Source: Guillardia theta CCMP2712 (lineage: Eukaryota > Protista > Cryptophyta). From it: a stretch of 64,000 nt of DNA. The notes under the pieces were generated by a model. The model did no database searches. It was not told where the DNA came from and saw only the letters and a list, made by a program, of their open reading frames with translations. The stretch lies in contig NW_005434653.1 of NCBI RefSeq assembly GCF_000315625.1, positions 630,638 to 694,637 on the forward strand, in the 5' to 3' direction. Each line of letters opens with the position of its first letter. Position 1 is the stretch's first letter. Both the position numbers and the translations under genes were made by a program. Positions 1 to 64,000 of the stretch are shown here, one piece after another.

Positions 1-766
1 TCTGACAGTCGCGCGCTCACAGGGTCTCAAGGAACAGCAGGAGAGTCCATGAAGGCTTTTCTCAACAAGGTGCGGGAGGTGCTGGCGAATGTTGGCTTGT
101 TGACTCGCTACCACAGACCATCCGTGAGAACAAGTCCCCCTCCGTTGTCAACCTTGGCAAGGTCAGCCTGCCGCCCATGCAGAGCAGATGCTAACTGGTG
201 GTCAGGGCGTCTATGGCTTGAGAGAGTGGCTTCTACCGTCCTCCAACTCAGCTGCTGCGAGGAACGTCCAGCTGCAGAAGCACATGACTCAGACCCCCGT
301 CAACTTGAACCTCGCGAGCACGTCGACCAACCGAAAGCCGCAGCAGCAGCCAACCTCCGCCCCTCTGCCTGGACAGCTTCCTGCAGCCTCCTCGATCCTG
401 CAGCAAGGGTACAAGAAGCCGGGCTCTGCCCTGGACTCATCGGAGATGGCGAAACTCAAGAGCAAGACGGCTGAGACCTCCTACTCTGCTCCTCAGTCTC
501 CTCCCATCTGTCATCAGTCGCAAGCCGCCACGTCCGAGAACAACACAACACCAGTGCGAACGCATCGCCCGTCCCCTCCTTCACTTCCCTCTATGCAGCT
601 GGTGAGTTGCCGAGAGTCTCGCGTGAGCGACTGAGCTGAGGGGCAGGGAGAGAAGGATCACAAGTGGGGGATCGAGAGCCTCGTGTCCTGGGAAGTGCTG
701 CAGAAGAGTGCGGCGAGCAAGGATCAGACGGACAGCAACCGCATGGAGGCCAAGGGCTCGTCGTGA
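1..766 (+). CDS. 3' part of an intron-containing hypothetical protein (S/P/Q-rich), truncated by the window start
   Basis: Coding-like ORF 188-634 flanked by short GT-AG introns; last exon reads ...KDQTDSNRMEAKGSS* (TGA 764-766). Confidence 0.45.
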
Positions 767-1069
767 GTTGATGGTTGCGTTGAAGCTCCTACTAACATGC
801 CTGCAGCAACGAGGAGCACGTGGAGACAAGTGGGCGAGCAGAGATAGGAGCCTTGTTAAATTGAGATTGTTGCTGTTGTCTGGGCGACATTGTACCATAG
901 CGCTGGCCTCGAGTCTGTGTGTAGATTGTGTGTCATAGTTTGTGATGGTGAAGTGTGTGTATGTGTGAAAGCTCTGGGACTGACGTCCTCTCGTTAAAAT
1001 TCATTGAATTCTTGAGTGCTCATAGACTCATCCCATCACCATCCTCCTTCCTTCTGCCTGGCGTTGTCT

Positions 1070-1625
1070 TCTCCTGTCCTCTCCTATCCTATCCTATCCT
1101 ATCCTCCCCTCCCCTCCCCTCCCCTCCCCTCCCCTCCCCTCCCCTCCCCTCCCCTCTCCTCCCCGTACCTGTCTCGTTCTTACTGAGGGCACATGTCAAT
1201 ATCACACCCCCTGTTATCCCAGGGTGTATTGGGAAGTAGGGGGTGGGGTAGTCCATTTTTGAACTGAAATTCGTAAGGAGAGAACAACATGCACTGCCAA
1301 AAGCAGCAGATGAAGCAGGAGGAGAAGGTGGTGGTGGTGGTGGAGGAGGAGGAGGAGGAGGATAGGAGGAGGAGCGGGAGGAGGAGGGATAGGAGGAGGA
1401 GGAGGAGGAGGAGGAGGAGGAGAGGCAGCAGGAGAAGGAGAAGGAGAAGTAGTAGTAATAGTGGTAGTAGAGGCAGGAAGAGAAGGAGAAGGAGTAGAGG
1501 CAGCAGCAGCAGCAGAGGAAGCAGGAGAAGCAGAAGCAGAAGCAGAAGCAGAAGCAGAAGTAGTAGTAGTAGAGGCAGCAGGAGAAGGAGGAGCAGGAGC
1601 AGGAGCAGGAGAAGAGGTAGGGAGA
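1070..1625. repeat. Microsatellite/low-complexity block: (CCCCT)n then (GGA)n/(GCAGAA)n
   Basis: Directly visible tandem simple repeats. Confidence 0.85.
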
Positions 1626-1934
1626 ATAGCAAAAGCTAGAGGACTACAAGAAGAAAGGGAAACTTTTCCTATTCCCAGACCAACTTGATTCGAGCGCTCA
1701 AGTTCGTCGCAGGTCCTTTCGACTTTGAACCTCTCCTTGCGTTCAAAGGGAAACGTTTGTCGAAGCCTTCCTGTTTGACTTGGATGAGAGCCCTTGTTTG
1801 AGATCTCCTACCCCCCCCTCCTCTCTCCTCTACCGTTCTTCCTGTCTTTCTCCCTCCCTCCCCTCCTCTCTCCTCTCGCTCTCCACCTTCGCTCCTTCCT
1901 CGCATCGCACTCCTCGTCTTGACGGTGGGGCCTC

Positions 1935-4497
1935 ATGAAGGAAGCAAGCTCGCAAGAGGTCAAGCTCAACGCCAACGCCGTCAACCTCCTCCGCGACGTC
2001 TATGAAGCCTACTGCGTCACCCAGCAGCAGCGGCCAGGAGGGTCGAAGATCGAGCTCGGCGTAAGAGGATGGGAAACTTTCTGCTCCGACTGCGAGCTCG
2101 TGGGAGGCAACCTGACGCTTCCCGCGCTGCGAAAAATCTTTGAGGAGGAGGACAAGGACGGGCGAGGGCTGCTGAGCTTCGAGAGCTTCTTGCGCGCTCT
2201 TTCAGCAGTGAGCGACAACATGTTCGAGGACGAGGACGACGCCATGTCGCGTCTCGTGTACTTCAAGGTCATCAAATTTGGGAGATTGACGAGGAGCAGC
2301 GGCAGGGAGAAGGAGGAGGGGGAGGAGGAGGACGAGGTATCTTGGGATGACAGTCGCTTCTCCTTCCGCGCAGCTCCGTCGGAGGAGAGCGCGCAGCTAC
2401 TGAAGCAGCATCTCGAGTGCAGCAAGGAGAGCGCAAAGCTGTCGACACTGGGGCCTCTGCTGGTGGGAGCTTACCTGTACTACAAGGGCTCAAGCCCCCT
2501 CCTCTCCCTCCAAGGCATGGTTCAAATCTGCTTCGACCTCGGCATCGTCCCCTCCTTGCTCTCCTACACGCAGGTACAAGCTCGCTTCCGTGCCTTCTGC
2601 TCCTCCTCCCCTCCCGAGCCCCAGGGCCTCAACTACGTCGGGATGATGCGATGCCTGCGGGCGTGCGCGGACTCTGCGTTCAGAGGAGACCCGAGCGGGA
2701 AGGACTCGACGACGATGCTGGTGGAGCGGATGATCAGCCCGCCGATGCTCTCGCGGGAGGTCGACAAGCCTCGCTCCTACTTCGCCATGGAGAGCCGTAA
2801 GGTCGGGGGCCAGCTCGGAGTGAGCCGACAAGATGAGGAAGAGGAGAGGGAGAAGGGGAGGCGCGCGAGAGAAGCTGGGCTGCAGTTGGGGGGCGACAGT
2901 GGAAGTAGCGGGCAAGAGGAGGGGGAAGACAAGGAGCTTGAACGAGCTCTGCAACGGCTGGAGGAGGAGCTGAAACGGCAGATGGATGAGCTGGCGAGCA
3001 AGTACGCGGAGAAGGAGGTTGGGATCAAGAGACAGCGCGAGGCAGCTCGGAAGCAGCTGGAGGAGGAGTGTGCGATGAAGCTGCTCGAGTCAGAGTCTCG
3101 GCTCTACCTCAACCTCTCCAAGTTCCATCCCTCCCAGCAGCTCCTCGACCTCAAGTCCAAGGCCCGCGCCCTCCAGGTGGCCAAACACGCGAGCGCGAGC
3201 GAGCGGATTGAGGTGGAGGAGGAGGTGAGGGTGAGGGAGACGGAAGAGCGCGAGAAGTTCCGGGAGAAGGTGAGGATGGAGCACCAGGTGCTGCATGCTC
3301 GAGTCAAGATGGAGGTGGAGAAGGCGAAGACTCGGTTCGAGGAGGAGACGCAGAGCCTGCAGGGGGAAACGCTGGCGCTCATGGAGACAGACTTCCAGAG
3401 CATGCGACAGAAGGTCTCCTCCTCCCTCTCCTTCTCTCTCGCCCTCTCCCTCCCTTCCTGCACCTCCTTGGTCGTCTTTCTGCTACCTCGGCGTCTTCCT
3501 GATCCTCATCTCCCTTCTTCCTCCCACAGCACAACTCTTTCCTTGTCCTCGTCACTTCTCGCTGCCTGCCTGTCTGACTTTCTCTCCTCCCCCTGCTCCG
3601 CTCATTTCCCTTCCTCGCAGTATGAAACCAAGCGCGCGGCTCTACAGCAGCTTCACGCGAGGAGCAAGACGTCAGAGGCAAGCAAGTTCGCCTTCCTGTC
3701 CGCCATCGCCGAGAAGTCCAAGGGAAGGAAGACAAGCGTTCCTCCTCTCGACCTGCACCTCAAGCTCGACTCGTCCCATGCCAACCAGCTGGACAGCAGC
3801 AGAAGGAGAGGAGGAGGAGGAGGAGGAGGCACCCAACGGTCTGCGAGGTCTACTGCCTCTCAGCCTTCTCTTGCTCCGACGACGCCGCGAGCGAGACAGA
3901 AGGCAGGAGGAGGAAGGAGAGCGACGGAGATGTTGCAGCGGGTGCTGCGGGAGATCTTTGACAACGTGCTGGAGGCTTTTGTGTTCCTCGACATGGACGG
4001 GTCTGACTGCATCCTCCGCTACCAACTCGCACGACAAATGCAGAGGATCGCTCCCCATGTCTCCTTCGAGCAGGTCAAACACCACCAGCTGCTTATCCTC
4101 CCCCTCCTCCCTCCTCTCCTCCTTCCCCCCCCTCTCTTCTTTCCTCTCCTCCTTCCCCCCTCTCTCTTCTCTCCTCTCCTCCTTCCCCCCTCTCTCTTCT
4201 CTCCTCTCCTCCTTCCCCCCCCCTCTCTTCTCTCCTCTCCTCCTTCCCCCCTCTCCCTTCTCTCCTCTCCTTCCCTTCTTCCCTCTTGCTGATTCTTAGG
4301 TTTGCTGGGAGCAGGTGATGGTGGAGGTGGACGGCAAGAGCAGCAACAACAGCATCCCCCTGCTCAAGTTCGTGCAGCACTTCTCATGGCCTGACGGCAT
4401 CGCCGACAGACAGCGAGAGTACGAGAAGCTGAAGCTCAACCGCAGAGAGGTAACACGAAGAGAAGATGAAAACATACTCAATACTCGATCATAAAAA

Positions 4498-4539
<42 letters not shown>

Positions 4540-6959
4540 GAAATCAACATCGCCATCATCATCTCCAAATTCTTCACTTTCATCGCCTCTGATCATCTGC
4601 TGCAGGTCCTCGCAAAGTTTGAGAGGTGGAGGAGGAGCAAGCTCGACGAGGTCACCAACGCGTTCGTTGCCAAGAAGCCGGCGGGGACGGTAGAGGCGAA
4701 GAGAGCAGAGAGCAAGACGATCATGGCGACGTCCCCTCGTCCTCCTCCCTCCTGCGTCGACGACTCCTCGGTGAGCAGCTGCAAGGTCCCCGATCTCTCC
4801 TCCTCCTCCTCCGCCTTCCGTGCCAAGTCAGCTCCTCGCGAGAGGCCCTCGCAGAGCAAGCTTGACCGGCTGGTGAGAGGGGAGGAGGTGTCGCGGAGAG
4901 GAGCTCGCGGGGCCCACGACGGGGACGGGGGAGAGACAAGGAGGAAGGCATGGGTGTCCGATGCTGTTCGAGATGCGGAGGTAAAGAAGCTGGAGAGAGA
5001 AAAGAGGAAGGTAACCCTCATCGCCATTCGTTCTTTACCACCCTCCTCCTCCTCCTCCTCCTCCTCTCATTCTTGTCGTAGCTTGCAGTACAGCTCCTCG
5101 ATGCCGAGAGAAAGCTTGCTCTCGCCAGCTCGGCAGCAGCAGCGGAGGGGGATGAAGCGAAGGGCTCGCTATCCTCGTCTCGTCGACACAGCTCGAGGGC
5201 ACAGGCAAGGTCTCCTCCTCCCTTCGTGGGCCCCAAGGGAGCGTACAAGGAGGAGAAGAGCGTCGCGATGTTCGAGGAGGGAGCCGCCAATTTCGTCGTG
5301 TCTAAGACGGGCCTGTGGGCTCCTGTGCCCCGCGGCGCTGCGGAGAAGAGCAACGAGGAGGATTCGAAGATGCCGCGGCCGGGGGATGGGGAGGAGAGAG
5401 AAGCAGCAGGCATGAAGGAGGTCAGGCCGCAGCAGGGGGTAGGAGGCGGCGCTGGGGAGGAGAGGCAGACGGCCTCGCATCCTCCGCTGGCTGCCTTGGC
5501 GTCGAGGCAGGACGACTGGCTGGACACGTGCATCCAGGTGCGAGCGAGAGGAGGGAGGAGACGATGACGTCCTTGCAGATGATCAGCGGGTTTGTGGGTC
5601 AAGATCTCGAGAAGCGAGAGGTGAGAGAGGAGGAGAGGAAGGACGGAGGAGGAGGAGGAGGAGGAGGAGGAGGAGGAGGAGGAGGTGTCGTTCTGAATAC
5701 TATCAGGCCTCTCAAACGGAAGAGAGGTATCACTCGCTCGCTCAGGTTCCTTCTCCTCCCCTCTCGTGCTTGTCCGCTGACTTGAATATCAAGATAAGAC
5801 CAGAAGGACAAGGTGGCCCTGCACCACCGTTTCCTCCTTTCCCCCCTCCTCTCTCCTCTCTTCCTCCCTCCCTCTTATCCGGGTCCCTCACGTAGCTCAC
5901 GTAGGAAGAGTATCCGGCAGCTTGGAGGAGGCCATCAGCTTCGCTTCCGACCAGTCTCCCTCCCACCTTCTGGCCGATCATCCCACCAGGAGCCTCGTCG
6001 ACCCCACATGGAGCCCTCTCGAGCTCGACCAGTCCGCTCCTCCTCGTCCTCGCCCTGTTGAGATGGATACTTCCGCCCACTGGGACATCAGCCCGGGTTC
6101 GGGCGACATGCGCGCCTCCTCGTCGCTTCCCTCGCGCTTCCAGGCTGCCGTGGCGGAGCAGGAGGAGGAGGATCAAGTGCCTGTGGCGAGCCTAGAGGAA
6201 GACTTCAACGGCTACCAGGAGCTCACAATTACCGACGTGCTTGGAGAGGTAGGGAAGGAGGAGGAGGACGGGAGGTGACGAGGTGAGGCAGAGGAGGAAG
6301 GAGCAGATGCTTCCTTGGAGCCTGGACGTGGCCATGCGAGCGACCATTCAGGAGATGTCAGGAGGTGAAGCAGCTGAGCCACTGAGCCGCTTCCTCGAGG
6401 TGACGAGCCGCGCAGACCTGGAGCAGGCGGAAGACGCGAGGGAGCAGGACAAGCCCCACGGGCACAACCGACAGCAAGTCGCTGCTCGTGCGGGGAAGGA
6501 GGAGGAAACCGCAAGCCACATCGCGAGGAAGCAGGCATGGTTCAAGAAGAAGCTGGTGCCTCGCTCCTCTCCCGCCCCTCCCTCGCGTCCCTCACGTCGC
6601 TTGCAGATGGCTGACTCGTCGGAGAGCGAGGACGAGGACCGCGAGAAGCATCGGCGCGAGGAGGAGAAGCCTCGGGCCCGTACCGATGAAGACGAGGACG
6701 ACTCGAGCGAGGAGGAGCACGAAGAGCTCATGTCGCGAGTGCTGGGGAAGAGCAACAAGGTTGAGCAGGAGGAAGCGAAGAGGACGAATCATCGGGACGT
6801 GGCTGCCAACTTCATCAAGGTAGGCCGAACAGACGCTGTCCTCATTCCGCGATGATGTGAGGGCAGGCGCTGAACGACGACGAGGAGGAGGACGACGACG
6901 ACGACGAAGAGTTTGCCAAGGCGCTAAGACAAGGGAGGTTTCAAGCAGTTTTGCGATGA
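1935..6959 (+). CDS. Large multi-exon protein with EF-hand/p25alpha-like N-terminal region, coiled coil and a second EF-hand-like motif (may be two genes)
   Basis: ORF 1935-4292 contains EF-hand-like loops DKDGRGLLSFESF and DMDGSDCILRYQL and an E/K/R-rich coiled coil; microsatellite-filled GT-AG introns link downstream exons; last exon ...EEFAKALRQGRFQAVLR*. Confidence 0.55.
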
Positions 6960-7060
6960 GGAAGGGAGAAATGAAATGTCTGTGAGGAAGTTGTACAAGA
7001 ATGCTCCAAGAGGTTCACTGGCAAGTAGGAGGCACCTCGACCCGCTCTGGCTCGCTGCCT

Positions 7061-7507
7061 TCACTTGACATGCTTGTCGATGGATGCAACGAGAGCGGCA
7101 GACGAGGCTCCCACCAGCTCCTCCACCTTCCCTCCATCCTTCAAGAGGATGAAAGTAGGAACAGCTCTGCTTACGCGTCAACTGCTGCGGCGAGAGGGCG
7201 AGGTGAAGAGGAAAGAGAGAGACGACATACCTTATCGAATTGCTTGCCGCCACATCGTCTGCTTCGTCCACGTCGACCTTCAGGAAGGAAACTTTGTCTC
7301 CGTACTTCGCCGCAAGATTCTGCACCTATGGAAATCCTCACCCTCCTCCCTACACGGAACATCCGCTACCTCGGGCCAAATCCTCTGACATGGTCCACAC
7401 CACTTGGCTGTGTGATAGGCTACAACGAGCTTCGACTTGACATCTGCCGCTGCTTTGTACTCCTGCATATTGTTCACGATCTTGACGGCCGAGGCGTCCG
7501 AGGCCAT
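7061..7507 (-). CDS. Thioredoxin (spliced, 2 introns)
   Basis: MASDASAVKIV...AKWCGPCQRIWP (WCGPC active site), FLKVDVDE, AVPTF, ending ...IDKHVK*. Confidence 0.92.
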
Positions 7508-8169
7508 GGTTCTTCTTCCCTGTACGTCAAACTGTCTGTTTGGAAGGGGAGCTGCACAAATGGTGAGAAGAGTGACATGGATGTTGAGGAAACCATGCCT
7601 GACCAAGCTCTCGGGGGCGCCAAACAGAACCTGGGGGTTGTACATGTCTTTGTTAGGGGGAGGGCGCAAAGTGGAAACAGGACATGAAGGGAAAGCTTCA
7701 AATATGATGAGTAAAGAAGAGCAGAGATGTCACAGTTTCAGCTCTTTATGTGTCGGTAAGAAAAAGAAAAAGGATTTGAAAGGAATCGGATGGAGGAGGG
7801 AGAAGAATGCTTGTATTTGGAAAGCAAAGGGGAAGGGAAACATGCAGGAAGACTGCACAAGGAGAGATGACTGTGGAAAAGAGAGAGCGAGAAAGGCATG
7901 CATGCATGAAGTGGGGCGGCTTGGATCCTATACCTGCTCGTCATTCTCCTCGCCCCCACCATCTTCGCTCCTCCTACCACCATTACAAGCGCCGCCCTGC
8001 GCATCATAGAGAGCGGATACTACCCCGTCATAGATGACCCCCCCTTTACATCAGATCTATCCAATCACCCCTACCCACTATATTGAGTAGGATACAGGGG
8101 GTTATCTATAGCGATGTACTACCACTACCGGCCACGTTCATTACCCACCCCACACAACTCAGTGACTCC

Positions 8170-8680
8170 TCTTGGCCCGCCTCAGGTATGTCAGTTGCGG
8201 GCCGGCGTACCGTACCGGGCCCGGGCCGGCCCCGGCGGGGGCCGGCCGGGCCCGGCCACTCAGCCTAGTACCGGGTGACTCAGGCCCCACGCCGGGCCTG
8301 GACTCTCAAGTCTGCCGCTGTGCGTGTTTGTACTTGACTTACACTCGTTTCCTGGCATGAGACACCGTCCCGGTGGCACTGAATCAGGCTGACTCAGTAT
8401 TCAACTGGCAAACTGAGTCCCCAGCTTTTTCAAATAAGCTTTCAGTTTGCCAGCCTGTTGTGTCCACGTACCGCCCACGGCGGTGGTTGGCCGGGCCATC
8501 ATGGCATCGCGGCTCAGGGCCCGGCGGCCCGGCCCCCGGGCCGGGCCGGGATCATGCCGGACTGCTAGGCGGCTCGGGTCCCGACCCGGTGACCGGGTCC
8601 CCGCCGGGGGCCCCCGCCGGGGTGGCATCACTGTCTCAGCCCGAGGGTCACCCACCCTGGATGTCGCCGGGCTTTCCGTA
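8170..8680. repeat. GC-rich block of short palindromic words (CCGG, GGCC, GTAC, TGACTCA); dispersed family
   Basis: Same vocabulary recurs at 13740-14045, 26455-26620 and 56473-56820; no credible ORF. Confidence 0.55.
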
Positions 8681-9089
8681 CCCCTCCATCCAATACTATG
8701 ATACTTCAAATGACTCTCATACCCCCTGCTTTGAGTTGTTAAGTACCATGTTCCTGACCTTCATGACCCTACCCCTCCCACTCTGTCTGACACCCCCACC
8801 CACTTAAAATCGGTCTCGGGAATAGCCGGAACCTCCGCACAGACTGGAGGCTCGACGATCTCTGAATATTCTTGCGGTGAGGGTGTTGAGAGAAATATAA
8901 TTTCTATGATTTTAAAAAGATATACGTACTGGTTGTAATTTTACTTTCAAATTTCAACTTATATTGATGAATATTCGAGCTATGAAACAAATTAACTTTC
9001 TGGGTTTTGAGGTGGAGGAAAATCATTGCTTCCGACGGAAATTTTGTCTAGGACACAAAGTGAACTCGAGACAAGCCCAACACCCCCAG

Positions 9090-9262
9090 ACAGCAGGAGC
9101 AGGAGCGGGAGAGGGAGAGGGAGCAGGAGCAGGGAGCAGGAGCAGGGAGAAGGGAGCAGGCAGCAGGCAGCAGGCAGCAGGCAGCAGGCAGCAGGCAGCA
9201 GGCAGCAGGCAGCAGGCAGCAGGCAGCAGGCAGCAGGCAGCAGGCAGCAGGCAGCAGGCAGC
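9090..9262. repeat. Microsatellite, mainly the 7-mer (CAGGCAG)n
   Basis: Direct observation. Confidence 0.9.
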
Positions 9263-9340
9263 AATCGTTGCAATGCTTTTGATGGCCATGCGGTGCTTGT
9301 AAAGAGACGTGGGTTGTTTGCGATGACTTCAAGTGAGTAG

Positions 9341-10082
9341 ATGGGCAACAACTCTAGCAGAGGGTCGCTCATGTCCCCTCGTCAACCTGTAAGCATCCTG
9401 AGAGTGCTCTGTGCACGACCTGACCAAAGGAGGCAGAGGCCCTCGCGAAGCAGAACTTGTTCGGTCTGCGCGTCAGAACTCACTCTTTCGTGGAACTGCG
9501 AGGTACAGGAGATGAAGGGGACGGTGAATGCGAGGGAGTTGGGGAATTTTCTTACTTGCACTTCACTCACAAGATACATCAGTTCTGTGCGAGGAGGAAG
9601 CTTGGGGTTCCACCGCCAAACTCTCCTTTCAACCTCAGTGTGCGATCAGATCTTTTTGTATCGGAGACAGATGATGAGCTGAGGAGAAGACTGGGATGGG
9701 AAGAGGAGATCTTCAGCGCGATTCTTGATCTACAACGGAGACCTCCCGAGCTCCTTCGCTCGCGCTACCTCATGGGCGACATCGAGCGAGAACTTCTCTC
9801 CCGCAAAGTTGAGGTGACGCTGAGCCGGCCTCCCTCCTCTTCCTTACAACGACTGCACAGGATCTGGTGATGCAGCTGGAGCAATACTTGGGCATGGAGG
9901 AGAGAAGCTTCTCTGACGGTGACATGAGGAGCAGAAGGGCGTGGGAGCACGAGATGGAGTTGCGGATAGACAGACTACGACAGGAGGAAGCGATTGAACC
10001 CTCAGATGTCATGCAGTGGAAGCAAATGCTAGAGCAGGTAGAGGAGGAGAAGCTCATGCTGTGCCGAAACACAGAGGTTTGA
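9341..10082 (+). CDS. Hypothetical multi-exon protein with possible N-myristoylation signal (MGNNSS)
   Basis: Coding-like exons separated by short GT-AG introns; MGxxxS start; ends ...KLMLCRNTEV*. Confidence 0.45.
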
Positions 10083-10139
10083 GAGCCCTACTTCCCCTCC
10101 CTTCCCCCTCTCCTCTTCTCCTGCTCCCTTCGTCCTGCT

Positions 10140-12860
10140 TGAGCGTTGACGATCATATCAGGAGCTGCTGAACGTGGTGGAGGTGAGAATGAAGGAGGTT
10201 GAGTGCTTGTAGATGTGAACGGACTTGATAATATAGTCTTTGTTGGTAAAAGAATATCGCGCTCATCCATTGTTTGCTGGTAACATCCGCACTCTGCGGT
10301 TCTCCAGCACCGTCACCATGTGAGACATTTTGTGTTGAAGCTCATCAACTTTTCGGATCTGCTCCTGCTCATCAACCCATCACGCTCGGCAGGAACTCAA
10401 GGCTTCTTTACTTGGATGTATCCTCCCAGTGCCTTCTTCGCCCCGCTTCCTCCTGCATGCACCGCCACTTGTCTCTCTCCCACCTCCTTACTCCGATCTC
10501 TTCTCTCAACGTTGATCGCCAGCTGGAATTCACTGTAGGTTTGTGATCCTGATTGAGCTGAACAAGAGTTTGGATTCGGCTGGGCAGGCTCAAGTCAACT
10601 CAGGAGGCAGCAAGCTTCTCTTCGAGCAGGCCTACCGTGCCGCAAAGGGAGGGCCCTTGCGTCCAAGAGGTCGGCATGGCGCTTAGCGTGGACACGCTCT
10701 CTTGGTCGCATCTGCACCCGCAGGTCACTGAAGGTCTGGGAGGCGCTTCTTGAGCTCTCGAAGACTTACTCCGGGTCTGCTCTGCGAGGGCAGCCCTGCA
10801 GGTGATGCGCTCCATGCTCTGCGACAAGTCACAAGAGAAGCGCAGAGAGCTTCACATCACGAATCAGTGTGTACTCCGACGATGACCGCAGCCCGCAAAA
10901 TTTACACGTGAACATCTAAGATAGAGAATGGGTGCCATGCAAGTGAGATCAGTCTCAACGAACCTCTTGCCTTGGTTCTGCTGAGACCTTCGACTCCTTC
11001 TCAGTCAAAGTCCCTTGCAAGTCCTCGAGCTGCGTGGACATTCACCCAACATCTAACAAGCTGTAGACAGCACCTGCTTCTTCTTCAAGAGCAGCTCCAA
11101 CTTTAAGATCAGCTCCTGCAGTTGCTGATTCGCCTTATGGTGGGAGCCTAGAGAGGGAGTGAGACTGAGGCGGGTTCTCTTTGCAGGTCCCACTCACTCA
11201 GATTTCGTGAGCTTGCGGTAGAAGTTGCTTGGGAGACTTCGGAGCCCATAAGCACCTGAGACTGCAGCAGCTCCTGCTTATGCGCCAGCTGAGATTGCAG
11301 CAGCCGGCGTTTCAACCCCAGCAGCATGGTCTGCGCCTCGAGGATCCCCTCGGGCTGTGGAGGAGACGCGGGTTGCTGCCAGCCGAGTCATGAAGGAGGA
11401 CATGCCAGGCAGGCTCACGGTCTTGAGCTTGGTGGCCCGCGCGATGCCGTCGTTGAGGGCATTGTCGTACCTGAAAGCCGTCCACTTGTCGTTGCGCGAG
11501 GCTGCGGGGCTGACGCATCCGACGGAGTCAGGGGGGAACGATTGAGGAGAGATTGTTACAGAGGAGAGCGGCAAGGAGAGTCTGGAAGGTCGTCGAGATT
11601 TCTGGCGATGGTGAGAAGCCCCAGCTGTTTGCAGATGTCGTTGCATTGGTGGCTGTTGAAGAAGCTGAGAATGCCTTCCCTGCCGATGTTTCCGATGCCT
11701 TCAAAGACGGTCATCACTATGGCTCAAAGTCAGAGGCGAGGCTACCAAAACTCTTCCCATCGATGCTGTGAATCTGAGGAGCAGAATCAGTCGGTATCAA
11801 TCATATGCTGCGCCACCTGAGGGTCTGTGTAGAAGGTCCCAACCCCCTGTATGTCGCACACCAGCAACCTTCTGTTCGAGATGTGGTGCGTGAAGTGACT
11901 GAAAGCCTGCGGAACTTTTTCTTTCGACTCCACGTTGCCGTCGTTGTCGTTGTGCTTCACGTACTTGCCCTCTAGGAGAGGCTCCACGTTGATTAGCCTC
12001 CCCTCGCATTCAATAAGCTGCACAACACTGACAGGGAGAAACTGCCAAGCAAGGATCAGAGTAAGTTGGGTCATTTCAAGATAAACCTTGATGGAGACTT
12101 GCTGTCCATGCTCTGATACTTTCTTGCTGTTGAACAAGCGAGCAAAACTCTCTGCCACCTTTTAGAAGAATCAATGAAATCCAAGAGGTGGGACGCATGA
12201 AATAGTAGGAAAGGTGAAGTGAGGGAGAGGGAGAGGGAGAAGGAGAGGGAGAGGGGGAGGGTTCCAGACCGTCTGCGTCATCGCCTCATCGAAGTAGATC
12301 TTGTCTTCCTATTACAAGGTATCACATCATCTCACTCCACCATGAGTGAGTACAATCTTGGGGGGCACGATCTCGGGCTTGAATATCTTGGCGACATGTT
12401 GTTTTTGTATCCCGATGGAATCGATTAGCGTCATTTTCACGCACCATCGCATTCCACCCTCCGCCAAGGGCTTGTCATCCAGCAACACCTGTCATCAAAC
12501 TTTTACCTACTTGGATCTCTCGAGGGGTTGACAAGAGAGGAGAAGAGAGGGAAAGACGGAGAGCTCACTGAGCATGGTTCTTGTGACCAGACTTCGTTGC
12601 CGACATCGTAAGTGTACTTGATGCCCTTGCTCGAAACGTCAGGCAACAAAAGCTGTTGAGCTCAGCAAACACTTTTTGGCATCGACGGATTTGACCTGGT
12701 TGATACTTCTTGAGAAGATCTTTGCCAGCACTGCAGAGAGGCATCAAAGTCAAGCAGAACCCCCAAAGCAACGGAAAGACCGTTTCTTCTTCCGTTCCAT
12801 CATTTGAGACGATATGCTTTCAACATCACCAGCTAGGATGTGAGATCCAACCCCCGGCAC
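10140..12860 (-). CDS. Alpha-kinase (eEF2K/myosin heavy chain kinase family) with long C-terminal extension; ends approximate
   Basis: Spliced motifs PLAEGGMRWC, VAKIF, YFDEAMTQ, VEPLLEGKYVKHNDNDG, PQAFSHFT, LLVCDIQGVG-YTDPQIH, GIGNIG, HQCNDIC. Confidence 0.88.
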
Positions 12861-13739
12861 ACAAGACCATCATGGCACGTTGCCTTTCTCAAGCAAATTC
12901 ACAGCATGTCGAGCTGTAACATTCGTCGCTTCCATCATCTCTTTCTACCATCTGCTTCGTTGGCATTAGCAACTTTTATCATCCTCCCTTCGTCTCTTCC
13001 CCCAACACCTTTCCTTCCCTGACGCCCTCCCTCCCTCTTTCTCACCCGATCCTTTCATATTCGTACCCTTATTCCCGTTCGTCCCTCTCCTCCCTTCCCT
13101 TCGCTCCTCTTCCCTCCGTTCCTTCCCCTCCCGATTACTCCATCCCACCTTTCCTTCCTTCCTCACTCTCCTTCTCTTCGCTTCCTTTCAGGCTCTCTTG
13201 TTCGCTCCCTCCTCTCTCCCTCCCTCTCATTCCCCTACAGCTTCTCCCCAACTCTCCATACTTTCTACCTTGAGGTCTGGAGGTACACCCTAAACCTCTA
13301 CCCCCCCCCCCTGATCTCTCCAAAAATCACCTGATTGGATAGGGTGGTGGGTTAGACGATGGGTTCCCGTGCTGCCGGACCTACCGACCTGTCCAGGGGT
13401 GGGGGTATATCATGATCAGACCAATCAAGGGGTAGGGTGGTTAGCATTCCATTACGCCGGAGACCGGTGGGTACCTGGCAGTCGAAAGCAAAGGACGAAG
13501 TTGGGGTAGGAATCTCTATTGATCACAGAGGGTGGGGTGGGGACTGTACTATCAATGAACCTAGGGTGGGGTGATTCGGACGGGCTTGCCTGGGACGGGT
13601 ATTAGCCCAGGCACCCAGGGCGGTCCGGCAGGATGCCAGTCATAGAGGAGGGGTGGTCAAGATGGGAGTATGGGGGGTCCTGGGGGTACCTCCCCTGGTA
13701 ATAAACAAACTGGGGGGAAAGGAGATCACCGGGACTAGT

Positions 13740-14045
13740 ACTAATGCCACCGAGCTCGGTCAGTGAGGAGTGCCGCGGCCCGGTCACCGTACGGTACTGG
13801 TGACCGCCCGGCCGGGCTTAGCTCAGCCTCACTGAGTGGCGGCCCGATGCCAGGCCCGGCCGCAGTAAGTTCGGACCCGGCGCCGTCACGGTAAGCCTAG
13901 TACGGTAGCCGGCGCTGCCCGCCGGGGGCCCGTCACCGCCGACGGTGCCGCTGTGCCCAAGGACCCCGCTGGTCAGGGCCCCGGGGCCGGTGAGCAAGCA
14001 GGCGAGCGCGGACCGGCGGGCAGCCGGGCTTCGAGTGACCGTCGT
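13740..14045. repeat. GC-rich palindromic-word block directly upstream of the retroelement cluster
   Basis: Same words as 8170-8680 and 56473-56820 (ggtcaccg, gtacggtac, actgagt, ccggccgg). Confidence 0.55.
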
Positions 14046-14070
14046 TGCTTGCCCCAGGCTCTGCTGTCTC

Positions 14071-14316
14071 GGATTTTATTCCTCCTGCATGCTCCTGCTG
14101 CTTGTTGCTTGACCCTTCGGCTGCTTGTCTGCGCGGCTTCGCGCTTGGGCTGGCGATGCCGGGTCTGCTGACGGTTGCCAGCAGTGCTGGTTCTTTTCGG
14201 GCTTGTGTTTTGTGTGTGTTTGTGCAGCTTCTCGCTGTGAACTGTGTGCCAGGAGGTTTAGCTTGTTCCTGCTTTGTTTTGCTTGAGGCACTTTTTACCT
14301 TCTGTCAGTAAATCCT
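14071..14316 (+). repeat. Solo copy of the element's ~245 bp 3' UTR unit
   Basis: Near-identical to 17925-18177, 19964-20214, 22086-22344 and (inverted) 23117-23366. Confidence 0.9.
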
Positions 14317-15344
14317 ATTAGATCCCCTCAAGGCCTTCCCGCATTGCTATGCTCAGATGCTCAACTGCTTCTTCATGGCATGCCGATCTGCCAGTGTCCG
14401 ACGCAATGGATGTCAGCGCCAGCTCGATCCTTCCGTTGCTGCGCATCATCTCCAGACCTGCAAACGGCGATCCTCCAAGCTTCCTACAGCTGCCTCCGGG
14501 GTAGGATTTACTTGCCGCTTTGTGGCGGCAGCGGACGTCTCGACTGACAGTGGTCAGTCGGCTGCTTCCGGGTATCGCGTCTAAGGGATTTTATTCCTCC
14601 TGCATGGTTTTCCTGCTTTCTGTGTTCCATCTCTACCGTTTTTCGACCTCCTCGAGGTCGAACTTGCTCTTTCACATGTGAGCGTTTTCTTGTCATCTCC
14701 TCACACCATTCGTCGAGTTTCTTCAGGTTCTCCCTGTTTTCATTCAAAAATTTGAATTTTCCTGGCGGTCATCTGCATGCTACTTGGTATCTTGGGCTCT
14801 GTCGAGACCTCATGGCACTAGGTTTCACTTGTGCTCTGTTCTGATCCTCTCCCTTGTACGGTGGGACTGGCATGCGACGCCCTTCCGCTCCACCTCCAGT
14901 GGCTCAACCTTGCTTATCGCAACATTTGGCTCCACTACCTGTCACTGGCATGAGGCGTCGAGATCTACCTTGGGCTTTACTACTAGTGACGGGCGATACC
15001 ATGTCGCTCGGCTGACCCTTCTTTTTCTCCAATGGGTTTGTTCAAGCGGAGGCTCTCCCCCAAGTGCCGAACTCCTGCTCGTCGGTCCAGCTTGCGCATC
15101 TACCGGCGTTCCTTCTTTCGACGCTGGGTAGCTCAGGCCCAGAGGCGCAGACTCGGCAGCACTCCTTTCTCTCCTGCTCTGCGTCCTGTATCCGGAGGGA
15201 ATCTGCTGGGGTCCCCTTCCCTCCTCCAGTCGCCTCCCGTGGCTCCTCTCTCCCCCTCCCCCACCGCCATTGTCGACCTCAGCGGTCGCAACCTGACTGA
15301 GGCCTCTCCGCGGGTCGAGCCCGCCTCACTGACAAAGGTCTTTT

Positions 15345-16084
15345 GTGGATGCTGACAATGCCCAGACCGGGGAGGGGGAGGGGGAGGAGGACAAGCGCCC
15401 AGCGGCCCCTGGTGCTGCCTCCCCCTCCTCTCCGGACTCCTCATCATCCAGCTCGGATGATGCCTACCGCCGACTGTTTCAGCTTGATTCCTCAGCTGAT
15501 GTTTCTCAGTCTCCAGCTGCAGGCGCTGACTCTCCGCCGTCCCTCTTCGGGGGCCCTGCGAAGGCATCCGATGCATCAGCCTGTGCTGCGAATGTCCTGC
15601 CTGACGAGGATGATCAACCTGACCTTGCTGATGCCGACCCTGATTCTGCTACGGATGTGCCCCCGGTTCCACCTATGGCCACCTCAGATTGGCCGGAGGG
15701 CTTGCAGTGGTTGATGTCCAACCTCCGAGTCTTCCTCTATATTCATGAGCGCTTTCGTCCTCATGTCACTGCGTCTCACCTCTTTGGTGAGACTGCAGAG
15801 CTTTGGCTGACTTGTCTTGTGTCTTTGCTGCAATTCATCGATCGATATGATCCTTCCTCGTCCAGCTATCAGACCCTTGTTCTGCTCTTTGAGCACCTTC
15901 CCGCCTTACTGCTTCCCGTACCCAAGGCTGCCAATGGTCCTACCAAGGACGCGCTTATCAAGCGCCAGTGCCGACGTTTCTTGAAGGGTGAATGGAAAGC
16001 TCTTTTCAAGCGCTATCTGCCTGCTGCAGAAACCCATGGGAAGAAGCAAGCAAAGGGGGCGCGGCAGCCTTCACCGCCCCAAGG

Positions 16085-16131
<47 letters not shown>

Positions 16132-16357
16132 TTCGGCGGTCACCTCGGCACCTGCAGCCCTCGTCCCTCCCACAGCAGCAGCTGCAGGAGTCCGAGCAGC
16201 TGCAACCGCCCCGCGGCGGCAACGGCAGAAACAGCAACGGCGGCGGCAGCCACATCCGCAGCCGCCGCAGCCGCAGCCGCAGCCGCAGCCGCAGCCGCAA
16301 CACCACCGCCACCAGCAGCAACCGCAGCAGCAGCAGCCGCAGCCGCAGCACCCGCGT

Positions 16358-16389
<32 letters not shown>

Positions 16390-17730
16390 GCAGCAACGCC
16401 AGCGTCAGCAGCAGCGTCCGCGTCAGCAGCAGCAGCAGCAGCAACACCAGCAACCACCACAGCAGCGACCACAACCGCGCAGGCCGAGGGAGCAGCGGCA
16501 GTCCGGCCAATCGTCTCAGGAGTCTGAGCCTGCTCCTCCGCCGCGACCTACGCTGTCCCTCACCTCTGAGAGCGAGCGCCAAAGACAGTTGGCGATTCAT
16601 CAGTTCACTGCGGGTGACCTTCATCGGGCGGTACGGACACTACTGAGCTCCGGCATCTACAAGGCTGAATCTTTCGCTGATCTTCTTGCTGAAGCACAAG
16701 AGAAGTTCCCTGATGGTGCGTCGCCTGCCTTTGGAAGTGCTTCCGCGGATCATCTCACCCAGCAAGCGCTTGCAGTACTGCAGGTGGATTTGACTGACAT
16801 CCTCGACACCACTAGCCTGATCCAGGCGATCAAGCGCTACAGCTCCTTTGCGGGGACCGATGACCAAGGGTGGAGGATTCGGCAACACCTGTCACCCCTT
16901 TCTAGTCATCCTGCAGCTTTGAAGCTCTACTGCAAACATATCCTCCAAGGGGTCCTTCTTGGCCGGATGCCGGATCTTCTTATTCCTGCCCTGTCAGCCA
17001 TTCGTCGAGGAGGCAGATTTATTCCCCTCTCCAAGGGAGCTGATAAACCTGGTCTCCGGCCAATTGTCATCGGTTCTGCACACCGTCGACTCGCGACGAA
17101 GCTTGCTTTGGCAGGGATTCGCTCTTTTCTTGACCAGCACTTCCTCTCGTCTCACCCTCGAGCGATTCAGTTCGGACTCGATCGAGACGGCTGTCTGAAG
17201 TTCTCGCAAACCGCGTCAGCGCTCCTGCCCCTTCACGCTCGCGGTGATGATGAGGATGTTGCCAAAAAAGTTTACGAAAGTTTACATCCCCTCCTGGCAT
17301 CAACGTCTCAAGATTCAACTTCTTCACTTCGAGGTCGTCACTGGCGGGATTACACTTGGCGGCCTGCCTATCGGCACGGATGGATTTCATGCTAGTCAGC
17401 TCCGAGCGAAGGTTTCTACCCTCAACGAAGAGCTCTCGAAGCTCGGGCTCGTCCAGCATGGCTTCATGTTCAAGACGCTGGTGAGGGCGAGCCATCTCCA
17501 GAAGCTGCGCTTCTTCCTCCAGGGGTCTTCTCCGTTTCTCCCGCGGGTCCAATCACAGATTCGTCGCTTTGACCTCTCTGTCCACCTGGCGCTTGAGAAA
17601 TACCACCGCTGGCCTTCCTCGCAGTACCTCGCCGCGCATCCCGACCTGCTAGAGTTTGCGAGGTTCAAGCGGGAGCTTCCGGGCGGCATAGTCGGGGAGG
17701 GGACGAGTTCAACGCGGCCCTCTGAGGGTC
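15345..17730 (+). pseudogene. Disrupted retroelement ORF (N-terminus, polyQ/CAG tract with frameshift, RT with internal deletion)
   Basis: Frame changes between ORFs 15345, 15992 and 17244; no QG/YxDD region between the QFG motif and the late RT motifs. Confidence 0.75.
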
Positions 17731-18182
17731 TAATCGCCGCCGAGCGGTACCGTGTTCCTGTGTCCAGCCTCCCTCCGTCCGCTGCCCCAGGCGGACCCCC
17801 GGGCAACGCCGGCTCCTTGTCGGCGGCTGCCCTTTCTCCGTCCGCGGCCGCCCGCTTTGTGGCGGCAGCGCGGACGTCTCGACTGACAGTGGTCAGTCGG
17901 CTGCCTCCGGGTATCGCGTCTAAGGGATTTTATTCCTCCTGCATGCTCCTGCTGCTTGTTGCTTGATTGCTTGACCCTTAGGCTGCTTGTCTGCGCGGCT
18001 TCGCGCTTGGGCTGGCGGTGCCGCGCTGACGGTTGCCAGCAGTGCTGGTTCTTTTCGGGCTTGTGTTTTGTGTGTGATTGTGCAGCTTCTCGCTGTGCGC
18101 TGTGTGCCTGGAGGTTTAGCTTGTTCCTGCTTTGTTTTGCTTGAGGCACTTTTTACCTTCTGCCCGGCAGTAAATCCATTGT

Positions 18183-20214
18183 TCTGACCAGCCGATGTCA
18201 CGGACGCTGCTCTCTCCTCATAGCCTGGACGTTCACTGCTCGAGATCTCTCCGTGCCCAGAAGCATCCTCTGGCGACCTTCTTCGTTGAGGCGCACGACT
18301 TCGTTCATAATGCTGGAGCGATCCTCTACCGTCGTGTGAGGGCTCCTGCACCGGCTGCAGATGGCGCGGCGATCCCACCTGCCCCGGCTGCTGTGCCTGA
18401 TGATGCAGGACGCCCCCCGGCATCTGTGGTACACATCCCTGGTTTGCGCGCTCTCGTCGACTCGTCTCATGAGCACTTTATTGCTCCGCCTGCGCAGCGA
18501 AATGTGACCCCTCTTGTCATGCGCGTCTTCCCTCGCCATGTGCATGCTCGCGCTGCGCTGACCGATCAGCAGCGTGATATCCTCACCTTGCACAGCCGCA
18601 GGACACACTCGCTCAAGTCGCAGGATAGGGTCTTGACAGTGCAGTCTACCATCTTCGCTCATTTTCCTGAGCGTGACCTGAGCCACTCTCCGATGCGAGT
18701 CTCGAGCTACTACCCCCTCAAGGCCTTCCCGCACCGCTATGCTCAGATGCTCGACTGCTATCTCCATGGCATGCCGATCTGCCAGTGTCCGACGGAATGT
18801 GATGGATGTCAGCGCGAGCTCGATCCCTCTGTTGCTGCACATCATCTCCAGACCTGCAAACGCCGATCCTCCAAGCTTCCCACGGCGCATGACAACCTTA
18901 CTCGTACGATTCGGTCGATGCTGAACGAAGCTGGTCTTCAGAGCGTCATCGATACAGTGGGGGATCCTCGTTCTCGACGGCAGGTACCCTCCCATCCTCA
19001 TGGCCGCAAGATGAAGGGCGATATCCACATCCCTGGAATCCGCGATCGAGGGTCCGAGCAGTACGAGGGCTTGATGGCGGACGTGACGTTGGTCCACCCT
19101 TACTGCCGACCTGACCAAGTGGGGGGAGGTCAACCTCGACGCCCTCCATGTTGCAGCGTCTGAGAAGATTCGCAAACATCGCGCTGCATATGCCATGACT
19201 ACTCCTGCATCCTGACACCCTCCGCTTCATCTGGTATCTCGCGGACATCATTGCTCAGCGCTCGATGCCTCTTGAGGATGCGGCGTTTGGTCGGCACTTC
19301 GTGCCTGATGACGGACCTGCTGCTGAGGTCCTGGCTCGCAAACGCGCCGCCACCTATCATGCCAGCGCCTCACTATGCAGCTGACGCTGGAGGCGCTCTT
19401 GTCTGGTGCGAGGCGCATGACGCCCTTGCGGGCGCAAGCACTTCTCGAGCCAGAGGACAGCTCCTCCTCGGACTTTGTCGAGTCGCCTGAGGAGGAGTCT
19501 TCGCCGGAGGTCTCCGACTCCGATGGGGGAAACACGTCGAGTGGCGCCGACGATCGGCGCGGAGCTGGCGAGGCGTCTCCGTCCCTCACTGTGACGTCGG
19601 GTGCCTCCGGAGAGCTCGACACCACTGGGGTGCTTGCTGCTGGTCCGAGCTCGCCTGCTTCCTCCCCGGCATCGGTCGGGTCACGCCGGTCCTTGGGCAT
19701 TGCTGCGGCGTCGCCGCCGTCACGGGCGGCTACCACTGACTCGGCTACCGCTGACTCGGAGGCTAGCGAGGAGGACTACCTCGAGCGGTACCGTGTTCCT
19801 GTGTCCAGCCTCCCTCCGTCCGCTGCCCCAGGCGGACCCCCGGGCAACGCCGGCTCCTTGTCGGCGGCTGCCCTTGCTCCGTCCGCGGCCGCCCGCTTTG
19901 TGGCGGCAGCGGACGTCTCGACTGACAGTGGTCAGTCGGCTGCCTCCGGGTATCGCGTCTAAGGGATTTTATTCCTCCTGCATGCTCCTGCTGCTTCAAG
20001 TTGCTTGATTGCTTGACCCTTAGGCTGCTTGTCTGCGCGGCTTCGCGCTTGGGCTGGCGGTGCCGCGTCTGGGTGCCAGCAGTGCTGGTTCTTTTCGGGC
20101 TTGTGTTTTGTGTGTGATTGTGCAGCTTCTCGCTGCGCGCTGTGTGCCAGGAGGTTTAGCTTGTTCCTGCTTTGTTTTGCTTGAGGCACTTTTTACCTTC
20201 TGCCAGTAAATCCT
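18183..20214 (+). mobile_element. 5'-truncated copy (zinc knuckle, RLE, S-rich tail, 3' UTR) with small deletions
   Basis: Near-identical to 20641-21940 and 22349-23114; ends CCAGTAAATCCT. Confidence 0.85.
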
Positions 20215-20284
20215 GTAGGCTATGCCTGACACTCTGAGTTTTACTCGCATACCGTACCCTGCTACCCTGCCAGTAAATCCTCTA

Positions 20285-22344
20285 CTACCCTCAACGAAGA
20301 GCTCTCGAAGCTCGGGCTCGTCCAGCATGGCTTCATGTTCAAGACGCTGGTGAGGGCGAGCCATCTCCAGAAGCTGCGCTTCTTCCTCCAGGGGTCTTCT
20401 CCGTTTCTCCCGCGGGTCCAATCACAGATTCGTCGCTTTGACCTCTCTGTCCACCTGGCGCTTGAGAAATACCACCGCTGGCCTTCCTCGCAGTACCTCG
20501 CCGCGCATCCCGACCTGCTAGAGTTTGCGAGGTTCAAGCGGGAGCTTCCGCATAGTCGGGGTGGGGACGAGTTCACGCCCTCTGAGGGTCTACACCCCGC
20601 TGTTTACTATACGGCTATCGCTCGCTTCCTCGCTTGGTACTCTGACCAGCCCATGTCCCGGACCCTGCCCTCTCCTCATAGCCTGGACGTTCACTGCTCG
20701 AGATCTCTCCGTGCCCAGAAGCATCCTCTGGCGACCTTCTTCGTTGAGGCGCACGACTTCGTTCATAATGCTGGAGCGATCCTCTACCGTCGTGTGAGGG
20801 CTCCTGCACCGGCTGCAGATGGCGCGGCGATCCCACCTGCCCCGGCTGCTGTACCTGATGACGCAGGCCGCCCCCCGGCATCTGTGGTACACATCCCTGG
20901 TTTGCGCGCTCTCGTCGACTCGTCTCATGAGCACTTTATTGCTCCGCCTGCGCAGCGAAATGTGACCCCTCTTGTCATGCGCGTCTTCCCTCGCCATGTG
21001 CATGCTCGCGCTGCGCTGACCGATCAGCAGCGTGATATCCTCACCTTGCACAGCCGCAGGACACACTCGCTCAAGTCGCAGGATAGGGTCTTGACAGTGC
21101 AGTCTACCATCTTCGCTCATTTTCCTGAGCGTGACCTGAGCCACTCTCCGATGCGAGTCTCGAGCTACTACCCCCTCAAGGCCTTCCCGCACCGCTATGC
21201 TCAGATGCTCGACTGCTATCTCCATGGCATGCCGATCTGCCAGTGTCCGACGGAATGTGATGGATGTCAGCGCGAGCTCGACCCCTCCGTTGCTGCACAT
21301 CATCTCCAGACCTGCAAACGCCGATCCTCCAAGCTTCCCACGGCGCATGACAACCTTACTCGTACGATTCGGTCGATGCTGAACGAAGCTGGTCTTCAGA
21401 GCGTCATCGATACAGTGGGGGATCCTCGTTCTCGACGGCAGGTACCCTCCCATCCTCATGGCCGCGTTGAAGATGAAGGGCGATATCCACATTCCTGGAA
21501 TCCGCGATCGAGGGTCCGAGCAGTACGAGGCCGGGCGGCTTGATGGCGGACGTGACGTTGGTCCACCCTTACATTGGTAGCTCGGCCGACCTGACCAAGT
21601 GGGGGGAGGTCAACCTCGACGCCCTCCATGTTGCAGCGTCTGAGAAGATTCGCAAACATCGCGCTGCATATGCTATGACTACTCCTCCTCGAGCGTTCAT
21701 CCCTCTTGCCATCTCGACGGACGGTACCCTGCATCCTGACACCCTCCGCTTCATCTGGTATCTCGCGGACATCATTGCTCAGCGCTCGATGCCTCTTGAG
21801 GATGCGGCGTTTGGTCGGCACTTCGTGCCTGATGACGGACCTGCTGCTGAGGTCTTGGCTCGCAAACGCGCCGCCACCTATCAGCCCCTCACCATGCAGC
21901 TGACGCTGGAAGCGCTCTTGTCTGGTGCGAGGGGCATGACNNNNNNNNNNNNNNNNNNNNNNNNNNNNNNNNNNNNNNNNNNNNNNNNNNNNNNNNNNNN
22001 NNNNNNNNNNNNNNNNNNNNNNNNNNNNNNNNNNNNNNNNTCGACTGACAGTGGTCAGTCGGCTGCCTACGGGTATCGCGTCTAAGGGATTTATTCCTCC
22101 TGCATGCTCCTGCTGCTTGTTGCTTGATTGCTTGACCCTTAGGCTGCTTGTCGGTACGGTCTGCGCGGCTTCGCGCTTGGGCTGGCGGTGCCGCGCTGAC
22201 GGTTGCCAGCAGTGCTGGTTCTTTTCGGGCTTGTGTTTTGTGTGTGATTGTGCAGCTTCTCGCTGTGGACTGTGTGCCTGCCGGTTCAGCTTGTTCCTGC
22301 TTTGTTTTGCTTGAGGCACTTTTTACCTTCTGCCAGTAAATCCT
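20285..22344 (+). mobile_element. 5'-truncated copy (thumb region to RLE; interrupted by N gap; 3' UTR)
   Basis: Begins with sequence matching ~17416 onward; ORF 20335-21543; ends CCAGTAAATCCT. Confidence 0.85.
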
Positions 22345-22348
22345 ATAG

Positions 22349-23405
22349 CCCTGCATCCTGACACCCTCCGCTTCATCTGGTATCTCGCGGACATCATTGC
22401 TCAGCGCTCGATGCCTCTTGAGGATGCGGCGTTTGGTCGGCACTTCGTGCCTGATGACGGCCCTGCTGCTGAGGTCCTGGCTCGCAAACGCGCCGCCACC
22501 TATCAGCGCCTCACTATCAGTGCAGCTGACGCTGGAGGCGCTCTTGTCTGGTGCGAGGCGCATGACGCCCTTGCGGGCGCAAGCACTTCTCGAGCCAGAG
22601 GACAGCTCCTCCTCGGACTTTGTCGAGTCGCCCAAGGGGGAGTCTTCGCCGGAGGTCTCCGACTCCGATGGGGGAAACACGTCGAGTGGCGCCGACGATC
22701 GGCGCGGAGCTGGCGAGGCGTCTCCGTCCCTCACTGTGACGTCGGGTGCCTCCGGAGAGCTCGACACCACTGGGGTGCTTGCTGCTGGTCCGAGCTCGCC
22801 TGCTTCCTCCCCGGCATCGGTCGGGTCACGCCGGTCCTTGGGCATTGCCGCGGCGTCGCCGCCGTCACGGGCGGCTACCGCTGACTCGGCTACCGCTGAC
22901 TCGGAGGCTAGCGAGGAGGACTACCTCGAGCGGTACCGTGTTCCAGTGTCCAGCCTCCCTCCGTCCGCTGCCCCAGGCGGACCCCCGGGCCACGCCGGCT
23001 CCTTGTCGGCGGCTGCCCTTTCTTCGTCCGCGGCCGCCCGCTTTGTGGCGGCAGCGGACGTCTCGACTGACAGTCACTGGGTCAGTCGGCTGCCTCCGGG
23101 TATCGCGTCTAAGGTCATAGGATTACTGCAGAAGGTAAAAAGTGCCTCAAGCAAAACAAAGCAGGAACAAGCTGAACCGGCAGGCACACAGTCCACAGCG
23201 AGAAGCTGCACAATCACACACAAAACACAAGCCCGAAAAGAACCAGCACTGCTGGCACCCAGACGCGGCATCGCCAGCCCAAGCGCGAAGCCGCGCAGAC
23301 AAGCAGCCTAAGGGTCAAGCAATCAAGCAACAAGCAGCAGGAGCATGCAGGAGGAAGAAAATCCCTTACACGCGATACCCGGAGGCAGCCGACTGACCAC
23401 TGTCA
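22349..23405. mobile_element. Short 5'-truncated copy (22349-23114, +) joined tail-to-tail to an inverted 3' end (23117-23405, -)
   Basis: 23117-23405 is the reverse complement of the 3' UTR and ORF end. Confidence 0.85.
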
Positions 23406-23684
23406 NNNNNNNNNNNNNNNNNNNNNNNNNNNNNNNNNNNNNNNNNNNNNNNNNNNNNNNNNNNNNNNNNNNNNNNNNNNNNNNNNNNNNNNNNNNNNNN
23501 NNNNNTCATAAAACTATCATCGACTAAATTCTACAGAGGAAGAGCGGGAGGAAGAGAGGGAGAGAGGGAGAGGAAGAGCGGGAGGAAGAGAGGGAGGGAG
23601 GGAGGGAGGGAGAGTACCAGAGTTCAGTCTGACTGGCTTTCAGGTCGGGCGCCTGTCAGAACCGGCAGGTCGTCACGATCTGGC

Positions 23685-25051
23685 ATGGGCGAAAATCAAG
23701 ACTCTTCCAGACAAGTGTCGGTGAGGACGAGCAGGAAGGAAAGGGAATGACACGGTTCTCAGGCTGGAACGAGCGGAGGGGCGATAGTGGCTGAAGGGGG
23801 AGCGAAGCTAAGGTATCGGCTTGGGGGATGCGTTGGAGAAGGAGCGACGGGGAAAGTTTACGTGGGTCTCAACGTGTCAACGGGCGATTTGCTCGCAGTC
23901 AAACAGATCCACTTTGACAACATCACTCGCGACGAGGTGCGGTCGTATCGTATCTGATTTCCCTCCTCCTGCGCCTGGCTCTCCTCACACACCCCGCTCC
24001 CTGCTCCCTGATCGATGTGCTCTCCTTTTCCCTCAAACAAGTTGTCTTCCACTTTGCTCAAACGCTCTGAGCGTGTCGTTGCGTGCAGTTGGCTGCCATC
24101 GAACAGGAAATCCTCTTGCTACAGAAGCTTCGGCATGATCACGTCGGTGAGATGGAGGGGCTGAGAGAGGAGCTGAAAGAGGAGCTGAGCCGCTCTCAGT
24201 CTCATACATCGCCATCGACATCACTGACACCAACCTCAACATCCTCATGGAGTTTTGTCCGGGCGGGAGCGTCGCTCACCTTCTCAAGGCCTTTGGAGCT
24301 CTCGAAGAAGAAGTCTTGCGAGCTTACACTCGTCAGATCATTGAAGGCCTCGATTTCCTCCATCAAAATCAAGTCGTGCACCGGGACATCAAGGCAGCTT
24401 TCCCTCTCCTCTGCTTGTCTCCCCTCTGTTTTCTGTTCTCATTTCTTTGTTTGTCTCTCAGGGTGCCAACGTCCTGGTGGCTCACAACGGAGTTTTGAAG
24501 ATCGCAGACTTCGGGGCGACTATGGTGCTCACGGGGAACAAAACGATGACCGAGGATGGGAAGCAGATCCAAGGAACTCCTTACTGGCATGCCTTCGTCC
24601 ACGCCCAAGGACCGTTCTAAACCTCGCGAGCAGGATGGCACCGGAAGTCATCAAGCAGGAGGCGTACGGGAGGAAGGCGGATGTTTGGTCCCTGGGCATG
24701 ACTGTCTGTGACTTGTGGATCTTCTGCATCCTCTGAGAGGTATCAGGTGTTGGAGATGGCGACGGCAAAGCATCCTTGGGAGAAGTTCAACAACAAGTTT
24801 GCGTGAGCGCTGCTGAGAGTTTAGCTGGAGTGTTGTGAATGTCATGCAGGGCGATGACGGAGATCGCGTCGGGCTCTTCCCTCCCTGATGTCCCTTCACA
24901 CCTCTCGCCCTCGTGCAAGGATTTCATCCTCTGCTGCATTCAGAGGTGACGCGTGAGAGGGGCTGAGGACGGCTGACGTGGGAGCAGGGACGTATCCAAG
25001 AGAGCCTACTGCTACGACCTGATCAAACACGACTGGCTCGTTGCCCGCTGA
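23685..25051 (+). CDS. STE11/MEKK-type (MAP3K-like) Ser/Thr kinase, essentially catalytic domain only, many introns
   Basis: Spliced motifs GEGATGKVY, LLAVKQI, EQEI, LMEFCPGGS, YTRQI, HRDIKGAN, DFG, GTPYWMAPE, ADVWSLG. Confidence 0.92.
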
Positions 25052-25119
25052 TCTTCTATTACTCTTGCGCAAAGAGATGCTGCTGGTACTGCTCACGCCG
25101 CTTCCGTTCCCTCACACAC

Positions 25120-26250
25120 CCGTCAGTACCACATCTCATGCAGCACGCGGAACCTCGGGAGGTAGAAGACCCAACTTCCGCATTGCAGCTCGTTTGCGTT
25201 CCTGGCTGACGTGTGACATGGAGGGAAAGGGAGTGAGAGGGCTGGGCGTCACCTTGGAGTGGAGGGGGTTCTTCTTTGGGGGGACACGAAGAGGAGTATC
25301 TGCGCGTATTCGTCAAGTGGTTGAGGCAAGAAAGAAACCTCACCAAGGCTGGGCGCCCTTCTCTTCCCTCCCTTGCTCATGCTCGTGCTTTCCTTCGCCA
25401 TCCGCATCTGTGCCATGACGTCACCCTTGTCATCCAACGGCTGCATCAACCGCTTCGGGGATCGTCCCCGTCGCCATCGCAGCCTTGGCATACTCGATGG
25501 CCTCTGCCAGCTGCCTGTCGCTGGAGGAGCCAGTCATGCCAGCAGCAGGAGGACGCGTCTACCTGATGCGCTTGGGAATGCTCGCGCTTGTGAAGGCGGA
25601 GAGGCGATCTCGGCTCACTGTATGTCTGCTCGAGACACCATGAGGTTTGAAGCAGCGCAAAGCGAGCTCGCACATGGCAGCGTCCTGGAAGCAGAAGAGC
25701 TTGAACTGCCGGTCACATCAGCTTCGCAGGAGCCTCCATGGCTTCGCTTGCCTTCTTGCTGTAAGGGTTCTTGAGCGATCCTTGGATCAGGATGCCTGGC
25801 CATGCAGCGCTATCTTTCACCTGCAGACTGTCAAGGGATGGGAAGGAGAGCGTGCATTTAACCCGAGCCCAGACCACTTCCAGGGGAGGAGGCCTCCTCA
25901 GCCTTGCGCCTCCGATCTACATGCATCTTAGGTTGGACAGACGTGAAGAGGAGAGAGGAACTTCAATCCATTCATCTTCCTCTTCTGTTCCTCCCACATA
26001 ATGAACAAGAACCTGCGAGGAATGGTTGGCCAACATCACCACACCTTCAAACCCATCTCACCGAGTCTCCCTCGCGCGCCTTGATGTTGGCATCCCACCA
26101 TTCCCCGTCGAACTCAACCTCCACTGCGAATCCCTGCCCTTGTTTCAACTGCGACAACTCCAGAAAAGCGCAAACACACCACTTGCCACGGGTCCTCAGA
26201 GTTTGGTAGAGAGGATTCGGATCCTCCGTCCTCTCCCTCGCCTGTTCCAT
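25120..26250 (-). CDS. Hypothetical protein with Tudor/Agenet-like barrel; boundaries approximate
   Basis: VEVEFDGEWWDANI...[intron]...LVHYVGGTEEEDEWI pattern typical of Tudor/chromo-barrel domains. Confidence 0.5.
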
Positions 26251-26733
26251 CTCTGGCTTCGGCTGCTTTCTTCCCTCTCCCCTCTTCCCTCTCCCCTAGT
26301 CCATGTTCGTGTTCCTGTCGCTGTTCATTCCCTTCGTTGACTCTGCTATCCCCCCCATCTCCGTCTCTCTCTCCCTCGTCTTCTGCTGTCACTCCCGCCA
26401 TGTCGTCTCCTTTCTCCGTCGCCATCCCTTCCGCCTGCACCAACTAGTAGGGCTCAGGTAGGGCTCAAGGCTGGGAGTGGACGGGCGCGGGCCCGGCCGG
26501 CGTTGCCCGGCCCGGCATTGGCAGCCTGACTCCGAGGCAGCAGCACTGTGCCAGTGTAACTAGAGTCCGGCGAGCCGCTGCTCAGCGGCTAGTACTGTCA
26601 CGCCAACGACATGACAGTACTCAAGTTTGTGTTGAAGGTGTGTGTGTATGTGCGTATGTGTGACTGTATGCTTGACTCTGATCATCTTTTACTGCTATGA
26701 AGCCGTTCAAACGGTTCAGCCCGGCCCGACATG

Positions 26734-27561
26734 TCACATGGAGCGAGTTGGATCCCAGCCGGTGGTCATGTAGCAGTCCCAAGACTTCATCTTCACCAGA
26801 TCCTCCTCGGACAGTTCAAACGAGTCCACCTGCATGTTCTCCTTTATCCTCGCGGGGTTCGTCGATTTCGGTATGGTCACAAAGCCCTGTTGCAGCGACC
26901 ACTTGATGAGCACTTGCGCTGGCGTACACTTGTGCTTGCTTGCCAGGGTGAGAACCTCTGCGTCTGCCATCTTGGAGGCCTTTGCTAAGGGCGAGTATGC
27001 TGTCAGCACGATCCCTTTCTCCGTGCAATACGCCACCAGCTCCTTCCGAGCCAGCCACGGGTGCAACTCTACCTGGTTGGTAGCCGGCAGAGTCTTGAAG
27101 TGCTTCTCTAACTCCTCCAAGTGGTGTATCCCATAGTTGCTCACTCCTATGCTTCGAGCTAGTCCTGCGGCCTTGGCGTCTTCGAGAGCTCGCCACTGCT
27201 CTAGACGGTTCTTCTTGTCGTTGGGAGAGTGGATGAGGTACATGTCGACATAGTCCATCCCGAGCCTCCTCAGCGAGTCCTTGAGCGCCTTCATCGTTCC
27301 CTCATAGTCATATCCCGACGCTCCCATGCTCGCAAGCTTAGTAGTTACAAACACTTGTTCGCGCGGCAGCCCAGACGCGCGGATCGCCTCCCCCACGCTC
27401 TCCTCGTTGCGGTAGTAGGCGGCTGTGTCGATGTGGCGGTAGCCCAACTGTAGGGCTGTGAGCACAGCATGGAAGGTGGTGGGTCCAGGTTCAGAGCGGA
27501 AGACTCCCAGCCCCAGGCGCGGCATGCTCCTCCCGTCGTTGAGAATCTTCGCCCCCTGCAT
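26734..27561 (-). CDS. Aldo/keto reductase (2,5-DKG reductase-like), no introns seen
   Basis: GLGVF, GYRHIDTAAYY, FVTTKL, DMYLIHSP, SIGVSNY, NQVELHP, AYSPL, IPKS. Confidence 0.95.
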   Translation of the reverse strand: MQGAKILNDGRSMPRLGLGVFRSEPGPTTFHAVLTALQLGYRHIDTAAYYRNEESVGEAIRASGLPREQVFVTTKLASMGASGYDYEGTMKALKDSLRRLGMDYVDMYLIHSPNDKKNRLEQWRALEDAKAAGLARSIGVSNYGIHHLEELEKHFKTLPATNQVELHPWLARKELVAYCTEKGIVLTAYSPLAKASKMADAEVLTLASKHKCTPAQVLIKWSLQQGFVTIPKSTNPARIKENMQVDSFELSEEDLVKMKSWDCYMTTGWDPTRSM

Positions 27562-27679
27562 CCTTGCGACAAAGTAGGACCCCTCATCCCCTCTCACCCC
27601 TTCAGAGGAAAACAGAAACAAAGCGAACGCTTACAAGGCAAAGGGCACTAGGATCTAGGATGGGACCTTGCCTCCTGCC

Positions 27680-27965
27680 TCCTGCTCCTGCTCGCTTCTC
27701 CCTGCTCCCTGCTCGCTTCTCCCTTCTCCCTTCTCCCTTCTCCCTTCTCCCTTCTCCCTTCTCCCTTCTCCCTTCTCCCTTCTCCCTTCTCCCTTCTCCC
27801 TTCTCCCTTCTCCCTTCTCCCTTCTCCCTTCTCCCTTCTCCCTTCTCCCTTCTCCCTGCTCGCTTCTCCCTGCTCCCTTCTCCCTTCTCCCTGCTCCCTG
27901 CTCCCTGCTCCCTGCTCCCTTCTCTCTTCTCTCTTCTCTCTTTTCCCTGCTCCCTGCTCCCTGCT
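27680..27965. repeat. Microsatellite (TTCTCCC)n/(CTCCCTG)n
   Basis: Direct observation. Confidence 0.9.
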
Positions 27966-28176
27966 CCAGCTGGTGCTGGTGCTGGTTCCCTTAGTCTAGG
28001 GTTGCGCTGACGCTGTTCGTTGTCTGAGATGACTGCTTCGTAATGGGTATCATTGTTTTCCTGGCTAGCAGCATAAGGTTTCTGTATTCTCTCAAGTCTC
28101 TCGAGCTTAAATTGCTGGATAGAGCATGAGACAGCGAGGGTGAGCGTTAGAATGAGGGGGGGGAGAGGTAGACGGA

Positions 28177-28305
28177 GGACAAGGAGAGCGGGAGAGAAGG
28201 ACAAGGAGAGCGAGAAGGACAAGGAGAGCGGGAGAGAAGGACAAGGAGAGCGGGAGAGAAGGACAAGGAGAGCGGGAGAGAAGGACAAGGAGAGCGGGAG
28301 AGAAG
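28177..28305. repeat. Minisatellite with unit GGACAAGGAGAGCGGGAGAGAA
   Basis: About six tandem copies, one shortened. Confidence 0.85.
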
Positions 28306-28349
28306 CGTCTTCATGGGCTTGGAGGCAGGTTACATGTGTTGTTTCAGAT

Positions 28350-31300
28350 GTCAGCGCAACCAGAGCTTCTTCCTGCATGCCTCGTTCCTCGACACTACGA
28401 CCTCGATATCGACGTGAACCTCAGCGAGTTTGTGTTTGCTGGGAGAGTGGTGCTGCCTCGTGATGGCAACCAGCGAGACTGACAGCGAGACAGCAAATCA
28501 CGGCTGAGGTGAAGGAGGAGACAGACGTGATCGTGCTACATGCTCTTGACATCACCATCAAATCGGTTCAAGTCACTTCCTCCGATGGCTCAGGTCGAAA
28601 CTTCATTGCTCGGACTTCCTCTCCCCTCCTTCTCCTCGGCTCCTTTTCCCTTCCTCTTGGCCTCTGCTCGCTAACCCAGTCTGACCTCGTCTCACGCCAC
28701 CTTTCAGTCACTCGGCCCATCAGTCAGCCGCTGATCTCGCTCGCGCAGGCAAGCCTCACCTGCTCTTTCTGTCTATCTCAGACTGCATACAACCGGCTAC
28801 ATACCCCCCTATGTCCCCCCCTGCCCTCCCTGCCCCTCCCCTTCTCTGAGCCTTGGTCAGACTCAACCGCGAAAGCTTCACAAGTGCGACGGCGTCACCT
28901 CATTCTCTGAGGTCTTCGACTCGCCTGCATCTCCAGCTGACGCAGCTCAGGACACCATCTCCATCCAGCTGGAGCGGAAGCTTGCGTGTGGTGAGGTTGT
29001 GCTGGACCTGAGCTACGACGGGGAGCTCAACAGCAACATGTGCGGCTTCTACAGGTGAAGCTGGAGGAGATGGGGGGGAGCTGAAGGAGCAGCAGGTCTA
29101 AGGCGCTCATAGACGGGAAGGAGGAGTACATGGCCGTGACGCAGCACGAGCCGACGGACTGCCGGTGAGCTGGTCCCCTGCTGGCGGGGCAGTCACTGCT
29201 CCTCATGCAGACGAACTCTTCCTTGCTTCGACGAGCCGGCGCTGAAAGCTTCCTTCGACGTGACGCTGCGAGTGCCTGCACACCTGACGGCTTTGAGCAA
29301 CATGCCCGTGAAGGTGAGAGACTAGAGGGCTGCCGACTGTCTCCTGTCCTCCATCCTCCCCTCCTCACTGCTCACTCGCTCTCCCACAGGACGAGATTGT
29401 AGAGGCTGATCGCAAAGTCGTTCGGTTTGAACGCACTCCTCGCATGTCGACGTATCTCCTCGCCATGGTGACCTTCTCTCGTCGCCTTCCCCCCCTCATC
29501 TCCGCCTCAGGCTGTCGGACGACTGGAGCACGTGGAGGGAACGACCAAGAAAGGAGTCAAGTACCGAGTCTACGCTTGCCCTGGTCGCCCCCCCCCCCCC
29601 CCTCCACGTTTTCTCTTCTCATTGACTGCGTGGCAGGTGTGACGAATCAATGTCTCTTTGCCCTCGATGTTGGCATGAAGGTTTCAGTCCCCACAAGCTC
29701 CTCATGTTCCCCGTCCACTTCTTTCTGCTACCTCCACCTCCACCTCCACCTCCACCTCCACCTCCACCTCCACCTCCACCTCCACCTCCACCTCCACCTC
29801 CACCTCTCCCTCACCCTCTACCTCTCTCTCACCCTCCACCTCCACCTCTCCCTCACCCTGGCTCTCGTCAGGTCCTCGACTTCTTTTCCGATTACTTCGG
29901 TATTTCCTATCCGCTTCCAAAGCTCGACATGGTGAGCATGTGAAGCTTTCAGCTGTTTCCTCGCCAGCTCACGAGCTCTCAGATCGCTCTGCCTGACTTC
30001 GCTGCCGGCGCAATGGAGAACTGGGGGCTCATCACGTACAGAGAGGCGAACCTGCTGATCGATGAGGTTAACAGGTGTGGCTCCTTGCCCACCCTCCCGC
30101 CTCCCGCCTCCTCCCTCCTCGTCTTCCTCCCTCCTCTTCGCTACCCCCCCTCCTCCTTCCGTCTTCTCACGCTCGGCTCTTCTCAGTCCTCTCGTCACGA
30201 AGCAGCGGGTGGCGTACGTGGTGGCGCACGAGCTGGCGCATCAGTGGTTCGGGAACCTGGTGACGATGAGCTGGTGGACGGACCTCTGGCTCAACGAAGG
30301 CTTCGCCACCTGGGTTGGCAACTTCGCCGTCGATCATCTCTACAAGCACTGGGACATCTGGACCCAGTTTGTGAACCAGTACGCCGGCAGAGCACTGCAG
30401 CTGGACGCGCTGGAGACGTCGCACGCGATCGAGGTGGAGGTGAAGAGGTCGGGGGAGGTGAACGAGATCTTCGACGAGATCAGCTACTGCAAGGGCGCCG
30501 CCTGCATCATGATGCTAACCTCCTTCCTCGGCATGCCCTCCTTCCGCTCCGGCATCTCCTCCTACCTCAACAAGTTCCAGTACGGCAACGCGAGCACGCG
30601 AGACCTCTGGGAGTCGCTGACGGAGGCGTCGGGCAAGGACGTGGAGAAGTTCATGGGGCCGTGGACGAGGAACGTCGGATACCCGGTCGTCTTCCTCTCT
30701 CGCTCCTCCGGGAAACTCTCCTTCGCCGTCGAGCGCTTCCTCGCCACCGGCAAGGAGGCGCCGGGAAGTGATTGGTGGGTGCCTATGCGGGTGCTGCATT
30801 CGTCGGGGAAGGAGGAGCTGCTCGACATCAAGGGGAAGACGCTGGAGGTGGAGGATGCGGAGGGAGGAGGATGGGTCAAGGGAAACCTCCACCAAACCGC
30901 CTTCTTCCGTATTCGCTACGATGACGCCCTTCTCGCCCTCCTCGGCCCTGCCATCAGCGAGCTTCGCTTGTCTCCCTCGGACAGGCTTGGCGTCCAGGCA
31001 GATGCCTTCGCGTTGGCTCGAGCAGGCAAGATGAGGACCGACCGTGCGCTGGCGCTGGCGATGGAGTACGAGGAGGAGGAGGACTTCACGGTGTGGGCTG
31101 ACTTGCTTGGTTCGCTGGCGGATGTGATGAGCACATGGGCAAAAGAGGCGGAGTACGAGGGGCTGCAGCAGATGATGGTGAAGCTGCTGCAGAAGATCAT
31201 GAAGAAAGTTGGATGGGAGGCGAAGGACGGGGAAGGCGCGCTCTTCCCCATGCTCCGCCCCCTCGTGATCCTCAACCTCGGGCGGAATGGCGACGAGGAG

Positions 31301-32254
31301 GTGGCGGCGGAAGCGAGGAGGAGGATGAAGGGCGGGTGGAAGAGCGTTGCAGCGGATCTTAGGTACGCAGTCTACGCGACAGTGGTGGGGACAGGAGGAG
31401 CAGAAGAGTTCGAGGTGGTGAAGCGAGTGTTCCTCGAGGCGGAGATGTCGGACGAGAGGAACCGAGCCATGCGCGCCCTCTGCGCTACTAGGGAGGAGAA
31501 GCTGATGGACCAGGTGCTGGCCATGACCCTCGACGGTTCCATCCGATCTCAAGACGTCTTCTACGTTTTCGGCAGCCTTTCTGCCAACAGGTGATGATGA
31601 TCAATAATGATGATGATGATGATGATCAATAATGATGATGATGATGATGATGATGAGGAACACCTAGCTGCAAGATAGGTCTAACTGTAATCAGGGTGGG
31701 GATGGACGTTGCCTGGCGCTTCTTGCAAGCGAACTGGAGCAAGATCTCAGGTGAAGGAGAGGAGAAGGGCGTCGAGACTGAAGGCATGCAGGCATGTTCC
31801 CTTCCGGGCAGCCGCCACTTGCTCGCATCATCAAGACAACCGTCAGGTCTTCCTGCTGCTGCAAAGCTGCGTCTTACGGTTGTCTCAGCTCGTTCGCATC
31901 TGAGGAGCGCGCAGCTGAGGTGGAGGCTTTCTTTGCAGACAAGGTGAGGGCATGAGAGAGCGGGAGAGGAGGAGGAGGAGGAGAACCAGAAGGTTGACAG
32001 GAGGGGATGCGGAGGGTCAGAAGGGGGCAGGCGAGGCTGAACATCCCGGCAGGAGACTCCAGGAGCGGAGATGTCGCTGAAGCAGGCGCTTGAGACCATC
32101 CGGATGAATGTGAGCGTCTTGTCATCTCCTCCTCCTCCTCTGACTGCTTGCAGGCTGCATGGCTGCAGCGAGATCGGGTAGAGTGTGAGGGGGGCAGGGA
32201 GCGCGTGACGATGACGTGCAGGACGTGGTGGGAAGTTGGCTGGCCTCCAAGTAG
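28350..32254 (+). CDS. M1 family aminopeptidase (puromycin-sensitive aminopeptidase-like); start uncertain
   Basis: [39 protein letters not shown]...WLNEGFA (HEXXH-18-E), [13 protein letters not shown]1-like C-terminal domain. Confidence 0.95.
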
Positions 32255-32525
32255 TTGGACCCCAGGTGGAGGGAGAAGCCCTCGCTTCACTGAGAGTGTA
32301 GGAGAGGACAAGGCAGAAAGATTGGATCCTGAAACCGTGTCGGAAGCCTGCAAGAGGAATGACAATCAGCAGCAGCAGCAGCAGATGATGATGATGATGA
32401 TGATGATGACGACGACGACGATTGTCATGATGATTGTCATGGTGATTGTGATATGATGATGACGACAATTAGACGTTACCCAAAGGCCTTGAATACGAAC
32501 TCATATCTATCTAGCTGCGTTTTCG

Positions 32526-34016
32526 TCAATTCGTTTTCTCTTTGCATGCAAAGTCACTCACCCTCTCTTGGGTGAATTCGAGCTTCACGTCCTCCAGCAG
32601 CTCTCGGGCTGCCTTGGAGTTCTTCTGCGAGTCTTCGCTCATGATCTGCTGCAGCCTCGCCATCATCTCCTCGTGCACTTGTAGCCCGCAGAGCTCAAAC
32701 AGCGCCTCCGCCACCGCCTGCGGCTTCGCCACCATCTCGTCGTACTTGAGGGAGCGGATCCACCCGTCGCTCTTGTGCAGCAAGTCCAGCCCCCAGCGCA
32801 TCATGCTCGTCCAGAACACGCAGACGTCCATGGCTGGCGCGTGCATGGTGCGACAGAAGCCGAGCGAGGTCAGCCAGGCGAGACGTCGCGGCACCAGCGC
32901 GAACCAGCGCCATCGCATCTGCCAGCACTGCCTCCAGAGCGCGTGATCGCGAGAGCTGCGCATGCTCACCCATAGGAGGACGAGCTGGTCCTTGAGCGAG
33001 TAGAGCCGCCAGTGTGGCTTGAGCTTCTCAACATAGGGATCGTTGTTGATGCTGAAGGTCTTGAAGAAGGAGGCGACAGAGGGCTTAGCATCGCGATAGA
33101 GAAAGATTGCCTTGGAATCCGGGAACGAATCGCGGAAGGTTTCAGCCTTCAGGAGCGTGTAAGGAACCGGTGAGGACGAGGAGAGAAGAGTAAAGGAGAG
33201 GAGAGGAGAGGAGAGGAGAGGAGAGGAGAGAGGATTTACCAAGCACATTGATGTCGTGATGGTCTTGATACAGACTACTTGCTGCCCTATGAAGTCCTTA
33301 AGCATCAACTTCGTTACGGCCTCCATCAGTTGCCGCGTATCCTTTCTGCCATAATCGCCACAATCCGGGCGGGCATGCGAGGGAGCGAGGAGGCGAGACA
33401 AGTTGAAGAGCGCGGCAGGCTCGGAGATGGTCACCACGCTCGGGTGAAGGTGAAGCAGCTGCGTGAGGAGCGTCGAGCCGCATCGCCCCGGGCTCCAGAT
33501 CATGACGATGCGACATGAGGGAGGAGGCAGATGCTGGGCCACTCGGAGGACTTTGCTGATGGGAACCGAAATGTGAGCTATCGCTTGATCGCTCTGTGCG
33601 ATCGCAAAGAAGGGGAACTGCTTCGGGTCATAAAGGTTCAGCCCTGGCTTGGTGATCATGAACTGAACATGCGTAAAGAATTGACCCCTTCCGAGCTCGC
33701 CACTCCCGAAGCCATGGATAGTGACGTTGCGCCTCTTCAACAAGCTGCGAAAGGTCTCTTCAGAAATTTCCATTTCGATGGGAGCGAAGCGAGAGGATTT
33801 CGCTTCCTTGACCCTGGAAATCCATCGTTCAAGCTTGGATGCAGACAGCACCCTCATTCCTTCCCACGACGTCACGTGCAACACGATCTTCTCCTTGTCC
33901 CGTCTCCCTCTAGCCACCTGCGCCTGCATGCGCCTCCATCCCACCATCGCCACCACCGTCGCCGCCCCCACCGCTACCCATCTTAGCATGACAAGGAGCA
34001 GGCAGAATCCGAACAT
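32526..34016 (-). CDS. Sulfotransferase-like P-loop protein with N-terminal membrane anchor (probable intron ~33150-33240)
   Basis: 5'-PSB-like SPGRCGSTLL, ISEP, 3'-PB-like IFLYRD...S, KYDEMVAKP; hydrophobic N-terminus. Confidence 0.7.
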   Translation of the reverse strand: MFGFCLLLVMLRWVAVGAATVVAMVGWRRMQAQVARGRRDKEKIVLHVTSWEGMRVLSASKLERWISRVKEAKSSRFAPIEMEISEETFRSLLKRRNVTIHGFGSGELGRGQFFTHVQFMITKPGLNLYDPKQFPFFAIAQSDQAIAHISVPISKVLRVAQHLPPPSCRIVMIWSPGRCGSTLLTQLLHLHPSVVTISEPAALFNLSRLLAPSHARPDCGDYGRKDTRQLMEAVTKLMLKDFIGQQVVCIKTITTSMCLVNPLSSPLLSSPLLSFTLLSSSSPVPYTLLKAETFRDSFPDSKAIFLYRDAKPSVASFFKTFSINNDPYVEKLKPHWRLYSLKDQLVLLWVSMRSSRDHALWRQCWQMRWRWFALVPRRLAWLTSLGFCRTMHAPAMDVCVFWTSMMRWGLDLLHKSDGWIRSLKYDEMVAKPQAVAEALFELCGLQVHEEMMARLQQIMSEDSQKNSKAARELLEDVKLEFTQERVSDFACKEKTN

Positions 34017-34308
34017 GACCCTCCCCCTTCCCCACTAAGTACCCACCCCTCTACCAAGTACCCACCCCTTCCATATCATGACCACCCCTGCAAAGCCCTC
34101 TCGCTCTATTTCGAGTGAATGACCTACCCCGGTACTCCCTAGGCCAGCAGCTGGGCCCGCCTCGGACTCAACTCTGAGGCAGACTCGACAACCTTGCTTT
34201 CTCCCATGCTTGTGGAACCGGTCTGAACATGCAGGGGCGAGGAGGAGGAGGAGGAGGAGGAGGAGGAGGAGGAGGACGGGGGAAAGAAGCGCGAGGAAAA
34301 GGGGAAGG

Positions 34309-35348
34309 ATGCGAACGAAGAAGAGGATTCGCTCATCATGGGCGAATAGCTGTTCTCAGATGCGGCAAAGGTGGTCGAGGACGAGAGCAGCTAGCTCTCG
34401 CATTTGGACTCTCTCTCCTCGCAGTAGAGGGAGGAGTGGGAGGAAGGTGGGAGGCAGGTCGGTCAATCTCATGGAGAAACGACATCTGTTGCTGCTCTCG
34501 CCGAGGAGTTGTAGAGGAAGCACCGATTCACAGGTCACAAAGAAGCGTCTGGTTGGAGGTAGACAGGGGGCGCGAGCAAGGTGGAGGTGGAGGATTATTG
34601 CTGGACAGGAGGAGGGGCGGGGGAGACGCGGCATGCCTGGAAGGTGAAGGTCAAACCAGAGCAGATGAAGAGCCTCAACGACATGGACGCAGGTAGCGAA
34701 AGGAATGAGCGCGTGGACGCGTGGGAGCAGCATGTGTCGAAACGATTCGGACGCAAGTACTGGTTCAACAAGGTGAGGCCTCGCGTGTTGTCGGGTCGCT
34801 AAGAGCTGGTGAAGCTGACAGGAGAAACAAGATGGAAGGCTCCTCGACAAGAGGATGAGAACCCCAGGAAGAAAGCGAGAACCTCAAGCGATGAGGCCAA
34901 GGAGGAGATGGCTCGCAACCAGTCGCTGGATCGTGAGTCGACGGTGAACGAGGAGAGCTCTTGGCTCCTGCCGTCAACCGAGCTCTTCGAGCAGTTGAAT
35001 CACTACCAGAAGAAGCTGTGCTGCCATGCTCGCGCCTCGAGCTTCGCTGACTTGCTCCTGTCAGGCGAGGGGAGGGCATCACCGAGACCAACCAGACAGG
35101 TGCGTCCATCGCCTTGTCTCCTCTCCTGGCGGCTCCTGACACCGGAGGCTTAAGGGGTGTGGAAGCTTCACTTCTCGAGGAGCCGAGGTCAGCACTTCTG
35201 GTTCAACAAGGTGACGCCAGCCCGCTGCCTCTCGTCGCTCACGCCTGCAGGTGACGGGGGAGGCTCGTTGGAATCATCCCAACGAGACCTTCTCCAGCCC
35301 TCTCGCAAACAGCTCGGAGCTGCTCAACGGGACGGAAGCAGAGGCTGA
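34309..35348 (+). CDS. WW-domain protein (two WW domains); start uncertain
   Basis: WEQHVSKRFGRKYWFNK..TGETRWKAP and WKLHFSRSRGQHFWFNK..TGEARWNHP after splicing. Confidence 0.7.
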
Positions 35349-35389
35349 GCAAGACACGTGCGATGCCTGCCATGGCTTGTCGGCATGTA

Positions 35390-37550
35390 CATGATTGAAA
35401 TGTGCAGAGAGGTTGGGATAGGATCTCTGGGACGCGCAAAGAGCTCCAGGAAGACTGTGCGGGAGAGCTCTGAGGAAGCGGACAGGAGAGATGACTCAGA
35501 GGAGAGCAGCAAGGAAGCAGCCAAGGGAGAGAGCTGGAACGAGGCTCGAGAGACATGGCGTGGGGCTTTCGGGCTGAAGCAGCCTGGCAGATGAGGATGC
35601 GAGAAGTTATGGAAGCGAAGGCTCGTGCGGGGGATGCGCAAGGGTGCAAGTTCGAACCTCTCAGCAAAGTGTTCGAGGAAGCGCTTGGAAACCTCAAGCA
35701 GGTGCTTCACTTTCCTCCTCCATCGATTTTTGACTGTATGGGGTAAGGAGAGCGAAAGACCAGAAGTGCATCTGCGCGAGCGAGCGCGAGCAGCGATGGG
35801 TAGGAGGTGAACGTAGCGAGACTGGCTGACTCTCGTCCCGCAGAAGCTTTCAACCCTATAAGAGACGCTCAGGTGCGAGTCCTCCGGACCCTCTCGATCC
35901 TCCTCGAGTTACTCTGCTGACAGTACGGAGCTTTCATCGGCCCCGAGCTTGGCCCGACCTTCATGAGACGGTGATGACAGCCAGCGCAACTGCGAGTGAC
36001 TTTGAGCAGAGTGTCAAGCACCGCGCCTATCGCAGAAGGAGCGAAGATTTACTTCGACTCGGACCACAAAGAGTTTGAAAAGTACAAGGAGAAAGCCAAG
36101 GTGCCGCCTCGCCTCTCCTGCCTTTGTCACCCTGCTGCTCCAGGCGATCGCCAAGCTGAATGGAGGATTCTTCCATCGGACGTGAGGAGGAGGAGGGGAG
36201 AGAGTGGGCGGGGGGGGGGGTTGGGGAGGAGGAGGAGGAATCTTTCAACATGAAAGACAATCAACAGGCAATGGGACAACACGGCGCAAGCGAGGCCGGA
36301 AGCCCGCCTCCTCTGGTTCACCTGCTGGTGATCCTCCTCTTGTTTGAGAGCTCTCGATGACGTAGAGGAGCAGCAAGAGCCATCAGTTCCTCACGTCCCT
36401 CTCCGACCTCGAGACCCAGCAAGTTCAAGAGCCCAAGATAAACTGGTCGGCGCACGTGCAGGAGGAGGTTTCATCTCAGGCCTTGCAGGTGTCCCAAGTG
36501 TGCCAAGGAGGAGAAATTCAACAAAGTTGACGAATGTGAGGGAGAGCCAAAGTCCTCCTCGTCCCTGACCCTTTGCTTCTCAGTTGGCCATCACATCGAC
36601 GCGTCATGGGCTGACTTCTTCGAGCGGGTTCGCTCGCTCCGGTCCTTTCCTCCTCCTCCTCCTCCCTGCCGATCTGGTTGACTTGTGGTGAAGACCCAAA
36701 GACTACATGAACAACGAGGAGAGGAGTGCTGAGGCTCAAGCAAGACTCTTCCAGAAGGCTCGCGAGCAGGCATGCTGCATCTCGCCGCCTCATCCTCGAC
36801 TTCCTTCTCCTTCTCCTGCTTCTGCTGCTCGTCCTCCTCCTCCTTCCCCAACATCCTCTTCAAAATCGTATTCCCTCCTCGTCAGTCTCTTCGCCATGAG
36901 CCTTCACGTACCTGCCCTGGCTTTGCCTCCAACTCCCTCCATCATGCTTCCCTTGTCTTTTTGTTTGACCTCCAGCCTCCGCAGATTCAGAGCGACGACT
37001 TCAACCTGGAGGACTTTTGGAAGGACGAGGAGGTGCTGCTGCTGGCCCCCTTCACCTCTAATCCTCTGCTAGACCGACTTCAAACCGTTTCCCAAACCTT
37101 CTTCGGATCAGCAGATGCCAAAGCCAGCCATGTGCGCACGAGGAGGAGGAGGAGGAGGAGGAGGAGGAGGAGGAGGAGGAGGAGGAATGGGTGAAAAGCG
37201 GCTAAAATTGCAGCAGGCATCAGAATGAAGAGGACGTCAAGAACCTTTCACCTGGTGAGAGGTCGCAGCTCTCCTGCTCGTTTCTTACCGCCTGCTCAGT
37301 CGAAGAGGTCGAGAGGATCATGCAGGTCCTCAAGGACAAGTCCGACATTCCGGTCAGCCTGACCTGCATGCTCCTTTGCGCGTCCTCACCCGCAACTCAA
37401 GATCCATAGCTTCACCGCTAGCGAACTCTGCCTGCTGCTGGGGATCAAAGTGGTGAGTCTTGAGGGTGATGGTGCAGGAGGATGAACTCAGCAACTGTGA
37501 CAGAGCAAGATGAACGACCCTGACCTGCTGAGGAAACGCTACCGGTGATG

Positions 37551-37588
<38 letters not shown>

Positions 37589-38061
37589 GGTCTCTACCCA
37601 TCACTTGACGCTCCTTCAGTCGTCTCGTTCTCATCCTCCATCCCGACAAGAACAGACACGAGAGTGCAAAGGATGCCTTCACTGCTGTGCAGCAGGTGAG
37701 CCCAATCCCGGTTCCTTGCCACGCCTTCTCTTTCTCTTCTCTTCTCTTTCTCTTCTCTTCTCTTCTCTTCTCTTCTCTTCTCTTCTCTTCTCTTCTCTTC
37801 CTCTCTTCTCCTCTCCTCTCCCCCTCTCCTCCCTTTTCTTTCTTCTCCCCTCTGCTCTGCTCTGCTCTGCTCTGGTCTGCTCTTGTCTTGTCTTGTCTTG
37901 TCCTGTCTTGTCTTGTCTTGTCTCCCCTCGTCTTGTCCTGTCCTGTCTTGTCTCGTCTCGTCTTGTCTTGTCTTGTCTTGTCTTGTCTTGTCTTGTCTTC
38001 TGTTCTCAGCTCTCTGCAGGGTTTTGAGAATTTGGCTTCAATCTTGATGAGAAGGAAGTGA
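35390..38061 (+). CDS. Multi-exon protein with C-terminal DnaJ (J) domain; 5' extent uncertain
   Basis: Spliced LLGIK...LRKRYR / LVLILHPDKN...AKDAFTAVQQ / GFENL; HPD motif at ~37638-37646. Confidence 0.7.
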
Positions 38062-38524
38062 AATGACTAAGGTGAACATTTTTCTTCTTTTGCCAAAATT
38101 CAACAAAATTTATTTATCTTGTCAAAAAATGTCCTTCTTCACCGAATTTTCTTGATCGCAACAATAAGACCACCCCACCCATTCATTTTCACTCTTTTGA
38201 TGGGAATATGACCCCTACTTGAGCGCAACGTCGGCCCCTGTTCTCTTTTGCACCCTTATCACCCAACCCCTCAGATGAAAATTTGAATTTGAAGTACCCC
38301 TGATTATAGCCACATCTTTACTGGTGGAATACCAGGTAGTTGAAGTACCCTACCCCCTTACTTTCAATAAGACTCGTTGCAACAAGACAAGGGGGCGAGC
38401 AAACAGGGAGAGAGAGAAGAAACGAGAGAGGAGGAGGAAGAGAGAGAGAGAGAGAAGAAACGAGAGAGGAGGAGGAAGAGAGAGAGAGAGAGAAGGATTG
38501 TTTCAACAGAAAGATTGAAGGCGA

Positions 38525-39886
38525 ATGAATGGAAGATCAGCCTTTCTTGTCGAGGCAAGGAGCTTTCTTCGTCGATTGACCTATGGCGCACCTCGTCCTT
38601 CGCTTTCTGCTCTTGACGTACAACAGAGGAATCATATCCCTTACGCGCCATCTCCGATCGATAGACCACGAGTATCGCTGCTAGCTGAGATCCAAAACTC
38701 CCCGGGCGCTCTGTATCGCCTCCTGCGGCCCTTCCAGGAAAAGAGCGTCGACTTGACGAGGATCGAGTCTCGTCCGAGCATGCGAGGCGAGTCTGTCTTT
38801 GACATCGCCATCGACTTCTACGGTGACATGCGGGACGATCGGATCTCCGCCGTCCTCCAAGAAGTGAAGGGCAACAGCGCTAACGTGCTCGTCCTCGACC
38901 AGAAGCTCGTCCCCTGGTTTCCCCTCCATGTCTCCGAGCTCGATGCCATTGCCACCCGCACACTCGACGCAGGAGCGGAGCTGAAGAGCGATCATCCGGG
39001 GTTCCATGACGCGACTTACAGGCAGAGGAGGCAGATGATCGCAAGTCTGGCCAACCAGCACAAGCATGGGAGCCTGCCACCCCTGCTGGAGTACACGGAG
39101 GAGGAAATAGCGACTTGGCGCACAGTATACGACAACTTGGAGCCGATGACGAACAAGTTCGCGTGCAGGCAGTACCTGGACATCGTCGCTGAGATGCGGA
39201 GTGAAGGAGTTGTGACTCGAGATCGCATACCACAGCAACGAGACGTCTCGGCTTTCCTCGAGGAGAAGACTGGCTTCACTGTCCGCCCTGTCGCTGGCCT
39301 CCTTTCCTCCCGCGACTTCCTCAACGGCCTCGCCTTCCGCACGTTCTTCAGCACCCAGTACATGCGCCATCACTCGCTTCCTCTCTACACCCCCGAGCCT
39401 GACCTCTGCCACGAGATCATCGGGCACGCCCCCATGTTCGCAGACCCGGACTTCGCCGACTTCTCGCAGGCCATCGGGCTTGCCTCCCTCGGGGCGTCGG
39501 AGGAGGACGTGAAGCGGCTTGCCACCTGCTACTGGTTCTCCGTTGAGTTCGGGCTCTGCCGGGAGGAAGGCGAGGTGAAGGCGTACGGGGCGGGCCTGCT
39601 GTCATCTTTTGGCGAGCTGGAGTATGCATGCTCGCCCACGAGACCAGCTGGAGGAAAGCTGGAGGCTCCTGCCATCGAGGCATGGGACCCCTGGGTGGCT
39701 GCTCATCGGAGTTACCCGATCACTGAGTACCAGCCAACCTACTTCTGTGCTGAGAGCCTCCAAGAAGCCAAGGAGAGGATGCGAGACTTCTGCGAGCAAG
39801 GCCTCAAGCGCCCTTTCCATGCTCGCTTCCACGAGCTCTCGCAGTCTGTTTGGGTGGATCGAAACGTCGCGCGATCGCCTCCTTGA
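38525..39886 (+). CDS. PAH: Phenylalanine 4-hydroxylase (ACT domain + biopterin-dependent catalytic domain), intronless
   Basis: LTRIESRPS (ACT), VPWFP, DHPGF, PVAGLLSSRDFL, TQYMRH, YTPEPDLCHE, GHAP, YWFSVEFGL, KAYGAGLLSSFGE. Confidence 0.93.
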   Translation: MNGRSAFLVEARSFLRRLTYGAPRPSLSALDVQQRNHIPYAPSPIDRPRVSLLAEIQNSPGALYRLLRPFQEKSVDLTRIESRPSMRGESVFDIAIDFYGDMRDDRISAVLQEVKGNSANVLVLDQKLVPWFPLHVSELDAIATRTLDAGAELKSDHPGFHDATYRQRRQMIASLANQHKHGSLPPLLEYTEEEIATWRTVYDNLEPMTNKFACRQYLDIVAEMRSEGVVTRDRIPQQRDVSAFLEEKTGFTVRPVAGLLSSRDFLNGLAFRTFFSTQYMRHHSLPLYTPEPDLCHEIIGHAPMFADPDFADFSQAIGLASLGASEEDVKRLATCYWFSVEFGLCREEGEVKAYGAGLLSSFGELEYACSPTRPAGGKLEAPAIEAWDPWVAAHRSYPITEYQPTYFCAESLQEAKERMRDFCEQGLKRPFHARFHELSQSVWVDRNVARSPP

Positions 39887-40030
39887 GGCGAAGTAAGGAG
39901 GGAGCGGACGTTATCTTTGCTAAGTGCGAGTGGAAGGAGAATGAGAGTGAGTGAGTGATAGTTTACAAGAAATTCACCAATCAGCAGCTCGAGACGAAAG
40001 TTTCTCCTGCTCCTGCACTCAAGTTCAGTC

Positions 40031-41859
40031 TCATCCGGCAGCATCCACGTCCTTCTTTACCTGCTCATACTCGATCTCCAGCCTCGCGCCTCCTTTCCTT
40101 CGCTTGGAGCTTGGCTTCTTGGTAGGAGGAGCAGGCTTGGCCTTAGAGCTTGGCCTAGAGAACATGTGAGGGGCGGGAGAAGTATAAAGGAAGCAGAGGA
40201 AGAATAGGAGAGATCGAAGAATGCTGATAGAACGAGCAAGGAAGAGGAAGAGAGTCAAAGGAACAAAGCTACAAGGTAGAGCAAACATATGGTGCGATGG
40301 CAGCCAACATGGAGGATGCAGATCAAGCAGTAAACAGGAAGTGGGAGAAATTACTTAGCTCGCTTTCTTGGTGCTTCTTCCTCCTCCTCTGACTCCTCTG
40401 ACTCCTCATCCACTCGTGCGTTTCTCCGAGTCTGACAAGATGAACGTCACGTGTCGAGGAGCAGGAGGGTCACCAGACCTTATTCTTGGAGCCCGCGTCT
40501 TCAATGTCGTCCATATCCTCATCATCCGAGTAATCTTCGACAAACTGACAAAGAATGAGACAAGCTGCTTCATCAACCATTCCTTCTTCCACTGCTTACT
40601 TGCTTCGATCCGAATCCAAATTCCTCCTCCTCCTCTTCATCTTCATCCCAGTCCTGAGACAAAATTTCAAGGTGAATCCACAATGCACTTGTTGCGTTAC
40701 CTCGTAATCCTCCTCCTCGTCTTCCTCTTCTCCTTCTCCCTCCTCCTCATCTTCGTTGTATTCCTCCTCGTCTTCGACCAGCGCCTCCTCCTGCTCCCTC
40801 CATCAGCAGACGTGATTACTTCTACCTCCTGGCACCTCATCGAGAGCGTTGGAATATTCCTTCATGGGGAAGTTGTAGATATCGCCGTACGTGCCTTCGT
40901 CTCTCTTACTTCACCTCGCACATCACTCCTGTTTCACCTGATCGCAATCGCTCCAGCAGCTCCTTCTCGATCGCTCCTTCGATGTTCGCTGCACGCAGAG
41001 CCTGACACAGGCTTCAACGAGCATGATGTCACTGCAGCAAGTCGACCTTGGCTTCTCGGTTTCTCTCTCTCTTCTCAACTTTCTTGTGAACACCAACCAG
41101 CTTTGGCCTCACCTGTTTGAGTGTAGAGTGAGGGCCAAGAAGTTCACACAGAGGAACTAGGGAAGGAAAGGAGGGGAAGGAGGAGGGCGTCATGACAGAC
41201 CTGTAGCGACAACTTTCGCATGCGGATGAGGTATTGGGTGATCTTTGTGAGACGCTGTTTGCACTTGTGCACCAGGAAGTTGGGCCAGTACCTGTCAAGG
41301 AGTCAGGGCCAGCAGGCAGACCCTCATCCCGTCACTTGAGGTGCTCGTCGATCTGCTGCAGCGCCTTGGCATAGTTCTTCGACAGCCTGATCTTCTCCCA
41401 CCTGTCTCGCTTCAGCTCGACACCCAACCTCAAGGTAGTCGCACAAGTTTGCAGGGGAGTGAGCGCGCTCGATGGTCTTGATGTAGAGGATGCACTCGCC
41501 GTCCTCCTCGTGGATGGTGGCATACTGCAAGACTTTCAGGGACGATAGGCAACTTGTCGTCGCACACCTGACTGTTGGCAAGAGGACAAGACTGCCTGTT
41601 GCACAAGCCGGTCACGTTGTGCTCGTTCCTACAGAAGTTCTGTTCTTTGTCGGTCAACCTGAACGACGATCAGTGAGGCGACATGAGAGCGAGCGAGAGA
41701 AAACTTGAGGATCCTCCCCTGCTCCCCGCTCCCCTCCTTGCCCTCGCCATGTCGCCCTCTCTCACAGCCATGCTCGCTCATGCTCTCGCTGGCTCACCTC
41801 GCCTTGAAGGAGCAGAACTGCTGGTTGATGGTCTGCCAGATCACCTCGTCGACCTGCAT
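40031..41859 (-). CDS. MAK16: Ribosome biogenesis protein MAK16
   Basis: [70 protein letters not shown], acidic tail, LEIEYEQ. Confidence 0.95.
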
Positions 41860-41877
41860 CGCACGTGCCGTCGAACC

Positions 41878-41962
41878 GAAACTTTGAGACTTTGAGGGGT
41901 TGAGAACTCTAAACTTTGAGAGTTTCAAACTTTAAAACTTTGAGACTTTGAGACTTTGAGGT
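41878..41962. repeat. Degenerate tandem ACTTTGAG array just upstream of the MAK16 start
   Basis: Six exact ACTTTGAG copies plus degenerate ones within ~85 bp. Confidence 0.75.
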
Positions 41963-43036
41963 CAAAATTCAGACGTTTACAGGAACTTTTGAAAGCCCTA
42001 ATTAAAAATATTTTATGTTCTTTTCCTCGAACGGGGTGGGGGTGAAGATGGACCCTAACAATAATAACATGATATCTGATAATTTGTGGGTGGGGTAGGC
42101 TTTTTGTAGGGGTGATGTATTCCATTTTTAAAACTAAAAAGGACCATTGGGCAGCACTGTAGAGACTAGTGACCACCCCACCGTCTCAGGTCTTTACCGG
42201 TACCTCTGACGCCTCTCGCACCCACTACCCACATCTGATCCACTGAATCACAGTGAAAACCACCCCTACTTCAGCCCACCCCCCACGGGGCCGTTTAGCT
42301 CCAACTTCCTGCTCCCCATTCACGTTCCCGTACCCCACCCCCGCCTTGTCCCCATCTAGCTTTATCTTTTGGAGTCTCCAAGAGGCGGTAGGGTATAAAA
42401 ATATGTGGGTGGGGGTTATCTCTTGAGTACCATGTAAATAAGGAGGTGATCGAAAAGAGAGGGTGGGGTAGGCGAAATGACATAGAAGGGTGGGGTAGGG
42501 TATTAGAGGCGTATGATGATGGGATCCATGTCAAGGGAGTCACGGGAGCTGCGGGAAGAGGGTGGGGGAGACGAGCAGAGGAGAGGCGAGGAGAGCAAGA
42601 GGAGAGAGAGGGAGAGGGAGAGGGAGAAGATGGGAGAAGGTGGGAGAACAACAGACGTGCTTGAGTGGCCGGCTAGGGAAAGAACAGAATGAGGAAAGAT
42701 AATCAGGGAACGAACGATAGATGGAAAAGATTCAATGAAGCGCAAGATACGACAAAATGAGTTGAGAGAAGCCAAAGAGAATAAGATTGAAGAAGTCGAG
42801 GGATGAAGGGCATGTCAAAATTGCTGAGAATAGGAGATGTTGACGTATCTGTTCTTAGAGATGAGGCCGATCGCGGAAAATCGTTAGCTCAGAGTCTGTA
42901 CTAGGCTGCAAGTGTAAGAGGCTGCTAGGTCGTAACGAGGCTGAAGATTTTCAAAGGAATGTTGGGAGGAAGGAGGTCGATGTCTCTGACGACTTGCTTG
43001 ATGCGCAGAAGTTGGATCGACGGAGAGTGACGGGAG

Positions 43037-43945
43037 ATGAGGGTTCTGAATCAGACGACAGTTGACATTGCCAGCGGGTTTGCAGCTGGAGTGAACGTGA
43101 CGTTGGTGGGGCATCCGTTCGAGACGATCAAAGTTCGCTTGCAGACGCAGCCCTCTCCCCCGCATCACATCTACACGGGCTTCATCGACTGCGTGAGGAA
43201 GACTCTCGCGTGGGAGGGCCCGACGGGGCTGTACAAGGGGGTGGCAGCGCCCCTGCTGGGGCAGCTCTTCTTCCGTAGCGCGCTCTTCTGGTCCAACGGC
43301 TTCTTCAACCGATGGGCCTCGGACAACGGCAAGAAGACTCCCTCCTACTTCATGTTCGGAGTCGGAGGATCGTTCGCGTGGGCGGTGGGGGCGTTGATCG
43401 AGTGTCCCTTGCAGCTAGCCTCATCTCAGATGCAGGTTCAGATCGTCAAGGCGAAGAGCAACGCGGCGTACAAGCCTGAGTTCACGGGAGTGGTCAACTA
43501 CATCGCTCGCGCTCCCTCCAAGTACGGGGTCAGCGCGCTGTACACGGGGATGGTTCCGCATCTTTGCCGCAACGTGGCAGGAGGTTTCTTTCACTTCGGG
43601 AGCTTCGAGTACATCAGACGAGAGTACGCGAAGAGGAAGGGAGTGCCTGTGACTGAGGTTGGGCTGACGGTGAACATGATTGCTGGGTCGGTGGGAGGCT
43701 TTCTGTACTGGTCGCTCACCTATCCGGTCGATGTGGTCAAGTCAGCGATGCAGGGAGATTCGCTCGAGAACAAGAAGTACAGGGGTATGGCTGATACTTT
43801 CAGCAAGCTGTGGAAGGAGGGAGGAGCTGTGCGCTTCACGCGGGGCCTGTCTGCCTGCCTTCTGCGATCCGTGCCAGCCAATGCTGTGCTGCTGACGACT
43901 GCCTTCCGGGTGAAAGAGATCGGGTACAAGTACATAGAGGAGTAG
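43037..43945 (+). CDS. Mitochondrial carrier (SLC25; carnitine/basic amino acid carrier-like), intronless
   Basis: Three repeats with PFETIKVRLQ, PLQLASSQMQ (degenerate), PVDVVKSAMQ; GLYKG; RSVPANA. Confidence 0.93.
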   Translation: MRVLNQTTVDIASGFAAGVNVTLVGHPFETIKVRLQTQPSPPHHIYTGFIDCVRKTLAWEGPTGLYKGVAAPLLGQLFFRSALFWSNGFFNRWASDNGKKTPSYFMFGVGGSFAWAVGALIECPLQLASSQMQVQIVKAKSNAAYKPEFTGVVNYIARAPSKYGVSALYTGMVPHLCRNVAGGFFHFGSFEYIRREYAKRKGVPVTEVGLTVNMIAGSVGGFLYWSLTYPVDVVKSAMQGDSLENKKYRGMADTFSKLWKEGGAVRFTRGLSACLLRSVPANAVLLTTAFRVKEIGYKYIEE

Positions 43946-43959
43946 TCTTTCTTGATTGT

Positions 43960-45480
43960 ATGATTTCCTCTCATATTCTTCGAAAAGACTGCAAACCCCC
44001 CACGATCAAGCTTCTCTCCATGCCCTCCATCACCTTTCAACCAGCAGTCAACGAGCGCGTGCAACACGCTGCCTGTACCTCCAGCTGCTGCAGCAGCTCC
44101 CTGCACTCTTGCAGCTCTTTCCGAGCTGCCGCGTCCGTGTCGAGTCCATCAGCAAGAGAAGTCTGCGGGTATCGTCGGGGTTGGCAAGGAGGAGAGCTTC
44201 TCACCTTCAGCCTGCTCACACCATCCATGGCCGGCGCCTCGCTCGCCATCAGCTTATCCATCCACGCGCTGCAGGCGTCCTGGGCCTCGTCAGGCCTACA
44301 CGTGCCTGTGCCCCTGGCGTACCAGGCATGCGAGGACGGCAGTCTCGTCGGGCATGCTCTCGTGCTGCACGGGAAGCAACTTGGAGGCTGCCGCAGCCGC
44401 GTCGGAAACTTTAGCATAATTGACCTGCACTGGGTGAGAAGAGGGAGGGGGTAGAAGGTCGTGACTTGGAAGTTTCTCCACAAAGAGAGGCTGTCGCTCT
44501 GCTCTGATTCCTGAAGGTCCCAACGTGACAGGAGGACGAGGAGGACTCAAGTCAGACCCTCTGGCGCACGATGGCTTCGAGCGAGCGCCTCTGCTCCTTG
44601 AGCATCCGCCGGTAGTTGACGAGCTAGTCTCCTATCAGCGAGGAGTGCTCATAGGCAACGGGTTCACCTGACAGGCCTCGTGGTACTCGCGCGTCTCTTC
44701 CATCACTTTCTCCTTTAAGGTTTCCTCCTGCAGCCCACGCTTGAGTCTGTTCAGACTCACCCCCTCACCTACCTCTCGCCACAGCCGCTGCAGCATTTCT
44801 GCTGCTTTCTTCTCTCGGACGGCATGAGCTGCCTGCGCCTTCGACCTCGCGTAGCGCCACTACCAGGTCGTCACTCCCTCCAGCCATCCCTCTGCTGAGG
44901 ACCTGAAGCCAACGATCGGCGAGCTGGTCGAAGTGAGCTTCTACGTTTGTCTTGTCGTAGAAAGGAGCGGAGGATACTGCAAGGGAATCACATCGCGCAG
45001 CAGACATGCAGGAGCACCGGAGGCGGCGGCTGACGGTGGGCGAGCGCTGCTGGCCCGTTGCTTCTCTCTGGTGAGGATGTTAGGTGAGCATGAAGAGAGC
45101 GCAGGCTCACTTGACACAAGACATGTCTGTCGACGGGTCCGGCGCAACAAGATTCGACTTCTGATGGCTGCGATCGGCAACGCGTCAACCCAGCAGGACT
45201 CACAGCTCGCATGCACCTCTTAGGAGGAAGTTGCGCTTGCTTCTGGGTGGTGGACTGACGCCCGCCTCTGAGAGCTGATGAGACGGGAGTCTGACAAGGC
45301 TGATCGTGATGATTCATGGCTGTGAAACGCTTTCAGACTCTCATGCAAGGCAATGAGACGTCGCTGCCTGGCGAGCAGCTTTCGATTTTGGTCTTGGTCG
45401 AGCTTTGACTTGGCTTGTCCATGGTTTGAGGAGCTGCAGGGTCATGGGACTCAACATGTCGAAACAGTGAACATGTCAAA
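43960..45480 (-). CDS. Hypothetical multi-exon helical protein; boundaries approximate
   Basis: Coding-like segments separated by short GT-AG introns; no recognised motif. Confidence 0.4.
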
Positions 45481-46262
45481 AGTACCAGGAGTGCGTGGGA
45501 CATCTTTCAAGCTTCTGCTTGCAAAAGCTATCAGCTCTGGAAACCTACAACTCTCGATCGACCTGTCGACGTTGGTTCGCGGCTTGGTTGCTGAGCTCAC
45601 TGAGTCTTGACTTTGACTGATTCAAAAACTTGTCAGATTCAACTGCAAGGCTATCCAAGGCCGACGCACCGACTCGGTTTGTTCTCTTTTTGTTTCTTCT
45701 GCTCCTTCCAAGCAGCAAGTTTCGCCGCTCGGTCTGCCGCTGGGTCGGACAGAGCGTCTGCCGTCTCCTGCATCTGATTTAGTTAAGCTGACTACGATCA
45801 AAGCAGGACGGCTCTCAATCAGTATGACGAGATGAACTGAACATTTTCCATGCATTGCACCCAGGAGGGTACGAAGAGGAGACAGGGAAGCAGGGAGGGG
45901 AGGTAGATGAAAATGATGATGGAGTTATTGTAGTTGATGATGATGGAGATGATGATGGAGATGATAAAGTTGACGATTGTGATTATGATGGGGAGAGGGA
46001 GAGGGAGAGGGAGAGGGAGGAGGAGGAGGGAGCGCTCACATCTCTAGCAGCTGAAGCCATGGCGTTCAGACAGGCGTGTAATATTCGAAAATAATGAATC
46101 CTTAGTTAAAAGTTCAAATCAATAAGCGAATTTATAAGTATTAATTCAAAACTATTTTACCCAGTGCGTGGACCACAAAGCAAGGGGTTGGGGTCCTGAT
46201 TCAAACCGTCGTTACGAACAGTTACAGTTCTTTTTTCTTCTTTTTTCCTTTTTTTTCGCGCA

Positions 46263-47857
46263 ATGGTGCGAGCTAGGCGGCATGGCATGGCGACGGTCAT
46301 GTGGTTGACGCGATGCGCCTCCTCCTCCCTCCTCCTCCTCCCTCTGCATGTCCCCCAGACCCTCCCTCCCCTCCCCTCCCCTCCTTCCTCCCCTCCCACC
46401 CTGTCGCTCCCTCCTCCTCTTGCCCCCTCCCCTTCTCCTTCCTGCGAGCGCGGGTTGATCTGCTGTTTCAGAGGAGAAGGAACCGCTCGGCCCTCTACTC
46501 CTCATCGGCGACGAAGCAGCTGCAGATGCAGTCGCAGGACCTGAGCTCATGTCTTGCTGCCCTGCAAGGAGCGCAGACTCCCAGCCAAGACAGCATCCTC
46601 AGCCTCGCCCGCGCCTGCGTCCCACCTCTCGGCGAGAAGACGAGCAAGGGAGAGGCTGGAAGAGTCGGAGTGATCGGAGGAAGCTTCGAGTACACGGGTG
46701 CTCCCTACTTCGCTGCGGTGAGAGCTGCTGTCGCCCCCCTGCCTCTGACGCTCTCAACTTCAGTACACGGCTCTACGTGCAGGCTCGGACATCGTCCACA
46801 TCTTCTGCGAGACTCGAGCTGGGGGTCCCATCAAGAGCTACTCCCCCGAGCTCATCGTCCATCCGCTTCTCCTCGTCTCCGACGACCCGACTGTGAGCAT
46901 GACGGGCAGGGTGAGGGAGCAGCGGCTCTCTTTCCGCATCTCATGCGCGTGCGCAGGAGGAGCGAGGAGCAGCAGCGTACCAGCAGCTGAGCGAGTGGGT
47001 CGCGCGACTTGACGGCATCCTACTGGGCCCTGGGCTAGGACGCGACGAGCTCGTCCTGCAGACCTGCAGCAGGCTGCTCCTGCTCGTTGCTGAGCTGGGG
47101 AAGCCCATGATCTTGGACGCCGATGGCCTGTACATCCTGACGCAGGCGATCCGGGAGGGAGAGAGGGGAAGCAGCCTGCAGAAGCAGCTGCTGGGAGCGA
47201 TGAGGACAGCGCATGTGACACTGACGCCCAACAAGGTAGAGTTCGAGAGACTGTGCCGGGCGCTCAAGGTCGGGGAGGAGGAGGAGGACAAGCTGGGGAA
47301 GGCAGCGGAGCTCGCGTGCTCGGTTGCCGGGAGGATCGGAGAGAACGTGGTGTTGGTGGTGAAGGGCAGCAGCGACGTGATCTGCTCCGACTCCTCCACG
47401 TGGCTGTGCGACGACAAGGGCAGTCTGAGGCGAGCTGGGGGCCAAGGCGATGTGCTGGCTGGGCTCATGCTGACGTTCGCGGTGTGGGGGTTCATGGCAG
47501 CCAAGAGGATGGAGGAGACGAAGACGGGGAGGCGAGAAGAGCTGCAGCTGCTGAGAATGTCTTGTTGTCTCGCTGCTTGTAAGGTACAACACACCCACAG
47601 CAACTCCTCCTCCTCCTCATCTTCTTCCTCTCTTCCTCCTCCTCTCGTTGCGCTCATGGAGCGGCAGGTGGCGAAGCTCAGCGCCTTGAAGGCCTTCGAG
47701 AAGAAGAAGAGAGCGATGACGGCGAGCGACGTGATGGAGGAGGTGAGAGCTGAGTGAGGCGAGAGAGGCTGCGGGAGATCTTGAGGGGGGAAGGGGATGA
47801 TTGTTCTACCAGGTTGGCTCCGTCTTTGACATTTTCTTCGGGGAGGAAGGGAAATGA
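46263..47857 (+). CDS. NAXD: ATP-dependent (S)-NAD(P)H-hydrate dehydratase (YjeF-C/carbohydrate kinase family)
   Basis: KGEAGRVGVIGGSFEYTGAPYFAA, IKSYSPELIVHP, GPGLGRD, LDADGL, LTPNKVEF, RRAGGQGDVLAG. Confidence 0.92.
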
Positions 47858-47939
47858 GAGGAGGAGATGCTCCCCTCTGAGACTTCTCCCTCCTCGCCTC
47901 TCCCTGCTCTGTTGACCCCCCCCCCCCCCCTTTCCTCCT

Positions 47940-48827
47940 TTTCCCTCCTAATTGATGCCAGTGAAGTCAGAAGCTTGCTCCGCTTGTACACGGCTTGCTG
48001 GCCTCAACACCTCTCCTCCTTCACCAACGGTAAACTCGAACTCCATCCTCCACTTGAGCTCCGATGGCGAAGCTACGAAAGCAGCGTCAAGGAGGAGAGA
48101 AGAAGAGACAGAAGGAGCGCAGGAGCAGAGATGCAAGGATTGGAGTGGGGGGCGGGCGGGCGGGGAAGGAGGAAGGAGGAAGGGGGATGGGGGGGTGGGG
48201 CGATGAGCTGAGTACGAGGGAGGGTCACCTTGACTGACCCGCAGCCTTTAGAGCGCTTCCTTCCTCGCTCCTGCTGCTTCTCAGAGTCAGCAGGCCGGCA
48301 GCTCGACCAGCCGTTGACTCACTTGCGGAAGTCAAGGAAGAAGCTGCTGGGGGACGAGCTGGGCTTGTTCTCTGAGACCTTGAAAGGATCGCTCCCTCTG
48401 AGCATTTGAGATCATTGAAGGCAAAGTCCATCCCCTCCCCGGTCCTCCTCCTCCTCTCCTAGCTCCCCTCCTAGCTCCTCCTCCTCCTCCCACCTCCTCT
48501 CCTACCACCACCACCTCCTCCTCCTCTCCTACCAACTCACCCTCCCCCTTCCCCTTCCTCCCCTACCTCCCTGTCCCTGGGATCTGCTGGGCATTCTCCT
48601 TCACATGAGGATTTCCAGTCCCAGCCCACAAGAACCTGCGGCAAGCAACATCATCCTCCTCCACCTCCAGTCCTCCATAACCCCTCCCCCGCCCCTCCCT
48701 TCCCTTGGCTCCTGGTCCTCCCTGTCACCTTGCGTGAAAGTTTGCTTCCTGCTGTTTCGAGTTGTTTCCTTCCCTCTCCCTCGATGGATCTGCCACGACC
48801 GTACGCTCCTTCCCGTTCAGCAACGGC

Positions 48828-48901
<74 letters not shown>

Positions 48902-50890
48902 AGCTCCAGCTCCAGTAGCTCCTGCTCCTGCTCCAGTAGCTCCATTTCCGGTCATTCCTGCTCCAAGACCTCTTCCTATTCCACCAGTTCCTCCGGGTCC
49001 TGGTAGTTCACGTCAACAGCAGGAGGCAGGCAGGATGGTTACCTGGCGGTTGACTGCGGGCGATGGGAGAGGAGGAGAGTTTCCCAGCCAGCTGCGACCT
49101 CGCCTCGAGGATCTTCGAGCTTCTGCTCTCCGAGGAGGCTCTGAGGAGGGTCGATCGCTCCATCAAGACCTCCTCCTGCAGTCAAGGTGGGGGAGGCGAT
49201 GGAGAGGGAGCGGGGAGGGATCAGCTAGATAGAAGGAGTGAGAGATAGAACGGACCACAGCAGGAGGCTCTGGGACGGCGTCGTAGACCCTGAGGGTACG
49301 TGAGGGAGGGCACGAGAAGACTGCAAGCGTCACCTCCTTGCAATGAGTTTCCCTCCACTCGAGCCCGGAGTTTTCACTTTCCCTTCCTGTTGCCTGACAG
49401 CCTCCAACAGAGCGCTTTTCTCCCGCATCCATGCCTCCTGCTAGCCTCTTAGTGCCCTCCTCCTCCCCTCCCCCTCCCCCTCCCCCTTATCTGCACCTGT
49501 GCAGCCTTGAGCTCTTTGATCTCGTCCACGAGGGATTGCGAGTATCTCATCACTTGCTCGTTCTTGCTCCTTAGCTCCTGTCTCAAACCTTCAATCCTCT
49601 GATCCCCCAACTCCCCTTCCCCGCTGTCGCCACCTCATGAACAGCCTTGAGCTTGTCATGCTCATCCGCTCCTCCTCCTTCGGTCTGGCAGGACGTGCTC
49701 GCTACACGAGCGGGTCCTCTGAGCTCTGCGAGCGCCTGCGATGCTCGCGCGTCCCCACGTGGCGTGTTGATTCGATCTCCTCTCGTTGAGGTTCCTCGCG
49801 GAGTCGCCAGTGCCGTCAGGCCCCTGCTCTGCTGCCTCTCTGTCGCTAGCGGCTCTATCTCCGCTCTGCCCTTCCCTGCATGTACAAAGTCAGTATCGCC
49901 TCCTCCTCCTCCTCCTCCTCCGCCTCTTCCTCCTCCTTCTCTCCTTCCTCCCTCCTGTCTGCCTTGTCGGGTGCTCACAGTACCTGAGGGAGTCATGTCC
50001 GAGGAGATGCTTCTCTCTATCTCAACGATCCTGCTCTTGAGGGCTCGGACCACAGCGACCTGGGGGAGCAAGTAAGGGGAAGAGGACGGCGAGCAGGGAG
50101 AGGGAAAGGATGAAAACTTGAGTCAGAGAAGTTTGGATGCGGCGAGACAAGGACAAGAAGGAGGACATCGAGGAAGGGGAAGGGGAAGGGGAGGAAGGGT
50201 AAACGTACCAGCTGATCGTTCTCATTCTTCATCGCCTCATGACGTTTGAGCAAGTGACTGCCAGACTCTCATGCACAGACCACAAGGAGAGGGCGAGTAC
50301 GTCTCTGACTCCTGCAGCACAAGGATAGCGTCCAAAAGGCACTCCATCCCCTCGTCGCTGGTGAGACCTGCAAACTCGTTGTTTTAGCAGAACTATGCTG
50401 CGGTTCCCTCCCCTCCCTCCCTCGCTCTCTTCCTCCCTCCACCTCCCTCCCTCCCTCTTTAGCACCTTGCATTCCCTGGTCATATCCCAACCGCAAGAGG
50501 ATCGCGTGCATTCCCGACTGATACGTCTGCACGACGGTGTATCAGCGAGAGTAACTCTGCTGCTCTTCCCTTCTTACGCCATCAATCTTGTTTTCTCTCC
50601 TCCCCTCTCCTCCCCTCTCCTCCCCTCTCCTCTCCTCTCCTCTCCTCTCCTCTCCTCTCCTCTCCTCTCCTCTCCTCTTCTCGCTCGTCTCGTCTCGCCT
50701 CATTTTCCTCTTCTCACCTGCATCTCCTTCATTAGGATCTCGACATCTGCTGGTATCTCACTCTCCAGTGAGAAGCTGGACGCCGGAATCCGTCTGGGTC
50801 GGAGAGGAGACTCCCAGTCTGTGGAGGCTCAGCCTCGTGCAGCTGAGCGCTCTACAATACCTTTGGTATCGCCGACCCTCCTCTCCATGG
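47940..50890 (-). CDS. Hypothetical multi-exon coiled-coil protein; boundaries approximate
   Basis: Coiled-coil-like exons (LKSRIVEIERS, LKRHEAMKNENDQL) split by microsatellite introns. Confidence 0.45.
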
Positions 50891-51708
50891 TACAGCGAAA
50901 GAGAGTCTGTTGCTGAACGATCTGCTGCAGCAAGAGAGACAACAATGATTGCCGGTAGGTGTTTCACGTTGCCTGGAGTAGCGGATGCATGAAACTACCT
51001 GAAATCACTGTGAGGAGAAGAGAACGCGGCAAGCGATGAGCTACAAAATGAAAGAACACAGATGAAGCGAGGATGGGGGAGAATTGACAACCGCGAAAGA
51101 AGAGGTAGAAATTTTCTTCCAGCTGCATGCAAGGCAGCGGAAAGGTGGCAATGGGGCAAGATTGAGAAGAAGGGGCGATGAGCCGACAAAGGAGCAGCGG
51201 GAGCAGTATGAGAAGCAGCAGCACCAGCAGCAGCAGCAGCATCTGGAGGAGGAGGAGGAGGAGGAGGAGGAGGACGAGGACGAGAAGGAGGAGGAGGAGG
51301 AGGAAGACGAGGACGAGGACGAGGAGGAGGAGTAGGACATCGTTGTGGGCATGTCGTGGGGTCATAGGAAGCAGCAGAGGAGGAGGGTGCATGGCTGTTA
51401 GTCAAACTCAGAGCTGAAACAGCTGGGTGGGGGTTCTTCATACAGGGGATGCCAATTTGACCAGGGGTACAAAGTACCCTCATTATTACCATTGAAATCA
51501 GTTCAAAGGAGGGGATAAGAAATGATTTTGTGGGTTAGGGTACTCTTCATACTAACAGGGGTAGGGAAACCCAATTTGAAAAGTTGCACTAGTAAGGTGG
51601 GGTGGTACTCAATCGGGTGATCGACCTCGGGTCCGGGGGTACTTTGGAGGGGGAGAGGGGGGTGGGTTGAATTAGGGGGGGTAGGGGCATTCCCTCAATG
51701 GAAACAAT

Positions 51709-54474
51709 GATGGCGATGGATGCGGCAACCCAGGTGAAGGAGGAGGAGGAGGAGGAGGAGGAGGAGGAGGAGGAGGAAGAGGACGAGGACGAGGACGAGG
51801 ACGAGGTGGACAAGGAGGATCATGATCACGAGGAGTACAAGAAAAGCTCATCTTGATTGCAAGTGACCGATTGATTGGTTGACGGGAGGAAGGCAAGGGC
51901 GACGTGACTAACTTGCCTTGTTCTTGAGGTACTGCGAAGCTGCTACGAGACGTCAAGCTTGAAGGGCATCGGACCATCAGCCGAACTCTTGAGGTGGCGC
52001 AGGGCGTGAGAGCGAAGACTCTGAGGTGATCGCAGGACCATGCGGAGGAAGGAGAGGGAAGAGGCGGCTCTTGCAGAGAGGATCAGAAGGATACAGGGCG
52101 AGATAGACAAGGCGAGCCACTCGATGAAGAATTTAGAGAGGGCGAGCATGGAGGCAGACAGCAAGGAGGAGCCGACGGTGCATCGAAAGGTCTCCAACGC
52201 CTCAGGCTCCGTAAGAGCGCTCAAGATCGCTTCGGAGCAAGTGGAGGAGCTGGTCGCTCAGCGGTAGGTCGTGAGCTGAAGGAGCGAGGGGCTGATAGGC
52301 ATCGCAGGGACGACATGGAGGCCTTGCGTGTGAAGATGCTCGACGAACTGAAGAAGATGAGGAGGGGACTAGAGGATATGAGTAGGAAGGCTGATCCCGA
52401 AGCCTCGTCCTCCAGGGTCTGGCCTGTCAGTGCTCCCGAGCTTCGATATCCTCCTCTCAAGAACTTCGCGGCTCCTTTCACCAGCAAAGCGCAAGAGAGA
52501 GCAGCGGAGGCAGCGCGAAGGAGAGCCCAGGAGGACGCAAGGGATATTTCCCTTCACCCTATGGCAAGACCTGGTGACCCTCCTACTCTCTTCCTCCTCT
52601 TCCTCCTCTACCTCTCTCCCTCTCGCCCTCCTCCTCTTCCTCCTCCTTCTCCTCTGATCCCTAGAAGTCTGCTCGCAGAACAACCAGCTGGTAGCATGCA
52701 GAGATGTGTTTTTCTCCCCCTTGTACATGTTGGCTGCTGGAGGAGCAGGTGCAAAAGGTGTTAGAGCGGGGATAGCAAGAGGAGCTAGAGCTGGAACAGG
52801 AGGCGGAAGAAGAAGAGATGGTAAAACAGGGATAGGAGGAGGAGGAGGAGGAGGAGGAGGAGGAGGAGGAGGAGGAGACACAAGAGGAGGAGACACAAGA
52901 GGAGGAGACAGCGGAGAGGGGAGAACAGGTGAGCTTGTCGGAATTTCTTCTCAGCTCATGTCGGCACAAGAGCAGGAGATGCAGGAGGTTGCGAGCGAGA
53001 TGGCGCGGGTGCTGCTGAGGACAGGATCGTACTTCCACAGCAGCATCGAGCGACAGCAACTTGCTGGGCTCAAGGCTCTGATTGAAGACGTAGACGAGCT
53101 TGTGACTCCCCTCTTCTGCTCACTAAGACCGCAGGAGATCCGGAGGCTGGATGAGGATAGAAAAAGGTGTCACGTGCTGCAAGGGGAGGAGGAAGAAGAG
53201 GAGAAGAAGGTGAGCGAAAGGCTGGAGTCTCGTGAGTGAGGAGGACGGCAGATAGCCGGGCTCAAGGAGCAGAGAGACTCGCTGAAGGAGGTCGTGGTGA
53301 CTGAGACGGAGAAGCTGGGAGCGATGGATCGCCGGTTGACAAAGCAGAAGATCAGAGGAGAGGAAGTGAAGGAGGAGGACGAGAGAAGCTTGCGGGAGCT
53401 CGAGCTCAAGATCCAGAGGATGTCAGAAGAAGTCGCCGAGCTCACAGAGGAGCTGCAGACGCGGAGGAGGAAGCAGGAAGGACAGCAGGAGCGTGTCGGG
53501 GGTGGGGCCTGACGCTATGGGCAGGATGAGAGGAAGAAGAGGAGGGACGAGCTGGAGCTGAGCTGCAAGGAGGTGCAGGAGCAGGCGGAGGATCACTTGG
53601 TTGCTCTCCTCCTGTGCTGATCTCGTCTGATCCTCCTGTAGACGAAGCTCAAGATCTTGAGGAGACAAGAGAACGCTGAGATCCTTCAGGCTTGCCGGTC
53701 TCCCTCCCTGCCGCTCCCTGTCCCCCCCCTCTCCCTCTCCCTCTCCCTCTCCCTCTCCCTCTCCCTCTCCCTCTCCCTCTCCCTCTCCCTGACCTCCCCT
53801 CCCCTGTCCCTTTCTTATTTCTATTAGAGAATCCCCTTCCCTTCTCTCTTCACTCTTTCCTCATTCTTCTACAACCTTCTCCCCCCTGGCTCTGCTCTGC
53901 TCTATCCCTCAATTCCTGCCTCTCAACTCCCGTCCACAAGCTCGTTCCTCATTCGACAGCAGGTCAGGAAACGTCTCCGTATTGAAGGAGCTCATACAGG
54001 AATGCAAGAGTGTCATGATCATCAACTCGTCCTGCTCCTCCTCCCCGCCCCGGCTCCTCCTCCACCACAACCACCACCACCACCTCATCACCATCATCTC
54101 CTCCTCCTCCTCCGCCTCCTCCTCCTCCTCCGCCTCCTCCGCCTCCTCCTCCTCCTCCTCCTCCTCCTCCTCCTCCTCCTCCTCCTCCTCCTCCTCCTTC
54201 GCCTCCTCCTGCCTTTCCCATCTTTTCCCGTCTTCTTTCTCCTCTAGCTCATCATCTGACAGCCTCTAGCAGGCCGGGGCCTCTCTTGACGTTGTCGCAT
54301 TCGAAGGCTTCAATCCCCTCCACTGCGCAGCCCAGCATGGCAGGAGCGAGTGCGTTGCCATCGTGTGCGAGCTGGTTGAGAAAGAAGAGCTGCAGAAGCT
54401 CCTGCTGGGAAGAGATAAGCTGGGAAGAACTCCAGCTGAACTCTCCGTCGACCCCACATGTCGGAAAATCTTGA
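51709..54474 (+). CDS. Hypothetical multi-exon coiled-coil protein; boundaries approximate
   Basis: E/K/R-rich heptad exons (ALAERIRRIQGEIDK; LRELELKIQRMSEEVAEL) with GT-AG introns. Confidence 0.5.
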
Positions 54475-54632
54475 AGCAACAGATGAAGTTGATGGAAGAG
54501 GACGAGAAGAGGGGAAGAGGAGAGTGAAGGAGGGGGAGGGGGAGGGGGAGGAGCTTCCGAGAATATTTCTCATTCATTAGTCAACGATACAAATACACGA
54601 GCTGTTAGTGGAGAGGAGGAGAATCTATACTC

Positions 54633-55753
54633 TCACGAGGACCCGATGCTCGCGACCGAGTGAAACCTGCTGGACGAGTACTTCTTGTGCACGGCCTTGT
54701 GCTGACCCGACGATGCGGCGGCATGGAGGGCCTTGAGATCCTCCGTTGCCTTCAGCAGGTCTGCCTCCACATACCTCGTGTGCTTCGCCAGCGTTGGGCT
54801 CCAGGCAGGTCTGTTGGTGAGCTGGAGGGAGAGGGAGGTGGCAGCCGCGCAGAGGAGGGAGGGCTTGTACTTGAGGAAGCTGTAGTCGACGAGCGAGAGC
54901 TCCAACAGGTAGGAGATGAGGAGGAGGAGCCTGGAGTCGCCTTGGGCAGCCTTGCAGAACCTCTTGAGGAAGCTCCTCGGGGTGGGGACCGTGAGGCGGA
55001 AGTTGAGCTTCGCGAGGATCGTTTGCTCCATCTGGATGATCTGCTCGCGGGAGTAGGCGTTGTCGCAGATGTAGACGTAGTCGCGCACCTCGGGGGGGTA
55101 GATCTCCTCGTACTTGGCTGCGATCATGAGCGAGACCACTCCGACGAGTTGGAGCCGCTGGCGGTTGACCTTCTGCACGGCCAGGAAGCGATCGAGGATG
55201 TTGACGGTGAGGAAGAGAGTCTCGTGCCTGAGCTTGAACTTGAGGTGAACCTCCACCAGCCAGTCGATCAGAATCGCGCGCATCTTCTCGTTGATGTCGT
55301 CCTGTTGCGTCATGTAGTTCACCGGTGGCGCGAGCTCCGTCTCCTTCATGCGCAGGTTGGAGTAGATCTCATCCACGTACTCGGTCACAGCCATCTCGTT
55401 GTATCTACCATGCTCGTCAGAAGGAGCTCGCTCGACCTCTTCTCCCTCTCTCACCTGTCCCCGGAATCGATATCGAGGGCTCCGACCGTGTCGGCAGCTG
55501 TGACATTGTCGATTGGCATCTCCACTGCTGCTCCAGGAGCAGATGCAGTGCGCAGAGGAGCAGAAGACGTGGTGGAGGAGGGGAGGTTAGAAGCAAGTGT
55601 CGGCTTGCTCGCTTGAGTCTTCGACTGGATCACGTTGGTGTTGACGCTCAAGGTGGTTCCAAACCTCCTGGTCTGGGTTGTGTTCTTGCCCGTGGCAAGA
55701 GTCTTCTGATTCGCGCGCATGGCGACATCTTCGTTCTCAGAGTTGATCTGCAT
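54633..55753 (-). CDS. B-type mitotic cyclin (one probable intron ~55410-55453)
   Basis: EYVDEIY, MRAILIDWLVEVH, ETLFLTVNILDRFL, LQLVG, AAKYEE, HKKYS; low-complexity N-terminus. Confidence 0.95.
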
Positions 55754-56472
55754 AGAAGTCAGCAGGGGCGCCTTGGCATGCGCATGCCTTTTCACCTGGA
55801 TCGCGCTCCTTCCGATCATCGTTATGAGGTTGGAGGAGTGAAGTGGGAGAACTGGTTGCAAGCAGAGAGGGGCTAGGAGTGCTCGGAGCCTTCACAGGAG
55901 TCTGAGCGGAGGGGGAGGAAGGGAGGAGGACGGGATTTTGTCCGTGGGAGCTGGTGCTGGTGCTGTGGGGCAGGGAGCAAGTGGCGGGGGAAGGCGTGGA
56001 AGAGGAGGGCAGCTCAACGGCAAAAAGGCGTGTAAGGGTAGGGAGGGTGGGGGTAGGGGTGCCTAAATGGAAGGGTCAATTTTAATGGAAATGAAGGGGT
56101 GGTGACGGGTAACGTAGGGGTCTCTGAGGTATAGAAAAGTACCGGTCATTCATAATGGCCCAATGGGTTAGGGGTGGGTGGATGTTCTCACCCCGGGGAG
56201 GGGTTCTTTCAAGGGGTAATCTGTGGTGCTGAGGGGGTCCAGTCGGATCCTCACACTGATCACCGGTGTTATTCACTGGAAATCTACTCCAGATGTGGGG
56301 GTAGGGGGTGGTCCCCCGCTATCTAAGACATGCCGTTTCTAATTTGCAGGTCAGTCGACCCCCCACCCCTTTNNNNNNNNNNNNNNNNNNNNNNNNNNNN
56401 NNNNNNNNNNNNNNNNNNNNNNNNNNNNNNNNNNNNNNNNNNNNNNNNNNNNNNNNNNNNNNNNNNNNNNNN

Positions 56473-56820
56473 GACGGTCCCAGGGCCGCCCGGCCCGGGG
56501 GCCGCCCGGCTCAGCGGCTAGTCCGATCCGCCCGGCCGTCACGCGGCCCGGCCCGCCGGCCCGGCCCGCCGTTCGGAGGTCCCCAGACCGAACCTACTGA
56601 GTCCCCAGATCGCCGGGACCGAACCTACTATGATCACTCGGAGCCAGTGAGTACGGTCCGATCGGATCCCGAGTCCGGCGAGTCCGGCAGTCATGCCCGG
56701 GCCATGATTCCCGAACTTCGGACTGACTCAGTGAGTCACAACTTGGCAATCATGCCACGGTGCCGGTACTCGTGGTCACCGTGGCAGTCACTCGGACTCA
56801 TCGGGCTACACCGGTCACGT
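56473..56820. repeat. GC-rich palindromic-word block
   Basis: Same family vocabulary as 8170-8680 and 13740-14045; includes TGACTCA-G-TGAGTCA at 56724-56738. Confidence 0.55.
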
Positions 56821-56831
56821 TTCGTACTAGC

Positions 56832-56920
56832 ACTGATTTTTCACTTAACTTTGAGTAAATCAATAGTAGCACGATCATAATAAGCTCCAGTCTTTACTCA
56901 AAGTTAAGTTAAAAATCAGT
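56832..56920. repeat. 28-bp inverted repeat (1 mismatch) with 33-nt spacer; MITE-like/hairpin
   Basis: ACTGATTTTTCACTTAACTTTGAGTAAA (56832-56859) vs TTTACTCAAAGTTAAGTTAAAAATCAGT (56893-56920). Confidence 0.85.
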
Positions 56921-57007
56921 ACGAGGACAATCTAGTAACTTCAAAGGCTATCGCCGGGCCGCGCGGCGTGCTGGACCGCGGGCTTGAATTGGAGGCCCTC
57001 AATGTTG

Positions 57008-57198
57008 GAGAGGAGGGAGAGAGTGGGAGAGAGAGGGAGAGGGAGAGGGAGAGGGAGAGGGGGAGGGAGAGGGAGAGGGAGGGAGAGGGAGAGGGAGAGA
57101 GGGAGAGGGAGAGAGGGAGAGAGAGAGGGAGAGAGAGAGGGAGAGAGAGAGGGAGAGGGAGAGGGAGAGGGAGAGGGAGAGGGAGTGAGGGAGAGGGA
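57008..57198. repeat. (GAGAGG)n microsatellite running into an N gap
   Basis: Direct observation. Confidence 0.9.
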
Positions 57199-57827
57199 NN
57201 NNNNNNNNNNNNNNNNNNNNNNNNNNNNNNNNNNNNNNNNNNNNNNNNNNNNNNNNNNNNNNNNNNNNNNNNNNNNNNNNNNNNNNNNNNNNNNNNNNAT
57301 CATCCGATGTTGTAATCGTCCGACGACAAGTTATCAAAATCAGTGTCCAGAAGGTATCTACCGCAGAGGGCTATCTAGACACGCCAAATGATAAGCTCCG
57401 CCGCATGTGTCGTAATTCTCACATAAGAGGAGCCGATCTCCTGTGTCATCGTGTCATCCGCATCGCAGGCAAAGTGATTTCTATGCGAGATGTGATTGAC
57501 CTTGCTTCCTTTCATCGGAGTCAAAGAGGATATCAATGGATAGCACTGAATTCGAATTTGTAGAGGGAAGATCACAGATCTATTGTTCGTGTATAACGTT
57601 TCTAGCGTTCGAACATGGATGGTTTCGAAATACATCCGAATCCACGCTGGGTGGGAGAGGGAGAGAGGGAGAGAGAGACGGAGAGAGAGAGGGAGCGGGA
57701 GTGAGGGAGAGGGAGAGGGAGGGAGGATGGAGGGAGAGAAAGGTAAATGAGAATGATCCCAACCCCCTCTCTCTGTTCAACGTGTACTAACACTGTTGTT
57801 TTCAGAATCTTCATAGTATTGTACTCG

Positions 57828-58590
57828 ATGACGAACAAGAGGGAGGTTCTTGAAAAGTTGGAAGCAGTGAGAACTTTTGATGACCGTGTGACATTGAACT
57901 GACCACTCCTCGTTTCAACTTGGTATGATTGCTTCAGTGGTTCTTTGACGATAGCTCAGGGATTGAAAATTTTGTTGAGGAGTTCGCAAAGGTGACGACG
58001 GAGAGGAGAGCGGGACAGTGAGGATAACACTGTGAACCACAGGCGCACAAAGACATCTTTGACATGGACAAAGAGGAACATAAGTTGGAGTACATGGACG
58101 TTTACAAGGAATTTCAGGGGCAGTTTGAAACAAAGATCGAAGGTCAGGGAGAAACCTTGATCGCCAATCTCATGACCTGCACCTCCTCTTTGTTCCCACC
58201 ATGTCGTCAACCTTGTCAACCGTCCCTTTCTTTGCCTTCCTCCTCACCACAGCCCTCAGGATTCTTGAAGGACAACGGCTACAGCTCTGAAGATCTTGTG
58301 GACGCAGTGAAGGAGGAGCAGAAAACGCATGGAGACGCGGCAGGTCTTCCATATCTCCCTCATCCTTGACCACTTCCTCTTCATTCTATGCCTTCCCACC
58401 CTCCTCCTTCCTCGGCTGTCGGCAGCCTCAAGCCAGGAGGTGAGGGTCGAGCGCAGGAACGGACGTGATCGGCGTCATTCTCGCGACGCTGGAGTACGAC
58501 ATTTTCTGCCAGGTCCCCTCGTGCGACATGTAACGGGAGTGGTTGACGGTGCAGCAGATGATGGCAGAGGCGAAGGAGCGGTTCGCATGA
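57828..58590 (+). CDS. BART/ARL2-binding domain protein (ARL2BP/CFAP36-like)
   Basis: FDMDKEEHKLEYMDVYKEFQGQFETKIE-GFLK...ILATLEYDIFCQMM pattern. Confidence 0.75.
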
Positions 58591-58670
58591 AGAAACTTGT
58601 ACAAGCATCACGACGAGGGGAGGAAGAGCTCGCTTCCTCTGAGGAAAGGATGAGCTTCCTTGTTTCAACT

Positions 58671-60299
58671 TCACAGCATCTTCTTGATATCTTCCACCTC
58701 TCCTTCCTCCAGCTGCAGCGCTCCATCTGCGGCAAGCTGATCATTCCCTGACGTCCTTCGCCAGCTGTAAAAGTAAGACAAACTCACTCTGCGCGACATC
58801 CAAGTCCTCCCGCATATGTCCCTGCGCGCTGAGGTTCACTTCCCTCCTCCCCGCGAGAGATCTCACCGTGCTGCTGGTGCCGGTGAGAGGGGTAATGCCG
58901 ATGGCTTGCACGAATGCGAACAGCACCTGCTCGGGGGTCTTGTTGTACCTGCAGCATCCTCAGCAGTGTCAAGGGGGGGATGAGACTGACTTGTTCGACA
59001 AGCTCTTCACGGCCCGAGAGGAGAGGATGTCTGGGTTGGCCGTGAGGGTCCAGAAGCTTTGATACGTGATGCCGTGCTGCAATGACGTCAGCGTCTCCCT
59101 CCTCCTCCTCCAGGCTCTCCCCCACTTGTGTGCAGAACTCCCTGAGCTCCTTGTCAAAGTTCGAGTCCCGGTAGAACCTTTGACAACAGTTACCGGGTCC
59201 AGCTTAGAGTCAGCTCTACCTGTTCTGCAGGATGGTGGGCTTGACACGCGAGGAGGAGTGAAGGTCTTTCAGTGCTGAGAGGCTATAGCAGTTGGAGATT
59301 CCGAGGCTCCTGGCCTTCCCCTCCTCGCAAAGGTTCTCCATCGCTCTCCATACCCGCATCGTCTGCACGTCCAGCGTTAGCGAAACGAAGAGCAAAGCAG
59401 CCCTAGATGCCATCTCATGCGTGGGTAGAGGAGAGTGCAGGACGAGCGCGTCGACGTAGTCCGTGTGCAGGTTGGCGAGGGACCTCGTCATGGACTGCAC
59501 CACTTGTTCTTCGAGAGGAGCGTTGGGGTCATAGGGGATCTTCAGCAGAGTGAGCGACGAGGCAACGCAAACATTCGCAGGTCACATTGTTTGGGTCCTG
59601 TCCTCTCACTGGAGTGAATTTCGTCTGTACCCAGAGCTATGGGGGAAAACAATACTGTTAGCAACGAAAGCTAAGAGGACCGAACACAGACTTGCGATCG
59701 AGGGATGTTGTGCTGCTGCTGCAGCCTGAGCAAGGCTCTGCCTACTCCTGCGTTCAAGTCACAAGGAGGAGATGCGAAGTTTTCCTATGCAGCCAGGCTT
59801 CACATGCCTGGTTCGAAGTAGTGCTTCGGTTGGCAGGCCGTGTCTATCCCTCTGCCATGTTTGTCAGATATCGAAGAGGGAGACAAGTCACTATCCACGA
59901 GCAAAGGAAGCAACCACTGAGTGCCTCACCTGAACCCTTCAAGCACGGCCTTCAACACAAGCTCCTCTGTTCCAGCAGAACCAATGTGACACAACTTACA
60001 GGTCAACAACACTCTGCGTCGCACCTGTCCTCTCCTTCTTCCATGCAGTTCCGTACACCACAGGAGGCATCTTCATTCCTGTCGCCTGCTTTTCTTCCCG
60101 TCACATCCTGGGTCGAAACTACGAATATTTGCCATACGTGTCTCGCGAAATCTTGCGGACTTGATTCATCCGCACCGTCGCCTCCTTTCATGCACAGGGT
60201 TCGCTCTGGTCCTCCCCTCGATCCTCTCATGCCCGACATGATCGTCATCGCCGCCATCGCTGCCGCCGCTCCTCCTCGTCCTACCGCCAGCATCCGCAT
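58671..60299 (-). CDS. Aldo/keto reductase, intron-rich, with N-terminal extension
   Basis: YGTAWKKE, GIDTACQPKHYFEPG, QTKFT, DYVDALVLHSP, LGISNCY, LQNR, YQSFWTLTANP, PLTGTSS. Confidence 0.88.
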
Positions 60300-60507
60300 T
60301 GTTTGCCTAGGCTTTATTACCCTCATCCACACCTCATCCCCCTCATCCCCACGTTTCAAAATGGCGTGTAAAATAAAGGAGAAGAGGGGAAGAGCGAAGA
60401 GGAGCAGAGGAGGAGGAGGAGGTTGAAGGGAAAGGAAGGAGAAGCCACTGGCTGCTCTCGGAGGAGGAGGACGAGTGTGTGACGTGGGCTGTTGGTGCTC
60501 TACAGGG

Positions 60508-61338
60508 ATGGGAGGCGGAAGCAAGTTCTGGTCACTTGTTAGCAACAAGGTACGTGTGCAGCAGGCGGAGACTTGTTGACTGCTAGCAGGAGCAGGGGTC
60601 CAAGAACGAGCACTCAGAGCACGAGCTTGACTCGCGCGAGCCAACAGGTTTCAAGCAGCAGCAGCAGCAGCGGACATTCACTGTTACTGGCAGGATGTGC
60701 AAGCATCGCAAGCACGCCAGGACAGGTCGCCTGCTTCCTCAAGAACAAGAAAGTTTCTGTTGACCTCTCGTAAGCTCTTCCTCCATCACTCTCATTCATC
60801 CCTTGTTATACAGATCTCCCAAGGCTCGTCCTCCTTCCCCTTCCTCCCTCTCCCCCTCGCCTCGCTCACTCCATCTCTCCCTTTCTTCCTTGCCGTTCGT
60901 CACCCCCTCCCCCCTCCTGCTGTCATGTCATCTCTCCGCTAGGTTCTGGATCGTGCGGAGTCTGCAAGCACTTCATCGAGAGCAGCATGTGCGAAGATTC
61001 CTAACCCCCCCTCCTCTCCCTCCCTCCCTCCCTCCCTCCCTCTTCCTCCCTCTCACTCGCACTCTCCCTCTCCCTCTCCCTCTCCTTACTTCCCACATCT
61101 CTTTTTCATCTTCCTGGCTGCTCCAACTTTCTCGTTTTCTCCTCGTCTGACTTTCATCGGCATGCAGGAGAAACTCTTCTCCCAGCATCAGCACCTTCGC
61201 GCCATTTTCTTCCTGGCCATCCGACTAGCAAGCACCAAGCATGGAGCTGCGTTGCCTGTCTTCGTCGCTGACCCCAAGGACCCTCCACCTGACCTTCGGC
61301 TGAAGAATGAAGCTCGTATCCAGAGGTAGCAAACCTCT

Positions 61339-61394
<56 letters not shown>

Positions 61395-61974
61395 TTCCTT
61401 CTCCCTACTCTCTCCCCCCTTCTCCCTCCTCTTCCTCCTTCCTTTCCTCGCCTTCTCCTGCTCTCCTTCCTCCTCCTTCTCTCTCTCTGTCCGTCTATCC
61501 CTCTGTTCCTTCTCCCTCCTCCTCTTTCCCAACTGATTCTGTTCCTCCTCCCCTTCCTTGGTCTCCTAGCACGATATATCTGCGTCCTCGTCTGACGCAG
61601 CTGCAGATATCACGGGGGAAGCAAGCAGGGAGCGAGGTAGAGATGAGCTTGTCCTGCCGGACCTGACGAGAGCAGGTCGAAACTCCTGCAACGAGCCCTT
61701 CCTCGCAACAACAAGTTTGTCGAGCTCACACGGGAGAGCGCGGAGATGGTGGGCAGAGAGGAGGAATAGGAGGAGGAGGAGGAGGAGGAGGAGGAGGAGG
61801 AGAAAGAAGGCTTGAAGGACTCTGGGAAGAGGCTTGGAGAAGGAGCTAAGCTTGGGAGCAGCTGGGTCTGATGGGTTTTCCTGTCCTTACGGCAGAGGAG
61901 GAGGCAGAAGCTCTTTGTGCTCATCTTGATGGTTTGTGACGCCTTCATGTTCATCATTCCCTCCCTTCGACTCT

Positions 61975-62012
<38 letters not shown>

Positions 62013-62013
62013 T

Positions 62014-62049
<36 letters not shown>

Positions 62050-62226
62050 CTCTCTCCTTTGATGTCTCCCAGCCTCTCCTTCTCATCTCCTCGCTCTCTC
62101 CCTCTCTCTCTTCTCTCATTTCCTCCCTCAGCTGCTGGAATCGTCAGCGCTTGCATCTCTCCTGACGGAGACGCTCTGTAAGTCGTACCCCTCCTCTTGT
62201 ACCTCAGATCTGCCACACCCAACATC

Positions 62227-62268
<42 letters not shown>

Positions 62269-62406
62269 GCTTCCTCCCTTCTCAGTCTTTATCATTGTGG
62301 TAACGACAAACTGGTCCAGCTGTTACGGAGCGAGACGAGTCATAAAGGTGAACAAGTTTGATCCTTCAGCCCCTTTTCTTCTCATCTCCCCCCTCCCCCC
62401 CAAACT

Positions 62407-62457
<51 letters not shown>

Positions 62458-62839
62458 CTCGTCCTCCTCATCTCTACCGTCAGTCTCTCCGTCTCTCGTC
62501 TGATCGCGACGTCTATATCGAATGCTATGAAGCGGAAGCAATCCGGTGAGCAAAGTATCACTTCTCATCCAGCTCCCTCCTGCTCCTGCTCCCGCTCCCT
62601 GCTCCTGCTCCTGCTCCTGCTCCCTTCTCCCCTGCTCCCTGCTCCCTGCTCCCTGCTCCCTGCTCCCTGCTCCCTGCTCCTACTCCTGCCCCTCCTAGTC
62701 CGGCAGCTTCTGGCTGTCTTCTGAAGTTTCTCTGTCCTCTCTTTCAGTTCCCTCGGTTTCTCTCAACGAGATCTCATCGCCTCCATGATCCTCTTGGGCT
62801 CAGACCTGAACCAGCAGGGGGTGAGCAATGATGATGATA

Positions 62840-62915
<76 letters not shown>

Positions 62916-62928
62916 GTGATGATGATGG

Positions 62929-62978
<50 letters not shown>

Positions 62979-63560
62979 ATGGAGATGGAGATGGAGATGA
63001 TGAGCGTCTGGACTTGATGACGATGAGCGTCAGGCGGAGGGGGTGGGGACGAGCAAGTGCAGGAAATTCATCGCGAGCGTGAGGAAAGAAGGCAGGGATG
63101 CGCTGCAGCTGATCCAAGCCTGGAGCCGCGGGGACCCTGATGAAATCAGATGGGAGGGGGAAGCGAAGAGGAGGGAGGACGGAGGAGCAGGAGCAGGAGC
63201 AGGAGCAGGGGCAGAGCAGGTAGACTATCTTTGAGTGGCCGACTTGACTGATGGATCTATCAGGGAGGACAAGAGAGGAGGAGGAAGAAGAGCGACAAAG
63301 TTAAGCCGAACAAAGACGAGAAGTTCCTACGTGAGTTGTTGACATGCCATCTTCTCCTCCTACTCCTTCCTCTTCTCAACTTTCTGCAGAAGACATCAAG
63401 TCCCGTGTGAGCTGCATGGATGGCGAACGTGTCAAGTTGATTGCCAGCATATTCCAGAGGAATGATCTCTACCTTCTCCTCGTCCTCCTCCTTCTCTCCT
63501 CCTCCTCCTCCTCCTGCTCCTGCTCCTGCTCCTGCTCGTCCTCGCCCTCGCCCTCGCCCT

Positions 63561-63602
<42 letters not shown>

Positions 63603-64000
63603 TCCTTATTTCAACCCCAAACCCTCTCCTCTTCTCCTCTTACCCTGTAGCAGGACTCTCTCCCCTCAGGCTCAAGCTTCTCTCCCACGCCTCCTCCTCT
63701 TTCGTCCCCCTGACGTCCTCGGGCTCCGACGCTTCATGAGGAGGCGACTGGGATGGAAAGAGACTTCTCGCCTGGAACTCAAGGTAGCGGAGCAGGAGGA
63801 GCAGGAGGAGCAGGAGGAGCAGGATCTGACAGGGAGCAGTTGCTTCCCCTAGTCTCGTCCTTCTACTTTCGTCATGTCGACTACTTGGATTATTTTCCCG
63901 TGCGAGTTGTCGGCGAGAGAAAAAGTAGCTGACATGCGACTCATCCAAAGTGAGCCTCCTCCTGCGCCTGCTCCTGCTCCTGCTCCTCCTCCTGCTCCTG
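60508..64000 (+). CDS. GEN1: XPG/Rad2-family nuclease, GEN1-like Holliday junction resolvase; probably runs past window end
   Basis: MGGGSKFW, LKNKKVSVDLS-FWIV, PVFVAD, EAEALCAHL, ACISPDGDAL, LIASMILLGSDL..G..GVG (N, I and H2TH regions). Confidence 0.8.
62828..63003. repeat. Intronic (GAT)n microsatellite
   Basis: Direct observation. Confidence 0.9.

Follow-up and report, generated by a model that had tools for sequence, protein, structure and literature searches.

LINEs with a restriction-like endonuclease (RLE) are known for site-specific insertion into genes for rRNA, spliced leader or snRNA. Head-to-tail arrays of non-LTR elements that have no host DNA between the copies are formed by HeT-A/TART in Drosophila and by the Giardia elements GilT and Genie. 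Zepp, a member of the L1 group, carries an apurinic-type endonuclease and has poly(A) tails.

Here we describe a 9.3-kb island (positions 14071-23405) in a window of contig NW_005434653.1 from the cryptophyte Guillardia theta CCMP2712, the window being the whole stretch of 64,000 nucleotides that was analysed. The assembly comprises 669 scaffolds built in 2012 from Sanger/454 data. We consider it likely that the island is a pile of dead, mostly 5′-truncated copies of one R2-like retrotransposon that inserts into its own older copies. Element DNA was found neither elsewhere in the window nor in the 10 kb on either side of the island, which is thus interstitial. Literature searches returned no description of the element and none of a cryptophyte centromere.

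Fragment map of the island

Positions with the prefix R are those of a natural reference copy of the element, whose 3′ end is R5727. The island is made up of the following pieces.

F1, 14071..14315, + strand: copy of the 3′ UTR only (R5481-5727) at the left island edge; its terminus stops at 14315 and tail TATT comes next
F2, 14324..14484, + strand: internal fragment R4181-4347 from the zinc-knuckle coding region, without a terminus of its own
Inverted mini-terminus, 14501..14513, - strand: 13 nt with one mismatch, between micro-fragments
F3, 14515..14606, + strand: R5410-5501, end of the ORF and start of the 3′ UTR; adjoins the 5′ region of long copy Y
F4, 14607..17265, + strand: copy Y, comprising the 5′ region, an ORF1-like stretch (15345-16080), the CAG/poly-Q tract and the N-terminal portion of the reverse transcriptase (RT) to R2655
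F5, 17304..17732, + strand: copy Y continued (R3188-3607) after a 533-bp internal deletion
F6, 17741..18177, + strand: 5′-truncated copy R5299-5727 nested in copy Y at target R3607/R3656; tail ATTG
F7, 18183..19206, + strand: copy Y resumes (R3656-4682), with linker, zinc-knuckle and RLE coding region
F8, 19204..20213, + strand: R4724-5727, C-terminal extension and 3′ UTR; terminus ends at 20213
F9, 20214..20284, + strand: tail TGTA, non-element filler, 14-nt mini-terminus (20267-20280) and tail TCTA
F10, 20285..21940, + strand: R3300-R4936, with RT thumb, linker, zinc knuckle and RLE; enters the assembly gap
Assembly gap, 21941..22040, no strand: left edge R4936 and right edge R5435, same strand and collinear
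F11, 22041..22343, + strand: R5435-5727; its terminus stops at 22343 and tail TATA comes next
F12, 22349..23114, + strand: remnant of an older copy (R4723-5481), at which the 3′ ends of inserts point from both sides
F13, 23120..23405, - strand: inverted copy R5727-5440; enters the gap 23406-23505

The DNA to the left of F1 is not element DNA, and micro-fragments with filler lie at 14485-14514 and 17266-17303. Copy Y, which is rare in being 5′-complete though internally deleted, starts at 14607 and reaches at least 20213 or 23114. The piece 14607-17732 includes the element's 5′ region, which is present at only five loci of the assembly. The 533-bp deletion takes out RT motifs A-C; copy Y is dead, as is every other copy in the window. 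Copy Y holds the nested insert 17741-18177, which cost 49 bp of target; other inserts in it sit at R5481 and in the hot spot R4682/R4723. The joint between F7 and F8 shows a loss of 41-42 bp at a CCT microhomology.

The earlier note had seen four + strand copies with a common terminus, a 14-nt mini-terminus ending at 20280 and no host DNA between copies, and each of these observations stands, the last with one exception. The exact decamer CAGTAAATCC ends at 14315, 18177, 20213, 20280 and 22343 on the + strand, and the stretches that such termini close (245-440 nt) are 81-97% alike, which marks them as homologous copies and not chance matches. In addition to these, a sixth terminus is inverted and belongs to 23120-23405, and the 13-nt mini-terminus at 14501-14513 is inverted as well. 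The exception is 20214-20270 (57 nt, of which 53 nt follow the tail TGTA), which is unique in the assembly and the sole non-element DNA between pieces. The first 13 nt of F9 recur behind a terminus in the C34 island, and a 13-nt tail extension is common to the C21 and C34 islands.

At the right end, the terminus of F13 faces F12 across GTCATA, which on F13's own strand is the tail TATG, and the start of F12 falls in the insertion hot spot R4676-4739. A small hairpin of the 3′ region (R5435-5440) marks both gap edges, 22041 and 23405. The segment 22041-23405 lies between two gaps, and the inverted 3′ UTR copies that bound it show 99% complementarity, so that its orientation in the scaffold is set by scaffolding alone. 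A single copy could span the gap 21941-22040 if about 500 bp were missing there and not 100, its continuity and frame being hypothetical.

Termini, tails and protein domains

The element has a 3′ UTR of 250 nt that ends in CCAGTAAATCC and is followed by a 4-nt tail. No A-run follows any of the window's termini; poly(A) is absent, as the earlier note had it. The few bases behind the termini, which had been described as untemplated-looking, proved to be mostly a semi-conserved tail (TAT, ATT or ACT, then A/G) tied to variants of the 3′ UTR. Across 157 distinct 3′ junctions sampled genome-wide, the tail classes TAT, ATT and ACT occur 86, 20 and 11 times, with T at position 3 in 82% and A/G at position 4 in 83%. 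Tail class is associated with 3′ UTR variants (Fisher p = 9e-6) and thus tracks subfamily, which indicates that the tail is largely templated. Terminal fragments are mostly short, with a median of 149 nt and a range from below 60 to above 1500 nt (52 of 166 are below 60 nt).

The complete element is about 5.7 kb long and encodes an ORF1-like N-terminal part, a poly-Q tract, an RT, a CCHC knuckle, a PD-(D/E)XK RLE and, after the RLE, a long, Ser/Ala-rich C-terminal extension. An RT profile searched against the PDB retrieves R2 proteins at E 7e-19 to 1e-8 and LINE-1 ORF2p at 5e-4. With Pfam RVT_1, whose cut-off is 29.6 bits, the G. theta copy reaches 26 bits and P0004, a 70%-identical relative, 30.8 bits. 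RT motifs A, B and C align. Motif C reads YADN (in eight of nine clade members) instead of YADD, so that enzymatic activity is only predicted. Downstream of the RT, 12 sequences conserve C31, C38, H51, C55, H66 (or D), D110, D130 and K162. The first six PDB matches of an AlphaFold model of the C-terminal domain (pLDDT 78) are R2 proteins (E 9e-5 to 3e-3); other PD-(D/E)XK nucleases come next.

Profile and model together support the assignment, already proposed in the earlier note, of a non-LTR retrotransposon of the RLE group, with a predicted RT nearest those of R2 proteins. Its LINE-type RT, fixed 3′ end, variable 5′ truncation and lack of terminal repeats (no LTR-like repeats were found in the window's long copy) are those of a LINE, and a CCHC knuckle and PD-(D/E)XK RLE placed C-terminal to the RT are those of the RLE group. 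Pfam detected no domain at all in the first 420 residues of P0004 or in the ORF1-like part from the window, and so no apurinic/apyrimidinic-type endonuclease N-terminal to the RT and no zinc finger or Myb domain there. Membership of the R2 clade proper was rejected on the missing zinc-finger/Myb match and on the targets, which are many positions within the element's own copies and not the 28S rDNA site. As for the traits of the CRE/SLACS clade, to which the earlier note likened the element, it carries no poly(A) tail and its target is not a spliced-leader gene. A Penelope-like or DIRS-like identity, considered in view of the tandem and inverted arrangements, was rejected, as the endonuclease is R2-type and Pfam finds neither GIY-YIG nor tyrosine recombinase. 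A search of Rfam at E up to 1 brought up neither a hammerhead nor an HDV ribozyme.

Junctions across the assembly

The genome-wide survey allowed us to interrogate what follows each 3′ end. Element DNA follows within 200 nt at 157 of 157 junctions, in the same orientation at 93 and in the opposite one at 64. The downstream flanks map to many internal positions (R745-R5727) in both orientations, which does not agree with the suggestion that the element inserts at its own ends. Among 113 testable single-fragment inserts, 52 have contiguous flanks, whereas permutations gave 5.5 on average and never more than 15; these flanks adjoin within a few bp or show 13-89 bp lost. For the other 61 inserts, multi-level nesting, deletions and short loci account for some cases, and not demonstrably for all. 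Insertions are concentrated at R4676-4739 (15 observed versus 1.9 expected).

The junctions of the window are of more than one kind. The pieces that follow the termini start at R4181 (14324), R3656 (18183), R3300 (20285) and R4723 (22349). Only 18177/18183 is cleanly a nested insert, with flanks R3607 and R3656 in one older copy, and here the simple end-to-end succession described earlier does not hold. The junction 14315/14324 borders on host DNA at one side, being at the margin of the island, and 20213-20285 is a true head-to-tail joint. At 22343/22349, the partner flank would fall beyond the assembly gap.

One possible explanation for the arrangement is serial template jumping from end to end, which would have produced the chain in a single event or in a few: the RT stops inside one RNA, adds a few bases and restarts at the 3′ end of another. 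The outcome would be 5′-truncated copies arranged head to tail, without target DNA in between. R2 RT offers a precedent, as Bibillo and Eickbush reportedly found in 2002 and 2004 that it jumps end to end between templates. The order 20213, mini-terminus 20280, 20285 fits such a process. So does an excess of same-orientation junctions (77 versus 44 among those with short spacers), together with a second same-orientation terminus within 80 nt at 12 of 157 junctions and another copy's 3′ end as the 5′ neighbour of 16 inserts. However, a pure template-jump chain predicts a single orientation and no flank continuity, so the mixed orientations and contiguous flanks leave the chain reading only partly right. 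Furthermore, 14324-14484 and 14515-14606 have no terminus and are impossible products of a jump chain, and repeated insertion at one preserved nick site, for which a hot spot exists, would look the same. We therefore regard a chain written wholly by jumping as unlikely. Nested insertion accounts for most of what looks like a head-to-tail chain; where copies do stand head to tail, as in 20213-20280-20285, the RT may have jumped between templates or a single nick site may have served repeatedly.

DNA-level processes (unequal recombination, segmental duplication or break repair from neighbours) could also have made much of the order, with retrotransposition only supplying the copies. F8 and F12 start alike (R4724 and R4723), are mutually closest (96.6%) and have in common three substitutions that nine other copies lack; the L043 island has two R4723-4725 junctions with spacers identical but for one extra base, and the micro-fragments and filler noted above are of a kind with such events. 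Nevertheless, shared variants are few against 9-14 private changes per piece, the canonical terminus and tail at most junctions mark reverse transcription and not recombination, and flank continuity matches the expectation for insertion. A largely DNA-level origin of the order is decidedly unlikely.

That the arrangement is mainly an artefact of collapsed or mis-joined repeats is highly improbable. Both N gaps within the island fall at the same 3′ UTR hairpin, the orientation of 22041-23405 between its inverted repeats is unverifiable, and no long read spans the island. Yet the same kinds of junction recur at the 157 distinct places on dozens of contigs, and those within contigs are independent of scaffolding. 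Contigs from an independent run of 2021 also contain them, linking the terminus to many internal positions through spacers of the ATTA, ACTA and (T)ATAT types. One of these contigs, 95 nt long, bridges 18136-18230 with zero mismatch.

Targeting and comparison with known systems

New copies lie almost exclusively in older family copies, in either orientation and usually severely 5′-truncated. They are probably made by target-primed reverse transcription, with the endonuclease nicking DNA and the RT copying the RNA from its 3′ end, and repeated rounds of insertion would build a nested pile that, read on one strand, mimics a head-to-tail chain. The head-to-tail mini-termini may reflect abortive reverse transcription resumed on another RNA end, or re-use of the same nick site. 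Retrotransposition, the RNA 3′ end and chromatin targeting are what we infer, and RNA reads were scarce (39). The target motif amounts to a weak pyrimidine bias, which would make targeting of a chromatin domain more likely than recognition of a sequence.

On every contig with matches, same-family matches stay within a single stretch no longer than about 17 kb, a count that covers about 48 contigs in one search (all 123 candidates scored) and two other searches, and that refers to scaffolds with matches and not to chromosomes. One island per contig suggests that the targeted chromatin domain may be the centromere. We propose tentatively, as a doubtful reading, that each scaffold's single island is that chromosome's centromere, with the element tethered to centromeric chromatin and not to a DNA sequence. 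A self-confined, once-per-scaffold family provides concrete candidate loci for CENH3 mapping. It also raises the question of how targeting is achieved by an RLE element that has only its own pile as a site, lacks a clear target motif and shows no recognisable DNA-binding domain. The conservation of YADN and the largely templated tail of 4 nt are enzymological oddities open to testing.

Islands enriched in one non-LTR element, G2/Jockey-3, are described for each centromere of Drosophila in PMC6516634. G2/Jockey-3 is of the Jockey clade, has a different type of endonuclease and lies within satellites, whereas the G. theta element is RLE-type; centromere identity is shown in Drosophila by CENP-A mapping, and the G. 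theta islands are candidate centromeres recognised by sequence. The arrays of HeT-A/TART and GilT/Genie are uniformly oriented and terminal or in a fixed repeat, whereas the G. theta island is interstitial, has both orientations and contains inserts within inserts.

The element shares with R2, R4, NeSL/Utopia, CRE/SLACS and HERO the CCHC and PD-(D/E)XK motifs after the RT and variable 5′ truncation, and with R2 the absence of poly(A) and, as modelled, an endonuclease fold. According to PMC4640811, most RLE elements integrate into repeated DNA, as this element does. In contrast to the fixed site of RLE LINEs in an rRNA, spliced-leader or snRNA gene, its targets are its own copies at many positions. 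It further differs from them in having no N-terminal zinc-finger/Myb match in Pfam, a YADN motif C and a long C-terminal extension, and its sequence identity to named RLE families is too low for phmmer.

In its arrangement, the element resembles Zepp/ZeppL of the green algae Coccomyxa, Chlorella and Chlamydomonas, LINEs that also form clusters. Like Zepp it inserts into copies of its own family, and on each contig with matches its copies lie within one stretch. Unlike Zepp, it is RLE-type, has no poly(A) and belongs to a cryptophyte, an unrelated eukaryotic lineage. If the centromere reading is true, cryptophyte centromeres would be built and renewed by a self-nesting R2-like element, convergent with the Zepp/ZeppL centromeres of green algae.

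Structure of the island

Reading positions 14071-23405 of the window in full, we found the + strand decamer CAGTAAATCC ending at 14315, 18177, 20213, 20280 and 22343, and at no CAGTAAATCC terminus of the island is there an A-run. The shared 3′ ends without poly(A) described in the earlier note are thus borne out. The full termini each close a stretch of 245-440 nt common to other copies (families D2 and D8-D10). Additional termini are provided by a 3′-region copy in inverted orientation (23120-23405) and an inverted 13-nt mini-terminus (14501-14513). Element DNA was found neither in the rest of the window nor in 10 kb on either side. Because the longest copy in the window lacks the reverse transcriptase (RT) core, element coordinates (R1-R5727) refer to two natural copies, L045:1111-1927 for the 5′ part and L051:2679-7588 for the remainder, which were kept separate with no consensus built.

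Pieces of the island (window coordinates, strand, reference match)
14071-14315, + strand: F1, R5481-5727
14324-14484, + strand: F2, R4181-4347
14515-14606, + strand: F3, R5410-5501
14607-17265, + strand: F4, 5′ region to R2655
17304-17732, + strand: F5, R3188-3607
17741-18177, + strand: F6, R5299-5727
18183-19206, + strand: F7, R3656-4682
19204-20213, + strand: F8, R4724-5727
20214-20284, + strand: F9, no reference match; unique 57 nt plus mini-terminus
20285-21940, + strand: F10, R3300-4936, entering a gap
22041-22343, + strand: F11, R5435-5727
22349-23114, + strand: F12, R4723-5481
23120-23405, - strand: F13, R5727-5440, entering a gap

F4, F5 and F7, together with F8 or F12, are a single long copy. 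It carries a putatively complete 5′ region, a rarity present at only five loci in the assembly; in a junction-spanning search for the element 5′ end, the scored matches were 3′ UTR copies only. A 533-bp deletion has removed RT motifs A-C from this copy, and all copies in the island are dead. Pfam gave no match to the ORF pieces of the window, where the long copy has its RT core deleted.

Several smaller features were also observed. Copies are set apart by a GC-rich CCGG insertion within the terminus at 18164 (18164-18167) and by an 8-nt GC-rich insertion in the 3′ UTR near 22153 (22153-22160). Several inserts start exactly at the first 3′ UTR bases, right after the stop codon (R5479-5491; window 14071 and loci L009, L035, L053 and L057), which could reflect a favored site of 5′ truncation or a sub-genomic template as short as ~247 nt. 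On the right, past the gap, a purine-rich GGGAGG/GAAGAG simple repeat (23530-23620) adjoins the island.

The flanks of the assembly gap at 21941-22040 are collinear (R4936 and R5435), and a single copy can be drawn across it if ~500 bp are missing, with continuity and reading frame not demonstrable. At 22041 and 23405 alike, the gap edge falls on a copy of one short 3′-region hairpin (R5435-5452; window 22041-22060 and 23386-23405), with an 8-bp stem and a 4-nt loop, which suggests that sequencing or assembly breaks there. Inverted 3′ UTRs, 99% complementary, bound the stretch between the gaps, and a flipped orientation of 22041-23405 would fit the left flank equally well. Two more assembly gaps lie in the window beyond the island (56373-56472 and 57199-57298). 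Independent data consisted of short contigs only; one contig from a 2021 run spans 18136-18230 with zero mismatches, and others from that run connect the terminus with many internal positions via ATTA, ACTA and ATAT-type spacers. Since these contigs carry the same kind of joins, the junction class is genuine rather than a product of this assembly. The RNA sample, with 39 reads, gives thin support, and evidence of transcription is weak.

Insertion into older copies

F6 interrupts the long copy, whose left flank stops at R3607 and whose right flank restarts at R3656. Because both flanks belong to one long copy, the 18177/18183 junction reflects insertion inside an older copy, at the cost of 49 bp of target. 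Genome-wide, 57 loci yielded 157 distinct 3′ junctions. Element DNA lies within 200 nt after every one of the 157, mostly within 4-8 nt. The confinement of the element to itself, as claimed earlier, holds. Downstream flanks range over R745-R5727, in the same orientation at 93 junctions and in the opposite one at 64. Among the 113 inserts described by a single alignment fragment, the 5′ and 3′ neighbors are contiguous in the reference (offsets of -60 to +160) in 52, vs 5.5 on average and 15 at most when the 3′ neighbors were permuted in 2000 trials. Flank gaps cluster at -1 to -9, which points to a tiny duplication or to microhomology at the junction, and eleven inserts show target losses of 13-89 bp. 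Copies laid down as a template-jump chain should all share an orientation and lack continuous flanks, and such a chain is therefore not the general mechanism. The self-chaining at its own ends that the earlier note put forward is wrong as the main mechanism. Best supported is target-primed insertion, in which new copies would be placed by target priming into older family members, plus a minor head-to-tail component.

Insertion positions track the abundance of element parts except at R4676-4739, a hot spot with 15 insertions observed vs 1.9 expected (P about 3e-9). The target motif at the nick amounts to just a weak C/T preference at positions -2 to +2, and sequence-specific self-recognition as the cause of the confinement was rejected on this ground. 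Terminal fragments are short, with a median of 149 nt and 52 of 166 below 60 nt. At L012, L016, L055 and L057, which belong to other islands, paired termini with their own TATA or TATG tails face each other over a target remnant of just 11-25 nt, which suggests closely spaced nicks on both strands.

The head-to-tail component is seen in several ways: a second same-orientation terminus follows within 80 nt at 12/157 junctions (the mini-terminus at 20280 among them), the 5′ neighbor is another copy's 3′ end in sixteen inserts, and same-orientation junctions with short spacers are in excess (77 vs 44). Template jumping by the RT fits these cases, and Bibillo and Eickbush reportedly observed such jumping by R2 RT. 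The cases also fit re-use of a nick site that keeps its downstream half through each insertion. An example stands at the hot spot, where the long copy breaks at R4682 and F12 starts at R4723, with two terminus-bearing units (F8+F9 and F10+F11) in between. For F8 and F12 in particular, a repair-mediated duplication is possible because they share a start position and three private substitutions; a reading of the two as duplicates of each other, through a long target duplication, is suggestive only.

The bases after the terminus are non-random. They begin with TAT in 86, ATT in 20 and ACT in 11 of the 157 junctions; T occupies position 3 in 82%, and A or G position 4 in 83%. These tail bases have no match to the target, and the tail class is linked to 3′ UTR variants (Fisher p = 9e-6, best of 17 columns). 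In the simplest reading, the RNA would end a few nucleotides past AAATCC, and the tail, at times more, would be copied from the parent locus. The first 13 nt of F9 (20214-20226) recur after a terminus in an island on another contig, C34 (L047:344-356). The 57 nt at 20214-20270 have no second copy in the assembly, and may derive by 3′ transduction from a parent locus absent from it.

Family and enzyme domains

A protein word search identified P0004, a 70%-identical relative on a Logan contig, with one ORF of 1511 aa. The copy on contig C77 has RT motifs A, B and C. Pfam RVT_1 matches the G. theta sequence weakly (26 bits) and P0004 narrowly above threshold (30.8 vs 29.6). A family profile of nine sequences, comprising the family and metagenomic relatives, matched solved R2 proteins with E values of 7e-19 to 1e-8, and LINE-1 ORF2p at only 5e-4; phmmer with the G. 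theta ORF gave no match in the PDB, R2 being reached by the family profile only. Downstream of the RT, a pattern of C, C, H, C and then H(D), D, D, K is kept in twelve sequences. When this domain was modelled with AlphaFold (pLDDT 78), the first six matches were R2 structures and the next were other PD-(D/E)XK nucleases. Given the R2-like RT profile matches, the conserved downstream domain and its R2-like model, the element is a member of the restriction-like-endonuclease (RLE) LINE group, in agreement with the earlier assignment to RLE non-LTR elements. It differs from R2 proper in two of that element's defining features. Pfam detected no N-terminal zinc-finger or Myb domain, ESM Atlas look-alikes comprised nothing beyond generic RVT_1 clusters, cluster names of distant relatives gave no pointer among CRE, NeSL, R4, HERO and R2, and Rfam had no ribozyme or other family close to threshold.

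RT motif C reads YADN rather than the canonical YADD in 8 of the 9 clade members (identities 21-70%), intact P0004 included; the sole member with ADD is P0094 (alignment A1, with the C77 copy as L051:3516-6434). A CAG/CCG-rich poly-Q tract connects the ORF1-like and RT parts (window 16080-16500; L045:2446-3277), and in both of the G. theta copies examined the frame downstream of it is shifted by -1. In P0004 the tract is absent and the ORF is continuous. At least one further G. theta family, with 36% identity across the pre-RT and RT region and open frames of 1100-1400 aa, sits away from the islands on contigs C42, C22, C210, C4, C31, C19 and C445.

Genomic distribution and published parallels

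The genome searched was the 87.1-Mb assembly of 669 contigs, with the window at C21:630638-694637. On every contig with matches listed in the tables of three genome searches, those of the same family are confined to a single stretch no longer than about 17 kb, a pattern that applies to contigs and not to chromosomes; on C21, 14071-23405 is the sole island. A search of one literature library found no paper on Guillardia LINEs or centromeres. The closest published parallel to the island is Zepp, a LINE of Coccomyxa that forms nested clusters, strictly one per chromosome and probably centromeric, and ZeppL of Chlamydomonas is a further one. The G. theta element is an RLE LINE combined with Zepp-like self-nesting.
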